DNA from: Acidimicrobiia bacterium
GTDB taxonomy: Bacteria > Actinomycetota > Acidimicrobiia > IMCC26256 > PALSA-555
NCBI GenBank assembly: GCA_009694295.1
Contig: SHVJ01000003.1
Coordinates: forward strand, 1-54,674
Reading direction: 5' to 3'
Length of the DNA: 54,674 nt
Shown in pieces: positions 1-54,674 of the stretch. Every line of letters begins with the position of its first letter. Positions within the stretch are counted from its first letter, which is position 1. A model generated the notes under the pieces. It made no database searches and was not told the DNA's origin. It saw only the letters and a list, made by a program, of their open reading frames with translations. The translations under genes were made by a program, and so were the position numbers.

Positions 1-3000
1 GATCCGCTCGACCTCACGGATGACCACGCCGGCCTGGTCCCCCGCCTCAATCACGGCGTCGGATACTTCGGCCACTTCCACCGTCTTCACGGTCTTCTTC
101 TGTGTGGACAGCGGCTGACCCACCTTGCAGTTGTCGCGGTAGATGGCGACGGCCTTGAGGCCCAGCTTCCAAGCCTGCATGTGGATGTGCTCGATCTCTT
201 CGACTGTCGTCTCTTGTGGGGTGTTGATCGTTTTGCTAATTGCCCCCGAGATCCAGGGCTGCGCGGCGCCCATCATCTTCACGTGACCCATGTAGTGGAT
301 CGTGTTGTCGCCCATGGAGCAGGCGAACACGGGGAGGTGCTCCGGGTTGAAGTCCGGCGCACCGTCGAGCGTCTTGTGCTCGTTGATGTGCTGCACGATC
401 GCGTCGCCCTGCTCGTCGGTGTATCCGAGCTTGCGCAACGCACGCGGGATCGTCTGGTTGACGATCATCATCGTGCCGCCGCCCACGAGCTTCTTCGCCT
501 TCGTGAGCGCGAGGTCGGGCTCGATGCCGGTCGTATCGCAATCCATCATCAACCCGATGGTGTTGTGACTGACGAAGCCGTTGGCGACGTACGTGACGTT
601 CTCGGGCACAGACAAGTCGAACGTGAGCTCCTCGGCGCCGAGCTCGGCCGATGCGACAGTGTCGTAGAAAAAGCCGAGGAGGTGCAACAGCTCGGCGTCG
701 TTGGTGCGTTCGAACAGCTCGTTCGCGGAACGTCGCGACACCGTGCCGCGGGCCACCTCCATGAGCAGCACCTTGCGGAGGCGGTCGTTCGCGGGCGCGA
801 GCCGATCCACCAGCGCGCGGGTGACCGGGATGTAGTCCTTGCGCGCCGCCTGGCGTCCTTCGCTCCGAAGGACCTTGGCGTTCTTGCGGTCGCCGACGAA
901 CCCGATCTCTTCGAGCCAACGTGAGTGGTACGACGTGTTGAGGAGCCGCAGCACCGCCAGCGCCGACTGCCCCCACCCGGTGATGTCGAACTTGCGGGTC
1001 GTCGGGTAGCCGAGCGCGAGCAGCACCGTCTGGACGTCGTGCGAGAACTCGAGCGAAGTGGTGGACCAGTTCGGGATCCCCGAAGTGACCGTGCCGTCGG
1101 CCTCGAAGAGGCCGCGCACGAACGCGCCGTAGATCTCACGGTCGTTGGTGTGCAGCAGCGCGTCGGGGATGTGCGGCGTCCAGCCTTTGCCCGTGTGACC
1201 TTCGTGCGGCAGGCGCTTCGCGAAGCCACACGCCTCCCACCACTCGGTGAGTCGAACCGAGTGGAGAGCAACCTCCGTGTATCCCTGCTTCTGCGCGACG
1301 TGCGCTTGTAGCCCAAAGCACTCCTTGCCGAGCCGCGAGAGACGCTCGACGACGTCGAAGTCGCCATCGGCGACACAGAGACGGATACCTCTCGAGTGCA
1401 GAGAACCGTCGCCCATGAAGTAGCCGACGAGCTCGGCGAGCTCCGGCGTGACCGCGCGCGGCGCCCGCGCTTCCCACTCGCCGGTCCAGTACGCCTCCGG
1501 CAGCGGTGGCAACGTGACGGCTTGGGACTCACCCACTAGTTGGTCGAGCGCGAGCGGCACACGATCACCGGATCGCAGGTCGGCCAGGTGACGCCACACC
1601 CACGTACCGCTCTCATCGACAACCTTCACGCGATGCTTCGTGGTGCCGCGCAGGCGGTACCCGCGTGCGGTCGTGACATTGACGACGGGCTCGACGCCGT
1701 TCACGTAGAACTGCGTGGCCTCCCGCGCGCCGTCGTCGGTCTGGACGTCGATGCCGAGCGGCTGCCACTGGTCGCCGATCGGGTTTCCGAGTGAGCCGAG
1801 TCGCACAAGACCACGCGCGGTAGGCACAAGGCTCCCGCCAACGAGACATCCCGTAGGCGCGAGCACGGTTGCTTGCGAGTTGCGGACACCTTGGAACTCC
1901 GCCACCTCGATGGCCTCGTCCCACGAGCGCTGTGCCGCACCCAACAGGTTGGGAGGCACGAGCTCCTCGTCGATCTTGGCCACCTCAGCGCGGTGCATCC
2001 GCAACACGTTGAGCATGGCGTCTTCGTTCTCGGCGTAGCCCGCGAACGGGCCCATTCGGCCCGCCGTCTTGGCGCTGGTCGCGTACGCGTGTCCCGTCAT
2101 CAGCGCGGTGATCGCCGCGGCCCACGCCCGACCCTCGTCGGAGTCGTAGGGAAGGCCTTGCGCCATGAGCAGCGCGCCAAGGTTGGCGTAGCCGAGCCCG
2201 AGCTGGCGGAACTTGCGGCTGTTCTCACCGATCTTCTCGGTGGGGTAGTCGGCGTTGCCGACAAGGATCTCCTGCGCGGTGAACACGACCTCGACCGTCT
2301 GCTGGAACGCCTCGGTGTCGAAGTTGCCGTCCTCGTCGAGGTAGCGGAGCAAGTTGATGCTCGCGAGGTTGCAGGCGGAATTATCTAAGTGCATATATTC
2401 CGAGCACGGGTTGCTCGCGTTGATGCGACCCGTATTGGGCGCGGTGTGCCAGTGGTTGATCGTGGTGTCGAACTGCATGCCGGGATCGGCGCACTCCCAC
2501 GACGCCTCGGAGATCTGACGCATGAGGTCGCGCGCCTTCACCGTCTTGACCGGCTCGCCGGTCTTGACGGCCCGCAGCGCCCAATCGGCATCTTCTTCGA
2601 CCGCGCGCATGAAGTCGTCGGTGACCCGCACCGAGTTGTTGGCGTTCTGGTACTGGATCGAGTGGCTGTCGATGCCGTCGAGATCCATATCGAAGCCGGC
2701 GTCTTTCAGCGCGCGCGCCTTGCGCTCCTCACGCGCCTTGCACCAGATGAACTCTTCGATGTCGGGGTGATCGTCGTTGAGGATGACCATCTTCGCGGCG
2801 CGTCGGGTCTTGCCACCCGACTTGATCGTGCCGGCCGACGCGTCGGCGCCGCGCATGAAGCTCACCGGGCCGCTCGCGGTGCCGCCACCGGCGAGGCCCT
2901 CGTAAGACGAGCGGATGTTGGACAGGTTGATGCCCGACCCCGACCCGCCTTTGAAGATCGTTCCCTCTTCGCGGTACCAGTTGAGGATCCCGTCCATCGT

Positions 3001-4536
3001 GTCCTCAACCGCAAGGATGAAACAGTTGTGCACGCGCAGGTTGCCCGAGAGGTACTCGCCGCTCTCGGTCTGGATGTCGTAGACGTCCATCTCCCCGAGC
3101 TCTTCGATGCGCTTGATCTCGAGGCGCTTGACGTCGAGGGCAGGACGACCCGGCAGAGCGAACGTCGATTCGAGCTTCGATACCTTGCGCTCGTCGATGA
3201 ACCCGATCTCGTCGGCGAATCGACGCCGATCGCCCGCGACGCGGATCGACAACGACCAGCAGCCCTTGCGCGACTCACGTCGATCGGCTTTGAAACTCAC
3301 GCGGCCGTAGATCCCGAAGCGCAACAACAACGACTGCACACCGCGAACGATTCCTTCGGAGATCATGTCGAGACCCACAGTGGAGCCGTGCTCGCGCTGC
3401 GAAACGTAGCCTTCGGCCTGGAACACGCTCCGCAGGTATGCAGCGACGACCGGGAGGGGTGCAGTGAAGAGAAATGCCGGGACCTGCATATCGAGGCCGC
3501 GAGTCATGAGCCCCCACTTGTCGATGAATGGACGCAAGTGGTTCCCGTAAAGACGAAGGCGACGGCAGTCAAGCGTGGGGTCTTTGGTTTCGACAGTGCG
3601 CTCATGGCTGTGCGCGTCTCCAAAGACCTCGTCGACTGCCCAATTGACCCATGCGCGCTCGTCGTCGTTCACCGACATCGATTCGATGGTCAGCGATCGG
3701 TTGGTGCCTTCGTACTGGCCAACAAAGCCATCTGACTGCAACCATCCAGCGAGCGCGGCTTCGGCAATCTCGCGCGTGGTGATCTCGCCCGTACCCCACG
3801 ACTCGGTGCGGTGCCACTCGAGCTTGTCGTTCGGACGCAGCGTGCCGGCCTCGACGAACCGACCGGAACCCTGGCCTGTCGAACGCCAGACCAGGTGGTC
3901 GGGCGTCACGTCGAGCGTCATGCCCGCCTTGGTGTGGACGCGGAGCACTCGCTTCGTACCGTTGTGCTTGACGGCAACGATCTTCGTGATGCCATGCGCG
4001 TCGAACACCTTCGTGCCGACGGCGCGGTCTTCCACCAACTTGCCGATCGGTACAAGTCCTTCGGTCGTGCTGACGAGCGAGTCGTAGGGCTGGCACGCGC
4101 TCGCCTGCTGCGGCACACCTTTGACGCCGATGTTGAACCACACCGGACTGTTGAACGCCACTTGCTGGTGCACGAGCACGAACTTGAGCTCGTTGCGGAA
4201 CGCCGCGCCTTCCTGGTCATCGACGAAGTAGCCGTCGCGCATGCCCCACGCGGTGATCGTGTCGGCGACGCGGTCGATCACCTGACGCAGCGACCACTCG
4301 CGCTCGTCGGTGCCGAGGGTGCCACGGAAGTACTTCTGGGCGACGATGTTGGTGGCGTTCTGCGACCAGGCGACGGGGAACTCCACATCGGGCTGGTAGA
4401 ACGCGTCGGTCCCGTCCTTGAAGTTCTGGATGCGCGCCTCGCGCCGCTCCCACTCGACCGTGTCGTAGGGGTGCACTCCGGGCCGGGTGAAGTACCGACG
4501 GATCCCGATCCCGATCTGCTCTGGCGCGATCGCCAC
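1..4536 (-). CDS. nrdJ: Adenosylcobalamin-dependent (class II) ribonucleotide reductase with two inteins; 3' end runs off the window
   Basis: Manual translation from GTG at 4536 (GGAGG upstream): MAIAPEQIGIGIRRYFT...AFNSPVWFN...GGTASGPVSFM...SGGKTRRAAKM...NASNPCSEYMHLDNSACNLASINL...QLGLGYANLG...APTG/TIGLMMDCDTTGIEP...SGAISKTIN. Adjacent to nrdR. Absent from the ORF track because no stop falls inside the window. Confidence 0.96.
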   Translation of the reverse strand, partial: MAIAPEQIGIGIRRYFTRPGVHPYDTVEWERREARIQNFKDGTDAFYQPDVEFPVAWSQNATNIVAQKYFRGTLGTDEREWSLRQVIDRVADTITAWGMRDGYFVDDQEGAAFRNELKFVLVHQQVAFNSPVWFNIGVKGVPQQASACQPYDSLVSTTEGLVPIGKLVEDRAVGTKVFDAHGITKIVAVKHNGTKRVLRVHTKAGMTLDVTPDHLVWRSTGQGSGRFVEAGTLRPNDKLEWHRTESWGTGEITTREIAEAALAGWLQSDGFVGQYEGTNRSLTIESMSVNDDERAWVNWAVDEVFGDAHSHERTVETKDPTLDCRRLRLYGNHLRPFIDKWGLMTRGLDMQVPAFLFTAPLPVVAAYLRSVFQAEGYVSQREHGSTVGLDMISEGIVRGVQSLLLRFGIYGRVSFKADRRESRKGCWSLSIRVAGDRRRFADEIGFIDERKVSKLESTFALPGRPALDVKRLEIKRIEELGEMDVYDIQTESGEYLSGNLRVHNCFILAVEDTMDGILNWYREEGTIFKGGSGSGINLSNIRSSYEGLAGGGTASGPVSFMRGADASAGTIKSGGKTRRAAKMVILNDDHPDIEEFIWCKAREERKARALKDAGFDMDLDGIDSHSIQYQNANNSVRVTDDFMRAVEEDADWALRAVKTGEPVKTVKARDLMRQISEASWECADPGMQFDTTINHWHTAPNTGRINASNPCSEYMHLDNSACNLASINLLRYLDEDGNFDTEAFQQTVEVVFTAQEILVGNADYPTEKIGENSRKFRQLGLGYANLGALLMAQGLPYDSDEGRAWAAAITALMTGHAYATSAKTAGRMGPFAGYAENEDAMLNVLRMHRAEVAKIDEELVPPNLLGAAQRSWDEAIEVAEFQGVRNSQATVLAPTGCLVGGSLVPTARGLVRLGSLGNPIGDQWQPLGIDVQTDDGAREATQFYVNGVEPVVNVTTARGYRLRGTTKHRVKVVDESGTWVWRHLADLRSGDRVPLALDQLVGESQAVTLPPLPEAYWTGEWEARAPRAVTPELAELVGYFMGDGSLHSRGIRLCVADGDFDVVERLSRLGKECFGLQAHVAQKQGYTEVALHSVRLTEWWEACGFAKRLPHEGHTGKGWTPHIPDALLHTNDREIYGAFVRGLFEADGTVTSGIPNWSTTSLEFSHDVQTVLLALGYPTTRKFDITGWGQSALAVLRLLNTSYHSRWLEEIGFVGDRKNAKVLRSEGRQAARKDYIPVTRALVDRLAPANDRLRKVLLMEVARGTVSRRSANELFERTNDAELLHLLGFFYDTVASAELGAEELTFDLSVPENVTYVANGFVSHNTIGLMMDCDTTGIEPDLALTKAKKLVGGGTMMIVNQTIPRALRKLGYTDEQGDAIVQHINEHKTLDGAPDFNPEHLPVFACSMGDNTIHYMGHVKMMGAAQPWISGAISKTINTPQETTVEEIEHIHMQAWKLGLKAVAIYRDNCKVGQPLSTQKKTVKTVEVAEVSDAVIEAGDQAGVVIREVERI
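562..1848 (-). mobile_element. Intein 2 in NrdJ (429 aa) with LAGLIDADG homing endonuclease
   Basis: Interrupts the conserved APTG|TIG motif. Starts CLVGGSLV, ends YVANGFVSHN, +1 residue Thr. Internal motifs LVGYFMGDG and FVRGLFEADG. Confidence 0.93.
3025..4095 (-). mobile_element. Intein 1 in NrdJ (357 aa) with LAGLIDADG homing endonuclease
   Basis: Interrupts QASA|CFIL. Starts CQPYDSLV, has block B TPDH, ends YLSGNLRVHN, +1 residue Cys. Internal motifs LAGWLQSDG and YLRSVFQAEG. Confidence 0.93.
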
Positions 4537-4650
4537 TGTGTCCTCCTGGTCGTCGAACTCGGTCGAACTGCTGGTCGAAACTGGTCGTCGAACTGCTCAC
4601 AACGCCGCCCGGATGGTGCTCCGAGCCTTCCCCCTGGCGGCCGATCGCCT

Positions 4651-4697
4651 ACCCCTAGATGTGGTGGTGGGGTGGGGGGTCGTCGCTAGATGCGGGG
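4651..4697. promoter_or_regulatory. Tandem NrdR boxes upstream of nrdJ
   Basis: ACCCCTAGATGTGGTG (4651-4666) and GTCGCTAGATGCGGGG (4682-4697), 31 bp apart, resemble the NrdR-box consensus acaCwAtATaTwGtg. They lie between nrdR and nrdJ. Confidence 0.8.
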
Positions 4698-4798
4698 CGT
4701 ATTACACCACTGGAATTCCATACGTGTCAATGGGCAACTTCAGCAACACGCGTCTTTTTCGGCCGGACCCCCTGTCAGAATCCGGGTCAGAGCCCGGG

Positions 4799-5281
4799 TT
4801 AGAGCCGGGGAACGGGACGGGGCTTGGGTTCTGTGGTCTTGCGGAGCTCCACGACCTCTCGCTCGAAGTCGGCGCCCGTCTCGAAGCCCTTGTAGACGGA
4901 GGCAAAGCGGAGATACGAGACCTCGTCGAGCACCTGGAGCCGCTCGAGTACCGCGACCCCGAGGCGCTCGGTGGTGACTTCCGGGCCCGAGGCCCTGGCC
5001 TCCTCCTCGATCTCCGTGAGGAGCGCGGCGACCGCTGCAGGGGCCACGGCGCTGCCGGCGACGGCCCGCTCGATGCCCGCCGCGAGCTTGGTCCGCTCGA
5101 ACGGCTCCTTCACTCCCGACCGCTTTACGACCATGAGCGGCAGCTCCACCACGCGCTCGTGGGTCGTGTAGCGACGACCGCAGGCGAGGCACTCCCGGCG
5201 ACGGCGCACCGAACCGCCCTCGTCGGCCGGACGCGAGTCGACGACCTTGTCGTCGTCGGCTTGGCAGTAGGGGCAACGCAC
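4799..5281 (-). CDS. nrdR: Transcriptional repressor NrdR
   Basis: MRCPYC...VVDSR...RRRRECLAC zinc ribbon, ATP cone (VVKRSG..EPF), YLRFASVY. Confidence 0.97.
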   Translation of the reverse strand: MRCPYCQADDDKVVDSRPADEGGSVRRRRECLACGRRYTTHERVVELPLMVVKRSGVKEPFERTKLAAGIERAVAGSAVAPAAVAALLTEIEEEARASGPEVTTERLGVAVLERLQVLDEVSYLRFASVYKGFETGADFEREVVELRKTTEPKPRPVPRL

Positions 5282-5327
5282 CGCCTCAACGTACGCCGTA
5301 CCCGGCCGTTGCGCTTGTCGCCCGCGA

Positions 5328-5750
5328 CTACGCGGGCAGCCGAATCGTCTCGCCGACCACGAGCGGCGCGCCGTCGCGGGCCGCGCTCAGCTCGTCGACG
5401 AGCGGGCGCGGGTCGGCGCCCGGGTGAGACCGCTCGACGATCGACCACAGGGTGTCGCCGGGACGGACGACCACGACGGACGAGCCGGATGGGGAGCCGG
5501 ATGGGGCAGTGGGGAGGCTCGGGCTGCGCTCGGGAGGAGCGAGGGGTGCACCCCCGAGCGCTGCGCCCGCCTCCCCCGTCACGATCACCGCACCGAGTAC
5601 CAGCGCAGCCGCCCAGAGGCGACGACGCCGGTACGTGGAACGGGAGGCCCGGCCAGTGCTGCGCCCGGTGGCGGGGCGCGGCGTGCGCTGGTGGGTCCTC
5701 GCGGGGCTCACCAGTGCGCTGAAGCCAGGGTCGATCGTGACGGCGGTCAT
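5328..5750 (-). CDS. Membrane-anchored LysM protein, SOS-type division inhibitor candidate (YneA/ChiZ/DivS-like)
   Basis: Basic N-terminus, TM segment after YRRRR, C-terminal LysM (VVVRPGDTLWSIV...LVVGETIRLP). Divergent from lexA and upstream of nrdR. Alternative GTG start at 5765. Confidence 0.8.
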   Translation of the reverse strand: MTAVTIDPGFSALVSPARTHQRTPRPATGRSTGRASRSTYRRRRLWAAALVLGAVIVTGEAGAALGGAPLAPPERSPSLPTAPSGSPSGSSVVVVRPGDTLWSIVERSHPGADPRPLVDELSAARDGAPLVVGETIRLPA

Positions 5751-5813
5751 GGTGTTGCGTTCCACTCCTTCGTGCCCGGTCTACCGGGCGGCTGCGTACC
5801 CCGTGAGCAGACC

Positions 5814-5827
5814 ACGGGGGTGTGACA
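5814..5827 (-). promoter_or_regulatory. TGTCACACCCCCGT motif, candidate LexA-independent DNA-damage (RecA-NDp/PafBC-like) promoter element
   Basis: Identical 14-mer in the same orientation upstream of recA (18552-18565). Confidence 0.55.
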
Positions 5828-5895
5828 CTCGCTTCTCGTTGCTCCTCGCTCTGCGACCTACGCCCGGACAGGCTCGCACGTACCGTTGCCCGTTC

Positions 5896-5990
5896 CGAAC
5901 GCTTGTTCGCATCCAAGCAGAACGCCTGTTCGGTTGTCAAGAGGAAACCCGAAAAAATACGAACAGGTGTTTGCCCCGAACACCTGATCG
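5896..5990. promoter_or_regulatory. Four LexA (SOS) boxes in the LysM gene/lexA divergent region
   Basis: CGAACgcttGTTCG 5896-5909; AGAACgcctGTTCG 5919-5932; CGAACaggtGTTTG 5960-5973; CGAACacctGATCG 5977-5990. All match the Gram-positive GAAC-N4-GTTC box. Confidence 0.88.
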
Positions 5991-6006
5991 TGCTACCTTC
6001 GACCGC

Positions 6007-6633
6007 ATGACAGATCTCACAGATCGCCAACGCCAGGTCCTCGAGTTCATCGACGCCGAGGTGCGCGAGCGGGGCTACCCGCCCAGCGTGCGCGAGATCG
6101 GTGAGGCCGTGGGGCTCTCCTCGAGCTCCACCGTCCACGCCCATCTCGCCGCCCTCCAAGACAAGGGCTTCCTCACCCGCGACCCCACCAAGCCCCGCGC
6201 CCTCGAGCTCCACTACGAGTCGGGCTCGGGCAGTGCCGTCGAGCGTCGCCCCGTGCGCCACATCCCGCTCGTCGGCGACGTCGCCGCCGGCGTTGGTGTG
6301 CTCGCCGACCAGAACATCGAAGAGACCATCCCGATGCCCGAAGACTTCACGGTCGCCGGCCAGCTCTTCATGCTCCGGGTGCGCGGCGAGTCGATGATCG
6401 ACTCCGGCATCCTCGATGGCGACTACGTCGTGGTGAAGCAGCAGGCCAACGCCGAACCAGGCGAAGTGATCGTCGCCGGCATCCCCGGTGAAGAGGCCAC
6501 GGTCAAGACGTTCCAGAAGCGTCGCGGCAAGGTGGTGCTCCAGCCGGCCAACAAGCGGATGGACGAGATGGTCTTCGAACCGACCGACATCACCATCTAC
6601 GGCAAGGTCGTCTCGCTCCTGCGCCGACTCTGA
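6007..6633 (+). CDS. lexA: SOS repressor LexA
   Basis: MTDLTDRQRQVLEFI...GYPPSVREIGEAVGLSSSSTVH; cleavage site VAAG; catalytic GESM and TVK. Confidence 0.97.
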   Translation: MTDLTDRQRQVLEFIDAEVRERGYPPSVREIGEAVGLSSSSTVHAHLAALQDKGFLTRDPTKPRALELHYESGSGSAVERRPVRHIPLVGDVAAGVGVLADQNIEETIPMPEDFTVAGQLFMLRVRGESMIDSGILDGDYVVVKQQANAEPGEVIVAGIPGEEATVKTFQKRRGKVVLQPANKRMDEMVFEPTDITIYGKVVSLLRRL

Positions 6634-6651
6634 CGCGGTCGCCACGGACGC

Positions 6652-7677
6652 TCAGTTCGCGGCGACAGCCTCCAGATCGGAACCACAGAACGTGCGGCGA
6701 TAGGCCAGCGGCGTCGTCTGCACCACACGCTGGAAGTGGTTGCGCAGCGTCGCCGCCGAGCCGAAGCCCACGTGCATCGCGATGCGCTCCACCGACAGAT
6801 CGGTCGTCTCGAGGAGCTGCTGGGTGGCGAGCACCCGTTGGCGCATCAGCCACGAGTGCGGCGTCGTGCCGACCACCGATTGGAAGTGGCGGGCGAACGT
6901 GCGCGGGCTCATGAGGCTGCGACTGGCGAGGTCGGTCACGGTGAGCGGCTCGCCCATGTGCTCGATCGCCCAGTCGAGGGTCTCGCGGAACGGGTCGGGA
7001 CCCGGCTCGGGTGCGACGGGCGCTCCCACGTACTGCGCCTGACCGCCGTCACGGTGCGGCGGGATGACCAGCCCGCGCGCGACGGCGTTTGCGACTTCCG
7101 CACCGTGGTCGAGACGGACCACGTGGAGCGCAAGGTCGAAACTCGCCGCCGCGCCAGCGCTCGTGAGCACCTGGCCGTCGTCCACGTAGAGCACCGACGG
7201 GTCGACCTCGGTCTCGGGATACAGCGCGGCCAGCTCGTCGGCGGCGCCCCAATGGGTCGTCACCCGCCGACCGTGCAGCAGACCAGCATCAGCCAGGACG
7301 AACGCGCCGGTGCAGAACGAGAGCAAGCGAGCGCCACGTGCGTACGCCGCCCGGAAGACCTCGAGCACCTCCGGTGGCGGCGTGGTCTTCTCGCCCTTCC
7401 CGCCCCACTCTCCGCCCCACGGCATGGCGATGAGGGTGTTGGCGTCGGCCGCGTCCTGCAGCGTGTGCGACGCGATGACCCGCAGGCCGTAGTGGGTGTC
7501 GGTCTTCGCCTCCTCGGGCCCTCCGCACACGCGCAGCTCGTACCAAGGATCGGCGAAGTCGGGGCGAGCGATGCCGAACACCTCGACCGCCGCCGAGAGC
7601 TCCAGGAGGCTGGGCTCGCCCGGCACGATCGCGGCCACGACATGGCGCTTCGGAACAGCGCGGGGGCGACGGGCCAT
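6652..7677 (-). CDS. GlxA-family transcriptional regulator (DJ-1-like sensor domain plus AraC HTH)
   Basis: SFCTGAFVLADAGLL...TTHW, TSAGAAAS, PHRDGGQAQY, MSPRTFARHF, GFGSAATLR. Confidence 0.92.
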   Translation of the reverse strand: MARRPRAVPKRHVVAAIVPGEPSLLELSAAVEVFGIARPDFADPWYELRVCGGPEEAKTDTHYGLRVIASHTLQDAADANTLIAMPWGGEWGGKGEKTTPPPEVLEVFRAAYARGARLLSFCTGAFVLADAGLLHGRRVTTHWGAADELAALYPETEVDPSVLYVDDGQVLTSAGAAASFDLALHVVRLDHGAEVANAVARGLVIPPHRDGGQAQYVGAPVAPEPGPDPFRETLDWAIEHMGEPLTVTDLASRSLMSPRTFARHFQSVVGTTPHSWLMRQRVLATQQLLETTDLSVERIAMHVGFGSAATLRNHFQRVVQTTPLAYRRTFCGSDLEAVAAN

Positions 7678-7747
7678 GGCAGGATCCTAGCGACTAGAGC
7701 CATTCTTGCCAATGGCAGGATCCTCGCGTCACACGGCATATCTGCCA
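7677..7747. promoter_or_regulatory. Two tandem 35-bp imperfect inverted-repeat units (TGGCA...TGCCA), candidate GlxA-family operator
   Basis: TGGCAGGATCCTAGCGACTAGAGCCATTCTTGCCA (7677-7711) and TGGCAGGATCCTCGCGTCACACGGCATATCTGCCA (7713-7747). Confidence 0.6.
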
Positions 7748-7783
7748 CTCGTCGGATCAGGCTCGATCCCGCACGCTCGGACC

Positions 7784-7954
7784 ATGAGCCCACTTCCATT
7801 GACCCTGACCCACCTCTACGTCGAACAGCGCCAAGCCGAGCTTCGCGCCTCGGCGCGCCGACGCCCCCGTCGACCGGGGCACTCCCATCGATCGCGGCGC
7901 CTCCGTCGCTGGGGCCGAGGCTGGCTGGACCGGGTGGTTACGGGTTCAGCGTGA
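7784..7954 (+). CDS. Small basic hypothetical protein (56 aa)
   Basis: MSPLPLTLTHLYVEQRQAELRASARRR...; fills the gap divergent from the GlxA-family gene. No homology evidence. Confidence 0.45.
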   Translation: MSPLPLTLTHLYVEQRQAELRASARRRPRRPGHSHRSRRLRRWGRGWLDRVVTGSA

Positions 7955-8423
7955 TCTCTACCTGCAGCACCATGCTCGGGCTTCCGTCCTGCGCGCTGAA
8001 CTGGAAGACCCAGAGGCATGCGGGCGTCGGTGCGCTGACGGTAAAGGGAACCGATTCACTAAATGCAGCCAGCGTCTGTCCTTGCGCGGACTGACCGGTA
8101 GCCGTGGCGATGTCGTTGCCGGAGGCGTCCTTGATGGCGATCTCGAACGTCGCTTCAAAGGCGTTGATGCTGCCGCTGACGGCGAGGGGGCTCGTGACCA
8201 GATCGTTCGCGGCTGGTTGATTGACCACCACCTGCGTCGAGTTCGCGGGATCGGGATTGGCCTGGCAAGCAGCGGAACGCGAAGCACCCGTGGTGGTGGT
8301 GGTCGCGCTCGTCACCGTCGTAGTGGTCGTGGACGGCTTCTTCCTCTCCGCACTCCCACCACATGCGGCGGTGAACGCCGCGAGGCCAATGACGCCAACC
8401 AACAACAACGAACGCTTCATCAT
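7938..8423 (-). CDS. Lipoprotein with probable Gmad2-type Ig-like domain
   Basis: Signal peptide with lipobox (FTAAC), Thr-rich linker, then VVVNQP..NDLVTSPLAVSG...AFEATFEIAIKD. Overlaps the dapD stop. Confidence 0.72.
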   Translation of the reverse strand: MMKRSLLLVGVIGLAAFTAACGGSAERKKPSTTTTTVTSATTTTTGASRSAACQANPDPANSTQVVVNQPAANDLVTSPLAVSGSINAFEATFEIAIKDASGNDIATATGQSAQGQTLAAFSESVPFTVSAPTPACLWVFQFSAQDGSPSMVLQVEITLNP

Positions 8424-9247
8424 GAACCAATCCCGTGGTCGCGGAGGATCTCGTTGAGCTTGGCCTTGTCGGACCGCTCGCCCTCTTCAAGGCGCTTCAT
8501 GATAAGAGCGCACGGAAGGTAGAACACGCCGCCGGGGAACGTACGGGGACGCATGGCCTGCACGACGATGCACCACGGCGGCACCACGCCCCGTCCGACC
8601 TCTTCACCGGTCTGGGCGTCGATCACCGGGATCCCCGGATTGAGGATCACGCCCTCACCGAGCACACTCCCCCGCCCGACGCGTGCGCCCTGCGTCACCA
8701 TGCTGCGTGAGCCGATAAGTGCGTCGTCCTCGATGATGACGGGCGCCGCTTGCGGGGGCTCGAGCACGCCGCCGATCCCGACGCCTCCCGAGAGGTGGAC
8801 GCGCTCACCGATCTGTGCGCACGACCCGACCGTGGCCCACGTGTCGACCATCGAGTCAGCGCCGACGCGAGCACCGATGTTCACGTAGCTCGGCATCAAG
8901 ATCACACCCGGGCCAAGGTATGAGCCCCAGCGCGCCGACGAACCCGGCACCGCGCGCACCTTCGCCTTCTCGTAGTTGTGCTTGAGCGGGATCTTGTCGG
9001 CGTACTCGAACGGCCCCAACTCGATGGTCTCCATCGTCGCGAAGCGGAACAGCAGCAAGATCGCTTGCTTGAGCCACTGGTGCACGACGACCTTGTCGTC
9101 GACGATCTCAGCGACCCGAGCCTCCCCGGTGTCGAGAAGGTCGATCGCCTCGTAGACGGCCACCTTGGCGTCCTCGGGTGACATCACCGACGCGATGTCG
9201 TCACGCGCGTCCCACGCTGCGGTGATCGTCTGGGCCAGATCGCTCAC
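8420..9247 (-). CDS. dapD: Tetrahydrodipicolinate N-succinyltransferase
   Basis: LLDTGEARVAE, WLKQAILL, DKIPLK, MPSYVNIGA, MVDTWATVGSCAQIG, HLSGGVGIGGVLEP, NEILR. Confidence 0.95.
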   Translation of the reverse strand: MSDLAQTITAAWDARDDIASVMSPEDAKVAVYEAIDLLDTGEARVAEIVDDKVVVHQWLKQAILLLFRFATMETIELGPFEYADKIPLKHNYEKAKVRAVPGSSARWGSYLGPGVILMPSYVNIGARVGADSMVDTWATVGSCAQIGERVHLSGGVGIGGVLEPPQAAPVIIEDDALIGSRSMVTQGARVGRGSVLGEGVILNPGIPVIDAQTGEEVGRGVVPPWCIVVQAMRPRTFPGGVFYLPCALIMKRLEEGERSDKAKLNEILRDHGIGS

Positions 9248-10410
9248 GTACTCGCCTCCAGTCGCTGCACGGTCAGATCGACGTGCTCGTCGGTGATGCT
9301 CAATGCCACTCGCACATGCTGGTCGCCGGCCGAGCCATACAGCGAACCCGGTGCCACGAGCAGCCCGGTCGCGGCCAAACGGGCGGCGATCGACCAACCA
9401 TCCTCGTTCCCGGCCGTGGACCGCAGCCACAGGTAGAACGCGGACGGACCGCCGTCGTTCACGAGACCCCACGCTTCGAGCGCGGGGGCACAACGCGCTC
9501 GACGGTCTGCGTACCGCGCTCGCTGTACGTCGACATGCGCGTCGTCGCCGAGCGCGGCGGCGGCTGCGGCCTGGACTGGGGCCGGCACCATCAAGCCTCC
9601 GTGCTTGCGCACCTCACCGAGGTACGTGACCAGCTCCGCATCACCCGCGACGAACCCGGCGCGAAGCCCGGCCATGTTCGACCGCTTCGACAGCGAGTGG
9701 ACGGCGAGCACGCGGTCAGTGGTCACCTGGAGCGCCGAGACCGGCGCGGCCGGGGCGCCGGACTCGTTGTACGTGAACTCGGCGTAACACTCGTCGCTCG
9801 CGACGATCGCGCCGTGCTCATGACCCCACTCGACGGACGCCCGCATCGATTCGGGCGTGGCGGTGACGCCGGTCGGGTTCGCCGGGTCGTTGAGCCACAG
9901 CAGGAGCGCTCGGACGGCATCATCCGGATCGACGGCGCTCAAGTCGGGACGCCACTTCTCGTCGACAGGCACGGGCACGGCTCTCAGCCCGGCCAGCTCA
10001 GCACCCATCGCGTACGTCGGATACGAAACGCCGGGGTACAGCACGGTGTCGCGCGACGGATCGCGCAGCGAGAGCATCCGTGGGAGCGACGCAACCACTT
10101 CCTTGGTGCCGATGCACGCCATCACCGACGAGGCCGGCAGGTCGACACCGAACCGTCGTTGGATCCACGCGGCCGCGGCCTCCCGGTACGCGAGCGAACC
10201 GATCGTGAACGGGTAGCCCGTGGACCCTGGCGCCGCATCGGAAAGGGCGCGCAGCACCAGGTCGGGCATCGGGTCGACCGGGGTGCCGATCGAGCTGTCG
10301 ACCATGCCCCCCGGTACTGCTGCAGCAACCTCTCTCAGATCAACGAGGCGATCATGCGGATATGGCGGCGGCACGAAGCCTTCCGGAGCCTGGGTTGCCA
10401 CGTTGGCCAC
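9244..10410 (-). CDS. dapC: N-succinyldiaminopimelate aminotransferase (class I/II PLP enzyme)
   Basis: SIGTPVDP, LNDPANPTG, ASDECYAE, HSLSKRSNMAGLRAGF; coupled to dapD. Confidence 0.88.
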   Translation of the reverse strand: MANVATQAPEGFVPPPYPHDRLVDLREVAAAVPGGMVDSSIGTPVDPMPDLVLRALSDAAPGSTGYPFTIGSLAYREAAAAWIQRRFGVDLPASSVMACIGTKEVVASLPRMLSLRDPSRDTVLYPGVSYPTYAMGAELAGLRAVPVPVDEKWRPDLSAVDPDDAVRALLLWLNDPANPTGVTATPESMRASVEWGHEHGAIVASDECYAEFTYNESGAPAAPVSALQVTTDRVLAVHSLSKRSNMAGLRAGFVAGDAELVTYLGEVRKHGGLMVPAPVQAAAAAALGDDAHVDVQRARYADRRARCAPALEAWGLVNDGGPSAFYLWLRSTAGNEDGWSIAARLAATGLLVAPGSLYGSAGDQHVRVALSITDEHVDLTVQRLEAST

Positions 10411-10411
10411 G

Positions 10412-11965
10412 CTACTCAGCGGCGTCTGCGACGAAGACGGGCACGCCACCGACCCAGGTCTCGGCCACGCGTGGCGGGTCGTACGCGTCGAGCGCGCCAT
10501 CCAAGATCACGAGATCGGCGCGCAGGCCCGGCGCGATCGAACCACGTTCGTGCTCCTGACCGCCCGCGTACGCGCTGCCCGCGGTGTACGCGTTCAGCCA
10601 CGCTTCGAAGTCGACGGCTTGATCGGGTTCGAATTCGTTGCCCGCATCCGTGGTCCGTGTCGTACCGCGGGCCGAGCACCACAAGGGTGGGAACGGCGCG
10701 CACGGATCGTCGGACGACGCCGCGAGCGCCACGCCCGCCTCGGCGAGCGTGGCGAACGGGAGCCACGCGTGCTCGTCGAACCTCACGCCGCCCGAAGAGT
10801 CGCCAACGTGGTCGACGAACCCAGGTTGCACCACCGCCACCGCTCCCAGCGCGGCAAGCGCCTGGCACTGCTCTCTGGACGCCACGCCGACGTGCTCGAT
10901 CCGGAACCGATGGTCCTCGTCAGGCATCGCCCGCCGCGCGGCAGCGAACGCTTCGATCGTGCGCTGCACGCCGACGTTGCCCATCGCGTGCACGCCAACC
11001 CGGTATCCACGCCGCGCTGCCTCGACGAGCCGCGGCTCGAGATCATCCATCGTGATCCCCATGAGCAGCCGTTGACCGTGTATTGCGACGTCGAGCGCGA
11101 TCGCGATGCCGCCGTCGGCAAAGAACTTCACGCCGCCGACCCGCACCGCCTCGTCGCCTTCTCCAGTCGCGGGACCATCGAGTCGGGACCCCACGTCGTT
11201 CGTGAGCAGCGCCGCGGAGTGCGGCATCGCGAGCACCGACAACGGAAGGCGCCGATCACGGGCCAGCCAGCGATAGAGGTCTTCACCCTCCGACGTGCAC
11301 GCGGCGTCGTGGATGGCAGTGATGCCGTGGCGCAGGAGGTTCGGGATGCGGGCGAGCACGTAGTCGCCCCAACGGTCGCGGTCGGTGAAGCCCGCCAGCG
11401 AGCGTGCATGCGCCTCGCTCCACGCTCGTTCGATCAGCAGACCGTTTGGCTCGCCGTCGGCACCTCGCCCCAGTTCACCACCAGCGGGGTCGGGCGCCCT
11501 GCGACCGATCTCCAGATCTTCCAGCCCACGACTGCACACCACGGCCTGATGCAGCGAGAAGTGCGCAACAACGATCGGTCGATCCAATTCCAGCGCATCA
11601 AGATCGTTGCGCGTCGGAGCGACACCGGTGGTGACCTCGTTCCAGCCGCACACTCGGATCCATTCGGCTTCCGGTTCAGCCGCGGCCTGCGCTCGCACGC
11701 CGTCGAGGAGTTCCTCCATCGATGTGACATGCGAGACGTCGTGCCACTGCGGGTGGAGCGCCGCGATCGAGAGGTGGTTGTGCGCGTCGATGAAACCAGG
11801 GACGAGGGTGTGGCCCGCGAGGTCGTGCACCTGCGCGTCCAGATGTGCGCTCAGGATTCCCCGCTCACCGACCGCCGCGATGCGGTCGCCGTCAACGATG
11901 ACGACATCGGGTGCCGGTCCCGGAGCCATCGTGAGTACGCGCCCGCCCGTAAACGCGTGTTTCAT
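10412..11965 (-). CDS. Amidohydrolase family 3 (YtcJ-like) protein
   Basis: LVPGFIDAHNH, VKFFADGG, HAMGN, RIEH, SSDDP, GSIAPGLRADLVILD. Confidence 0.88.
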   Translation of the reverse strand: MKHAFTGGRVLTMAPGPAPDVVIVDGDRIAAVGERGILSAHLDAQVHDLAGHTLVPGFIDAHNHLSIAALHPQWHDVSHVTSMEELLDGVRAQAAAEPEAEWIRVCGWNEVTTGVAPTRNDLDALELDRPIVVAHFSLHQAVVCSRGLEDLEIGRRAPDPAGGELGRGADGEPNGLLIERAWSEAHARSLAGFTDRDRWGDYVLARIPNLLRHGITAIHDAACTSEGEDLYRWLARDRRLPLSVLAMPHSAALLTNDVGSRLDGPATGEGDEAVRVGGVKFFADGGIAIALDVAIHGQRLLMGITMDDLEPRLVEAARRGYRVGVHAMGNVGVQRTIEAFAAARRAMPDEDHRFRIEHVGVASREQCQALAALGAVAVVQPGFVDHVGDSSGGVRFDEHAWLPFATLAEAGVALAASSDDPCAPFPPLWCSARGTTRTTDAGNEFEPDQAVDFEAWLNAYTAGSAYAGGQEHERGSIAPGLRADLVILDGALDAYDPPRVAETWVGGVPVFVADAAE

Positions 11966-11969
11966 CGAT

Positions 11970-13274
11970 TCAGCCTGTCACGAACTCGCCGAACCGAGCA
12001 CGCTCCGCATTGCCCAGACGGGCCCGCACGCGCGTGCTCTCATCGCCGTGCACCTCGACGAGCACCTCGGCGTCGCGGTGCAGCGCGGCGAGCACATCGC
12101 CGCGGTCGTACGGAACTTCCAGCTCCGTCACCGCGGTGAGCACGCGTAGGCGATCCCCAACCGCTGCGAGCAGCTTGTCGACGCCCTCGCCCGTATACGC
12201 CGATACCGCGAGCGCTTCCGGAGGGGTCGTGAGCTCGTGTACACGATCGGAATCTGCCGCGTCGATCTTGTTCACGACCAACAGCTCGGGGACATCTCCC
12301 GCGCCGATGTCGCGCAGCACCTCGTGCACGGCGGAGATCTGGGCCTCCGCATCCGGCGCGGTGGCGTCCACCAGATGAACGAGCACATCGGCTTCGGCGA
12401 CCTCTTCGAGCGTGGATCGGAATGCTTCGACGAGCTGATGCGGGAGGCGCCGCACGAAACCAACGGTGTCGGAACACAAGATCGTCTCGCCGCCGGGTAA
12501 GTGCACCCGTCGCGTGGTCGGATCGAGGGTGGAGAACAGTCGGTCCTCGACCAGCACGTCGGTACGAGCCAGCCGATTCAACAAGGTGGACTTCCCGGCG
12601 TTCGTGTAACCGACAACCGCCACCCGCTGGAGATCGCGCCGGCGGCGCGCCTTGCGCTGCGTCGACCGGGTCTTGGCCAGCCGCTTCAGATCCTGCTCGA
12701 GCTTCGTGATCCGGCGTTGGAGGCGCCGACGATCGACCTCGAGCTGTGTCTCACCAGGACCACGGGTGCCGATGCCACCAGCCTGCTGGCTGAGCTCGAC
12801 GCCGCGGCCGCGGAGGCGTGGCATCCGATAGCGGAGCTGTGCAAGCTCCACCTGCACCATGCCCTCTTGGCTCGTCGCATGCTGAGCGAAGATGTCGAGG
12901 ATCAGCGCAACCCGGTCCACGACGTCGCGCTCCAACAACTTCTCCAAGTTGCGTTGCTGAGCCGGCGAGAGCTCGTCGTCGAAGACGACAACGTCGATGT
13001 CGAGCGCCTCCGACACCTCATGGAGCTCTTCGGCCTTCCCACGTCCGACGTAGGTGGCCGGATCGGGACGGTCACGTCGCTGGAGGATCGTCTCGACGGG
13101 CTCCGCACCTGCAGTGTCGGTGAGGAGCCCCAACTCCACGAGTGACAACTCGGCCTCTTCGACTGAGCGTGCGCCCACCCCGGTACCGACGAGAAGCGCT
13201 CGTTGGTGGACGACATCGAAGTCAACCTCGGTTGCGGTGAGCCGCCGCCGTCCTCGTGCTGACGAGCGACTCAT
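11970..13274 (-). CDS. hflX: GTPase HflX
   Basis: GIGTRGPGETQLEVDRR, VGYTNAGKST, LFSTLDPTTR, DTVGF, NKID. Confidence 0.97.
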   Translation of the reverse strand: MSRSSARGRRRLTATEVDFDVVHQRALLVGTGVGARSVEEAELSLVELGLLTDTAGAEPVETILQRRDRPDPATYVGRGKAEELHEVSEALDIDVVVFDDELSPAQQRNLEKLLERDVVDRVALILDIFAQHATSQEGMVQVELAQLRYRMPRLRGRGVELSQQAGGIGTRGPGETQLEVDRRRLQRRITKLEQDLKRLAKTRSTQRKARRRRDLQRVAVVGYTNAGKSTLLNRLARTDVLVEDRLFSTLDPTTRRVHLPGGETILCSDTVGFVRRLPHQLVEAFRSTLEEVAEADVLVHLVDATAPDAEAQISAVHEVLRDIGAGDVPELLVVNKIDAADSDRVHELTTPPEALAVSAYTGEGVDKLLAAVGDRLRVLTAVTELEVPYDRGDVLAALHRDAEVLVEVHGDESTRVRARLGNAERARFGEFVTG

Positions 13275-14122
13275 GTGAACCTCCGCACCAGCTCGTCCTC
13301 GTCGACGTCAACGTCGAACACGTGTTGTACCTCGCCACCAAGCACCACCGTGTCGCCGAGCGTGACGGTGTGCGTACCACCCGGTACCTCCACCAGCACC
13401 GCCTCATCGACCAGGTCGCGTCGACGAGCGACCGCCGCCGACGCGCACACGCCGGTGCCGCAGGACAGGGTCTCCCCCACACCGCGTTCCCACACACGCA
13501 TTCGGAGGTGCGTTCGGTCGAGCACCTGTACGAACTCGACATTCGTGTGCTTCGGGAAGCGTTCGTCAACCTCGAGGTGGGGTCCGTGCTGTGTGACCCG
13601 AGCGCTGTCGACGTCGTCGACCAAGAGGACGAAGTGAGGGTTCCCCACGCCCGCCGCATCCCCTCTATAGGTCGTTCCATGGAAGATGGCTTCGAGGTCG
13701 AAGGCGCTCGGGGCAGCGAGTGGGATCGCCGCCGGTTCGAACGTGACAGGACCCATGTCGACAGTGGCGGCACGCACCACACCGTCGATCACTTCCAACT
13801 GCACCTCGCGTCGACCCCCGCCGGTGTCGATAGTGAGTGTGTCGCCCCTTGCCAGCCCCTCGCGATGAGCCACCCAAGCAAGACACCGAACACCGTTGCC
13901 GCTCATCTCGGCGATGCCGCCATCGGCGTTGCGCAGCTCCATCGTGCAGTCGGCGCCGTCGGCTCCGGGCAACAACGTGATGATGCCATCTGCACCGACA
14001 CCCCGGTTCCGGTCGCAGAGCGCGCGCGCGATCGCGGCGTCGGGCGCGGGCCGGCCGTCGAGCGCGACGGTCACGAGGAAGTCGTTCCCGGTGCCGTGGA
14101 GCTTGCTGAGGTGCAAGGTCAC
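13271..14122 (-). CDS. dapF: Diaminopimelate epimerase
   Basis: KLHGTGNDF, GVGADG, NADGGIAEMSGNGVRC, GNPH, RVWERGVGETLSCGTG. Confidence 0.95.
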   Translation of the reverse strand: MTLHLSKLHGTGNDFLVTVALDGRPAPDAAIARALCDRNRGVGADGIITLLPGADGADCTMELRNADGGIAEMSGNGVRCLAWVAHREGLARGDTLTIDTGGGRREVQLEVIDGVVRAATVDMGPVTFEPAAIPLAAPSAFDLEAIFHGTTYRGDAAGVGNPHFVLLVDDVDSARVTQHGPHLEVDERFPKHTNVEFVQVLDRTHLRMRVWERGVGETLSCGTGVCASAAVARRRDLVDEAVLVEVPGGTHTVTLGDTVVLGGEVQHVFDVDVDEDELVRRFT

Positions 14123-15033
14123 GACCCCCACAATGCCAGGAGCGGCGGCAACACGAGCCATGGATTCTCCGCCGCGCCCAGCCAGGTGATCCGCGGGTCC
14201 CGTCGGAACCACATCCGCTGGCGGCGAGCGAATGATCGGGTCCGCCGCGCGGTCATGGCGAACGCCTCATCGACATCGCCCTCGTTCTCCAGCGCGCCGA
14301 GGAGCTCCTTGTACCCGATGGCTTGTCGAGCGTTGCGGGAAAGCCGGCCCTTGAGCGCTCTGACCTCCTCGAGCAGTCCGGCGTCTCGCATCGCTGCCAC
14401 TCGCGCCTCAATGCGGCGAGCGAGCGCTTCACGCGGGAGCCACATGCCGACGATGTTCACCGGGAACGCGGTTGGCCCGAACACACCAACTCCGGGCCCG
14501 AACGACGAGAACAACTCACCGGTGAGTTGCATCACTTCGAGCGCGCGCACGATACGACGCGCGTTGTGGGGATCGATGCGTGCTGCTGCTGTCGGGTCGG
14601 CCGCTTCCAACTCGGCGTAGGCCGCGGCCACTCCGCCCGGTAACGCGGTGCGTGCCTCGAGTTCGGCTCGCAGCTCCAGGCTCTCGCCCGGGAAACGCAG
14701 ATCGTCGACGACCGCCTGCACGTACAAGCCCGTCCCGCCGACGAGGAGCGCTCGGCGGCCGCGGCGCTCGATGTCGGCGACTGCCTCGCGGGCCTCCTGT
14801 TGGAAGCGCACGACCGACCAGTCTTGTTCTGGCTCGGCCACATCGATCAGATGATGCGGCACCGATGCGCGCACCTCGACCGACGGCTTGGCCGTCCCGA
14901 TGTCGAGACACCGGTACACCTGCATCGAGTCGACCGACACGATCTCGATGTCGCCAAGCGTGCGGGCGACTGCGAGCGCCAAGTCCGACTTTCCCGACGC
15001 CGTCGGTCCGATGAGCGCCAGGTGCGTCGTCAA
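14119..15033 (-). CDS. miaA: tRNA dimethylallyltransferase
   Basis: GPTASGKS, DSMQVY..LDIGTAKP, VGGTGLY, QAIGYKE, FARRQRMWF. Confidence 0.97.
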   Translation of the reverse strand: MTTHLALIGPTASGKSDLALAVARTLGDIEIVSVDSMQVYRCLDIGTAKPSVEVRASVPHHLIDVAEPEQDWSVVRFQQEAREAVADIERRGRRALLVGGTGLYVQAVVDDLRFPGESLELRAELEARTALPGGVAAAYAELEAADPTAAARIDPHNARRIVRALEVMQLTGELFSSFGPGVGVFGPTAFPVNIVGMWLPREALARRIEARVAAMRDAGLLEEVRALKGRLSRNARQAIGYKELLGALENEGDVDEAFAMTARRTRSFARRQRMWFRRDPRITWLGAAENPWLVLPPLLALWGS

Positions 15034-15040
15034 CGTCTCC

Positions 15041-16423
15041 TCAGCCGGCCGCGACCGGGATCAACACCCGCGTCGGGCGTGGAGCTCGTGGCGCCTCGAC
15101 GAGCTCGCCTGCGAGCCAATGTGGTGCTGCGCGCGTGATACGCACCTGCACGTAGCTCCCCGCCGGAGTTGCAACCTCGTCGGCTGGGAAGTGCACGAGC
15201 TTGCTCTGTCGGGTGCGTCCCGAGAGTCGCGTGGGATCAGTCTTCGATAGCCCTTCCACCAACACCTCTTCGACCCGTCCCACTCGAGCTTCGTGGTGCA
15301 CGAGCGCGTGACCTTCCACCACTTCCATGAGTCGGGCCATCCGTTCCTTGACGACCTCCGGTGCCACGAAGTCGTCGGTCATCTCCGCGGCCGGAGTCCC
15401 AGGCCGCGGTGAGAACACGAACGTGTACGCCGCGTCGTACGACGCCTCGTCGACGACTTCGAGTGTTCGCTCGAAGTCGGCGTCGGTCTCACCGGGGAAG
15501 CCGACGATCAGATCGGTGGTGACCGCGAGGTCGTCGATCGCGGCGCGTGCGGCCCGCAGGCGCTCGAGATACCGCTCGGCGGTGTAGCCGCGGTGCATCC
15601 GCGCCAGCGTGCGGTCGCTCCCCGATTGCAGCGGCAGGTGCAGGTGCTCACACACCGCGTCGCACTCGGCCATCGCGGCCATCGTCTCGGGTCGAAGATC
15701 CTTCGGGTGGGGCGACGTGTACCGAATGCGGCGGATGCCGTCGATCGCCGAGACCTCGCGGAGCAGGTCGGCGAACTGCGGCCGGTATTGCCCCGCGCCG
15801 AGGTCGCGGCCGTAGGAATTGACGTTCTGGCCGAGCAACGTGATTTCGCTCACGCCATCGGCCGCGAGCTCACCGACTTCGCGCACCACATCACCGAGGC
15901 GGCGGCTGATCTCCGGGCCGCGCACGATCGGCACGATGCAGAACGTGCACGAGTTGTCGCAACCGATCTGGATCGTCACCCAGGCTGAGTGGGGCGACTC
16001 CCGTCGGGCCGGAAGCACCGCCGGATCGGCGTCGTGTTCGTCGAGGATCTCCACGATCGGCCCATCCATGCGGGCGTGCTCGAGCAGCTCGGCCGCCCGA
16101 CCCAGGTTGTGCGTACCGAACACCACGTCGACGTGGCCGGCCCGCTCCATCACGATCTCGCGATCCTTCTGGGCCAGGCACCCGCCAACTGCGATCTGGA
16201 GGTCGGGTCGGCGCGCCTTGAGCTCCTTGAGTCGACCGAGATGCCCATAGAGCTTGTTGTCGGCGTTCTCCCGGATGCAGCACGTGTTGAGGACGATGAC
16301 GTCGGCGGCTTCGAGGTCGTCGGTCGCCTCCATCCCGTCGGCAACGAGCAAGCCCGCGATGCGCTCCGAGTCGTGCTCGTTCATCTGGCACCCATAGGTG
16401 CGGACGAGGAAGCGGCGCGTCAT
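15041..16423 (-). CDS. miaB: tRNA methylthiotransferase MiaB
   Basis: TYGCQMNEHDSE, NTCCIRENA, GCDNSCTFCIVP, LLGQNVNSYG, C-terminal TRAM domain. Confidence 0.97.
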   Translation of the reverse strand: MTRRFLVRTYGCQMNEHDSERIAGLLVADGMEATDDLEAADVIVLNTCCIRENADNKLYGHLGRLKELKARRPDLQIAVGGCLAQKDREIVMERAGHVDVVFGTHNLGRAAELLEHARMDGPIVEILDEHDADPAVLPARRESPHSAWVTIQIGCDNSCTFCIVPIVRGPEISRRLGDVVREVGELAADGVSEITLLGQNVNSYGRDLGAGQYRPQFADLLREVSAIDGIRRIRYTSPHPKDLRPETMAAMAECDAVCEHLHLPLQSGSDRTLARMHRGYTAERYLERLRAARAAIDDLAVTTDLIVGFPGETDADFERTLEVVDEASYDAAYTFVFSPRPGTPAAEMTDDFVAPEVVKERMARLMEVVEGHALVHHEARVGRVEEVLVEGLSKTDPTRLSGRTRQSKLVHFPADEVATPAGSYVQVRITRAAPHWLAGELVEAPRAPRPTRVLIPVAAG

Positions 16424-16464
16424 TCCGAGCAGTCTACGGGTGACCCCCTCGTAGGCTCCCGGCC

Positions 16465-17187
16465 ATGCACGTGGGCGTCCTCGAGTACCTCGCCGTGGCC
16501 ACGGTGGTGTTGTTCGGCTCCGTGGTGCAGGGCTCGATCGGCGTCGGGCTCAACATGATCTCGGCGCCATTCGTGGCGATCATCGTGCCCGAGGCACTTC
16601 CTGCCACCCTCGTGCTGCTCGCATTGCCGATCGCGATCACCACGCTCCTCCGTGAGCATCACGCCGTCGACCGTGTGGCGCTGCCGTGGATGCTCGCTGG
16701 GGCGTTCCCAGGCACGGGTGTCGGGCTCATCATCGTGGGCGCCGCCGACCGGAACGCGCTGTCGATCATCGTGGGGACCACCGTGCTCTCGGGCGTGATC
16801 CTCAGCGTTGCATCGCCACCCGTCCCCACGAACCGCTTCACCGCGCTGATGGCTGGCTTCATCTCGAACCTGTTCGGGACGGCCAGCGCAGTTGGCGGAC
16901 CGCCCGTCGCACTCCTGTTCCAGCACCGCACCGGACCGATCTCCCGGTCGACGCTCGGCGCGTTCTTCTTCACCAGCGCGTCGCTGTCGATCATCGGGTA
17001 CATCGCTGCAGAGACGATCACCGGCGATCAGGTGCTGTTCGCGCTCACCCTCGTGCCGGTCATGGCCGCCGGCCTCTGGATCAGCCGGCACCTGCACGTC
17101 CACGTCGACGGCGGCTGGCTCCGCCCCGCCATGCTCGCCCTGTCAGCCATCGCCGGCACCGCCGCCATCCTCCGCGCGGTGCTCTGA
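16465..17187 (+). CDS. TauE/SafE-family (TSUP) membrane transporter
   Basis: About 8 TM helices; VQGSIGVGL and GTASAVGGPP motifs. Confidence 0.85.
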   Translation: MHVGVLEYLAVATVVLFGSVVQGSIGVGLNMISAPFVAIIVPEALPATLVLLALPIAITTLLREHHAVDRVALPWMLAGAFPGTGVGLIIVGAADRNALSIIVGTTVLSGVILSVASPPVPTNRFTALMAGFISNLFGTASAVGGPPVALLFQHRTGPISRSTLGAFFFTSASLSIIGYIAAETITGDQVLFALTLVPVMAAGLWISRHLHVHVDGGWLRPAMLALSAIAGTAAILRAVL

Positions 17188-17235
17188 CCCGTCCCAACCA
17201 TGGCGCAGCACGGGCCGAATGAAAGGGCCCGGACG

Positions 17236-17270
17236 CGAGTGGTGACGGGGGCGGACCCCGTCACCACTCG
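17236..17270. terminator. Stem-loop between convergent TauE gene and recA
   Basis: CGAGTGGTGACGGGG-gcgga-CCCCGTCACCACTCG, perfect 15-bp stem. Confidence 0.7.
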
Positions 17271-17316
17271 TGGGCTGGGCTGGGTGTTGGTCGAACGGTG
17301 TGGCTGAGCGGTTGCG

Positions 17317-18495
17317 TTAGAGCTCGGCGCCGATGTCGGCCTTGGTCTTGGCCGACGACTTGCCGTTCGGCTTCGCCGGCGGCGCGTCCACGACGTCAGC
17401 CATGACCTCGGCCACTGGGGCCGGGGCGATCTCGTCGGTGAGCTCATCGTTCAACGCGCCGTTGAGCGCGTCGATCGGGCCGTCGGTGGCCGCAGTGAGG
17501 TCGATGTCGTCCTCACCAAGGCCGGCGCTGACTCGGATCTTCTCCATGATCTCCAACATCATGTCGATGTTGTCGGAGAGGAACTGCTTGGCGTTCTCGC
17601 GGCCCTGACCGAGCTGCTCACCTTCGTAGGTGAACCACGCACCCGACTTCTTCACGATGTCGAGATCGACGCCGACGTCGAGCACCGAGCCTTCGCGGCT
17701 AATGCCCTTGCCGTACATGATGTCGAACTCGGCCATCTTGAACGGTGGCGCAACCTTGTTCTTCGCCACCTTGACGCGGGTGCGGTTGCCGATCATCTCG
17801 GCCCCGTCCTTGATCGCCTCCACCCGGCGGATGTCGAGGCGTACCGACGAGTAGAACTTCAGCGCACGACCGCCAGGCGTGGTCTCGGGCGAGCCGAACA
17901 TCACGCCGATCTTCTCCCGCAGCTGGTTGATGAAGATGCAGATCGTGCGGGACTTGCTGAGGTTGGCGGTGAGCTTGCGCAACGCCTGGCTCATGAGCCG
18001 GGCCTGGAGGCCGACGTGCGTGTCGCCCATCTCACCCTCGATCTCGGCCCGGGGCGTGAGTGCGGCCACCGAGTCGATGACGATCACGTCGAGCGCGCTC
18101 GACCGGATGAGCATGTCGGTGATCTCGAGCGCCTGCTCCCCCGTGTCGGGCTGGGAGATGTAGAGGTCGTCGACGTTGACGCCGATGGCCGCGGCGTACA
18201 CCGGGTCCATGGCGTGCTCAGCGTCGATGTAGGCGCAGATGCCGCCGTTGCGCTGGGCCTCGGCGACCACGTGCATAGCGAGGGTGGACTTCCCCGACGA
18301 CTCCGGCCCGTAGATCTCGACGACCCGGCCTCGGGGCAGCCCGCCAATGCCGAGCGCCAGGTCGAGGGCCAGCGCGCCGGTGGAGATGGCGGCGACACCC
18401 ACATGGCCCTGCTCGCCGAGCTTCATGATCGAGCCCTTGCCGTACTGCTTCTCGATCTGACCGAGCGCCATCTCGAGTGCCTGCTGACTTTCCAC
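17317..18495 (-). CDS. recA: Recombinase RecA with long acidic C-terminal tail
   Basis: GTG start [22 protein letters not shown]; [53 protein letters not shown]. No intein. Confidence 0.98.
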
Positions 18496-18551
18496 TGGGT
18501 CCTCCCGGGGACTCTTGGGTTCGATTGGGGGAAGCGAGATGCAGTTGTACG

Positions 18552-18565
18552 ACGGGGGTGTGACA
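18552..18565 (-). promoter_or_regulatory. TGTCACACCCCCGT motif upstream of recA (RecA-NDp/PafBC-like)
   Basis: Minus strand reads TGTCACAC-ccccgtcg-TACAAC; same 14-mer at 5814-5827. Confidence 0.6.
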
Positions 18566-18641
18566 GTCCCCCCACACCGGCCTGGCCTGGGGCCCAGCCC
18601 CAAGTTACGCCCGTGGAATTCCACGTGTGGAAGACCCTAAC

Positions 18642-18655
18642 CGAACACCCGTTCG
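18642..18655. promoter_or_regulatory. LexA box upstream of recA
   Basis: CGAACacccGTTCG. Confidence 0.88.
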
Positions 18656-18702
18656 GGGTCAAGGACCCTGCAGCGCCAAGGGGCTCAGGCCCCGCAAGGG
18701 GG

Positions 18703-19113
18703 CTAACGGGTCAGGGTGAAGAGGGCGGCGAGGCGGCATTCGGTGCGGGCGAGCTGCCAGCCTTCGAGATCGACGACATCATTGACGGCGAAGTCGTTGT
18801 GGGCGCGCTTCCGGAGTGTGCGGCGGAGCTCCGCGACGCCGACGTGACCCCACCACTCGTCGGGCGTCTCTCCCTCGGGCGCGAGCGCGGCGAACAACGC
18901 CGAGGCGTCGCGCTCCACGGGCGCGACCGCGAGGTACGCCTCCCCGATGCGCTCTGTACCCGCCGCGTCGCGGAATAGGCGCGCCAGCGTGTCGGCCGGG
19001 CTCGCCGTCGGAACCGCGCCGAACGCGCGACCGACCCAGTTGATCGGCGTTGCCGCGACAGTCAGCGCCGCGGCCATGCCGCCGAGAAACCCGCGTCGTC
19101 CGACGGTGCTCAC
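18703..19113 (-). CDS. Small Tat-signal protein, probable partner subunit of the GMC oxidoreductase
   Basis: VSTVGRRGFLGGMAAALTVAA twin-arginine signal; C-terminal DFAVNDVVDLEGWQLARTECRLAAL; GTGA overlap with the GMC stop. Confidence 0.75.
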   Translation of the reverse strand: MSTVGRRGFLGGMAAALTVAATPINWVGRAFGAVPTASPADTLARLFRDAAGTERIGEAYLAVAPVERDASALFAALAPEGETPDEWWGHVGVAELRRTLRKRAHNDFAVNDVVDLEGWQLARTECRLAALFTLTR

Positions 19114-20660
19114 GTCGTCAGCACCTGGTCGATGCGCTCGGCCATGCGGAGCGCGAGCGCCACGATCGTGAGCGTCGGGTTCGAGAACCCGACCGCAGGG
19201 AACACGGAGCTGCCCGCGATATAGAGGTTGGCGACGCCGTGCACCTGGCAGTCGGTGTCGACCACACCGAGTGTGGGGTCGGTATGCATGCGGGTCGTCC
19301 CCATGTGGTGGTTCCCGTAGACGACGTCGGGTCGCTCGGCCGGACTGCGGTGCAGGCGCGCGAGGCCGAGCCGTCCGAGCTCGCGGGCCATCACCTCCAC
19401 GCCGGTCTCCATCGACTGCCAGTCGTTCGGATCGATCGCCCAATTGAGGTGTGCACGTGGCATGCCGAGCGCGTCCTGCTCGTCGGCCAACGTGACCCGG
19501 CTGTCGGGCGACGGCGTGGGCTCCATGTTCACCAACATCTCGAAGCTGTCGGTCGCGTGCTGCACCTCGCCGCCGTACACGACGATCTCCTTGGACTCGC
19601 GCGTCGGGCCGCGACCCTCCACCGCGCCGATGAGCCCGGTGATGTCGGGATCGTGGATCGTGTCGCCGACCACGCCGACGGGCGGATTGAGCGACGCACT
19701 GAACATCGGGATCCGGTTCGCCGCCGCCGCAGCCGGCGTGAGCGCGAACGCACCCAACAGCGTCCGGCGGATTCCGTTCGCAAGATCGGGGATGCCAGCA
19801 TCGGCGAGGTCGACCCCGACAAAGAAGTAGAGCGCAGGGTCGGGCGCGCGGTCGGCGAGCACCATCTGCCCGACGGCGACCGACGTGTGGTCCATGAAGT
19901 ACCGGCCGACGAGGTCGTGATCGTTCCCGACACCGGCCGGGCTGACATCTCGTGACGAGAGTAAGGTCCGGGCGTTCTCGATCCCGCCGGTGGCGAGCAC
20001 CACGACGGTCGCGTCGACCGCGAACTCGTTGCCCTCGAGCGTGCGCGCATCGACGCCGACCACCCGACCTCCATCGGTCCGCACGTTGACGACGTTGGCG
20101 TGCGTGATGAGCTGGACGTTGCGGGCCTTGACGATCTGCTTCTTGTACTTCGTGGCGAAGTTGGTACCGCCGGCGATCTGGAACACGGCGGTGTCGAGCG
20201 TGTCACCGGCGGGATAGAGCGTTTGTACCCCGTCGAGTCGGTTGATCCACGACGGCGCGTCGTAGTCAAACGGACCGAGGTTGCACATCGGCTGCGCCCG
20301 CTCGTAATACGGCTCCAAGGTGTCGCGACCGAACGGCCAACCGCTCCCGGGCACCCAGTCGCGAGCCTCGAAGTCGCTCGGGTCGAGTGGTCGGCACTGC
20401 CCGGCCCAGTGATTGGTGGAGCCACCGAAGAAGCGCAGTCGCGTAGCGTCGAGGTCGTACGGGATGCCGCTGACCGACCCGCCGTACAAGTCCTGCGTGG
20501 ACTCCGCGTACTTGAAGCCACCGCTCTCGAGCAGCACCACGTCGTGCGGTCCGCCGGCGAGCTCACGGGCGAGCGTGATGCCCGCAGCTCCGCCGCCGAC
20601 GATGCACACATCGGTGCGCACCGTCGTGCCGCGCGGCACCTTGTTCGCGTCGTCCAGCAT
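19110..20660 (-). CDS. GMC-family FAD oxidoreductase
   Basis: DVCIVGGGAAG, FFGGSTNHWAG, LATGGIENARTLL, VGRYFMDH, HHMGTTRM, NLYIAGSSVFP..GFSNPTLTIVALALR. Confidence 0.93.
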   Translation of the reverse strand: MLDDANKVPRGTTVRTDVCIVGGGAAGITLARELAGGPHDVVLLESGGFKYAESTQDLYGGSVSGIPYDLDATRLRFFGGSTNHWAGQCRPLDPSDFEARDWVPGSGWPFGRDTLEPYYERAQPMCNLGPFDYDAPSWINRLDGVQTLYPAGDTLDTAVFQIAGGTNFATKYKKQIVKARNVQLITHANVVNVRTDGGRVVGVDARTLEGNEFAVDATVVVLATGGIENARTLLSSRDVSPAGVGNDHDLVGRYFMDHTSVAVGQMVLADRAPDPALYFFVGVDLADAGIPDLANGIRRTLLGAFALTPAAAAANRIPMFSASLNPPVGVVGDTIHDPDITGLIGAVEGRGPTRESKEIVVYGGEVQHATDSFEMLVNMEPTPSPDSRVTLADEQDALGMPRAHLNWAIDPNDWQSMETGVEVMARELGRLGLARLHRSPAERPDVVYGNHHMGTTRMHTDPTLGVVDTDCQVHGVANLYIAGSSVFPAVGFSNPTLTIVALALRMAERIDQVLTT

Positions 20661-20694
20661 GGGAGGGCGTCAGCCTACCGGCACGCTGCTCCGA

Positions 20695-21264
20695 TCATTG
20701 GGCGTCATCCGTGGGCGCGAGCGCTATGCGCGCGACCTGCTCGTACTCGGCGCCGGTACGCCGGGTGTGACTCTGGAACAGCACCACCTCGCCGACCGGC
20801 CACGCCGGACCGATCGCCATGCCATCGAACGCGACGACGACCTCGCGCAGGTCGCTGGGTGCCTTCAGTCGCGCCAGCGTGAGGTGCGCATGAAACGGGC
20901 GGGTGTCAGGCTCGTACCCGACGGGTGCGAGGAGCGCTCCGACGGCGGTCGCGAGTCGTCCGACCAGCTCGGCGCCTTCGGCCACGCCCAACCACAGCAC
21001 GCGGCCGCGCCCCTCGGCGGGAAACGCGCCTCCACCACCGAGGCGGGCATCACCGCCGGCCTCCGACAGCGCGCCCAGCGCGGTGGCAACCGCGTCCAGG
21101 TCGACATGGTTGCCGAGGAACTGGAGCGTGACGTGCCACTGGTCTCGCATGGTCCAGCGCGCATCGGGCACCGAGCCCCGGAGCGGCGCGGTCGCGGCTT
21201 TGATCGCGTCGAGGACCTCGTCGGATGGCACGACCGCGACGAACGCGCGGCCGGTTGTGCTCAC
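20695..21264 (-). CDS. thpR: RNA 2',3'-cyclic phosphodiesterase (2H family)
   Basis: RAFVAV, WHVTLQFLG and FHAHLTLAR 2H motifs; follows cinA. Confidence 0.92.
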   Translation of the reverse strand: MSTTGRAFVAVVPSDEVLDAIKAATAPLRGSVPDARWTMRDQWHVTLQFLGNHVDLDAVATALGALSEAGGDARLGGGGAFPAEGRGRVLWLGVAEGAELVGRLATAVGALLAPVGYEPDTRPFHAHLTLARLKAPSDLREVVVAFDGMAIGPAWPVGEVVLFQSHTRRTGAEYEQVARIALAPTDDAQ

Positions 21265-21349
21265 CTCTCCCACTCCTGGCGCCTGCGGCGCCGGGACGCT
21301 CCGGCCCGGCTCGCTGCGGCGCCGGGTACCTGCGCCGCGGACGCTCGCC

Positions 21350-22597
21350 TCACGGCAAGGCGTCGAGGCGCAGCCGCACGAGGTTGAGCAACGAAATCGT
21401 GCCGAACTGGCGGATGCGGATCCGGTCGCCTGGCAACCGTGTCTCCACGGCTTCGGTTGGCGCTCCCGGCACCGCGAGCCCGAAGCACACGGTCCCAACC
21501 GCTTGGCCGTCCTGCTCCGCGGGACCGGCGACGCCCGTGACCGCGATACCGACGTCGGCACCCAGCACTCGCTGCGCGCCTTCGGCCATCTGCTTCGCGC
21601 ACTCGAGACTCACGACGTTCTCGGCCGTCACTCCCAGTACCGAACGCTTCACGTCGGTGGCGTACGACACGATCGACCCGCGAAACACATCGCTCGCGCC
21701 GGGCACGTCGGACAGCCGAGTCCCGACCATCCCACCCGTGACCGACTCGGCCACGCCGAGCGTCCAGCCGCGATCGCGCACACGATCCAGGACCGCGCTC
21801 TCCATCGTCTCGTCGTCGACGCCGAACACGAGGTCGCCGAGGATCCTGCGGAGCTCGCGCTCCTCGTCCTCGATGAGCTTGGCTGCGGCGTCCTTGGTCG
21901 CCGCTTTCGCGGTCAGCCGCACGTAGAGACCCTCGATGCCGCGGGCGAGGAATGCGATCGTGGGGTTCTGCTGCGCGTCGACACGGTGGGCGATCATCTC
22001 GGCCAATCCCGACTCCGACGTGCCCCACGTCTTGAGCGACCGTGACACGATCACCGCGCGCTCCCCCGACAGCTCGAGGAGATCGGGCAGCACGAAGTCG
22101 TTCACCATCTGCTGCATCTCGTATGGCACGCCCGGCACCGCGTAGACAACGCGCTTCTTCCCGTCGTCGCCCATCACCTCGGCGCGCACGCCGGGCGCGG
22201 TGCCGATCGGGTTCGGGATGGGCTCGGCGCCGATCGGGATGTCGGCCTGGCGCAGGTTGTTCTGCGGCATGTCGCGCTGGCGAATGCCAAACAACTTGGC
22301 GATGTGCTCCACGAGCTCCTCGCGCCGCTCGAGCTCCACGCCCATGACAGCGGCGATCGCCTCGCGGGTGACGTCGTCGGGCGTGGGGCCGATGCCGCCA
22401 CAGACGATGACGGCATCTGCTTCCCGCAGCAGATCGCGCAGCGCCTCGATCATGCGGTCGAGGTTGTCACCGACCTTGCGATGGTCGTACGTGTCGATGC
22501 CGATCGTGGCGAGCTGCTCGCCGATCCACGCACTGTTGGTGTCGACGATCTGCCCGAGCAGCAGCTCGGTGCCGATGGCGAGGACGTCAGCTCGCAT
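21350..22597 (-). CDS. cinA: Competence/damage-inducible protein CinA (MocF plus PncC domains)
   Basis: AIGTELLLGQIVDTNS, GGIGPTPDDVT, AESVTGG, TGVAGP. Confidence 0.95.
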   Translation of the reverse strand: MRADVLAIGTELLLGQIVDTNSAWIGEQLATIGIDTYDHRKVGDNLDRMIEALRDLLREADAVIVCGGIGPTPDDVTREAIAAVMGVELERREELVEHIAKLFGIRQRDMPQNNLRQADIPIGAEPIPNPIGTAPGVRAEVMGDDGKKRVVYAVPGVPYEMQQMVNDFVLPDLLELSGERAVIVSRSLKTWGTSESGLAEMIAHRVDAQQNPTIAFLARGIEGLYVRLTAKAATKDAAAKLIEDEERELRRILGDLVFGVDDETMESAVLDRVRDRGWTLGVAESVTGGMVGTRLSDVPGASDVFRGSIVSYATDVKRSVLGVTAENVVSLECAKQMAEGAQRVLGADVGIAVTGVAGPAEQDGQAVGTVCFGLAVPGAPTEAVETRLPGDRIRIRQFGTISLLNLVRLRLDALP

Positions 22598-23231
22598 ATT
22601 CGTAATCCCTATATGCCGTGTACACAAGGTCGACCGCCGACGCGATCGAGAAGGCGACCGCGGTCCAGAGCGCTACATCATGCACGCCCGGGTCGTCGGC
22701 CGTCGGAGGGAAGAGGACGAGGCCGACGGCGAGGAACTGGATGTTGACCTTCCACTTGCCGAGCCAACGCGCCGGGAACGACACACCGCGCCGCCCCTCC
22801 ACGATCCGGAACACGGAGATGAAGATCTCGCGGGCCGCCACGATGCCCACTGGGATCCATCCGAACTTCTCGTTGATCGCGAGCGCGATGAAGCCGCCGA
22901 GCACGAGCACCTTGTCGGCCAGCGGGTCGAGGAACGCACCCGAGCGCGTGGTGCCGTCTCGCCGAGCGAGCCAGCCGTCGAGCCAATCGGTGACCCAGAG
23001 CATCAGCCAACCCGTGAACGTGCCCCACGTGGAATGGCCCTCTTGGAGGACCCACACGAGCACCGGGATGCTGAACACCAGGCGCAGGAACGTGACGGCG
23101 TTAGCCGGCGTCCTGATCGCCGTCTCGCTGAACTTGCGAACGCGCTCGCTCGTGACCTCCACCAGCTCACTTGTGGCCGCGGCCAGCTCACTTGCGAGCT
23201 CTCCGCGCTCACGCCGGTCGCCGCGACTCAC
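22587..23231 (-). CDS. pgsA: Phosphatidylglycerophosphate synthase
   Basis: PANAVTFLR, TDWLDGWLARR...GAFLDPLADK; rimO-pgsA-cinA context. Start uncertain. Confidence 0.9.
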   Translation of the reverse strand: MSRGDRRERGELASELAAATSELVEVTSERVRKFSETAIRTPANAVTFLRLVFSIPVLVWVLQEGHSTWGTFTGWLMLWVTDWLDGWLARRDGTTRSGAFLDPLADKVLVLGGFIALAINEKFGWIPVGIVAAREIFISVFRIVEGRRGVSFPARWLGKWKVNIQFLAVGLVLFPPTADDPGVHDVALWTAVAFSIASAVDLVYTAYRDYEYAS

Positions 23232-24625
23232 GGCTTGACCTCGACTGTCTTGGTGGCACTCGCTGGCTTGTCGTGCCCCCCGGTAGCGCCGTCAACCGCT
23301 CCCCAATCCAACGGTTCGGCGACCAGATCGACGCCGAGCGCCTCGGTGACCTTGGCCCGCACCATCAACCCCGGACGTGCGGTGGCGCCGTCGAGTCGAA
23401 CGATGCCGTCGATCTCGGGCGCTTCGCGATGCGTGCGGCCGATCGGGTCGCCGGTGTCCTCGTCGATCCCGTCGACGAGCACCTCGACCTCGGTGCCGGC
23501 GCGCACGAGCGCGTCGCGCGCCGCTTCGGTGATCGGCGACTGCACCTCGTCGCATTCACGCAGCCACTCGGCGACGACGGGTGCCGGCGGCGCGCCGTCC
23601 ATCGTGGCTGCGGGTGTACCCACTTCCGCGGAGTATGGGAAGAAGCCGGCCCAGTCGAGGCTTGCATCGGCGAGGAAGCCGAGCAGCGTGTCGTGCTCGG
23701 CTTCGCGCTCGCCGGGGAACCCGACGATGAACGAGGAGCGGAAGGTGGCGTCGGGTTCCTGCGCGCGGATGCCCCCGATCATCGAGAGGAACCGGTCGCC
23801 GCTCCCCCAGCGCTTCATGCCCTTGAGGAGGGCGCGGTCGGCGTGCTGGAGCGAGAGGTCGAAGTAGGGCACGACGGTGGACAACTCGAGCATCGTGGAC
23901 ACGAGCGGGTCGCGCACTTCGCTCGGGTACAGATAGAGGAGACGGATGCGGCGCAGGCCGAGCGGCCCGAGCTCGGCATCGAGCCGCCGGAGCAGCGGCG
24001 CGAGCGCGCCGGGTTCGCCGGCGTCGCGCCCGTACCAGGCGAGGTCTTGCGCTACGAGCACCAGCTCGGCAACCCCGCCCTCCACGAGCGACCGGGACTC
24101 GGCCACGAGCGAGTCGGGCGTGCGCGACCGCTGCTTGCCCCGGAACGACGGGATGGCGCAGAAGGTGCAGGCGCGGTCGCACCCCTCCGCGACCTTCACG
24201 TACGCCCAGGGCGCGCTCGGAGCGGCGCGGGGCAGCTCGTGCAGGTCGCGCACGCCGATCGGCTTGCGCCGCGGTGAGTCGAGCAACACGGAACCCAGGT
24301 CGCCTTCGCCCGCGAATCCGATGACCGCGTCCGCTTCGGGGATCGCGGCGGCAAGCTCCGCGCCCTCGCGCTCGGCGAGGCAGCCCGTGACCACGAGCTT
24401 GGCGCCCGGTCGGCGCGCCTCGGCGAGCGCGAGGATCGTCTCCACCGACTCACGCCGCGCAGACTCCACGAAGGCGCACGTGTTCACAACGACGAGATCG
24501 GCGTGCTCGGGTGCGCTGGCCGGCACGAGCCCGTCATCGAGCAGCGAGGCGCGCGCCTTGTCGGAGTCGACGGCGTTCTTCGGGCAGCCGAGCGTCTCGA
24601 TCCAAAAGCTCGGCGCCGCGGTCAT
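23228..24625 (-). CDS. rimO: Ribosomal protein S12 methylthiotransferase
   Basis: TLGCPKNAVDS, NTCAFVE, AYVKVAEGCDRACTFCAIPSFRG, RLLYLYP, APEIDG. Confidence 0.96.
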   Translation of the reverse strand: MTAAPSFWIETLGCPKNAVDSDKARASLLDDGLVPASAPEHADLVVVNTCAFVESARRESVETILALAEARRPGAKLVVTGCLAEREGAELAAAIPEADAVIGFAGEGDLGSVLLDSPRRKPIGVRDLHELPRAAPSAPWAYVKVAEGCDRACTFCAIPSFRGKQRSRTPDSLVAESRSLVEGGVAELVLVAQDLAWYGRDAGEPGALAPLLRRLDAELGPLGLRRIRLLYLYPSEVRDPLVSTMLELSTVVPYFDLSLQHADRALLKGMKRWGSGDRFLSMIGGIRAQEPDATFRSSFIVGFPGEREAEHDTLLGFLADASLDWAGFFPYSAEVGTPAATMDGAPPAPVVAEWLRECDEVQSPITEAARDALVRAGTEVEVLVDGIDEDTGDPIGRTHREAPEIDGIVRLDGATARPGLMVRAKVTEALGVDLVAEPLDWGAVDGATGGHDKPASATKTVEVKP

Positions 24626-24759
24626 CCGGACGATGCTACCGGGCGGTCTTCCGTGCTCTCCCAGCGCCGACGCGGGCCGATGAGTCGCTGTCGCCGTGTC
24701 TGATGTCCCGGCACCCACCAAGTGGTGGACGCGCTACCCCGACGTTCCCAGTCAGGCCA

Positions 24760-25290
24760 CTAGTTCTGGTCGCCGTGGGCCACGTCGCCGTGCCCACTGT
24801 CGGCGTGGTCGTTGTGGGCCGCGGTGTCGACGTGGGCGGCGTCGCCGTGCGCGACGTCGATGTGGCCGCCTGGGATGTCAAAGTGGAACGGGGGCGAACC
24901 GGTGTCTAAATGGCCGAAGTTGTTCACGTCGACGTGCGCAGTGTTGACCAGCGGGGTGTCGAAGTGAGGGATGTCGTTCGTCGTGTCAAGGTGTGCGGTA
25001 TCGACGTGCGCGGTGTCGTTGTGCGGCGCGTCGTTGTGCGGCGCGTCGTCGTGCGCGGCGGTGGTGGTCGTCGTGCCACTCGGATTCGCGGCGTCGGTGT
25101 GATCGGCGTGCGAGGCGTCCGTGTGGGCGCCGCCGCACGCGGCGAGGAGGCCACCAAAGCCGAGTGCGACCGGGAGCGTCGCTCCGGCCTGGAGCAGCTC
25201 CCGCCGAGAGAACTGGCGCCGACGGGCGGCGTGCTCCTCGTCCTCGGACGGCAAGGTCGCGTCGTCGTCGTCGCGAGCGTCAGGACTCAT
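24760..25290 (-). CDS. Tat-signal lipoprotein with 19 His-x-Asp repeats; putative substrate of the adjacent rSAM enzyme and methyltransferase
   Basis: ATG at 25290 with GGGGGAG upstream; acidic N-terminus, FSRRELL, hydrophobic stretch, LAAC lipobox, then HTD/HAD/HND/HVD/HLD/HFD/HID/HGD repeats; 176 aa. Confidence 0.85.
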   Translation of the reverse strand: MSPDARDDDDATLPSEDEEHAARRRQFSRRELLQAGATLPVALGFGGLLAACGGAHTDASHADHTDAANPSGTTTTTAAHDDAPHNDAPHNDTAHVDTAHLDTTNDIPHFDTPLVNTAHVDVNNFGHLDTGSPPFHFDIPGGHIDVAHGDAAHVDTAAHNDHADSGHGDVAHGDQN

Positions 25291-26842
25291 CGCCGTCTCC
25301 CCCCAGGAATGTGTCCGGGACTGTAGCGAGCGCGGCCGGCTCGTGCTGGGAGCCGGCCACCGAGAGGCCGGCCTCGCGGGCGAGGGCCTGGAGGCCGCCG
25401 GCCCGGTCGAGCCAGTCGCCGTATGCGTAGACGAGGACCCGGTCGCAGTGGTCCCGCAGCCGCGCACGGAGCGCGGCGGCCCGGTCGGGGCCGATCTCCA
25501 GCAAACGGCCTGGCATGACGAGGGCGAGGGCGAAGCGCCCCGGGTCCGACCACAGATCGTGGTCGGCGAAGAGGTCGCCCACCACGAAGTGCTCGGCGGT
25601 GTCGGGGTGCAGGGCCCGGGCGTGCTCGATGCGGGCGTGCTCGAGGTCGATCCCGAAGGGAACGACGCCCGGCGCGGCCGCCGTGAGCTTCTCGAGGAGG
25701 GCGCCGTTGCCGCAGCCGAGGTCGAGCACGTTGCCGCCCCGGCGCCCGAGCGCGGCCGCGGCCGCCTCGACGACCGGGCGGTGCGCATCGTTCATGGCGG
25801 CGATCGACGGGAACCCGTTGTCGGTCGCGTACCACGCGGCTCGGGCGCGGCCCTGCGGCTCGGCCGCGTGCTCGAGACCCCGCCGGAACCCGCGGCTGGC
25901 GCTGAGACGCAGCTTCACCGGCACCCGGAACGGCGGGCCCAGGCCGTGTGCGCCCTCGGCCGGGAACCCGGTGCCCTCGCGCCGCACCACATAGCGTCCT
26001 GCGGTCGCGTCGGTACGGGTCGACACCTTGAGCACGGGCGTCTTCACCTCGGCGATGCCGTGCAGCGCTGACCACTCCACCGGCCAAGAGAGGACCTCGA
26101 GGAGCCAGTCCATCTCCTCGCCGAAGCCGGCGTCGCGCCCGACCCTCACGAGCGCGTCGGCGAACTCGACGGTCGGCGGGCAGTCGAAGCGGCACGGGAG
26201 GTGCGGGACAGCTCGCGCGCCCATCCAGCGCCAGAGGATGTTCGCCTGCGGCGGGCCCGCGACCTCGATGGTCGTGGTCCCGTCGAGCGAATCGGTGCTG
26301 GCCACCGCCATGGGCCACGTGGTGTCGACCATCGCGTCGTCGACCCACACCCGGCGGAAGAATTCGCGACAGCAGGCCGGGTAGCCGAGCAGGTCGCCGA
26401 TCGTCTCGTCGTCGCCGGCCTCCCACGCGCGCTTGAACGTCGCCACGTCGTCGATCGCACCCACGACGAAGCGGAACACGAACGGTTGGCCCGGCTCGGC
26501 CGAGACGGGTGTGGCCGAGTACGGCTGCCCCGAGACGCCCATCATCTCGATTGGCATCGCGCTGAGGCCGACGTCGGCCCAACGCGTTGCCTCGGTGAGG
26601 AACTCCTCGGGCGACGTGGTCGCGATCGCACAGCGCCGGACGCCGGCCGCCACCGCGCGCCACTCGATCTCGAGCCACGCCGCGGTGATGCGGGTCAGCC
26701 GGGGTTGCCACGCGTCGCGGGCCGCGTCGCTGACCCATGCCACCCGGGTGAAGTCGGGGAGCCGGAAGTCGAGCTGCTCCATCGAGCGGGTCGCCGCCGG
26801 CGCGGTGTTGGGACCGGGCGGCGCGAGCTGGAGGTCAGGCAT
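25280..26842 (-). CDS. Fusion of a Cys-motif N-terminal domain and a C-terminal class I SAM-dependent methyltransferase
   Basis: N-terminal LLGYPACC and HLPCRFDC motifs; C-terminal NVLDLGCGNG, FGIDLE, VVGDLF. Overlaps both neighbouring genes. Confidence 0.85.
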   Translation of the reverse strand: MPDLQLAPPGPNTAPAATRSMEQLDFRLPDFTRVAWVSDAARDAWQPRLTRITAAWLEIEWRAVAAGVRRCAIATTSPEEFLTEATRWADVGLSAMPIEMMGVSGQPYSATPVSAEPGQPFVFRFVVGAIDDVATFKRAWEAGDDETIGDLLGYPACCREFFRRVWVDDAMVDTTWPMAVASTDSLDGTTTIEVAGPPQANILWRWMGARAVPHLPCRFDCPPTVEFADALVRVGRDAGFGEEMDWLLEVLSWPVEWSALHGIAEVKTPVLKVSTRTDATAGRYVVRREGTGFPAEGAHGLGPPFRVPVKLRLSASRGFRRGLEHAAEPQGRARAAWYATDNGFPSIAAMNDAHRPVVEAAAAALGRRGGNVLDLGCGNGALLEKLTAAAPGVVPFGIDLEHARIEHARALHPDTAEHFVVGDLFADHDLWSDPGRFALALVMPGRLLEIGPDRAAALRARLRDHCDRVLVYAYGDWLDRAGGLQALAREAGLSVAGSQHEPAALATVPDTFLGGDGDES

Positions 26843-28079
26843 CGCCGTGCGGGACGTCGCCGTGCGGCGCGTCGCCGTGCTCCACGTCACCGAGCGGCGC
26901 GCCGACGGCCGTCGACTCGTGCTGCTCGGCCATCCAGCGCTTGACGCCGGCGATCGAGGTCGTCTGACCCGCCGCCCAGAGCTCGAGGAAGGCCGCTTCT
27001 ACGTCGGCGCGCTCGGGGCTCGCGGAGAGCGGGACCTCGCCGGCGTCGAGAAGTTGCTCCTCCAGGCCGCGAAAGAGACCCTTCCAGAGGTCGCAGTGCT
27101 CGGTGCGGTTGCGCCAATCACCGTCGATCGCGGTGCCGGGGCACTGGCCCTTGCACATGAGAAAGAAGCGGCACCCCGAGCACCCGCCGTGCTCCTGGGG
27201 CGTGGCGTAGAGGGCGAGGTAGCGCTCGAAGCCCTCGACCGGCGCCTTCACGAAGTCGATGCCGTCCTTGTTGGTGCGCCCGCAGTTGCTGGCCTGGCCG
27301 TAGCCCTCCACCCCGCGCACGGCGCGGGTCGTGTACGGGTCGCACGCATTCCACACGCACGTGGTTTGGTCGTCGGTGCCGCGTAGGAGGTTGCGCATGT
27401 CGTCGAACACGTCGAGGCGCAGCGTGGTGAGGTCGGCTTCGAGTCTCGCGAAGCTTGTGAACGCGGCCATGTTCTCTTCGGGAGTGAGCGCGTAGGCGGC
27501 GCCGACGTCGTCGCTCTCAACTTCGAGGGCATGGAGGCGTGCGTTCCTGATGCCCATCGCCTGCAGGCGCCGCAACCAGTCGTGCATCGTCGGCAGTGCC
27601 GCACCGGTGGCGTTGCCGCGGTGCAGCGTGATGATGAGGCTCGGCGGGGTACCTTCGCCGCAGAGTCGCTCGATCGCGGCTTCCGCCTTGGCCGTCGCCT
27701 CACGGGTGCGCTCGAGCGTGCCGGCCCAGCGCGCGTCGTTCAACTCGCCGGGGCCGTCGATCGAGATGCCGACATCGACCTTGTACTGGCGGAACATGCG
27801 GGCGTGCGCGTCGTTGATGAGCACGCCGTTGGTCTGAATGCTGTTCGACCCGTACCGCTCGAGGCCCCAGGCCAACAGGTCCTCAAGGTCGGCCTCCGGC
27901 ACCAACAGCGCCTCGCCACCGAAGAGCGTGAACGGGCCGCCCTCGCGCTCGACCGCGGCCTTCATCGCGTCGAGGTCGTAGGAACGCGGGACGTTGCCCG
28001 CGTCGCGTTGGGGGTTCTGGTAGCAGTACTGGCACTGGATGTTGCACGCGACACCCAGCGGCCGGAGCTCGACGCTCAC
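26835..28079 (-). CDS. Radical SAM/SPASM-domain protein with C-terminal HGD repeats
   Basis: CNIQCQYC, FGGEALL, IQTNG, ISIDGP; SPASM cysteines CVWNAC, NC, CSGC-x5-C-x3-C-x15-C; tail EHGDAPHGDVPHGDA. Confidence 0.93.
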   Translation of the reverse strand: MSVELRPLGVACNIQCQYCYQNPQRDAGNVPRSYDLDAMKAAVEREGGPFTLFGGEALLVPEADLEDLLAWGLERYGSNSIQTNGVLINDAHARMFRQYKVDVGISIDGPGELNDARWAGTLERTREATAKAEAAIERLCGEGTPPSLIITLHRGNATGAALPTMHDWLRRLQAMGIRNARLHALEVESDDVGAAYALTPEENMAAFTSFARLEADLTTLRLDVFDDMRNLLRGTDDQTTCVWNACDPYTTRAVRGVEGYGQASNCGRTNKDGIDFVKAPVEGFERYLALYATPQEHGGCSGCRFFLMCKGQCPGTAIDGDWRNRTEHCDLWKGLFRGLEEQLLDAGEVPLSASPERADVEAAFLELWAAGQTTSIAGVKRWMAEQHESTAVGAPLGDVEHGDAPHGDVPHGDA

Positions 28080-28261
28080 TGAGTCCTCGCGCCCTGGTTG
28101 TGCATGTCGTCCCCCACCGCACGGCCACTCGCCTGCGGACCCGATGTGTCGGCACGGTACGCCAGGCAACGAGCACCCGCAACACGGCCGGTGACCAGAC
28201 GGCGGCATGCAGAGTCCTCCGAGCATCCCGCCGCGTCGCCCAGCGTTCGTACACTGCTTGC

Positions 28262-28726
28262 ATGACTGACGGCCCAACGGTGTGGTGCCCATCGTGCGGT
28301 GCCGAGTATGTGGCGGGCGTGCCGTACTGCGCCGATTGCCGCGTGGCCCTCGTGGCCGACCAACCCAGTCGACTCTCACCCACGCCCACGCCCACGTCGA
28401 CCGACGACGGCGAGCTCGTTGCCATCGGCGCGTGGCCGCGCCTTTCGGCGCAGATCCTGCGCGCCCGGCTCGAGACCGCGGGCATCTCGGTGATGGCCGA
28501 GTGGACGGGTCCGGGCGCCGACGCGCTCGGCACGCTCGTGGTGCCGGCGGAGCAACGCGAGTTCGCAGAAGCCGTCGTCCACGAGCTCGACGTTGCCGAC
28601 GAGGTTCCCGACACGTCGCCCTTCGCCTACGTGGTCCGCATCGAGGAGCACCTATCTGTCGCCGCCGAGCTCCTCCAAGAGCTCCGCACGAAGCTCGACG
28701 AGCTCGAAGCCCGCGGCCTCCTCTAA
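28262..28726 (+). CDS. Zinc-ribbon protein with DUF2007-like putative signalling domain
   Basis: WCPSCGAEY...CADCRVALV, then AQILRARLETAGI...LVVPAEQREFAEAVV. Confidence 0.7.
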   Translation: MTDGPTVWCPSCGAEYVAGVPYCADCRVALVADQPSRLSPTPTPTSTDDGELVAIGAWPRLSAQILRARLETAGISVMAEWTGPGADALGTLVVPAEQREFAEAVVHELDVADEVPDTSPFAYVVRIEEHLSVAAELLQELRTKLDELEARGLL

Positions 28727-28733
28727 ACCCCGG

Positions 28734-29324
28734 TCAGACCGCGGCGCGTTGGGCGTTGCGGAGGGCCGATTCCACCAGGAGCACGAGGGTCTCTTGCACG
28801 TGGGTCTTGCGCCGGACGTCGCACAGGACGATCGGGATGTTGGCTGGGACCGCGAGCGCTTCACGCACAGCTCGCGGATGGTGCGTGGCGACACCATCGA
28901 ACATGTTGACGGCGACAACGAACGGGATGCCGAGCGCCTCGAAGTAGTCGACCGCGGCGAAGCACTCGGCGACGCGCCGCGTGTCCACGAGCACAACGCC
29001 ACCGACCGCACCGCGCACGAGCTCGTCCCACAGGAACCAGAAGCGGTCCTGGCCCGGCGTGCCGAACAGATACAGCACCATGTCGGGTCCAAGCGTGATC
29101 CGCCCGAAGTCCATCGCGACTGTCGTACCCGTCTTGCCCATCTGGCCCGACCGGTCGACGCCGAGGCTCTCGACCGTCATCTCGGCTTCGGTGCGCAGCG
29201 GCTCGATCTCGGAGATCGACCCTATCAACGTGGTCTTCCCCACTGCGAAGCCACCGGCCACCACGATCTTCATGGCGACGGGCGCGGCGGAGACCCGCGC
29301 GTGGTCAAAGAGCGCGGATGCCAT
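28734..29324 (-). CDS. Conservon small GTPase (CvnD/MglA-like)
   Basis: KIVVAGGFAVGKTT, TTVAMDFGRI, LFGTPGQDRFWFLWD. Confidence 0.92.
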   Translation of the reverse strand: MASALFDHARVSAAPVAMKIVVAGGFAVGKTTLIGSISEIEPLRTEAEMTVESLGVDRSGQMGKTGTTVAMDFGRITLGPDMVLYLFGTPGQDRFWFLWDELVRGAVGGVVLVDTRRVAECFAAVDYFEALGIPFVVAVNMFDGVATHHPRAVREALAVPANIPIVLCDVRRKTHVQETLVLLVESALRNAQRAAV

Positions 29325-29676
29325 CAAGCAGCCTTTCGAGCAGACGGGTGTCGGTCGCCGACTCGACCGTGTGCGGGTCGTCGACCGCGACGACGCCGGC
29401 CGTCGCGAGATCGTCCACGAGCACGCGCACGACTCCGACGGGGAGGAACAGGCGCGCCGCGACCTCAGCCACCGACATCGTGGGCCGACACAGCTCGACG
29501 ATGCGTTGCGACTCCGGCGGCGCGCCAGGAGGGAACGCACCGGGTTCGGTGAGCGCGCGCACACCGGCCTCGAGCGCCATCAGCGGGCCCGGGACCTTCG
29601 TACGGCCACGCGTGAGCACATAGGGCCGGACCAGGCGTGGATGTTGCCCCGGTACTCGGCGGTCGTTCGAACCCAT
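29305..29676 (-). CDS. Conservon DUF742 protein (CvnC)
   Basis: LVRPYVLTRGRT, SVAEVAARLFLPVGVVRVLVDDL, LLERLLDGIRAL. Confidence 0.92.
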   Translation of the reverse strand: MGSNDRRVPGQHPRLVRPYVLTRGRTKVPGPLMALEAGVRALTEPGAFPPGAPPESQRIVELCRPTMSVAEVAARLFLPVGVVRVLVDDLATAGVVAVDDPHTVESATDTRLLERLLDGIRAL

Positions 29677-30098
29677 CACCGCGGCAGCGCGGTCTGGAGC
29701 TCGGCGACGAGCGCGGGCGTCAGCGCGGCCGCGCAACGCTCGACGAGTACCGCCATCTCGTAGCCAACGAGCCCAACGTCGCACGGACGCGATGCCGCCA
29801 CCGCGAGCACCGACGTCTCGCTGACGCTCATCACGAACAAGATCACGCGTTCGAGCTCGACGATGACTTCGTGCACCGCACCGCCATCGAGCGGTCCCGA
29901 CGAGCCGCGGGCGATGCTCTGGAGACCAGCGGCCACGGCAGCGAGGCGGTCGGCGGCAACGCGGTCGATGCCGTCCGACATGGCCACGAGCAACCCGTCG
30001 GACGAGACGACTGCGGCCTGGGTCACACCGGGAATGCCCGCCACGAAGTTCGTGACGAGCCAGTTCAAGTTGCGGGCTTCAGAGCTGAGCTTGATCAC
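29676..30098 (-). CDS. Conservon roadblock/LC7 protein (CvnB/MglB-like)
   Basis: LNWLVTNFV, AVVSSDGLL, ADRLAAVAAGL, DVGLVGYEMAVLV. Confidence 0.92.
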   Translation of the reverse strand: MIKLSSEARNLNWLVTNFVAGIPGVTQAAVVSSDGLLVAMSDGIDRVAADRLAAVAAGLQSIARGSSGPLDGGAVHEVIVELERVILFVMSVSETSVLAVAASRPCDVGLVGYEMAVLVERCAAALTPALVAELQTALPR

Positions 30099-32278
30099 GA
30101 CGCACCCTTGCCATGACCGTCGCGCTTCCCGCGCTCGTGACGACTCAACATGTCGTGCACGCTCTCGGGTCGGGGCCGCACTTCGCCCGTCGCCGACGCG
30201 GCATCGCTCGGCTGATGGGTGAGGTGCGTGCCCGGCACCCGCGCCGTGAGCCCATTGCCGTTGCCATTGCCGTTGCCGTTGCCGTTGGTGACGCTGTTCG
30301 CCGACACCGCGGCCGCTTCGTGGGTGAAGGGTGCGGTCGCCACACCGACGGCCACTGGCTCACGCTCGAGTTCCGAGCTCGGCGCCTTGATCACCGCGGC
30401 CGCATCCGGTTGCGGTTCGGGCGTCGCCGTAGGTTCGGTTGCGGGTGCTTCGTGGCTGGATGCAAGCAAGGTCGGTGGCAGCACGACGAGCGCGGTCACG
30501 CCGGTCGGTGACGCCGACCGAAGCTGCACATGGATGCCGTGGCGCGCCGCGAGATGCGCCACCACGTGGAGGCCGAGCGTGCGCGAGAGCGCAAGGCCCG
30601 GTGCGGGCGGCCGTGCGAGCAGCGCGTTGGCTCCTGCGATGCGCGGCTCGTCCATTCCGATGCCCCGGTCGGTCACGCCGATCACGAAGCGCTGGTCGAG
30701 CATGCGCCCGCCCACCGTCACCGGCGTCTCCGGCGGCGAGAAGGCGGTGGCATTCTCCAACAGCTCGGCCACGAGGTGCGTCAGGTCGGCAACCGCGTGA
30801 CCGACGACCGCAACATCACCTTCGAAGCCGTGGGCGTGCAGACGGGCGAAGTCGGCGATCTCGGCTGCCGCGGCGCGCACCACGTCGACGACCGGTACCG
30901 ACGCGCCCCAATGCCGCGGCTGCTCCGCGCCCGACAACACGAGCAAGCTCTCGGCGTTGCGACGCATCCGGGTGGCGAGATGGTCGAGCTCGAACAGCGA
31001 GGCAAGCTCGTCGGGATCGGCCGACGCCTCGAGGTCGTCGATCAGCGAGATCTGCCGGTCGAGCAGACTCTGATTGCGACGGGCGAGGTTCACATAGAGG
31101 TCGCCGATGCCCTTCTTGAGGAACTCCGACTGCTCACGCGCGACGGTGACCGTCACCTCTTGGATCGTGTTGAACGCTTTCGCGAGCTCACCGATCTCGT
31201 CCTTCGATTCCACCTGGATCGGCGAGAGGTCGCCGAGCGCGTCGGCCTCGAGGTCGCCGCCGCGATGCAACGTATCGATGAGCAGTGGAAGCCGTCGTTC
31301 CGACACTTCACGCGCACTGCGCGTCAACGCGCGCAGCGGCTTGCTTACTGAGTGCACCAACGCCCAGATGAGCATCAGCGCCATCCAGATGACCGCGGCG
31401 GTACCGAGGGCAACGACGATGGCCACACCGCGGGTTTCGGACTGTCGATTGTCGGCCTCGGCATTCACGACGTCCTGGACGGCGGCAACTCCTTGGTCGG
31501 TCGCGGCCTGCTTGCCTTCGTAGACCTTGCGGTACTCCGCGGCCGTGGTCGTCACGCTCGGGAACGAGGTGGGAAGCGCCGACCCGACGGCAGCACGTAC
31601 CGGGTCCTTCGGGACGTTGATCGTGCCTCTCAGCTCGTACGCGCCACGTTCCGCGGCGCTCGAGGTCTCTGCGAACAATCGCGCCTGCGCGCGCTGCTCG
31701 GTAATGGCGGTGATCCACCGCGTGACGTCGGGGCTCGCTCCCATGAGATGCTCGGTAACGACCGTCGCCTCTTGTGCAACCGCAAGCTGCTGCCGACGGA
31801 GGTCGACGATGACCAACAGGCTCGTGGCCAACGTGCTGTCCTCGGCTTCGCGCGCGACGCGCGCAGCCGCGTCGAGCGCGGACGCGCCGATCGCGGTGAG
31901 CCGCAGCGATCCTTCGGAGCCCTCGAACAGATGGTTCGCCACGTCGCTCACGGCCCGCCGGGTGCGGTCGCTCACATTTCCTGCCAGCTGTGGCAGATCG
32001 GCGTTCAGCGCAGTCGCTATGGCCTCGGTGTCGTGACGGGCTGAGTTGAGATCTGCGGAAGATGCTTCGGGATTCGCCGTCACCACGGCCTCATCGCCGA
32101 CGATTCGGGCTACCTGAGTCAGCGTCTCGAAGGGCCCGACCAGGCTGGCGTACTGCTCCTCAGCGGCGAGCGCGTCGAAACGCTCCTTGATGGTGAAGCC
32201 GGCGAACCCCACGAGCACGAGCAGGGGCACGCTGACGACGAGGACCAGCCTCGTCCGAAACGGCAGCTTGCGCAGCAA
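30095..32278 (-). CDS. Conservon membrane sensor kinase-like protein (CvnA): TM, helical sensor, HAMP, HATPase
   Basis: Two TM segments, DEIGELAKAFN, NLARRNQSLLDRQ, LFELDHLATRMRRNAESLLVL, ELLENATAFSPP, DRGIGM, LGLHVV. Confidence 0.92.
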   Translation of the reverse strand: MLRKLPFRTRLVLVVSVPLLVLVGFAGFTIKERFDALAAEEQYASLVGPFETLTQVARIVGDEAVVTANPEASSADLNSARHDTEAIATALNADLPQLAGNVSDRTRRAVSDVANHLFEGSEGSLRLTAIGASALDAAARVAREAEDSTLATSLLVIVDLRRQQLAVAQEATVVTEHLMGASPDVTRWITAITEQRAQARLFAETSSAAERGAYELRGTINVPKDPVRAAVGSALPTSFPSVTTTAAEYRKVYEGKQAATDQGVAAVQDVVNAEADNRQSETRGVAIVVALGTAAVIWMALMLIWALVHSVSKPLRALTRSAREVSERRLPLLIDTLHRGGDLEADALGDLSPIQVESKDEIGELAKAFNTIQEVTVTVAREQSEFLKKGIGDLYVNLARRNQSLLDRQISLIDDLEASADPDELASLFELDHLATRMRRNAESLLVLSGAEQPRHWGASVPVVDVVRAAAAEIADFARLHAHGFEGDVAVVGHAVADLTHLVAELLENATAFSPPETPVTVGGRMLDQRFVIGVTDRGIGMDEPRIAGANALLARPPAPGLALSRTLGLHVVAHLAARHGIHVQLRSASPTGVTALVVLPPTLLASSHEAPATEPTATPEPQPDAAAVIKAPSSELEREPVAVGVATAPFTHEAAAVSANSVTNGNGNGNGNGNGLTARVPGTHLTHQPSDAASATGEVRPRPESVHDMLSRHERGKRDGHGKGAS

Positions 32279-32385
32279 TGTGAAGTCCCACCGGGTTGGC
32301 GCCCGCCCGACAGGGATTTCGGCAGAAACAGGCCCTCGCCTTGAGCCAGCGAGGCGGTTCCTCGGGCCTACTCGGCCTCGCGAGC

Positions 32386-32533
32386 CTCCATATGTCTGGT
32401 TGCGCTCGGTAGGCAGCTACGAGCCACGGCCCAGGCCGCTATTCAGCCCCTCGCTGCTCCATATGTCTGGTCGCGCTCGGTAGACAGCTATGACCCAAGG
32501 CCCAGGCCGCTATTCAGCCCCTCGCTGCTCCAT
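32386..32533. repeat. 71-bp tandem duplication including the ftsK 3' end
   Basis: CTCCAT recurs at 32386, 32457 and 32528. The two units share GGCCCAGGCCGCTATTCAGCCCCTCGCTG exactly and differ at a few other positions. Confidence 0.9.
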
Positions 32534-34990
32534 CTGCTCGAACTCGTCGACGGTCATGAGGACGGTGCGGGCCTTCGAGCCCTCCGAGGGGCCCACGATG
32601 CCCCGCCGCTCCATCAGGTCCATGAGCCGCCCGGCCCGGGCGAAGCCCACCCGGAGCTTGCGTTGGAGCATCGAGGTGGAGCCCAGTCCCGACCGGACCA
32701 CGAGCTCCATCGCCTCGACCAATAGCGTGTCGTCGTCATCGTCGCCACCGCGGGAACCGGGCTGACCCGTGCCCGAGGACGACTCCTCGGCGATGCCCTC
32801 CACGTACTGGGTCTCGCCGGCCTGGCGCTTCCAGTGTGCGACCACCTGGCGCACGCAGTCCTCGTCGACCCATGCACCCTGCACACGCGTGGCCTTGCTC
32901 TCGCTCGCCGTGACCATCAGCAGGTCGCCGCGACCGATGAGCTTCTCGGCGCCGGCCTGATCGAGCACCACGCGCGAGTCGGCGATGCTCGTGACGCTGA
33001 ACGCGAGCCGGCTGGGCACGTTGGCCTTGATCACCCCGGTGATCACGTCGACCGACGGGCGCTGCGTGGCGATCACGAGGTGGATGCCCACGGCTCGTGC
33101 CATCTGCGCGATGCGACAGATGCTCGCTTCCACATCGCGCGCAGCCACCATCATGAGGTCGTTGAGCTCGTCGACCACGACCACGATGTACGGCAGGCGC
33201 TCGTAGCCCTTCCCGGAGATCCGGTCGGGCGCTTCGGGCGTGGGCAGGTCGCCTGCGTCGACCATCGAGTTGTAGCCCATGATGTCGCGCACACCGACCT
33301 CGGAGAGCACCTCGTAGCGCAGATCCATCTCTCGGACGGCCCACGCGAGCGCGTTGGCGGCGCGCTTCGGGTTCGTGACGACCGCCGTGAGGAGGTGGGG
33401 CAGGTCGTTGTACGCGCCGAGCTCCACTCGCTTGGGGTCGACGAGGATGAGCCGTACCTGGTCGGGCGTGTTGCGCATCAGCAGCGACGTGACGAGCGAG
33501 TTGATGCAGCTCGACTTGCCCGCGCCCGTGGCCCCGGCGATCAGCACGTGCGGGAGCGCGGCGAGGTCCAGCATCACTCCCTTGCCCGAGATGTCGCGGC
33601 CCAGCCCGACCTCGAGCGGCTTCGTGGCGGCTTTGGCCTCAGGCGACGCGAGGATGTCGCCGAGCGTCACGAGCTGGCGCTTCGTGTTCGGCACCTCCAC
33701 CCCGATCGCCGAACGCCCAGGGATCGGGGCGAGGATGCGCACGTCAGCCGATGCCATCGCGTACGCGAGGTCATGAGAGAGCGCGGTAACACGGTTCACC
33801 TTCACGCCGGGCGCGAGCTCGAGTTCAAAGCGCGTCACCGTCGGGCCCACGGTCGCGCCGATGAGCTTCGCGTCGACGCCGTGCTGGTGCAGCGCGGCTT
33901 GCAGGACCTTGCCGGCCTCGTCGACGAGCTTGCGGTCGGCCTGCGCGGCGTCGCCGCGCTTGAGCATCGAGACGGGCGGCAGCTTCCATGCGCCACGGCG
34001 ACCGCGCTTGCCGCCAATTTCGATCGCGAGCTGCCCATCGGGCTCCTCGGCGATCACCGGCGGAAGGTCGATCAGCGTGGGATCGTCCTCCGCGGCGGGC
34101 ACACCCAGCCCGTCGCGTTCCATGTCGTAGAGCTCGGCACTCGGCGCCTCGTACACCTCGGGCTCGGTGAGGTCGATCTCCGTGTACTCATCGAGCGCGC
34201 CGGGGTCGTCGAACACGCCGACCTCGTCGAAGCCTTCACCCAATTGCGCACCCAATTGCGTACCCGGCTCGGTGAGAGGAAGCTCGCTGAACTCGCGCGC
34301 GCGATGGCCGACCCAGCGCCCGCCGCGCCCGAGTGCCGCGACGACATCGCGCATCGGGACGCCCGGCGCGAGCAAGGCGCCGAGGACCGCGAGCCCGGCG
34401 AGCACGACGGCGGCGCCGACCGTTCCCGTCCCGGCCTTGAGCGGCCCCGCGATCGCGGCGCCGATATAACCACCCGCGTCGTGCAGACGCTTCAGCGGTG
34501 CGTCGATCGCCGGGCTGTCGCCCAACAGGTGGAGCGCGCCGACCGCTGCGAGCCCGAGCAACGCGATCCCGGTGCCGACCCTGACGGGTTGCGGCTCGGG
34601 CGGGGCGTCTTCGGCCTCGTCGTCGGAGAGCTCGGCGGCGCGGCGGGCGGCCGGGCCCACCCGAAAGAGGAGGATGGCGAACGCTACGCCGACCACGGGA
34701 ACGCCGAAGCGAGCCTTGCCGATCAGGGTGGCGAATCCGTCGGCCAAGCCCTTGCCCACTGGGCCGGCAAGGTCGGACGCCAGCCCGAGCGTCGTGAGAA
34801 TAGAGAGGACGAGAAGCCCGACGGCCAGGGCGTCGGCACCGTGCCCACCGAGTTCGCGTCGGGCCGCAGCACCAGCCCGGACCCGCAGCGTCGGCTCAGG
34901 CGCTGGCGCTACCCGACGGCGCGGCGCAGTCTTCTTGCCGCTTGATTTCTTCGCCGGGGCGCGCTTCTTCGGAGCAGTCCGCGTCGCCAT
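32510..34990 (-). CDS. ftsK: DNA translocase FtsK
   Basis: 4TM N-domain, GPTVTRFE, PHVLIAGATGAGKS, VDPKRVEL, ATQRPSVDVITG, gamma domain STSMLQRKLRVGFARAGR. Confidence 0.97.
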   Translation of the reverse strand: MATRTAPKKRAPAKKSSGKKTAPRRRVAPAPEPTLRVRAGAAARRELGGHGADALAVGLLVLSILTTLGLASDLAGPVGKGLADGFATLIGKARFGVPVVGVAFAILLFRVGPAARRAAELSDDEAEDAPPEPQPVRVGTGIALLGLAAVGALHLLGDSPAIDAPLKRLHDAGGYIGAAIAGPLKAGTGTVGAAVVLAGLAVLGALLAPGVPMRDVVAALGRGGRWVGHRAREFSELPLTEPGTQLGAQLGEGFDEVGVFDDPGALDEYTEIDLTEPEVYEAPSAELYDMERDGLGVPAAEDDPTLIDLPPVIAEEPDGQLAIEIGGKRGRRGAWKLPPVSMLKRGDAAQADRKLVDEAGKVLQAALHQHGVDAKLIGATVGPTVTRFELELAPGVKVNRVTALSHDLAYAMASADVRILAPIPGRSAIGVEVPNTKRQLVTLGDILASPEAKAATKPLEVGLGRDISGKGVMLDLAALPHVLIAGATGAGKSSCINSLVTSLLMRNTPDQVRLILVDPKRVELGAYNDLPHLLTAVVTNPKRAANALAWAVREMDLRYEVLSEVGVRDIMGYNSMVDAGDLPTPEAPDRISGKGYERLPYIVVVVDELNDLMMVAARDVEASICRIAQMARAVGIHLVIATQRPSVDVITGVIKANVPSRLAFSVTSIADSRVVLDQAGAEKLIGRGDLLMVTASESKATRVQGAWVDEDCVRQVVAHWKRQAGETQYVEGIAEESSSGTGQPGSRGGDDDDDTLLVEAMELVVRSGLGSTSMLQRKLRVGFARAGRLMDLMERRGIVGPSEGSKARTVLMTVDEFEQMEQRGAE

Positions 34991-35079
34991 GACAACGACC
35001 GTAACACCGCCCCCATGGGTCACAGCGGGATTCTCCAGCAACAGCAAGCGCCGGTCCCACAGCAAAGTGAGTGGGTCGC

Positions 35080-35868
35080 CTAGAGCGCGGGCGCGTATCC
35101 CCCATCGACGGGATAGACCTGGCCGGTGATCCATTCGGCGGCGTCGCTACAGAGCAGGACGGCGAGGGGCGCGGGGTCATCCACTTTTCCCAGCCGGCCC
35201 ACCGGATAACCCGACGCCATCTTCCGCTCCAGCTCGGGGTCGGCGTCGGCGGCCTCGGCCAGCGGGCCGTGTCGCATCGAGCCGAGCGAGATGCAGTTCA
35301 CGGTGACGCCGCTGCGCCCAACCTCGGTGGCGAGCCCGCGGGCAAACCCCATCGCAGCGGCTTTCGCCGCGCCGTAAACCACCTGGCGGCGTTCGCCCTT
35401 GCGCCCGGCGTCGGAGACGATCGTGAGGATGCGACCCCACTTCTGCTCGAGCATGTCGGGGAGGTAGGCGTGCGTCACGTGGAGCACACCCGTGAGGTTC
35501 ACGCGCATCACAGATTCCCAGTCGGCGGGATCGCTCTCGGCGAACGGCACGAGCGGCACGCCGCCGGCGCCGAACGCACGCACGCCCGTCCCCGCGTTGT
35601 TCACCAGGATGTCGAGCGGGCCCGTGGTCGCGACCATCTCGCGCACCGAGGTGGGATCACATACGTCGGCGATCACGGTGTGCGCCTTGCCGCCGTCGGC
35701 TTCGATCTCGGCAACCACGCTGTCGGCTCGACCCTGATCGACGTCGTTGATCCAGACCTCGGCGCCAGCGCGGGCCATGTGCATGCTGATCGCGCGCCCG
35801 ATCCCCGCACCCGAACCGGTGATCAGCGCCGTGCGCCCGCCAATGAAGTTCGACCAGTCCCTAATCAT
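35080..35868 (-). CDS. Short-chain dehydrogenase/reductase
   Basis: TGSGAGIG, NNAG, YGAAK, ITGQVYPVDGG. Confidence 0.92.
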   Translation of the reverse strand: MIRDWSNFIGGRTALITGSGAGIGRAISMHMARAGAEVWINDVDQGRADSVVAEIEADGGKAHTVIADVCDPTSVREMVATTGPLDILVNNAGTGVRAFGAGGVPLVPFAESDPADWESVMRVNLTGVLHVTHAYLPDMLEQKWGRILTIVSDAGRKGERRQVVYGAAKAAAMGFARGLATEVGRSGVTVNCISLGSMRHGPLAEAADADPELERKMASGYPVGRLGKVDDPAPLAVLLCSDAAEWITGQVYPVDGGYAPAL

Positions 35869-35967
35869 CTCTATTGCTCCGCTCCCACTCCGCTACTTCC
35901 GCCTCGCAAGCTCGCTCCATCCGCTGCGCTCGCTCCGCATCTCCCCTTGCTCCGCTCCTGCCGTTTC

Positions 35968-37632
35968 TCAGACCTCGAGGACCACCGGGATGATCGCAGG
36001 TCGGCGGCGGGTGCGCTGGCTGATGAGGCGGCCCAATGCGCGTCGGACCACTCGCCGCAAGGTGTCGAAGTCGGTGGCACCCTCGGCCGCGGCCGCTTCG
36101 AGCGCGGTGCGCACTGCGGCGCGCGCGTCCTCGAGCAGCTCCTCGGCCTCGGCTTCGTAGACCCAGCCCCGCGTGACGATCTCGGGCCCGGTGACGATCT
36201 CGCCGCTGGCAGCTTCGACAGTGACGATCACCACGACGAAGCCTTCCTCGGCCAGCGTGCGCCGGTCGCGAAGCACGCCTTGCCCCACGTCGCCGCCGAT
36301 CCCGTCGACGTACTGGTAGCCGGCGGGCACCGCACGCCGCTCCACATCGGCGCCGGCATCGTCGAGCGTGACGGCGTCGCCGTCCTCGCACACGAGGATG
36401 CGATCCGACGGCACGCCCACCTGCTCGGCGAGCCGCGCGTGATGGACCATATGCCGGTACTCGCCGTGCACCGGCACGAACCATTCCGGTCGCACCAGGT
36501 CGAGCATGAACTTGAGCTCTTCGCTGTTCGCGTGGCCCGACACGTGCACGTGCGCACCGTGGCCGTACACCACATCGGCGCCGGCTCGGTGGAGCGAGTC
36601 GATCACCCGATCGACGTTCGCTTCGTTGCCGGGGATCGCGTGCGCCGAGATCACGACCACATCGTCGGCGCTGATCTTGACGTGCTTGTGCTCGTGTGCC
36701 GCCATCAACGACAGCGCGCTCATGGGCTCACCCTGGGAGCCTGTGCAGATCACGCACAGCTCACCGGGTGAGAAACGCGGCGCGTCTTCGATGTCGACCA
36801 CCTTGTCGGCCGGGATGTCGAAGAGGCCCATCTCGCGCGCCAGCGTGGTGTTGTGCACCATCGATCGACCTAGGAACGCAACATGGCGACCGGCGGCAAC
36901 CGCTTCGCGCGCCACCTGCTGCACGCGGTGCAAGTGCGACGCGAACGACGTGACGATGAAGCGACGATCGGGATGGTCGCGGAACAAGTCGCGCAGCACC
37001 GGGCCGACGGACGTCTCGGACTCCGTGAACCCCGGCTCCTCGGCGTTCGTGGAGTCGGACATCAGCAAGCGGACGCCTTCGCTCCCGATCTGCCCGAGCC
37101 GCGGCAGGTCGGTGGTGCGTCCGTCGACGGGCGTGAGGTCGAGCTTGAAGTCGCCCGTGTGCAGGATCGTGCCGACGGGCGTGTGATACGCAACCGCGAA
37201 CGCGTGCGGCACAGAGTGCGTGACCGGCACGAACTCCGCCTCGAGCGGACCGATCGTGACGACATCGCCGTCTTTCACCGGAATCAACTCGGTCTGACCG
37301 AGGACCCCGGCTTCTTCGATGCGCTTGCGGGCAAACCCGAGCGACAACGCCGACCCGTAGATCGGTGCAGACACATCAGCGAGGAGGTAGCCCAACGCCC
37401 CGACGTGGTCCTCGTGCCCGTGCGTGAGCACGATGCCGTCGACGCGATCCGCGTTGGCACGCAGATACGTGAAGTCGGGAAGGACCAGATCAACACCGGG
37501 CATGTCGGCTGTCGGGAACATCAGCCCGCAATCGACGACGACGATGCGGCCTTCGACCTCTAGGCAGAAGCAGTTCCGCCCGATCTCTCCGAGCCCGCCC
37601 AGGAAGACAATCCGGACGGCTTTGCTCACCAC
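35968..37632 (-). CDS. rnj: Ribonuclease J
   Basis: LGGLGEIGRN, THGHEDHVG, HTGDFKLD, SDSTNA, TGSQGEP, HVSGH, PVHGEYRH. Confidence 0.96.
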   Translation of the reverse strand: MVSKAVRIVFLGGLGEIGRNCFCLEVEGRIVVVDCGLMFPTADMPGVDLVLPDFTYLRANADRVDGIVLTHGHEDHVGALGYLLADVSAPIYGSALSLGFARKRIEEAGVLGQTELIPVKDGDVVTIGPLEAEFVPVTHSVPHAFAVAYHTPVGTILHTGDFKLDLTPVDGRTTDLPRLGQIGSEGVRLLMSDSTNAEEPGFTESETSVGPVLRDLFRDHPDRRFIVTSFASHLHRVQQVAREAVAAGRHVAFLGRSMVHNTTLAREMGLFDIPADKVVDIEDAPRFSPGELCVICTGSQGEPMSALSLMAAHEHKHVKISADDVVVISAHAIPGNEANVDRVIDSLHRAGADVVYGHGAHVHVSGHANSEELKFMLDLVRPEWFVPVHGEYRHMVHHARLAEQVGVPSDRILVCEDGDAVTLDDAGADVERRAVPAGYQYVDGIGGDVGQGVLRDRRTLAEEGFVVVIVTVEAASGEIVTGPEIVTRGWVYEAEAEELLEDARAAVRTALEAAAAEGATDFDTLRRVVRRALGRLISQRTRRRPAIIPVVLEV

Positions 37633-37808
37633 AGCGAGGCTAGTGGCCCCTGTTCCGCGTGAGCGCGCGTGTGGTCTCTGAAGAGTGGCCAGATTTCGAC
37701 CGGCTCACGTGGTGCAGATCGGGGTCGGGTGGCTCTACTAGGTAGTCACCATCGCCGCGAAATGGTGAGACCCCTCGGAAGAATTTGGCGCCCGGGCTGA
37801 AGGCCTTG

Positions 37809-38960
37809 CTATGCCGAGACTTCTTCTCGGTCCTTGGCGACCTCGTCGAGGGCTGTGTACTCCTCGCCGGTGTCGACCCAGTCCTCGAACTGGATGACGC
37901 CGAGATCGGTGAACCGGTCGCGGAGCCAGCCGTCGCCTGCGTCGAGCAAGCCGAGCTTCTTGCAGTTCGGGACGATCTTCGAGAAGAGCATCGACTGGAA
38001 GACGGGCCGGTCGGGCGACCGAAGGACCACCTTGACCGCTTCCTTCACGTCGACACCCATGCGCTCCCACACCTCCTGCTGGAGGAACCGGTCGCGCATG
38101 CGCACCGCGGCTTCGAACGCAAACTCCTGGCGCTCGCGGATCTCCGCCGCGCTGAGCTCCGCGTAGTACTCCTGGAGGGACAGCACGCCGAACGCAACAT
38201 GGCGGGCTTCGTCGGCCATCACGTAGCGGAGCAGCTTCTTCAAGAGCGGCTCGGTGCTCATCTGTTGCATGAAGCCGAACGCCGCGAGCGCGAGCCCCTC
38301 GACCATCACTTGCATGCCGAGGTAGGTCATGTCCCACCGGCTGTCAGCGATGATGTCGTCGAGCAGCATCTTGAGGTGCGCGTTGATCGGGTAGTGACCC
38401 GACAGCTTCGTGTCGAGATAGCGCGAGAACACCTCGACGTGACGGGCCTCGTCCATCACCTGCGTCGACGCGTAGTACTTGGCGTCGATCCACGGCACGG
38501 TCTCCACGATCTGCGCCGTGCAGATCAACGCGCCCTGCTCGCCGTGCATGAACTGCGAGAGCGTCCAGTTCTGCGACTGCACGCCGAACTCGATCCACTC
38601 CTTCTCGCCCCACTTCTCGAAGGGCGTGTCGGTCATGTCCATCGAGCCGTAGAGCATGTCGTTCTGCGCTTGGTTCGCCGCGACCACCGCTTCCTGGTCG
38701 ACCTCGAGCTCCCACGGAAGATCCGTGCTGCCGTTCCACTGCGACGTCTTGGCCTTCTCGTAGAGCTTGTGCAGCGCGGCGCGGGTCTGCTCGTAGTCCC
38801 ACGTGAAGATCGCGTCGCCCTCGGCGCGCACCGCGTGCGCGACCTCGTCGACCTCGGTGTTCGTGATCGCGAGGATGGCGTCGACGTCGTTCACGTCGGC
38901 GCGCCCGATCAGATCGTGGGTGGTGAGGTCTTGATTGGACAGGCTCTGGTCGATGGCCAT
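37809..38960 (-). CDS. Ferritin-like diiron protein (AurF-like superfamily)
   Basis: SQFMHGEQGAL, QVMDEARHVE, VMVEGLALAAF, DEARHVAFG: two ExxH motifs. Confidence 0.85.
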   Translation of the reverse strand: MAIDQSLSNQDLTTHDLIGRADVNDVDAILAITNTEVDEVAHAVRAEGDAIFTWDYEQTRAALHKLYEKAKTSQWNGSTDLPWELEVDQEAVVAANQAQNDMLYGSMDMTDTPFEKWGEKEWIEFGVQSQNWTLSQFMHGEQGALICTAQIVETVPWIDAKYYASTQVMDEARHVEVFSRYLDTKLSGHYPINAHLKMLLDDIIADSRWDMTYLGMQVMVEGLALAAFGFMQQMSTEPLLKKLLRYVMADEARHVAFGVLSLQEYYAELSAAEIRERQEFAFEAAVRMRDRFLQQEVWERMGVDVKEAVKVVLRSPDRPVFQSMLFSKIVPNCKKLGLLDAGDGWLRDRFTDLGVIQFEDWVDTGEEYTALDEVAKDREEVSA

Positions 38961-38964
38961 GGCG

Positions 38965-39621
38965 CTACCTCTTTGATGGGAGAGAGATGACGGGGTCTCG
39001 GAGGATGGAATCGATGGCGGGGACAACGAAGTCGCGCAGGTAGGCGCGCAGGCGATCGGGGTCGGTAAGTGGCACGGGGCCACTCGGGCACAACCAGAGC
39101 GTGAGACTCACTCGGGCGACCCACTCGGCCGCGCGCTCGGCCTGACCGGGTACGAAGCGCTCGAGGCTCGACGCAATGGCCGCAGCCGCACGAGCGAGGA
39201 AGCGATCACCGCCGCCGAACGTGAGATGTGGGAGGAGCAACTCGGGCTCGAAGTCGGCAACGAAGCGCAGCGCCGGGTGCTGGCCGAGCTCTTGACCCGC
39301 GGTGTGAACGATCGCAACGAGCGCGTCTTCGAGGGTGTCGGTGCTCTCGGCTGCGTCGTGGACGCGCTCTGCGATACGGGCTGCCTCCAGCTCCACCGCC
39401 GCGGCGACGATCTCGGCCCGTCCGCCGAAGTAGCGGTAGAGCGATGCCCGGGAGCAGCCGGCCTCACGGGCAACGTCGTCGATCGTGGTCTTGCCCAAAC
39501 CATGGCGGGCGATGCACACGAGCGTGGCCGCGACTGCTCGCTCCCGAATTCCAGAAGTCTGGATACCCGGAGTCTGAAGACCGGGGGCGATCGGTGCGAT
39601 GGGATCTGCGAGTGCTGTCAC
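38965..39621 (-). CDS. TetR/AcrR-family regulator
   Basis: GLGKTTIDDVAREAGCSRASLYRYFGG. Start uncertain. Confidence 0.88.
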   Translation of the reverse strand: MTALADPIAPIAPGLQTPGIQTSGIRERAVAATLVCIARHGLGKTTIDDVAREAGCSRASLYRYFGGRAEIVAAAVELEAARIAERVHDAAESTDTLEDALVAIVHTAGQELGQHPALRFVADFEPELLLPHLTFGGGDRFLARAAAAIASSLERFVPGQAERAAEWVARVSLTLWLCPSGPVPLTDPDRLRAYLRDFVVPAIDSILRDPVISLPSKR

Positions 39622-39623
39622 CA

Positions 39624-39654
39624 GGTGAGACAGTACGACCGAAATCGTCTCACC
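39624..39654. promoter_or_regulatory. Inverted repeat GGTGAGAC-N15-GTCTCACC, candidate TetR operator
   Basis: 8-bp arms immediately 5' of the TetR gene. Confidence 0.55.
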
Positions 39655-39685
39655 GTCAATGTGTTCCGCCAGGAACTGACGGGAT

Positions 39686-39720
39686 TGGCCGAAATCGTGG
39701 GACCTCTGGCATTGCGGCCA
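39686..39720. promoter_or_regulatory. 35-bp TGGCCG...CGGCCA unit, candidate GlxA-family operator
   Basis: TGGCCGAAATCGTGGGACCTCTGGCATTGCGGCCA; same length and ends as the units at 7677-7747. Confidence 0.6.
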
Positions 39721-39747
39721 ACAGCGCCAACCCTCATGCTGGGGCCC

Positions 39748-40698
39748 ATGCGAACGGTCGTTGTCCTGGCCTACCCCGGCGTGCAGTCGGTCGATGTGAG
39801 CGGCCCCGTCGAGGTGTTCGCCGCCACGGGTGAGTACGAGGTCGAGATCGTGGCGCCGACGGCCGGACCCGTGCGAGCCCAAAGTGGCCTCACACTGTGG
39901 ACCGATCGGGCCCTCGACGAGGTGACCGGGCCGATCGACACCTTTGTCGTCGCCGGCGGAGTCGGGACGGCCGAGGTGGTGCGTGACGTCGGCGTCATCA
40001 TCGCCGTGCGCAACCTCGCACCGCAGACCCGCCGGATGTCGTCGGTGTGCACCGGCGCCTTCGTGCTCGCCGAAGCCGGTCTCCTCGACGGGCGGCGCGC
40101 CACCACGCATTGGGGTTCGTGCGATCTGCTCGCGAGTAGGTACCCCGCGGTGCAGGTGGACCCCGATCCGATCTTCGTGCGCGACGGCGAGACGTGGACG
40201 TCCGCGGGCGTGACGGCCGGCATCGACATGGCGCTCGCGATGGTCGAGGACGACCTCGGGCGCGACGCCGCACTCGCGGTTGCTCGGCGCTTCGTGGTGT
40301 TCCTCAAGCGGCCAGGAGGCCAGTCGCAGTTCAGCGCACAGCTCGCCGGCCAGTTCGCCGAGCAGCCACCATTGCGCGACCTCCAGGGTTGGGTGGCGGA
40401 ACATCTTGGCGACGACCTCACCGTCGAGCAGCTCGCCGCACAGGTAGCAATGAGCCCGCGCAACTTCTCGCGCTCGTTCCGGCGCGAGGTTGGCGTCACG
40501 CCCGCGCGCTTCGTGGAGCGCGTGCGGGTGGAAGCAGCCCGGCGTCGACTCGAAGACTCGACTGCATCCGTCGACGAGATCGCCAACGGGTGCGGCTTCG
40601 GCACGGCCGAGACCATGCGCCGCACCTTCTTGCGCGTCCTGCGCGTGACCCCCAGCGACTACCGCAACCGATTCCGATCCGAGCGCGCGAGCGCATGA
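39748..40698 (+). CDS. GlxA-family transcriptional regulator
   Basis: SVCTGAFVLAEAGLLDGRRATTHW, TSAGVTAGID, RPGGQSQFS, MSPRNFSRSF, GFGTAETMRR. Confidence 0.93.
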   Translation: MRTVVVLAYPGVQSVDVSGPVEVFAATGEYEVEIVAPTAGPVRAQSGLTLWTDRALDEVTGPIDTFVVAGGVGTAEVVRDVGVIIAVRNLAPQTRRMSSVCTGAFVLAEAGLLDGRRATTHWGSCDLLASRYPAVQVDPDPIFVRDGETWTSAGVTAGIDMALAMVEDDLGRDAALAVARRFVVFLKRPGGQSQFSAQLAGQFAEQPPLRDLQGWVAEHLGDDLTVEQLAAQVAMSPRNFSRSFRREVGVTPARFVERVRVEAARRRLEDSTASVDEIANGCGFGTAETMRRTFLRVLRVTPSDYRNRFRSERASA

Positions 40699-40717
40699 GA
40701 AAGAAGGAGCGTGCGTG

Positions 40718-41302
40718 ATGCCGTTCACGACAGGGATGCTGCTGTTCAACGACTTCGAGGAGCTCGACTTCGTAGGCCCGTGGGAGGTGTTCACCACAGC
40801 CAAGAAGGAAGGCGACCAGGTCGTGAGCATCGCAGCCGAGCCCGGACCCGTCCGCGGCTTCAACGGGTTGTCGATGATCGCCGAGCACGGGTTCGCCAAC
40901 GCACCGAAGGTCGACGTGCTGGTGATACCGGGCGGCTGGGGCACCCGGGCACTCGCCGACGACGCCACGCATCTCGAATGGATCAAGACTGTGGCCGCGG
41001 GCTGCACCTGGGTCACGAGCGTGTGCACCGGCGCCATCCTGCTGAACAGCGCCGGTCTGCTGAGCGGACGCAAGGCCACCACGCACTGGGCCTATGTCGA
41101 CACACTTCGCGAGACGCCCGACGTCACCGTGCTCGACGATGTCCGCTACGTGCAGGACGGCAACGTCGTCACCGCGGCCGGCGTCTCCGCCGGCATCGAC
41201 ATGTCGCTCTGGCTCGTCGGTCAGATGTACGACGAGCAGCACGCGCGCGATGTGCAGCGCGTCATCGAATACGACCCCGCCCCACCGTACGCGCTGGTCT
41301 GA
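40718..41302 (+). CDS. DJ-1/PfpI-family protein (isonitrile hydratase InhA-like)
   Basis: FEELDFVGPWEVF, PGGWG, SVCTGA, ATTHW, TAAGVSAGID, EYDPAPP. Confidence 0.9.
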   Translation: MPFTTGMLLFNDFEELDFVGPWEVFTTAKKEGDQVVSIAAEPGPVRGFNGLSMIAEHGFANAPKVDVLVIPGGWGTRALADDATHLEWIKTVAAGCTWVTSVCTGAILLNSAGLLSGRKATTHWAYVDTLRETPDVTVLDDVRYVQDGNVVTAAGVSAGIDMSLWLVGQMYDEQHARDVQRVIEYDPAPPYALV

Positions 41303-41307
41303 GTCCG

Positions 41308-41347
41308 AACGCGAAGGCCATAAACGCGAAGGCCATAAACGCGAAGG
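41308..41347. repeat. 15-bp tandem repeat (AACGCGAAGGCCATA, about 2.7 copies)
   Basis: Copies start at 41308, 41323 and 41338. Confidence 0.85.
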
Positions 41348-41373
41348 GAGGGCGGCCCGAAAGCCGCCCTCCC
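41346..41373. terminator. Hairpin between convergent genes
   Basis: GGGAGGGCGGC-ccgaaa-GCCGCCCTCCC; a second hairpin TGCGTCA...TGACGCA follows at about 41384-41422. Confidence 0.72.
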
Positions 41374-41432
41374 AACCCGTTCTTGCGTCACTTCCCCGCG
41401 ATTATTCACGGGAAATGACGCATGTTCGACTC

Positions 41433-41870
41433 TTACCCCTGGGGGCGGGTCCAGTCGATAGCAATCGAGTTCGGGTCGGTTGGGTCGACCTTCACCCCGA
41501 CCTTGCAGCCGGGCTGCACCAACGGCGCCTGCATCGCCGGAACTCCCGCGGAGACCTTGGCGTCGTACGCGGGCTTGCCGGGAACCTCCACCGAGATGTC
41601 GAAGACGATCTGCGGGTTGAAGTTCACGATCACGCCGGTGTCGGTGAAGCTCTTGATGGTCGCGGTTCCGGCGGTGCCGGTGGTGAGCAGAGCCTGCTGC
41701 TTGGCCATGTCGGCCTGGAGCGCCATCGCGTCGTCGACGGCCTCGGTGGCCTGGTGCAGCGTGTCGGGAAGGTCTTGCAACATCCCGAGCATGCCGGTCT
41801 TCTTGCCTTGCGCCTTCTGGACTTCCTTGCCTTGGTCGGACAGCTTCTTGAGGTCCTTGAACATGCCCAT
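41433..41870 (-). CDS. Hypothetical protein (amphipathic N-terminus, beta-rich C-terminal domain)
   Basis: MGMFKDLKKL...GTAGTATIKSFTDTGVIVNFNPQ...VKVDPTDPNSIAIDW; GAGGAG RBS and high GC3 codon pattern. Confidence 0.8.
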   Translation of the reverse strand: MGMFKDLKKLSDQGKEVQKAQGKKTGMLGMLQDLPDTLHQATEAVDDAMALQADMAKQQALLTTGTAGTATIKSFTDTGVIVNFNPQIVFDISVEVPGKPAYDAKVSAGVPAMQAPLVQPGCKVGVKVDPTDPNSIAIDWTRPQG

Positions 41871-41917
41871 GCCGAGCTCCTCTCGTCGGGCGCAGGGTGC
41901 GCCCGTTGTGGTCAACC

Positions 41918-42027
41918 TGACGAGACCCCTTCGGTCGGTCCACCCGCTATGAGGTACGGGGTTGGTGTTGATCATGCCATCTCCGTGTGAATTCCGCGGG
42001 GGTGAGGTAGGCGAGTGATTGGTGGGG
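41918..42027 (-). mobile_element. Remnant right end of an IS3-family element
   Basis: [17 protein letters not shown]...TS* resembles the IS3 OrfB C-terminus (RPHSSLGYxTPxEF). It is followed by GTGGACCGACCGAAGGGGTCTCGTCA, an IS3-like terminal repeat ending in CA. Confidence 0.7.
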
Positions 42028-42210
42028 GAGCAGACCCGAGACCGCCCGCAAGAGAGTGGTCTTCCCGGCACCGTTGGCTCCGAGAAGTGCGACGACTTTG
42101 CCTGCGGGCACGTCGAGGCTGACGCCGCGCAGCACCCGGATCGAGCTCCCGTACACCACCTCGAGGTTTCGCACCGCGAGCAGTGGCGTCCCCGCCAAAT
42201 CGGGCGTCAC
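42028..42210 (-). pseudogene. 5' fragment of a LivF-like ABC transporter ATPase
   Basis: [52 protein letters not shown], then no signature motif or Walker B. Confidence 0.85.
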
Positions 42211-42322
42211 GACGGGGCACCCTACTTCCCGCTCTTGGCCCTGCGGGCTAGCCCCTCGTTCTGGAGAGCGTGGTGGGCATCTCACGCCCACCAGGATCTC
42301 CAGAACGGGGTCTTGGTCTGGG

Positions 42323-43114
42323 TTAGAGGCCGAGGAGGGCGTCGAGGCCGACGGTGAGGCCGGGGCGCTCGCGGACGGCGCGAATGGCGAGGAGCACTCC
42401 CGGCATGAACGACGTGCGGTCGTACGAGTCGTGGCGGATCGTGAGTGACTGACCCGCGGTGCCGAGCACCACTTCTTGGTGTGCGACGAGCCCACGAAGC
42501 CGCACCGAGTGCACCCGGATGCCACCGGGGCCTTCCGCGCCGCGCGCGCCTTCGAGCACCATCTTCTGGGTGGGGTCCTTGCCCCAGTCACCCGACGCCT
42601 GCGCCATCCGCTGCGCGGTGAGCATCGCGGTGCCCGACGGCGCGTCCACCTTCTCGTCGTGGTGCAGTTCGATGACTTCGGCGGTCTCGAAGTAGGGCGC
42701 GGCGAGCTCGGCGAACCGCATCATCAGCACGGCGCCGATCGCGAAGTTCGGCACGATGACGGCGTTCGCTGCGCCCTCGAGGAGCCGCATGCGCAGCTCG
42801 TCGAGCTCCTGCTCACTGAAACCCGTGGTGCCGACCACTGCGTGCACGCCATGGTCCGCGCACCAGCCGAGGTTCTCGCGGGCGGCGTCGATGACCGTGA
42901 AGTCGACGGCGACGTCGGCACCATTCTCTGCAAGCGCGTCGGCCGTGCGCGCGACCTGCAGACCGGTGTCGGGCACACCGAGCTGATGCAGGTCGATGCC
43001 GGCGTGGTACGGATCGACCGCGGCAACCAACTCGAGCTCGGGATCGTTCGCAACCGCCGCGCAGACGGTGGAGCCCATGCGGCCCCCGGCACCAAAGACT
43101 CCAACTCGGATCAC
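42323..43114 (-). CDS. dapB: 4-hydroxy-tetrahydrodipicolinate reductase
   Basis: [37 protein letters not shown]. Confidence 0.96.
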
Positions 43115-43139
43115 CCGACGAGGGTACTGGGCGATGCGT

Positions 43140-44417
43140 TCAGGTGCGCCCGGCAAATTGCGCTTCGTCGACCGGTCCCACCACGGCAAGCGTGCGCTCA
43201 TCGGTGGCAAGGACTCGCTCGACAACCCGGGCCACATCGTCGGAGCCCACCGCGTCGACCTCGGCCACGAGCTCGTCGAGTGACGGGATCTCGCCCATCG
43301 TCAGCTCGCTGCGGCCGAGTCGATGCATACGACTCGCCGAGCTCTCGAGCGAGAGGGCAAGCGAGCCACGCAGGTGACCCTTGGCCGCGTCGAGCTCGTG
43401 CTCGGTAATGCCGCCTTCGGCGACCACGCGAGCCAACTCGGCGTCGATCACGGTGAGCAGCTCTGGCAGCCGGTCGGGGCCGGTACCAGCCGACACTGCG
43501 AACGCACCGGTCTCTTCGAACGCGGCGCGGAACGAGTACACGGAGTAGGCCAGTCCTCGGCGCTCGCGCACCTCTTGAAACAAGCGAGATGACATGCCGC
43601 CACCGAGCGTCTGGTTCAACACCGTCATCGCGTAGCGATCGGGATCGTCGCGGGACAGCGAGCGCATGCCGAGCACAACGTGGGCTTGCTCGGTCGGGCG
43701 TTCGAGCACTGCAAGAGGACGGGGCGCGTCGTCACCGGCATACCGATCGCGCGCGGGCCGGTCGCCGGACGTGCCATCGAAACCCTTCTCGACGAGCGCG
43801 ACTACATCGTCGTGGTCGAGGTTGCCGGCCACCGCGACCACCACGTTGCTCGGGTGGTAGTGCCGCTGGTGAAACGCGCTGATATCGACCGACTGCATCG
43901 CGTTGATCGTGGCGGGCGCGCCAATCACCTCACGCCCGATCGGATGACCTGGGAAGATCGCACCGGCGAACACATCGTGGACGAGATCCTCGGGTGCGTC
44001 GTCGCGCATGCGGATCTCTTCGAGGATCACCTGGCGCTCGGCGTCGACGTCGCTCTGGCGCAGGGCTGGTCGCCACACGATGTCGGAGAGGATCTCGATC
44101 GCGAGGGGGAGGCATTCGTCGGGCACGCGCACGTAGAACGCAGTCAGCTCTTGGGTGGTGAACGCGTTCATGTCGCCACCCACCGACTCAACCGCCTCAG
44201 CGATCTGCACCGCACTGCGCGCCTCGGTGCCCTTGAAGAGCAGGTGCTCGAGGAAGTGGCTCGCGCCCGCGAGCTCGTCGGGCTCGTCGCGCGAGCCCGT
44301 GCCAACCCAGAAGCCAACCGCCACCGACCGCAAGCTGGGCATGGCCTCAGTGACCACCCGCGCACCGCTGTCGAGGCGCGTCCGACGAATCGCCGCCGGT
44401 GCGGCAGTCCCAGCCAT
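43140..44417 (-). CDS. M16 (pitrilysin-family) zinc peptidase
   Basis: GASHFLEHLLFKGT, NAFT, LGGGMSSRLFQEVRERRGLAYSVYS; pnp-M16-dapB context. Confidence 0.94.
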   Translation of the reverse strand: MAGTAAPAAIRRTRLDSGARVVTEAMPSLRSVAVGFWVGTGSRDEPDELAGASHFLEHLLFKGTEARSAVQIAEAVESVGGDMNAFTTQELTAFYVRVPDECLPLAIEILSDIVWRPALRQSDVDAERQVILEEIRMRDDAPEDLVHDVFAGAIFPGHPIGREVIGAPATINAMQSVDISAFHQRHYHPSNVVVAVAGNLDHDDVVALVEKGFDGTSGDRPARDRYAGDDAPRPLAVLERPTEQAHVVLGMRSLSRDDPDRYAMTVLNQTLGGGMSSRLFQEVRERRGLAYSVYSFRAAFEETGAFAVSAGTGPDRLPELLTVIDAELARVVAEGGITEHELDAAKGHLRGSLALSLESSASRMHRLGRSELTMGEIPSLDELVAEVDAVGSDDVARVVERVLATDERTLAVVGPVDEAQFAGRT

Positions 44418-44491
44418 CACGAGATCATCGGCGTGGATTCGGGACCCTGTAGGGGTGGTTGGCTCTGGATGCCCAGCAGAGGTGGTGTCGG

Positions 44492-47044
44492 CTAACGCCG
44501 ACCGCCACCGCGGCCGCCTCGACCGCCACGCCCGCCGCCGCCACCGCCGCCGCCGCGGCGAGGAGCTCCCCCGCCACCGCCGGTGCGAGCGGCTTCGGCC
44601 GGACCGAGGTCGCCGAACTCTTCCTTGGCCTGCGCTTCCCACTGGTCCTCGAACGACGCGACCGGAGCCGCCGAGCTCGAGCGCTCGGCGCGGTCGCCGT
44701 TTCCGGCTGGGGCGTCGCCATCGTCACCATCGGCGGTGGACTCGCGGGGTGCACGCTCGCTGCGCTCCCGGCGAGGCGGACGGTCGTCGCGGTCGCTGCC
44801 GCCACCGCCACCGCCACCACTGCCACCGCCGTCGCCATCCTCGCCCTCGGCACCGACGAGGCTCAACGAGAGCTTGCCGCCGTTGTCGATGTCGTCGACA
44901 CGAACCTCGACCTCGTCGCCGAGGTTGAGCACGTCTTCGACGCGGTCGATGCGCTTGCCACCGCCGAGCTTGGAGATGTGCAGGAGCCCATCACGCCCGG
45001 GAAGGATGTTCACGAACGCACCGAACTTCGTGATGTTCACAACGCGGCCCGTGTAGTTGGCGCCGAGCTCGGCGGTCGGCGGGTCGAGGATGAGCTCGAT
45101 GCGCCGCTTCGCCTCCTCGACGGCCAGGCCGTCGCGGGAACCGATCGACACGCGGCCGGCGACACCATCGTCGCTGACCGACACGTCGGCACCGGTCTCC
45201 TGAGTGATCGTGTTGATGACCTTCCCCTTGGGGCCGATCACCTCGCCGATCTTGTCCATCGGGATCTCGAAGCTGATGATCTTCGGTGCTGCCGGACGCA
45301 CGTCGGAGCGGGGCTCCGAGATCGCTGCGTTCATCACCTCGAGGATCTTCAGCCGTGCGTCCTTGGCCTGCAGAAGCGCCTTGGAGAGCACGTCGGCCGG
45401 GATGCCATCGATCTTCGTGTCGAGCTGGAGCGCGGTCACGAAGTCGCTGGTGCCGGCAACCTTGAAGTCCATGTCGCCGAACGCGTCCTCGGTGCCGAGG
45501 ATGTCGGTGAGCGTGACGTACTTGCCGTCCTGGAGCACCAGACCCATCGCGATGCCAGCGACCGGTGCCTTGATCGGCACACCACCGTCCATCAACGAGA
45601 GCGAGGAGCCACAGACCGACGCCATCGACGTCGAGCCGTTCGATGCGAGCACGTCGGAGACGACGCGCATCGTGTAGGCCCACTCTTCGGCGCTCGGGAG
45701 CACCGGCACGATCGCCCGTTCCGCGAGTGCACCGTGACCGATCTCGCGGCGCTTCGGTGAACCGACCCGGCCCGTCTCGCCAGTGGAGAACGGCGGGAAG
45801 TTGTAGTGGTGCATGTAGCGCTTGCGGTCGTCGACGCCGATCGTGTCGAGCATCTGCTCCATGCGAGGCATGCCGAGCGTCGCGACGCTGAGCACTTGGG
45901 TCTCGCCCCGCTGGAAGAGGCCGTCACCGTGCGACGTCGGGATGATCCCGACCTCGGACGAGATCGGCCGCAGGTCGGCGATGCCGCGCCCGTCGATGCG
46001 GACGCCTTCGTCGACGATGCGCGTGCGCACGATCTGCTTCTGCAGCGACCGGAACGCCTTCTTGAGCTCGCCACCGCGGCCGGCGAACGCACCCGGTGCA
46101 TCGGAGGTGCCCACGAGCTCACCGAGGAACGAGTCCTGGAGCTTGTCGAGCGCCTCGTTGCGGTCGTGCTTGTCGGCAACCTTCATGGCGTCGGACGTGC
46201 CGGCCTTTGCAGCCGCTTCGACCGCGGCGTACGCGTCGGGCTGGTAGTCGACGCTCGGCTCGTACGCCACCGCCGTGATCGGGCCACGAGCCGCGACGTA
46301 GTCCTTCACGAGCTGGTTCTGGAGACCGATCGAAGCCTTGATCCACTGCTTGGAGGCTTCGAGGCCTTCGGTGATCACCTCTTCGGTGACCTTCGGCGCG
46401 CCGCCCTCGTAGAGCTTCCACGTGGCGTCGGTGCCGCCGGCTTCCACCATCATGATGGCGACGTCGCCATCGGGCAGCTCGCGGCCGGCAACCACCATCT
46501 CGAAGGTCGACTCATCGCCCTCTTGATAGGTGGGATGCGCGATCCACTCGCCGTTGACCTGCGCGACGCGCACTGCGCCGATCGGGCCGTTGAACGGGAT
46601 GCCCGACACCATGAGCGCGGCCGACGCGCCGTTGATCGACGCGATGTCGTGCGGGTTCTCGAGGTCGGCGCCGAAGATCGTGGAGATCACCTGCACCTCG
46701 TTGCGGAACCCGTCGGGGAACGACGGGCGCAGCGGCCGGTCGGTGAGCCGACAGGTGAGGATCGCCTGCTCGCCCGGACGGCCCTCACGGCGGAAGAACG
46801 AGCCGGGGATCTTGCCCGCGGCGTACATGCGCTCTTCGACGTCGACCGTCAGGGGGAAGAAGTCGATGCCCTCTCGGGGCTTGGACGTGACGACCGTGGT
46901 GAGCAGGGTGGTCTCACCGAGCTGCACGACGACGGCGCCGTCGGCCAGCTGGGCGAGCTTGCCCGTCTCGAATGACATGGTCTTGCCGGCCGCATTGACT
47001 GGGCCGGAAACTCGGATGGCGCCAGACCCGTTGGAATTGGGCAT
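44492..47044 (-). CDS. pnp: Polyribonucleotide nucleotidyltransferase
   Basis: FETGKLAQLADG, DFFPLTVD, RYMHHYNFPPFS, SNGSTSMASVC, GDMDFKVAG, KH and S1 domains, Gly/Arg-rich tail. Confidence 0.98.
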   Translation of the reverse strand: MPNSNGSGAIRVSGPVNAAGKTMSFETGKLAQLADGAVVVQLGETTLLTTVVTSKPREGIDFFPLTVDVEERMYAAGKIPGSFFRREGRPGEQAILTCRLTDRPLRPSFPDGFRNEVQVISTIFGADLENPHDIASINGASAALMVSGIPFNGPIGAVRVAQVNGEWIAHPTYQEGDESTFEMVVAGRELPDGDVAIMMVEAGGTDATWKLYEGGAPKVTEEVITEGLEASKQWIKASIGLQNQLVKDYVAARGPITAVAYEPSVDYQPDAYAAVEAAAKAGTSDAMKVADKHDRNEALDKLQDSFLGELVGTSDAPGAFAGRGGELKKAFRSLQKQIVRTRIVDEGVRIDGRGIADLRPISSEVGIIPTSHGDGLFQRGETQVLSVATLGMPRMEQMLDTIGVDDRKRYMHHYNFPPFSTGETGRVGSPKRREIGHGALAERAIVPVLPSAEEWAYTMRVVSDVLASNGSTSMASVCGSSLSLMDGGVPIKAPVAGIAMGLVLQDGKYVTLTDILGTEDAFGDMDFKVAGTSDFVTALQLDTKIDGIPADVLSKALLQAKDARLKILEVMNAAISEPRSDVRPAAPKIISFEIPMDKIGEVIGPKGKVINTITQETGADVSVSDDGVAGRVSIGSRDGLAVEEAKRRIELILDPPTAELGANYTGRVVNITKFGAFVNILPGRDGLLHISKLGGGKRIDRVEDVLNLGDEVEVRVDDIDNGGKLSLSLVGAEGEDGDGGGSGGGGGGGSDRDDRPPRRERSERAPRESTADGDDGDAPAGNGDRAERSSSAAPVASFEDQWEAQAKEEFGDLGPAEAARTGGGGGAPRRGGGGGGGGRGGRGGRGGGRR

Positions 47045-47085
47045 GGAATGCCGCTCCTCTCATTTGTGGCGAGAGCGGCGGTTCC

Positions 47086-47140
47086 CAGTTGGCAGGGTCC
47101 GAGCTCGACACTTGGGGTCGAACTCGGGCACTGGCGACTG
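47086..47140 (-). promoter_or_regulatory. Long imperfect stem in the pnp leader, candidate RNase III processing site
   Basis: CAGTTGGCAGGGTCCGAGCTCGAC...GTCGAACTCGGGCACTGGCGACTG. RNase III stems between rpsO and pnp are known in E. coli and Streptomyces. Confidence 0.55.
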
Positions 47141-47178
47141 AGCACCGGCGCCGCTCGCGTGCTCTCGTCTACGCGAGA

Positions 47179-47203
47179 CGGGGAGCGGGCGTTCCGCTCC
47201 CCG
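47179..47203 (-). terminator. Hairpin downstream of rpsO
   Basis: CGGGGAGCGG-gcgtt-CCGCTCCCCG. Confidence 0.6.
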
Positions 47204-47221
47204 AGGTATTGCGGTTGGTCC

Positions 47222-47479
47222 TTACCGGCGAAGACCCAGCTTGGCGATCAAGGCTCGATACCGCTCGACATCGTTGTGCCGGAGGTAGTCGAGCAGCCGA
47301 CGACGTTGCCCCACCAACATGAGCAACCCACGGCGCGAGTGATGGTCCTTACCGTGGACCTTCAAGTGCTCCGTGAGGTGGTTGACCCGCTCCGTAAGGA
47401 GCGCAACCTGGACCTCCGCCGAGCCGGTATCGGTCTCGTGGCGGCGGTGCTCGGTGATCGTGGCAGCTTTGTCGGGCAT
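47222..47479 (-). CDS. rpsO: 30S ribosomal protein S15
   Basis: [51 protein letters not shown]. Confidence 0.98.
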
Positions 47480-47621
47480 GCGTTGCTGAAGTCTCTTTGC
47501 GGTGGAAGGTGTCCTGCCGGACGGCCGGAACCCATGCAGGGTACCAGGGACGGTGCCCATTGGACACATGGAGCCTCGTGAAGGCTGGAACCAGGGCAAT
47601 CGTGGCAACGTCAGAGGGATC

Positions 47622-48419
47622 ATGAGACTCCGAATCGCGCTCCCCATCCTCCTCCTTTCTCTCTCCCTCCTCGGCACCGGCTCGGCTGGTGCCGCGTCGC
47701 CATCTGGCGGGGCCCAGCCGGTCATCCAAGTGGACACGAATGGAGGGTTCGTGCCCTTCGAGGTCATGCAGGGCAACGTGCCCGAGGTGACCGTGACTGC
47801 CGACGGGCGTGTCATCACCGAGGGGCCACGGAAAAGCTACGACCGGATGGCCCGATTTCGGGTGGCGCGCATCGACGACGCACGCATCCAGGAGCTGATC
47901 GATCGAGCTCGAGAGATCGGCCTGCTCACCAAGGACGAGGCGCTCGACTACGGACAACCGGGCGTCACCGACATGCCCGACACCACCGTGACGATCACCG
48001 TCGACGGCGACACGTTCTCCACTTCGGTGTACGCGCTCAGCTTCGACTCCAACGACCTCACACCCGAGCAGCAGGGCAACCGAGACGCGCTCCAAGCGTT
48101 CATCGCTGAGGTTGCCGACGCGAGCCCACGTCGGCCCTACGAGGTGAAACGACTTGCAGTGCTCGCGACTCGTGCGGAAGACGGCGCAACCGGAAATGCC
48201 GTGGAGTGGCCGTTGGACGACCTCGCAACAACGGGCGAGCCGGCGCAACTCGGCGAGCGGTGCCTCATCGTGAGCGGCGACGACCTCGACGCAGTGCTCC
48301 CGCTCGCGAAGAGTGCTCACTTCGGCACGCTGTGGCAGTCGGCCGACAAGAACTGGCGTCTCGTCTTCCGCCCGCTCCTCTCCCAGGAGCGCACCTGCAA
48401 GGACATCAACGCCGTCTGA
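47622..48419 (+). CDS. Secreted hypothetical protein
   Basis: Signal peptide [24 protein letters not shown]; GGFVP...[12 protein letters not shown]...[12 protein letters not shown]...FRPLL. Confidence 0.8.
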
Positions 48420-48433
48420 CCCCGTGCCCGTTT

Positions 48434-49405
48434 CTAGGGAGTGAGCATGCGGCGGGCGACTTCTATGTCGCGTTGCATCTGGGCGACGAGCGCGTCGACG
48501 GAGTCGAACTGCTCTTCGCCGCGGATGCGGTCGACGAAACGCACCTCGACCTGCTGGTCGTAGAGGTCGCCGTCGAAGTCGAGGACGAACGCCTCGAGCA
48601 GCGACTTCTTGGCGTCCACATAGAACGTCGGACGGCGGCCGAGCGAGAGTGCGGCGTTGCGCTCGACGCCGTCCTCGGCCACGAACGTTCCCGCGTAGAT
48701 ACCGTCGGCGGGGAGGCACACCCGTTCCGGCACCGCGACGTTGGCCGTCGGGAAGCCGAGCTCACGGCCACGCGCGTCGCCATGCTCGACGGAGCCGCGC
48801 ACCGAATGCGGACGCGGCGGTCGCCCCTGCATCTGGGCCGCCTTGGCCACGTCGCCCGCGGCGAGCAGCTCCCGGATCCGCGTCGACGAATACGGCAGCC
48901 CCGACGAGTCGCGCTCGGCGGTGACCAACCCGAGCCCGACCACCTCGAACCCGAGCTCGGCACCTATCTGCTCGAGCAGTCGGACCGTGCCGTGGCGCTT
49001 GTGCCCGAAGTGGAAGTCGGCGCCGACCACCACGAGTCGCGCACCGAGGCCCTCGACGAGCACGTCGCGCACGAACTCCTCTGCTGGCTCCTTGCTGCGC
49101 GCTTCGTCGAACGTGAGCACGCAGATCGTGTCGAGGAATCCCGTGGCTTCGAGCAGCTCGAGCTTGTGGTCGAGCGGGGTGAGCACCTTGGGCGCCGACT
49201 CCGGCCGCACGACCTCGGCAGGATGGCGATCGAACGTCAGGCACACGGCCTCAAGATCTCGCGCCGTCGCGAGCTCGCGCACCAGCCGCAGCACCGCTTG
49301 GTGACCGAGATGCACGCCGTCGTACGCGCCGATCGTCACCACCGCGCCGCGCGCCGACGGCTCGTACCCAACGAGGTCCTGCACGACCCGGATCTCGCTC
49401 ATCAC
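48434..49405 (-). CDS. ribF: Bifunctional riboflavin kinase/FAD synthetase
   Basis: TIGAYDGVHLGHQ, VGADFHFG, SSTRIR, GRELGFPTAN, GRRPTF. Confidence 0.96.
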   Translation of the reverse strand: MMSEIRVVQDLVGYEPSARGAVVTIGAYDGVHLGHQAVLRLVRELATARDLEAVCLTFDRHPAEVVRPESAPKVLTPLDHKLELLEATGFLDTICVLTFDEARSKEPAEEFVRDVLVEGLGARLVVVGADFHFGHKRHGTVRLLEQIGAELGFEVVGLGLVTAERDSSGLPYSSTRIRELLAAGDVAKAAQMQGRPPRPHSVRGSVEHGDARGRELGFPTANVAVPERVCLPADGIYAGTFVAEDGVERNAALSLGRRPTFYVDAKKSLLEAFVLDFDGDLYDQQVEVRFVDRIRGEEQFDSVDALVAQMQRDIEVARRMLTP

Positions 49406-50280
49406 TCACCTGCCACGACCACGGCGGGCTTCATGCCGGCACCGTGGCGCTCGTAGACCGCGAGCAGGTCGCCGTCGGGATCGATCACCGCGAACGGTCC
49501 GTCACCCGACTCTCCAAGTGCGCTGGCCGCGAACGTCATGCCGTGGCGGATGCCACGCGCCGCCTCGGCGTCGACCTTGAGCATCTCGAGGTCACGCATC
49601 GCCTCGCGCGGCGACACCATCGCCGCGCCGGGATCGGCTTCGATCGCCTCGATCGTGTGCGCCTCGCCCAATCCAAACGACCCGACGCGAAGACGGCGCA
49701 ACGTCTCGACGTGTGCGCACCCACCGAGTGCGGCGCCGAGGTCGGCGGCCAGCGTACGGATGTAGGTGCCCGAGCCGCACTCGACCCGGATCGTCGCCAT
49801 CGGGAACGGTCCCGGCTCGACGGCCTCCACATCGATCTGGTCGATGTGGACCGGACGGGGCGCGCGCTCGATCTCCTCACCTCGACGGGCCAGGTCGTGG
49901 AGTCGGCGTCCGCCCACCTTGATCGCCGAGACCATCGGCGGCACCTGCTCGATGTCACCGATGAATCGTTCGGCGGCGCGCTCGACCTGCTCGCGCGAGA
50001 TCTCCATCTCCTGGCGATCGAGCACGTCACCCGCGGCGTCGAGTGTGCTCGTGGCCACGCCGAAGCGAACGTCGGCGCGGTACTCCTTCGTGGTCTCCTG
50101 CAGGAAGCGCATGAGACGGGTCACGCGCCCGAGGCCGACGAGCAACACACCCGTGGCGTCGGGGTCGAGCGTCCCCGCGTGGCCCACGCGCTTCTGGCCG
50201 TAGGCCTTGCGCATCTTCGCCACGATGTCATGCGAGGTGAAGCCGGCCGGCTTGTCGACGACGACCAGCCCGCTCAGCAC
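49402..50280 (-). CDS. truB: tRNA pseudouridine-55 synthase
   Basis: VDKPAGFTSHD, VGHAGTLDPDATGVL, QVPPMVSAIKVGG, CGSGTYIRTLA. Confidence 0.96.
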   Translation of the reverse strand: MLSGLVVVDKPAGFTSHDIVAKMRKAYGQKRVGHAGTLDPDATGVLLVGLGRVTRLMRFLQETTKEYRADVRFGVATSTLDAAGDVLDRQEMEISREQVERAAERFIGDIEQVPPMVSAIKVGGRRLHDLARRGEEIERAPRPVHIDQIDVEAVEPGPFPMATIRVECGSGTYIRTLAADLGAALGGCAHVETLRRLRVGSFGLGEAHTIEAIEADPGAAMVSPREAMRDLEMLKVDAEAARGIRHGMTFAASALGESGDGPFAVIDPDGDLLAVYERHGAGMKPAVVVAGE

Positions 50281-50336
50281 CGTGGCTCGCTCTCTATGGT
50301 GCAGGAATCCGGCACCACGGTCGTTCGTTCGCGCAC

Positions 50337-51323
50337 TTAGAGGGCCGCGCGCACACGCGCCACGACGTCGGGGATCGAGAGATCCGACGAGAATCCGGCC
50401 GCGAATCGGTGCCCGCCGCCACCGTGCGCTTCGGCGATGCGGCGGACGTCGACCACGCCCAGCGAACGCAGGCTGACCCGCACCGTGCCGTCGACCTCTT
50501 CCTTGAGCACGCACGTGACCTCGGCTTCGCTCGTGCGGCGCAGGATGTCGATGAGCCCTTCGACTTCCTCCATCTGCACGTCGTGCTTCGTGAGCAGCTC
50601 CTGGGTGATCGCGGTCCAGACGAAGCGCTCCTCACGCACCAACTCGGCCGAAGCCAGCGCGTCACCGAGGAGGCGGAGATAGGTGAAGCGATGCTCCTCG
50701 AACAACGTGCGGCTGAGGCGCGACACCGGCACGTCGAACTCGGTGAGGCGCCGCGCCATGTCGAACACCGCGGGCGTGGTGGTGTCGTACTGGAAGCGCC
50801 CGGTGTCGCAGACGAGCGCGGCATACAGGCACACGGCCGCGTCGCGGTTCAAGGGCAGGCCCATCTCGTCGACGAGACGCAACACCACCCATCCGCTCGC
50901 CGCCGCTTCTGGCTCGACCAAGTTGATGGAGCCGTACCGGTCGTTCGAGATGTGGTGATCGATGACGATGAGCTCGCGCGCGGCCTTGGCCGGGCGATCG
51001 AGGTCGCCGAGCCGCGCCAACGAGCCGCAGTCGAACGTGACCATCACATCGGGTTCTTCCGGGAACTCCTCCGGCTGGGTGAGCAGGTCGAGTCCGGGGA
51101 TCTCGCGGTAATGCGGCGCCACGATGAACGGCGGCGGGAACGACGCGACCACGTTGCGGCCGGCCGCGCGCAGCACATGGAACAGCCCGAGCATCGAGCC
51201 GAGTGCGTCGCCATCGGGCGCCACGTGACATGCGAGCGCCACCTGGGCCGCGTTGTCGATCGCGTAGGCGGCCTCCGCGAGCAGAACGTCTTCCGCAGGC
51301 AGGTTCGTGGGCTTTGGAGACAT
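50337..51323 (-). CDS. nrnA: DHH/DHHA1 phosphoesterase (NrnA-like)
   Basis: HVAPDGDALGS, IDHH, DTGRF, SLRS, GGGGHRFAAG. Confidence 0.88.
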   Translation of the reverse strand: MSPKPTNLPAEDVLLAEAAYAIDNAAQVALACHVAPDGDALGSMLGLFHVLRAAGRNVVASFPPPFIVAPHYREIPGLDLLTQPEEFPEEPDVMVTFDCGSLARLGDLDRPAKAARELIVIDHHISNDRYGSINLVEPEAAASGWVVLRLVDEMGLPLNRDAAVCLYAALVCDTGRFQYDTTTPAVFDMARRLTEFDVPVSRLSRTLFEEHRFTYLRLLGDALASAELVREERFVWTAITQELLTKHDVQMEEVEGLIDILRRTSEAEVTCVLKEEVDGTVRVSLRSLGVVDVRRIAEAHGGGGHRFAAGFSSDLSIPDVVARVRAAL

Positions 51324-51709
51324 CAGTCGTCCTGATCACTGTGGAGTTTGGTGCGGTCATCGGAGTCGCGGTGAAGGTCGCGGATGATCTCCTCGACCCG
51401 CTGACCGGTCTCAATGGCCGGGTCTTCGCGGAAGTGGAGCTCTGGAAGGTACTTCAGCCGTACCTGACGTCCGAGAGTCGCGCGCATCCTGGGGCCGGCG
51501 GAGCGCAGTGCCGTCGCGACATCGTCGTCGTGCCGGTCGGGCGAGGCGTAGAAGACCGTGGCGTGCCGCAAATCGGGGCTCACATTGACGCCGGTGATCG
51601 TCACCATCTCGAGTCGCGGGTCGGACAGCCGCTCCAAATCATCAGCGAGGGCCTCACGCACAACCTCGTTGATGCGCAGCGTGCGAGCGAAACGCCGTTG
51701 CGACGGCAT
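51323..51709 (-). CDS. rbfA: Ribosome-binding factor A
   Basis: DPRLEMVTITGVNVSPDLRHATVF, LKYLPELHFRED. Confidence 0.95.
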   Translation of the reverse strand: MPSQRRFARTLRINEVVREALADDLERLSDPRLEMVTITGVNVSPDLRHATVFYASPDRHDDDVATALRSAGPRMRATLGRQVRLKYLPELHFREDPAIETGQRVEEIIRDLHRDSDDRTKLHSDQDD

Positions 51710-52020
51710 CAGACCTCGCCAAGCGTTGCGCTGTCGGAGTCGAGCCACGCGGTCTCGATGTCGAGCAGCTCGACGTTCGGGGCATTGGCGACCAGCCGCT
51801 CCACCGACGCCAGCACCTCCCGCAGATGCCCGTCGCTCTCGGCGACCACCGCGACGGCGATGGCTGCCCGCTGCCATGTGTCCTGGTGGTCGACCTCGGA
51901 AACCGAGACGTGGTGACGGTGCCGGAGCCCGTCGACGATCGGACGGATCGCGGCGCGCTTGGTCTTCAACGACCGGGATTCCGGCACGAAGAGCTCGAAG
52001 CGGACCGCGGCGGCATGCAT
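51709..52020 (-). CDS. DUF503 (YlxP-like) protein
   Basis: PESRSLKTKR...VSVSEVDHQDTWQRA; usually found between infB and rbfA. Confidence 0.9.
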   Translation of the reverse strand: MHAAAVRFELFVPESRSLKTKRAAIRPIVDGLRHRHHVSVSEVDHQDTWQRAAIAVAVVAESDGHLREVLASVERLVANAPNVELLDIETAWLDSDSATLGEV

Positions 52021-52105
52021 ACCTCTCAATTGTGCCGCATGGCGCGTCTGCGCAGGTCACGGTAGGTATCCGGGTCGCCGTGGTCACAAGAACGGCCGTT
52101 TGTGG

Positions 52106-53242
52106 TCACGGCGCGACGGCACGCACTCGCGCAAGGGAATGCTCATCCACGTGCGTGTACCGCCCCAGGCTCATTTCCGGAGTGTGCCCCATCACGGCCG
52201 AGACGACATGCGCCGGGAGTCCGGCGTCGTACAGGGCTGTCTCTCGGGCGTGACGCAGGCCGTGGAGGCTCGTCTTGGGTAGCCCACTCGTCGCGGCGCG
52301 GCGCGCAAATCTCTTCGTGATGCTGCCCGGGCTGCGTGGTTGTCCGTTCTGGTCGGGAAACACGAGGTCGGGATCGGGCCGGACTCCGAGGCGCAGCCAC
52401 CGTGCCGTCAACTCTCGACGCTGTGCGGCCAGTATCGAGCACGTCGTCGGATCGATAGGCACCGTCCGTACGCTGAGGTGACTCTTGGGTTCGCCGAACA
52501 CATGCTCACGCGCCACAGTGACCAGGCCCGCTCGCACGTCGATCGTCCCTCCGTTGAGGTCGACCCTCTCCCAGGAAAGCGCGAGTAGCTCGCCGCGCCG
52601 CATCCCGCTCCTCGCGGCGGTGTGCCAGAGCGCGTAATCCACGTCGTCCGCGACATAGGTGAGGAAGGCTTCGACCTGCAGCGCCGTCCAGGTCGGCTTC
52701 TCGCTGCGGACCTGCGCGGGCACGGTGGCACGCGCCGCAACGTTCTGTCGCACGATGCCCTTTCGGTATGCCCAACTCAGCGTGCCGCTCACGAGTCCAT
52801 GCACAAGCCTGACGGTGCTGGCAGCGAGTGGACGGCCCCCGCGACCGCCTCGGGCCAAAAGCGTGCCGTACAGCCCGTCGATGTGGTCGGGCCGGAGATC
52901 CTGCACGAGGAGGTTTCCGAGCGTCGGCGCGATCCGCGTAGCCAACAGGTAGCCGTAGTTCTCGGCGGTGGTCGGCCGAATCTTCGCCATCTCGAGCTGG
53001 GATTCGATGTACCGCCTGATGGTCTCGGCAACGGTCAGCTTCGAGGGTGCAACGAAGGTGCCGTCCGCGACCTCGCGGGTGACCTCGTTGAGCGCGTCGA
53101 TGGCGTCGCGTTCCCTCTTGAACCCGCGCCGGCGGCGCTGCTTGCGCTTGCCTGTCTCAGGATCAGGGTCCACGTCGACCACATAGCCCCACGTCCCGCG
53201 CTGCTCGTCCTTTTCGATGCGTCCGCGCCTGGCGTTGTTCAT
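52106..53242 (-). CDS. Tyrosine recombinase/integrase with N-terminal arm-binding domain
   Basis: DPETGKRKQRRRRGF arm domain; SGMRRGELLAL, PKS, LHGLRH, MGH, RYTH give the R-K-H-R-H-Y set. Confidence 0.95.
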   Translation of the reverse strand: MNNARRGRIEKDEQRGTWGYVVDVDPDPETGKRKQRRRRGFKRERDAIDALNEVTREVADGTFVAPSKLTVAETIRRYIESQLEMAKIRPTTAENYGYLLATRIAPTLGNLLVQDLRPDHIDGLYGTLLARGGRGGRPLAASTVRLVHGLVSGTLSWAYRKGIVRQNVAARATVPAQVRSEKPTWTALQVEAFLTYVADDVDYALWHTAARSGMRRGELLALSWERVDLNGGTIDVRAGLVTVAREHVFGEPKSHLSVRTVPIDPTTCSILAAQRRELTARWLRLGVRPDPDLVFPDQNGQPRSPGSITKRFARRAATSGLPKTSLHGLRHARETALYDAGLPAHVVSAVMGHTPEMSLGRYTHVDEHSLARVRAVAP

Positions 53243-53853
53243 CGGGTCTCTTTCTGGTCGTCGCCCATTAGGTTGTCCTTGTCGAGAACATCGCTGGAGG
53301 GGTGCGCAAGCGCCTGAACAGTGCGTTTCGCGTCCTCAAGAACTTCGAGCATGCGCGATGCCAACTCGCCGGCGTCGCCCGCCTGCGTGAAGTCCACCGC
53401 GAACATCACGCTTACGGCGTCGCCAGGGACCTCAAGGAGCACCTGCCGTACGCCGGAGTGTGGGCGGTTCTCCAACGCAAAGAGATATTGGGATTTGGTC
53501 GTCTTGATCTCGTCCAGCGTCTGCTCGCCGGTTGCCCACTCCCACGCCTCGCGCCAGAGCACTCGCTTCGCCGGTACGAGGTCTACGTCACCTCCTGCTT
53601 CGACAGCCTGTTCGCGATCCATCAACAGCAGCCGGTTCGGCGTCACATCGAGCACGATCGCGAGCGCGATGAGGTCGTCAGCGTCGACGCGGCGGGTGCC
53701 CTGTTCAATCTTGGTGATCGCTGACGGGAGCATCGGGCGGCCGAGGTCCCCGAGTCGCCGGGACAGCTCGCGGACGGGGATGCGGCCGCGCAGCTTCTTG
53801 ACGTTCTCCGCGACCCTCTCGCCGGTCGTTCCCACCTTCGCGCCTGTTTCCAT
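53239..53853 (-). CDS. XRE-family HTH repressor
   Basis: VAENVKKLR...ELSRRL...AITKIEQGTRRVDADDLIALAIVLDVTP; overlaps the integrase start. Confidence 0.88.
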   Translation of the reverse strand: METGAKVGTTGERVAENVKKLRGRIPVRELSRRLGDLGRPMLPSAITKIEQGTRRVDADDLIALAIVLDVTPNRLLLMDREQAVEAGGDVDLVPAKRVLWREAWEWATGEQTLDEIKTTKSQYLFALENRPHSGVRQVLLEVPGDAVSVMFAVDFTQAGDAGELASRMLEVLEDAKRTVQALAHPSSDVLDKDNLMGDDQKETR

Positions 53854-53875
53854 CTTCGCATCATAACCGAGGTCC

Positions 53876-53933
53876 TTGCAAACAGTCAACACGGGATCTA
53901 CGGTGTTCGCAACTAGCCACGATCTGTTTGCGA
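53876..53933. promoter_or_regulatory. Candidate repressor operators in the divergent switch region
   Basis: TTGCAAACA (53876-53884) is inverted relative to TGTTCGCAA (53904-53912) and TGTTTGCGA (53925-53933). Confidence 0.5.
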
Positions 53934-53945
53934 AAGGCTCACAAC

Positions 53946-54131
53946 ATGGCCGAGAGGCTGCTGACCATCACCGAGGTCGCCGAGCGACTCCAAGTGCCGC
54001 CAGCCACGATCTACTACTGGCGGGGTCTCGGACGCGGACCGAGGGGCGCGAGAGTCGGCCGGCACGTCCGGTACCGCGAGGCCGACGTGGCCGACTACAT
54101 CGAGTGCATCTTCGCCGGGACTGCGACGTGA
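53946..54131 (+). CDS. Excisionase/AlpA-like HTH protein
   Basis: LLTITEVAERLQVPPATIYYWR..GRGP...RVGRHVRYREADV; GAAAGG RBS. Confidence 0.88.
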   Translation: MAERLLTITEVAERLQVPPATIYYWRGLGRGPRGARVGRHVRYREADVADYIECIFAGTAT

Positions 54132-54325
54132 TCCCGCTCGCCTCGGAGCGTCCCACCCTGACCGGCCGTGAAGTCGCGCCGCTGATCGGGTGCTCCTACT
54201 CGACGTTGATGCGAGCCGCCGCCGAGGGCAGAAGCCCGATCGCGTTCCTCCGGATTGGATCTCGCGTCGCGTTCGTCACATCCGACCTACGCAAGAAACT
54301 CGACCTCGACGCCGCGCCCGCATGA
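54128..54325 (+). CDS. Second Xis-like HTH protein
   Basis: PTLTGREVAPLIGCSYSTL..AAAEGRSP..FLRIGSR; GTGA overlap with the previous gene. Confidence 0.72.
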   Translation: MIPLASERPTLTGREVAPLIGCSYSTLMRAAAEGRSPIAFLRIGSRVAFVTSDLRKKLDLDAAPA

Positions 54326-54536
54326 CCACGCGCCCGGTCGATTGACCGTGATGCCACACCAGATCGCAACGAAGCGAAAGACGCGCGCGTCACAAGGCCA
54401 GCGCGTCTGACCGTGACCAAAGAGAAACGCCCCGCCCGGGTGCAACCGGGGGAGCGCCATCGACACCTGAAGAAGAAGGTTCAAGGTGACAACCGAGAAT
54501 GTACCAGAGAGCGCAGCTCTACCCCTGTAAACGCTC

Positions 54537-54589
54537 ATCGAAAACGGCGGCACTTGTGATCGGGTTTTGATTATCGAAAACGGCAGCAC
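54537..54589. repeat. 17-bp direct repeat ATCGAAAACGGC(G/A)GCAC, 36-bp period
   Basis: Copies at 54537 and 54573. Confidence 0.7.
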
Positions 54590-54674
54590 CTGACGATCCC
54601 TGTCGGCCTGTTGGCTCTCCCCGAGGCTTGCTCGGAAGGGTCCGGCGAGCAGGACGGGAGAAGGGTGCGCACCG

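Follow-up and report, generated by a model that had tools for sequence, protein, structure and literature searches.

The window analysed here, a stretch of 54,674 nucleotides, contains a three-gene module that runs in the order radical-SAM/SPASM enzyme, a second protein that we call X and, last, a protein dense in His-x-Asp (HxD) motifs. The module forms an insertion of ~4 kb between a GTPase gene and rimO. The features of this insertion, and the evidence on which each was assigned, are as follows.

24760..25290, minus strand: HxD-repeat precursor, 176 aa (translation, motif count, dN/dS, GC3)
25138..25290, minus strand: predicted Tat/lipoprotein signal region of the precursor, residues 1-51 (sequence and an alignment of 20 precursors)
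24763..25134, minus strand: mature His/Asp array of the precursor, 19 HxD units with variable spacers (motif count, tandem-repeat arrays)
25280..26782, minus strand: protein X, 500 aa from a conserved MEQLDF start (domain matches, invariant columns, AF2)
25856-26782, minus strand: N-domain of X, with invariant P-x-C-C, P-C-x3-C and W-S-x-L-H-G
about 25283-25780, minus strand: C-terminal class I SAM methyltransferase of X (methyltransferase domain matches)
26835..28079, minus strand: radical-SAM/SPASM enzyme, GTG start at 28079 (profile matches, PDB relatives, invariant Cys)
26838..26891, minus strand: C-terminal tail of the enzyme with three HGD units, ..EHGDAPHGDVPHGDA (sequence)
28262..28726, plus strand: divergent zinc-ribbon protein in the same ~4-kb insertion (weak zinc-ribbon match)

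The precursor ORF is a real gene. Relative to its ortholog at locus L001 it has a dN/dS of 0.25 over 154 codons, with H and D retained and the middle residue varying, so that the repeats are conserved at the protein level, as the earlier note had required, but as H-x-D only. Its GC content by codon position (0.73/0.48/0.86) resembles that of the two upstream genes, and is not seen in the plus-strand ORFs that overlap it. A Shine-Dalgarno-like GGGGGAG run lies 7-8 nt before the ATG, and the stop of X overlaps the precursor start by 11 nt. Across the 2.1 Mb of its own genome only 3 of 27,908 stop-to-stop segments reach at least 5 HxD per 60 aa: the precursor, with 10, and two Arg-rich segments that look off-frame, with 6 and 5.

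Translation of the ORF bears out the architecture first read from it, namely an acidic N-terminus, SRRELL, a hydrophobic stretch, LAAC and 19 H-x-D units. The acidic n-region begins MSPDARDDDDATLPSEDEE and, together with an RR motif and an h-region, makes up residues 1-51. SRRELL occupies residues 28-33 (F-S-R-R-E-L-L, 27-33; RR codons 25201-25206) and is followed by 21 uncharged residues that reach up to and past Cys52, so that the twin-arginine motif near the N-terminus leads into an uncharged h-region of moderate hydrophobicity. This region ends in L-A-A-C52 (Cys codon 25135-25137, next residues G-G), which matches the lipobox pattern [LVI][ASTVI][GAS]C. Beyond this point all 19 His have Asp at +2 and 19 of the 21 Asp sit in HxD; the sole His ahead of Cys52, H20, lies outside the motif. 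When the mature part was shuffled 100,000 times with its composition preserved, the HxD count never rose above 11. The five-residue period described previously is seen in 9 of the 18 His-to-His gaps, including the run HDDAP-HNDAP-HNDTA-HVDTA-HLD, and has its counterpart in the DNA in three short tandem arrays with a 15-nt unit, each present in 2.6-4 copies. The degenerate in-register unit LVN is likewise present (HFDTP-LVNTA-HVD), in a segment that is absent from the closest ortholog.

The enzyme matches Pfam Radical_SAM at 43.2 bits and carries the motif CNIQCQYC plus eight further invariant Cys, including a SPASM C-x2-C-x5-C-x3-C. In 30 enzyme sequences the CX3CX2C cysteines (C19, C23, C26) are invariant, as are C248, C253, C273, C307, C310, C316, C320 and C336, giving both the radical-SAM motif and the Cys set of SPASM auxiliary clusters. 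The cyclophane families AmcB, DynA, YhhB, GrrM/OscB, XyeB, DarE and FxsB are among its best NCBIfam matches, but it falls below every curated cyclophane cut-off (AmcB, 63.9 bits against 425; YhhB, 51.6 against 445; GrrM/OscB, 46.4 against 310; XyeB, 34.2 against 450; FxsB, 31.8 against 370). Against the anSME model it scores 61.8 bits, the cut-off being 349, and its nearest solved structures are anSME (4k36, E 7.8e-11) and the triceptide synthase ChlB.

Protein X was modelled with AF2 at a pLDDT of 90.8. Its N-domain holds four invariant Cys and a His, and a Foldseek search with this domain gave no PDB match at E<=1e-3, the best partial match being 2guk, a 111-aa protein of unknown function. 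Full-length X retrieved methyltransferases only, via the C-terminal domain; a profile search of PDB sequences returned nothing meaningful, and the ESM Atlas held no usable match to the N-domain. A predicted complex of the enzyme with the N-domain of X and the first 80 residues of the precursor scored 0.12 against a mark of 0.32, a value that counts neither for nor against binding.

To place the module in a wider context we examined 80 related loci, fetched via the enzyme at 56-93% identity and carrying about 15 phylum-level labels in their record titles. X follows the enzyme in 78 of them. Fusions of the radical-SAM enzyme to X also occur (P0141, P0192, P0242, L028, L014), which argues that the two proteins are coupled. 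An ORF with at least 5 HxD per 60 aa lies in the flanks of 62 of the 80 loci, compared with two other such segments in the 2.1 Mb of the source genome. HxD is probably the site of modification. The fetched flanks of the other 18 lack an HxD-dense ORF; among them are L009, a contig of 3 kb, and L011, which encodes an RR-leader protein with only two HxD. The zinc-ribbon gene was considered as a fourth member and ruled out, being found at none of the 80 related loci and absent from L001, where the GTPase gene directly abuts the radical-SAM gene. Nor did ORF clustering of the 80 flanks yield any other widely conserved gene, including a dedicated protease or transporter, although this greedy clustering is noisy in high-GC loci, where many clusters are antisense ORFs.

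The module is self-contained; its insertion site is empty in a same-genus genome that is 100% complete (G002), in which X was not found. Only 1 of 20 relatives of the source organism carries X. None of the 15 sequencing runs that contain the stretch is listed as RNA. Those with a large share of its words are labelled freshwater metagenomes; small word shares carry no information on habitat.

Across the substrates H-x-D alone is conserved. The 80 repeat regions, which come from 61 loci, contain 1553 His, of which 1467 have Asp at +2, and 1653 Asp, of which 1467 belong to HxD units. Glu accounts for 1% of residues, and the middle residue and spacers vary. Because runs of HxD served to define these regions, it is the scarcity of other His and of Glu that is informative. 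Successive His are never less than 3 residues apart, and a distance of 5 is the most frequent (377 of 1387 gaps). Arrays span 6 to 84 units, in substrates that range from 65-aa peptides to 2000-aa proteins, and the enzyme itself bears an HxD tail (2-6 HxD) in 15 of the 80 loci. For the large HxD-tailed proteins, Pfam and NCBIfam gave no match other than Laminin_G_3 in L016 and a TafC-like stretch in L072, and the ESM Atlas placed such a protein only in unnamed "hypothetical protein" clusters. HxD proteins sit beside the enzyme pair in an archaeon as well, and three Thermus phages carry the three-part gene set. In phage phiMa 53 of 53 His of the HxD protein are in HxD, and the baseplate genes are directly followed by the HxD gene, the enzyme and X. 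The HxD gene occupies the usual position of the tail-fibre gene, which suggests a structural role, and both phage enzymes examined carry an HxD tail. The X-domain profile retrieved 2791 representatives at E<=1e-3; at E<=1e-30 the family has about 1000 clusters at 50% identity.

We propose, with a probability of about 0.6, that the three-gene module matures the protein encoded by the ORF, and that this protein is exported and anchored. According to this model, the cytoplasmic radical-SAM/SPASM enzyme, together with X, would modify each H-x-D unit. The modified protein would be exported through the Tat pathway by means of the SRRELL leader, and Cys52 would be lipidated, holding the protein on the outer face of the membrane. 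Modification in the cytoplasm before export is the natural reading of an operon-like module that includes a radical-SAM/SPASM enzyme.

Of the possible chemistries we favour a triceptide-type three-residue crosslink from a His imidazole carbon to the Asp beta-carbon, a proposal that we hold at somewhat under even odds. Triceptide enzymes act on aromatic-x-x triplets, and HaaB, YhhB and HtkB crosslink His-C2 to C-beta of residue 3, according to the accessible parts of PMC11499958. The HaaB (HAA), YhhB (HNR) and HtkB (HTK) systems thus likewise combine a radical-SAM/SPASM enzyme with repeated aromatic-x-x triplets that have His at position 1 (PMC11499958), and the precursor conforms to the aromatic-X-X pattern at all 19 mature His. 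Cyclophane families are among the best NCBIfam matches of the enzyme and ChlB is among its solved relatives, yet no family cut-off is reached. The accessible triceptide papers do not mention Asp at position 3 or arrays of 6-84 units, both of which are features here, and the present module differs further in its obligatory partner X of unknown fold and in its substrates, which extend from 65-aa peptides to 2000-aa proteins and include Tat lipoproteins and a phage protein.

The strongest alternative, although we consider it unlikely, is that the enzyme and X modify HxD by chemistry other than a cyclophane, such as a beta-carbon change on Asp or His, epimerisation, or a reaction completed by the methyltransferase to give N-methyl-His or an Asp methyl ester. 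The similarity of the enzyme to anSME lends weight to this, since anSME oxidises a beta-carbon, scores on a par with the cyclophane synthases and is the nearest solved structure. The two share a radical-SAM and two-auxiliary-cluster SPASM architecture, and anSME acts on a protein before export, as is proposed for the present enzyme; anSME, however, oxidises a single Ser or Cys in a sulfatase motif, there is no sulfatase here, and the score lies far under the anSME cut-off. X, with its four invariant Cys and a His in no known fold, could be a second catalyst, and the radical-SAM-matured HxsA is described in the accessible text of PMC13128918 as showing an unexplained +8 Da rather than -2 Da. 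In 37 of 78 loci X carries the fused methyltransferase domain, but the absence of this domain from 36 of the 78 and from the phage copies means that methylation cannot be the core reaction. The strict pairing of an aromatic residue at i with a fixed residue at i+2 is, moreover, the substrate signature of triceptides.

Tat export and lipidation of the precursor appear probable. The RR leader recurs in 25 precursors from 22 of the 80 loci, and in 20 aligned precursors RR is invariant and R23, F27, A35, G36 and P40 nearly so across phyla, giving the extended consensus R-x-x-x-F-[ST]-R-R-x-L-[LI]-x-A-G-x-x-x-P. The expectation that homologous precursors would keep both RR and Cys was thus borne out for RR (20/20) and only in part for the lipobox Cys, which is present in 9 of the 20, all Acidimicrobiia-type. 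Counted by loci, the lipobox is found in 7 of 80, again all Acidimicrobiia-type. In other phyla RR is combined with a cleavage site of the AxA type, the leader is missing altogether, or the HxD units form the tail of a large protein. The lipobox Cys is, on this alignment, a clade-specific add-on and not a feature of the system. The claim of a Tat lipoprotein is supported by the RR motif and the lipobox, both kept in the nearest relatives, but the Tat HMM TIGR01409 scored the precursor at 12.1 bits, below its cut-off of 16.7, and the PF10518 Tat model did not match the window precursor. Of the export machinery, Lgt is present in the source genome (223 bits), while searches of this MAG, which is 64.5% complete, recovered neither TatC nor LspA; all 20 relatives have TatC, the 4 of the same genus among them.

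These data also bear on the improbable alternative that the RR-hydrophobic segment chiefly serves the enzyme as a recognition leader, or anchors the protein in the membrane, rather than acting as a Tat signal. The protein would then remain within or attached to the cytoplasmic membrane, or be exported by a different route. The conservation described above goes beyond what Tat needs, and in cyanobacterial L011 and L013 about 150 open-frame residues, seemingly conserved by eye, precede the segment; if they are translated, it cannot be an N-terminal signal in these proteins. The sub-threshold Tat HMM scores point the same way. Against this, the segment runs into a lipobox Cys at the Acidimicrobiia-type loci and into sites of the A-x-A type (ASAQ, AFAQ, AAAQ) in other phyla, which make sense only for cleaved signals. 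An RR at positions 29-30 and an h-region that is short and weakly hydrophobic also fit the usual pattern of Tat signals. The further suggestion that the signal doubles as a recognition leader fits the extended conservation, but leaderless HxD peptides of 65-95 aa exist in loci labelled Acidobacteriaceae and Bryobacterales, so a leader is not needed for recognition.

It is less probable still that the precursor is an unmodified His/Asp-rich metal-binding Tat lipoprotein, serving as a sponge or chaperone, and that the enzyme acts elsewhere. His and Asp are classical metal ligands and the precursor does have export and lipidation motifs. However, a place beside the enzyme pair is the only feature common to HxD proteins across phyla, phage and archaeon; simple metal binding requires neither the near absence of Glu nor the exact spacing; the enzyme bears an HxD tail of its own; and the empty site in G002 is consistent with joint gain or loss of the three genes. 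Very improbable, finally, is an envelope anti-phage or inter-phage system like HXS, acting on phage particles or DNA: HXS does have a radical-SAM-matured periplasmic effector with H-x-S repeats (PMC13128918, accessible text), the module has a patchy distribution and the look of an inserted accessory island, and phages carry it, but PADLOC gave only generic viperin and methyltransferase similarity for the module, the HxD arrays are strongly acidic where that text describes HxS repeats as basic and DNA-binding, the phiMa gene lies in the tail-fibre position, and an HxsD-like gene is absent.

The earlier note had set the protein apart from a normal RiPP because it would be modified in the cytoplasm, then exported and kept on the cell surface. 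There are now precedents: bufferins, DAG-RiPPs and HxsA, so far as their papers are accessible, undergo export or lipidation once they have been modified in the cytoplasm. HXS pairs an H-x-(small polar residue) repeat protein and cytoplasmic radical-SAM maturation with a subsequent envelope function (PMC13128918), the same combination that is proposed here from the genes. In the accessible account, though, the basic, peptidoglycan-binding protein of HXS carries five HxS repeats, and the system has two radical-SAM enzymes (HxsB/HxsC) and HxsD, in place of 19 acidic HxD units, one radical-SAM enzyme and X, which sets the module outside HXS; the best 25 of the enzyme's 46 NCBIfam matches include neither HxsB, HxsC nor any other Hxs model, and 99.7% of HXS systems are reported from Pseudomonadota (PMC13128918). 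DAG-RiPPs are described as RiPP-lipoprotein hybrids with a signal peptide, cytoplasmic modification and the general export/lipoprotein pathway (PMC13056109), and bufferins as metal chelators with a signal peptide that are exported after cytoplasmic modification (PMC11626156). Both, in the accessible text, have MNIO-modified Cys motifs and SPI or SPII signals instead of an RR-type signal, a radical-SAM enzyme and HxD; the accessible part of the DAG-RiPP paper (PMC13056109) contains neither "twin-arginine" nor "radical SAM".

Open-literature searches on HxD repeats with radical SAM, on Tat with RiPP or His-rich proteins and on AmcB returned no description of the system, the 2022 JACS triceptide landscape paper being an example of work outside their reach. 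Nor was an NCBIfam model for it found. Subscription papers and supplements may list the enzyme cluster. We tentatively suggest, as a possibility rather below even odds, a widespread unpublished class in which the enzyme and a four-Cys partner of new fold would crosslink every His-x-Asp to form a rigid, poly-chelating chain. A crosslinked His-Asp unit would pre-organise an imidazole nitrogen and a carboxylate as a chelate. The product would be a stiff, protease-resistant His/Asp chain and, if our tentative proposal of metal binding is right, probably a multivalent binder; it would be displayed as a Tat-exported lipoprotein, secreted, or attached to large surface proteins, and Thermus phages would mount it beside the baseplate.

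If correct, these proposals would make the three-letter code H-x-D the mark of a large substrate family of one highly conserved enzyme pair, with the X family spanning bacteria, an archaeon and phages. They would extend radical-SAM peptide chemistry to a further residue pair, introduce a partner protein of new fold, and provide a radical-SAM case of a RiPP-like product sent through the Tat and lipoprotein pathway. With only three genes the module would be easy to test by co-expression, and it would offer a testable idea on how microbes build stiff, possibly metal-binding surface polymers.

The HxD gene is the third and last of three co-directional genes, following those for a radical-SAM/SPASM enzyme and a partner protein, X, and the end of X, through its stop codon, overlaps the precursor from its ATG by 11 nt. 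The features in this part of the window are as follows.

About 24722-28733: insertion of ~4 kb between a conservon-type GTPase gene and rimO, holding the zinc-ribbon gene, the enzyme, X and the HxD gene
24760-25290, minus strand: HxD precursor, 176 residues in translation
25280-26782, minus strand: X, an N-terminal part of ~300 residues with a class I SAM methyltransferase as its C-terminal third
26835-28079, minus strand: radical-SAM/SPASM enzyme, with CNIQCQYC and eight more invariant Cys including C-x2-C-x5-C-x3-C
26838-26891, minus strand: HxD tail of the enzyme, three HGD units
28262-28726, plus strand: zinc-ribbon protein (CPSCG...CADC), weakly matching NCBIfam zinc-ribbon (seleno)protein DG, its C-terminal part unassigned
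28734-32278, minus strand: conservon-like operon (histidine kinase, roadblock/LC7, DUF742-like, small GTPase), one flank of the insertion

The module at this site is an insertion. In G002, a same-genus genome of 100% completeness, the flanking order is histidine kinase, roadblock, DUF742 and GTPase, then rimO, pgsA and cinA, and the GTPase and rimO matches lie ~50 nt apart at a site without the module (L085 8717-10727). X was found in only one of 20 relatives, a set in which all 20 have TatC. The zinc-ribbon gene, which has no homolog in the 80 loci fetched through enzyme similarity, can be ruled out as part of the module, since in G001, the same-genus genome carrying the closest ortholog (locus L001, on the same contig), the GTPase gene directly abuts the enzyme with no such gene between them. 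The other flank of the window insertion holds recA, cinA, pgsA and rimO. G001 has two rimO matches (G001:C26:2-1252 and G001:C23:5717-7045); two in-frame stops (TAG and TAA) interrupt the copy adjoining the HxD module, and the intact copy lies on a different contig.

The precursor runs from an acidic N-terminus through R-R-R-Q-F-S-R-R-E-L-L-Q-A-G and an uncharged stretch to L-A-A-C52 and a 124-residue mature part, in which D (21), A (19), H (19), T (15) and G (11) predominate. The acidic N-terminus, SRRELL, LAAC, 5-residue period and degenerate LVN unit described in the earlier note are each seen in the translation: 5-residue spacing occurs in nine of 18 His-to-His gaps, corresponding to three short 15-nt tandem arrays at the DNA level, and the in-register LVN unit is missing from the nearest ortholog. 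Its claim that every post-Cys His lies in an HxD motif also holds, with Asp at +2 for 19/19 His and 19 of the 21 Asp within such triplets; the highest HxD count over 100,000 shuffles of the mature part was 11. The minus-strand frame of the precursor is the coding one. Its GC by codon position (0.73/0.48/0.86) is like that of the two upstream genes, a coding-type pattern not seen in the overlapping plus-strand ORFs, and a GGGGGAG run stands just 5' of the ATG. Comparison with the L001 ortholog gave a dN/dS of 0.25 (dN 0.19, dS 0.75; 154 codons), with H and D unchanged and the middle residue varying (for example HND to HSD, HFD to HAD and HVD to HSD). A word-indexed search of 5.8 billion protein clusters returned one relative only, P0001 (40% identity), which keeps the RR, the Cys and the HxD array.

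The enzyme gave much wider access to the family, with relatives encoded in 113 of 131 candidate stretches, and we analysed the best 80 of these 113 (56-93% identity). By record title they come from Acidimicrobiia and other Actinomycetota, Acidobacteriota, Cyanobacteria, Chloroflexota, Gemmatimonadota, Planctomycetota, Armatimonadota, Nitrospira, Rokubacteria, Pseudomonadota, Bacteroidota, Bacillota (Paenibacillus, Cohnella), Myxococcota, SAR324 and one Nitrososphaeraceae archaeon. An X homolog follows the enzyme in 78 of the 80, and 62 have an HxD-dense ORF (at least 5 HxD per 60 residues) inside the fetched flanks, with none there in the other 18; the same criterion gave two junk-like segments across the whole 2.1-Mb genome to which the window belongs. 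No widely conserved fourth gene was seen in the flanks of the 80 loci. Within 80 repeat regions from 61 loci, Asp stands at +2 in 1467 of 1553 His, 1467 of 1653 Asp fall within HxD, and Glu makes up 1% of residues; as the regions were picked by HxD runs, the informative part is the rarity of other His and of Glu. The middle position is chiefly T, G, S, V or A, the commonest residue preceding His is Pro, and the spacing has a minimum of 3 and a mode of 5. The repeats are carried by proteins of differing architecture.

(a) RR-leader proteins: 25 precursors in 22 loci, from Actinomycetota, Chloroflexota, Vicinamibacterales, Gemmatimonadota, Planctomycetia, Chthonomonas and one cyanobacterium
(b) Leaderless peptides of 65-95 aa: loci labelled Acidobacteriaceae or Bryobacterales
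(c) HxD arrays followed by coiled-coil-looking tails: the archaeal one included
(d) Large proteins (1000-2000 aa) ending in an HxD tail, encoded immediately 5' of the enzyme: L016 326-5893, L021 2749-5961, L026 580-5988, L044 1044-5225, L072 2-5944, L078 1032-5192 and others
(e) HxD tail on the enzyme itself: 15 of the 80 loci

The leader core of group (a), R-x-x-x-F-[ST]-R-R-x-L-[LI]-x-A-G-x-x-x-P, shows striking conservation and leads into either a lipobox Cys or an A-x-A-type site (ASAQ, AFAQ and the like). The lipobox is present in seven of the 80 loci, and the Cys in nine rows of a 20-row precursor alignment (the window and P0001 included), every one Acidimicrobiia-type. Two cyanobacterial precursors (L011 5248-5832; L013 5125-5889, minus strand) have ~150 open-frame residues upstream of FSRR that by eye are conserved between both, and if these are translated the RR segment is internal there; the L011 precursor has two HxD only. 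Adjoining the module at L011 3882-5109 and L014 8463-9606 we noted, by eye, a small PqqD-like (RiPP recognition element) ORF and an HPr-kinase-like P-loop ORF. The large proteins of group (d) have no signal peptide, and their bodies gave no family matches except Laminin_G_3 (L016) and a TafC-like fimbrial stretch (L072). A ~240-aa protein lies between the large protein and the enzyme in Cohnella, Paenibacillus and SAR324 loci (L044 5250-5969; L078 5214-5948; L067 7434-8135) and weakly matches a CdtB-family (nuclease/phosphatase fold) model (30.7 bits; cut-off 189).

X relatives occur in three of 50,697 phage records, all three of them Thermus phages. The phiMa module (L087 1694-4921) consists, in this order, of the HxD protein gp29, the enzyme (2845-3981), again with an HxD tail, and an X without methyltransferase. 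All 53 His of gp29 (343 aa) lie in HxD, and its N-terminal ~95 aa carry repeated GRPGSVW(I/V)(D/E)G motifs; the gene stands right after two genes matching baseplate PHROGs, and an M23-type lysin follows the module. In the phiLo module (L088 2924-5436) the enzyme (2924-4372) has a long tail with nine HxD among 16 His, and no HxD-rich CDS was found among the seven annotated CDS translated from its 4.5-kb flanks. The phage case shows that an HxD protein needs no companions beyond the enzyme and X.

The best NCBIfam matches of the enzyme are cyclophane-forming AmcB (63.9 bits) and anSME (61.8), followed by DynA, YhhB, GrrM/OscB, PapB, XyeB, DarE and FxsB, every score being far under its cut-off; no model of NCBIfam release 20 was reached by the enzyme, X or the precursor. 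Among solved structures, anSME and the triceptide synthase ChlB come closest, and judged by sequence the enzyme fits anSME equally well as the cyclophane synthases. Its C-terminus in the window reads ..EHGDAPHGDVPHGDA. Such tails hold 2-6 units where present among the relatives, L001 (3190-3274) having five or six APHGD repeats, and may represent a tethered substrate or pseudo-substrate.

The first ~300 residues of X matched no Pfam family above threshold, with only a faint DUF483 match. The AlphaFold model of this domain is confident (pLDDT 90.8, pTM 0.85), and neither Foldseek against the PDB (E<=1e-3) nor a profile search of PDB sequences returned a match. An alignment of 33 sequences gave R13, P135, C137, C138, C197, C201, W237, H241 and G242 as invariant, which suggests that the four Cys and the His may bind a metal or cluster. 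Among 1.84 billion representatives, a profile search retrieved 2791 proteins at E<=1e-3, with 1006 left at E<=1e-30, as stand-alone forms (~300 aa), methyltransferase fusions (~500 aa) and enzyme-X fusions (710-914 aa), named at source only as "class I SAM-dependent methyltransferase" or "hypothetical". Of the 78 X-bearing loci, 37 have the methyltransferase part and 36 lack it, with five undecidable. A distant relative was seen on the haloarchaeal Halomicrococcus plasmid NZ_CP100467.1 (43041-43817; 25.7% identity over 80% of the query).

The HxD system would belong with the radical-SAM-modified repeat peptides and proteins. No description of HxD repeats with a radical-SAM enzyme was found in the openly accessible main texts searched. 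The closest known chemistry would be the triceptide reaction, in which, according to the available text, an rSAM/SPASM enzyme forms a bond between the residue-1 ring and C-beta of residue 3, with His an established residue 1 in HaaB, YhhB and HtkB (PMC11499958). The HxD system would resemble this pathway in its working, yet the enzyme scores below the family cut-offs, and neither the partner X nor the substrate range is described for triceptides in that text (PMC11499958).

With gene linkage, motif, enzyme class, signal motifs and insertion established, we propose that the enzyme and X act together on each HxD unit, because HxD is the one feature that every neighbouring protein shares and because exact i/i+2 pairing with Asp, not Glu, is unneeded for plain metal binding. 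By analogy with the triceptide reaction, each unit would gain a His-C2 to Asp-C-beta bond. On chemical reasoning, such a crosslink would hold the Asp carboxylate and an imidazole nitrogen so as to give a six-membered chelate, and would stiffen the chain.

As radical-SAM enzymes act in the cytoplasm and the precursor has an RR leader and lipobox, the likely order would be cytoplasmic modification, Tat export and Lgt/Lsp processing at Cys52. No conserved dedicated protease or transporter was seen in the module neighbourhoods, which fits the use of general pathways. Lgt was found in the 64.5%-complete MAG containing the window; TatC (present in the 20 relatives) and LspA were not. The Tat-lipoprotein reading of the earlier note is borne out as to the RR and lipobox motifs and needs qualifying in that the lipobox Cys is confined to Acidimicrobiia-type precursors and Tat HMM scores on the precursor fall below cut-off.

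The suggestion that such a product is unlike a normal RiPP has to be tempered by precedents from 2024-2026, which in the available texts of those examined use SPI or SPII signals and other enzymes. HXS defence systems, with an rSAM-matured periplasmic HxS-repeat effector (PMC13128918), MNIO-based bufferins (PMC11626156) and DAG-RiPPs, which use the lipoprotein pathway (PMC13056109), are conceptual parallels, with signal peptides common to all three; the DAG-RiPP text available contains neither "twin-arginine" nor "radical SAM" (PMC13056109). The Tat-lipoprotein form is one clade's variant of a far broader proposed HxD maturation system, notable for its breadth, the predicted new fold of its partner X and its easy testability.

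Follow-up and report, generated by a model that had tools for sequence, protein, structure and literature searches.

The radical SAM/SPASM enzyme encoded near the middle of the window (the whole 54,674-nucleotide stretch of DNA from an Acidimicrobiia bacterium that was analysed here) ends in a short tail of HGD units. The tail is conserved, is disordered in the structural model, and has both its motif and its spacing in common with an HxD-repeat protein, the presumed substrate, whose gene lies two genes downstream. Many relatives, bacterial and phage alike, retain it, and it is therefore very probably functional. Our leading interpretation, to which we give a probability of about 35%, is that the tail serves as a tethered pseudo-substrate, or as the first substrate, of the enzyme's own HxD-binding cleft. 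Radical SAM enzymes that modify peptides or proteins usually find their target through a leader peptide and a recognition domain. The family of the window enzyme has neither; its members probably act on long arrays of three-residue units and often bear a short array of this kind themselves. Feature coordinates are collected in Table 1.

Table 1. Coordinates of the enzyme, its tail and the associated genes in the window.
Feature	Position	Strand	Characteristics
Radical SAM/SPASM enzyme, 414 aa	26835..28079	-	PF04055, CxxxCxxC, eight SPASM Cys
C-terminal tail, LGDVE-HGDAP-HGDVP-HGDA and TGA stop	26835..26894	-	15-nt tandem array, 3 intact HGD units and 1 decayed
Gene overlap, ATGCCTGA	26835..26842	-	p2 ATG inside the final Asp-Ala codons and stop of the enzyme gene
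Partner protein p2, 520 aa	25280..26842	-	N-terminal Cys-rich domain and class I SAM methyltransferase
HxD-repeat protein, 176 aa, presumed substrate	24760..25290	-	19 HxD motifs, Tat signal, lipobox

Translation of the minus strand bears out the C-terminus that the first-pass annotation had read: the ORF ending at 26835 closes with ...AVGAPLGDVEHGDAPHGDVPHGDA*, and HGD stands at residues 401, 406 and 411. The feature had been placed at 26835..26890, of which the start is correct (stop codon, 26835-26837) and the end is not, as it truncates LGDVE, the degenerate first unit, by 4 nt; this unit begins at 26894. In the closest relative (L001/P0001, 93% identical) an intact HGDAP unit lies opposite LGDVE, so that the window tail can be described as three intact units and one decayed unit. 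Tandem Repeats Finder places the 15-nt array at 26842-26898 (3.8 copies, 78% matches) and finds similar 15-nt arrays within the gene of the HxD-repeat protein. This protein had been credited with the same motif, and it does hold ...SGHGDVAHGDQN* as well as APHNDAPHND. Six-frame translation of the assembly (2.1 Mb, 105 contigs) yielded only two occurrences of HGDxxHGD, in the enzyme tail and at the C-terminus of the repeat protein, both in the same operon, and only one HxD-dense ORF. Two contigs of independent origin, one of 241 nt from another study's run (X5, 26744-26984) and one of 159 nt from another sample (X3, 26796-26954), cover the whole tail without a single difference or gap, and the two contigs of X2 end within the repeat yet match the window exactly. 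Chance, assembly error and a private relic are all excluded as the origin of the tail.

The three genes of the window cassette overlap by 8 and 11 nt, and the overlap between the enzyme and p2 suggests translational coupling. In p2, the N-terminal Cys-rich domain of about 330 aa is distantly DUF483-like, and a class I SAM methyltransferase (Pfam PF13489/PF13649) makes up the C-terminal part. The DUF483 match in Pfam is weak (E 0.0095, below the cut-off); in the ESM Atlas, p2 matches at 0.96 clusters that have PF04467 in 13-20% of their members. The p2 model is confident (AlphaFold2 pLDDT 90.9), and alignment A2 shows R33, P155, C157, C158, C217, C221, W257, H261 and G262 to be invariant. For the N-terminal domain, Foldseek against the PDB gave no match below 1e-3 and a PDB sequence search none of significance; the best VIA-align hit was 2guk (Z 9.0 over 104 residues), followed by NleE (Z 5.9). 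The HxD-repeat protein has a twin-arginine signal (FSRRELL) and a lipobox (LAAC), both read by eye, and ends in ...HGDVAHGDQN. Homologous repeat proteins with Tat signal and lipobox are encoded in related loci too, and in some relatives the HxD-rich part forms the C-terminus of an ORF of >1000 aa.

The first-pass annotation took the shared motif as evidence that these genes are functionally linked. The link is well supported, on the basis of synteny more than of the motif: apart from the gene overlaps, enzyme, partner and HxD-dense ORF occur together in 65/81 loci from many phyla, and the partner is adjacent to or fused with the enzyme in 78/80. The cassette, consisting of the radical SAM enzyme, a DUF483-like Cys-rich partner with or without the methyltransferase, and the HxD-repeat protein, ranges over >12 phyla and many phages, its hosts including soil and freshwater Actinomycetota, cyanobacteria and a thaumarchaeon. 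No fourth conserved gene was found across 80 loci, and the related loci hold neither a conserved metal-handling gene nor a recurrent sulfatase gene. Defence-system libraries and PADLOC returned only generic viperin and methyltransferase matches.

The enzyme belongs to the radical SAM superfamily and carries a SPASM domain. It starts at GTG 28079, with GAGGA upstream of the start codon, and matches PF04055 with an E of 6e-11 (43.2 bits against a cut-off of 29.5). The CxxxCxxC motif (C12/C16/C19) is nearly invariant in 93 sequences, and the eight Cys of the SPASM region (C241, C246, C266, C300, C303, C309, C313 and C329) are invariant; for this reason the tail was set aside as a ligand of an open iron site in an auxiliary cluster. 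NCBIfam models score far below their cut-offs: AmcB 63.9 against 425, YhhB 51.6 against 445, GrrM/OscB 46.4 against 310, XyeB 34.2 against 450 and FxsB 31.8 against 370, with the anSME model TIGR03942 at 61.8 bits against 349.45. In full-length fold comparison the nearest solved structures are anSME (4k36-39, E about 1e-10) and the triceptide synthase ChlB (9gm3), so that the fold neighbours are peptide-modifying SPASM enzymes, one of them a triceptide synthase; 4k36 is also the best solved structure by sequence profile (E 4e-16). As the sequence starts practically at the cluster motif, with its first Cys already at C12, there is no room for an N-terminal leader-binding domain, and the enzyme must recognise the HxD unit itself. 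AlphaFold2 predicts the tail to be disordered: pLDDT falls to 61/52/46 across residues 391-414, after the last helix (376-392), as expected of a flexible tether. The tail is docked nowhere in the model of the whole enzyme (pLDDT 46-61), with which binding is still compatible. A search for core residues tracking the presence of the tail gave only conservative, lineage-like differences.

HxD tails were looked for in homologues, as the first-pass annotation had advised, and they are widespread: at least two HxD units follow the SPASM domain in 93/198 cellular homologues and in 57/74 evaluable viral ones, the viral relatives comprising 76 loci. Identity in the catalytic core is 57-93% among cellular and 38-59% among viral relatives, and the tail motif is kept across both down to about 40%. 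Its His, Gly and Asp codons vary synonymously, and the tail is retained at the protein level. On the tree, at least 23 changes are needed, at least 13 of them forced by well-supported branches. The tail is ancient and has repeatedly been lost, and a tail that was lost so many times is not essential.

Comparison with the cognate repeat proteins indicates what kind of likeness this is. A spacing of 5 accounts for 29/40 tail intervals and is also the commonest in the repeat proteins, where it is found 170 times and the runner-up, spacing 3, 76 times. The middle residue, however, is Gly in 45/57 tail units as against 83/444 repeat-protein units, a bias that makes the tail no plain copy of the substrate. 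The tail has a consensus of its own, HGD, often HGDHTD; in 28/41 loci HGDHxD is wholly absent from the cognate repeat protein, and an identical HxDHxD hexamer is found in both proteins in 4/41 loci only, which rules out strict mimicry of the cognate repeats. Conservation of such a consensus fits the ligand of a conserved site, and not a copy of a variable substrate.

If the tail is a tethered substrate analogue, it would be a selectively maintained, disordered, substrate-mimicking appendage of an enzyme that, together with its DUF483-like/methyltransferase partner, would act in the cytoplasm on the H-x-D units of the repeat lipoprotein before its Tat export. If triceptide synthases are a guide, the likeliest chemistry would be a cross-link from His to the C-beta of Asp in each three-residue unit; cross-links of this kind change the mass by -2 Da per motif. 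A flexible linker of 10-20 residues could present the 2-6 minimal HGD units to the enzyme's own cleft. When the repeat protein is missing, the tail would fill the cleft, and either lessen uncoupled SAM cleavage or keep the site formed, probably becoming cross-linked itself; the true substrate, being highly multivalent, would then displace it. Cleft binding, self-modification, a gating role and the chemistry are what we infer. Against this proposal stand the undocked tail of the model, the frequent losses and the Gly bias described above; moreover, a pseudo-substrate role does not predict the lack of tails in all fused enzymes, and one unit would do for it, yet 2-6 are retained. If the tail is indeed a cis pseudo-substrate or is self-modified, the enzyme's C-terminal peptide could report the uncharacterised chemistry by mass spectrometry, and the arrangement would be a new mode of regulating or assembling radical SAM enzymes.

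The tail might also bind metal, an option that we consider somewhat unlikely. Its His/Asp/Gly repeats would act as chelators of a divalent metal, be it Zn, Ni, Cu, Fe or Mn, a role that the repeat lipoprotein probably has too; the tail would buffer, deliver or sense this metal, or place it in the product ahead of Tat export. The composition of the tail agrees with this, since its 2-6 copies consist of nothing but His, Asp, Gly and small residues and lie at a disordered C-terminus, as does the nature of the substrate, which combines a Tat signal with acidic arrays of His and Asp; the Tat route serves proteins that are folded or loaded in the cytoplasm, and metallochaperones with His-rich C-terminal tails offer a precedent. 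The scarcity of the tail's HGDHxD in cognate repeat proteins likewise suits an intrinsic chemical role. However, metal binding leaves the disappearance of the tail in every partner fusion unexplained, the related loci hold no conserved metal-handling gene, and the eight SPASM Cys can fully ligate both auxiliary clusters, so that extra ligands are not obviously needed. Viral systems with dense H-x-D/N array ORFs that are not Tat-exported bear the same tails, and the export-loading version is therefore not general.

It is rather doubtful, although of interest if true, that the enzyme cross-links its own HGD units so that the modified tail becomes a built-in ligand for metal or for the partner, or a gate. 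Substrate-mimic tails would then offer enzymes that process leaderless repeat proteins, in bacteria and phages alike, a general way of doing without leader-peptide recognition.

About as doubtful is a role that was not among the earlier suggestions and was brought up by the fact that no fused form has a tail, namely that the HGD tail sits in an HxD-binding site of the partner and joins the two enzymes non-covalently, fusion making it redundant. Many relatives have the enzyme fused to the partner, and at least two HxD units in the linker were seen in 0/26 fused enzymes of the first sample and in 0/63 of the 'longer' search, against a tail in 93/172 unfused enzymes. The linkers of P0121-P0124, which share 76-80% identity with the window enzyme and are the sisters of a tail-bearing row, are free of HxD, and P0160 retains a single APHGDAP, possibly a relic; enzymes that bear an intein and are unfused retain their tails. 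A methyltransferase-bearing partner is found in 14/14 evaluable tail-bearing cellular loci, and its start codon overlaps the last codons of the tail. Nevertheless, only 2-3 of the 27 fused-only clades have tail-bearing sisters, and a sign test on independent pairs is not significant (p 0.25-1). Many unfused enzymes next to a partner are tailless, and the tail is thus not needed for the partnership.

Docking of the substrate, in which the tail would pair with the HxD array of the leaderless repeat protein, for instance via shared metal ions, and so recruit it, is improbable. The C-terminal extension does differ by substrate type: in L014, L025, L053 and L054 it takes the form of a basic amphipathic helix, and the repeat proteins of these loci have a helical C-terminal domain with a net charge of 0 to -5. 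In the sample of loci, which is biased to relatives of the query, Tat-type repeat proteins are found in most cellular loci with a tail and in 0/20 of those with a fused enzyme. With a strict Tat filter, which misses some real signals, the association of tail and Tat-type substrate reaches a Fisher p of about 6e-4 (9, 7, 5, 41). Yet it amounts to at most 5 phylogenetically independent pairs and fails in phages, and was rejected as a general rule on these grounds. No co-variation links the tail consensus to the units of the repeat protein, and like-charged acidic arrays would need bridging ions.

We regard as highly improbable that the tail is a neutral by-product, whether of a slippage-prone 15-nt array or of an old fusion, kept through its overlap with the start of the next gene: even close relatives do differ in copy number (2 to 6), one unit of the window tail has decayed, tails are frequently lost, and the overlapping ATG limits the codons that can stand in the terminal GAT-GCC-TGA (all 9 sequences with a tail ending in HGD[A/G]*, from the window and 8 loci, use GAT for their last Asp, and the inner Asp codons are mostly GAC), but the overlap limits one codon pair and not 2-6 repeats, tails also exist without gene overlap or with a motif that is not C-terminal, and neither the strong preference for Gly nor the retention described above, with synonymous codon changes, in cellular and viral lineages is accounted for. 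The suggestion of the first-pass annotation that the tail is a relic of an enzyme-substrate fusion is disfavoured by the same synonymous changes, by the tail's own consensus, and by a separate HxD-dense ORF in 15/16 tail-bearing cellular loci, the exception, L072, being a contig of 2,997 bp.

Among known systems, anSME resembles the window enzyme in having an eight-Cys SPASM domain and no N-terminal peptide-recognition domain, and differs in its conserved neighbours and in the TIGR03942 cut-off, which the window enzyme does not reach. Our literature search, one query of which was swamped by medical 'spasm', turned up neither HxD tails nor an HxD system, and the terms 'DUF483' and 'radical SAM' together in one published work only. 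The cassette was found in print solely as an unexplained 'rSAM module' of phages: in Thermus phages Cumys and phiMa, a radical SAM protein, a DUF483-domain protein and a third protein are described, along with fusions of DUF483 with methyltransferase or radical SAM domains, and DNA modification is proposed for the module (bioRxiv 10.1101/2024.08.14.607894). Compared by description, and with the weakness of the p2 match to DUF483 in mind, this appears to be the same gene set as the window cassette; the available text of that work makes no mention of HxD repeats or enzyme tails. The conversion of aspartate to aminomalonate (PMC12186529) is unrelated to the HxD system.

In borosins of the OphMA type, the enzyme autocatalytically modifies a substrate sequence at its own C-terminus, according to the available text of PMC7878506. 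The likeness is partial: HGD units do lie within the enzyme polypeptide, at its C-terminus, but the borosin tail is itself the product and needs no separate precursor, whereas a separate repeat protein accompanies the tail here. The window tail also has only 2-6 minimal units and belongs to a different enzyme class.

In the antiphage system HXS (HxsA-D), a His-x-Ser repeat protein, and not a peptide, is matured in the cytoplasm by radical SAM enzymes and a small partner and exported to the periplasm, the modification mapping to a His-containing repeat (PMC13128918, available text). The window cassette follows the same logic, with a repeat protein that is exported. HXS, however, comprises two radical SAM enzymes (HxsB, HxsC) with HxsD, and a substrate with five basic, DNA-binding HxS repeats and a peptidoglycan-binding domain, and the same text describes no enzyme tail (PMC13128918). 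The window cassette has one radical SAM enzyme, a DUF483-like partner and 19 acidic HxD units, and is not an HXS system.

Triceptide synthases (HaaB, HtkB, MicB, ChlB) are, like the window enzyme, radical SAM/SPASM enzymes, and act on repeated three-residue motifs with an aromatic first residue; AmcB, YhhB, GrrM and XyeB, all triceptide synthase models, are among the best NCBIfam matches of the window enzyme, each below its cut-off. We know of no triceptide synthase with a substrate-like tail. In the His-first motifs HAA, HTK and HAS, the cross-link joins His-C2 to the C-beta of residue 3 (PMC11499958, PMC12912966); an H-x-D motif is absent from the literature examined, which includes the available text of these two papers. 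The aromatic-X-X substrate of a triceptide synthase is present here, as 19 H-x-D units in the adjacent gene and as HxD-dense ORFs in the loci counted above; by score, the enzyme stays below the cut-off of every model of the curated 3-CyFE family. Triceptide substrates are short leader-core peptides, in contrast to the exported lipoprotein of 176 aa, or the C-terminus of a >1000-aa ORF in relatives, and the window system, unlike triceptide synthases, works with an obligatory DUF483-like partner.

In the window, a three-gene operon encodes a radical SAM/SPASM enzyme, a DUF483-like Cys-rich partner protein that also carries a methyltransferase, and an HxD-rich repeat protein presumed to be the substrate. 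The partner gene starts within the final codons of the enzyme (ATGCCTGA), and the sequence suggests that the three genes are translationally coupled. Translation of the minus strand gave an enzyme C-terminus (hereafter the tail) of LGDVE-HGDAP-HGDVP-HGDA, just as the first-pass annotation had read it, and the precursor motifs to which it had likened this tail are also present, as HGDVAHGDQN at the C-terminus of the repeat protein and APHNDAPHND inside it. Read by eye, the repeat protein contains 19 H-x-D motifs, with FSRRELL as its twin-arginine signal and LAAC as its lipobox. Directly 3′ of its gene is one resembling, by eye, a MiaB/RimO-type methylthiotransferase gene, followed by pgsA- and cinA-like genes. 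RimO targets the C-beta of an Asp; this neighbor is probably ordinary housekeeping synteny.

Features of the operon and its 3′ neighbor
Feature	Coordinates	Strand	Length	Remarks
Radical SAM/SPASM enzyme	GTG 28079 to TGA at 26835	minus	414 aa	GAGGA ahead of start
Partner protein	ATG 26842 to 25280	minus	520 aa	
Repeat protein	ATG 25290 to 24760	minus	176 aa	11-nt overlap with the end of the partner gene
MiaB/RimO-type methylthiotransferase-like gene	23228-24721	minus		By eye

The enzyme matches Pfam PF04055 and has its CxxxCxxC motif at C12/16/19; eight more of its cysteines are invariant, as is typical of a SPASM domain. It falls below the cut-off of every curated NCBIfam family, scoring highest against cyclophane synthase AmcB (63.9, with 425 required) and then anaerobic sulfatase maturase (61.8, with 349 required). 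The folds nearest to its AlphaFold2 model (pLDDT 83.8) are anSME (4k36-39), also returned by its sequence profile, and the triceptide synthase ChlB (9gm3). The C-terminal half of the partner is a class I methyltransferase, preceded by an N-terminal domain of ~330 residues that AlphaFold2 models confidently (pLDDT 90.9) and in which R33, P155, C157, C158, C217, C221, W257, H261, and G262 are invariant. PDB sequence and structure searches returned no convincing solved relative of this domain, and a distant likeness to DUF483 is its sole family resemblance.

Scanning a single genome for each species identified 80 loci, with enzymes 57-93% identical to that of the window, in Actinomycetota, Rokubacteria, Planctomycetota, Chloroflexota, Acidobacteriota, Proteobacteria, Cyanobacteria, Gemmatimonadota, Armatimonadota, Bacteroidota, Myxococcota, Bacillota, and one Nitrososphaeraceae archaeon; viral contigs held another 76. 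The partner adjoins or is fused to the enzyme in 78 of the 80, an HxD-dense ORF is present in 65/81 (the 80 plus the window), and no fourth gene recurs in these loci. That identity is so high between domains and phyla, and that phage copies are so many, suggests that the cassette has spread horizontally. The accessory domain differs by lineage, being a methyltransferase, an aKG-HExxH peptide beta-hydroxylase (TIGR04267, 78.6 bits vs. a cut-off of 40), another dioxygenase-like domain, or DUF364, a variety that fits a protein-modification system. In a set of rSAM-partner fusions (P0129-P0135, P0142, P0153, P0158, P0160-P0164), the third domain, at the position of the methyltransferase in the window, is likewise lineage-dependent: aKG-HExxH peptide beta-hydroxylase (P0153, above the TIGR04267 cut-off), 2OG-Fe(II) oxygenase, PhyH, or DUF364. 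The archaeal locus, L014, has the whole cassette, with an HxD protein, a methyltransferase-bearing partner, and an enzyme at 62% identity; its 427-kb contig carries the label Nitrososphaeraceae archaeon. Two HxD-repeat proteins occur at each of L003, L005, L032, L043, L047, L061, L067, and L080, one of those at L003 lying upstream of the rSAM gene and the other between it and the partner, so substrate copy number and gene order are variable. At thirteen loci (L021, L022, L024, L034, L037, L042, L050, L057, L063, L065, L070, L076, and L078), the HxD array lies at, or at most 20 residues from, the C-terminus of a ~1000-1650-aa frame just upstream of the rSAM gene, measured stop to stop and in five cases extending beyond the locus edge, rather than in a small protein; this enzyme family thus seems to act on very large proteins, at their ends, as well.

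The tail is real and conserved. Tandem Repeats Finder returned a 15-nt tandem array at 26842-26898 and similar arrays within the repeat-protein gene. A six-frame translation of the assembly (2.1 Mb, 64.5% complete) has HGDxxHGD only twice, in the tail and at the repeat protein C-terminus, and only one ORF is HxD-dense. Contigs from another study (X5, 26744-26984) and another sample (X3, 26796-26954) span the tail with no differences. The closest relative has an intact HGDAP unit opposite LGDVE, so the tail of the window comprises three intact units and one decayed.

The first-pass annotation had suggested looking for HxD tails in homologues, and they were found in cellular and viral enzymes alike. 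In a cellular sample of 198 enzyme cores, skewed to the query's relatives (the window together with 77 loci and the top 120 protein matches, leaving out L019, L074, and L080, with frameshifted or truncated genes), 93 carry two or more HxD units beyond the SPASM domain, 79 have no such tail, and 26 are fused to the partner N-domain. Among 74 evaluable viral enzymes, 57 are tailed, 17 untailed, and none fused. All but one of the tail-bearing cellular rows belong to a single 145-row clade (92 tailed, 46 untailed, 7 fused), and tail state changed at least 23 times on the tree, at least 13 of them forced by well-supported branches, which indicates that the tail is old and has been repeatedly lost. 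Tails in an Actinomycetota-like group follow the pattern (HGD-x-P)n-HGD-A/G, with a copy number of 2-6; those of other lineages show HGD(x)HGDHTD, often short of the very end; and of the 48 distinct viral tails, 32 contain HGDHxD. Within the tail-bearing group, the enzymes of a well-supported nine-member subclade (P0050, P0055, P0058, P0071, P0088, P0098, P0101, P0103, and P0119) end in (A/V)(V/I)GDSD, with no histidine, an ending that may derive from the tail by loss of its His residues.

The tail had also been described as sharing the motif and 5-residue period of the precursor. The H-x-D unit and dominant spacings (5, then 3) do agree with cognate repeat proteins, but the middle residue does not, as Gly occupies it in 45 of 57 tail units vs. 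83 of 444 cognate units. HGDHxD is absent from the repeat protein in 28 of the 41 loci with an HGDHxD tail, and only 4 share an identical hexamer. The tail thus represents a minimal form of the motif, conserved under constraints of its own, and not a copy of the substrate that has drifted. Nor does it replace the substrate, since 15 of 16 tail-bearing cellular loci have a separate repeat protein.

Triceptide-forming rSAM/SPASM enzymes link the ring of residue 1 to the C-beta of residue 3, and His-first motifs (HAA, HTK, and HAS) are established, according to the accessible portions of two papers (PMC11499958; PMC12912966). The H-x-D substrate motif matches the aromatic-X-X triceptide pattern; given this fit and the known His-first triceptides, a His-to-Asp link on every HxD unit is the most economical guess at the predicted chemistry. 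As the enzyme has no leader-binding domain, the HxD unit itself would have to be recognized. The last helix of the AlphaFold2 model ends at residue 392 and tail pLDDT is 61/52/46, marking the tail as a predicted flexible appendage on a short linker. Our top-ranked, tentative reading (probability roughly 0.35) is that the enzyme's own cleft takes the tail as a tethered pseudo-substrate or as its first substrate.

A metal-binding tail ranks second and is doubtful. Tethering to the partner, ranked third, is unlikely overall, and it would best account for tail loss in fusions: no tail was present in the 26 fused enzymes of the cellular sample, and among 63 longer proteins that include a partner domain none had two HxD units in the linker, although a phylogenetically fair test of tail against fusion is not significant because only 2-3 of 27 fused-only clades have tail-bearing sisters. 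The HxD-poor fusions include P0121-P0124, 76-80% identical to the window enzyme, and the P0160 fusion retains a single APHGDAP. Intein-bearing, unfused enzymes retain tails; P0170, P0183-P0188, and P0190, interrupted by inteins (precomputed Pfam PF14528 LAGLIDADG; rSAM match in 2-4 pieces), nonetheless keep C-terminal tails of the HGDHTD or HGDHND type. Tails in the cellular sample accompany Tat-type repeat proteins, and phage enzymes, whose neighboring ORFs are HxD/N-dense, are tailed too, which suggests that export is not what tailed systems have in common. Docking of the substrate by the tail ranks fourth and is improbable. At L014, L025, L053, and L054, a basic amphipathic helix (e.g., ...RPWRERMNDLRARVADRT, net charge +2 to +7) replaces the HGD repeats, and the upstream HxD proteins end in a helical domain of ~70 aa (net charge 0 to -5). 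The two may form a docking pair, and their occurrence at four loci hints that the position of the C-terminal extension is a general adaptor site. A neutral relic ranks last and is highly improbable: tail codons vary synonymously (His CAC 45/CAT 12; Gly GGC 32/GGT 5/GGA 4/GGG 4; Asp GAC 38/GAT 19), which argues for selection at the protein level, the only fixed codon being the last Asp, GAT, where it supplies the partner's ATG.

The accessible part of a study of Thermus phages describes an "rSAM module" (rSAM, DUF483, and an unknown) guessed to modify DNA (bioRxiv 10.1101/2024.08.14.607894), the sole printed mention of the cassette found in the accessible portions of the literature searched. 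No radical SAM maturase with a substrate-like tail was reported in the main texts searched, and the observation is testable. The systems closest in logic are triceptide maturation and HXS, where, per the available sections, maturation of an exported His-x-Ser repeat protein depends on rSAM enzymes (PMC13128918); the system of the window falls short of the membership tests for either one. Borosin enzymes also bear their own substrate sequence, but in the accessible text on borosins the tail is the product (PMC7878506), unlike that of the window enzyme.
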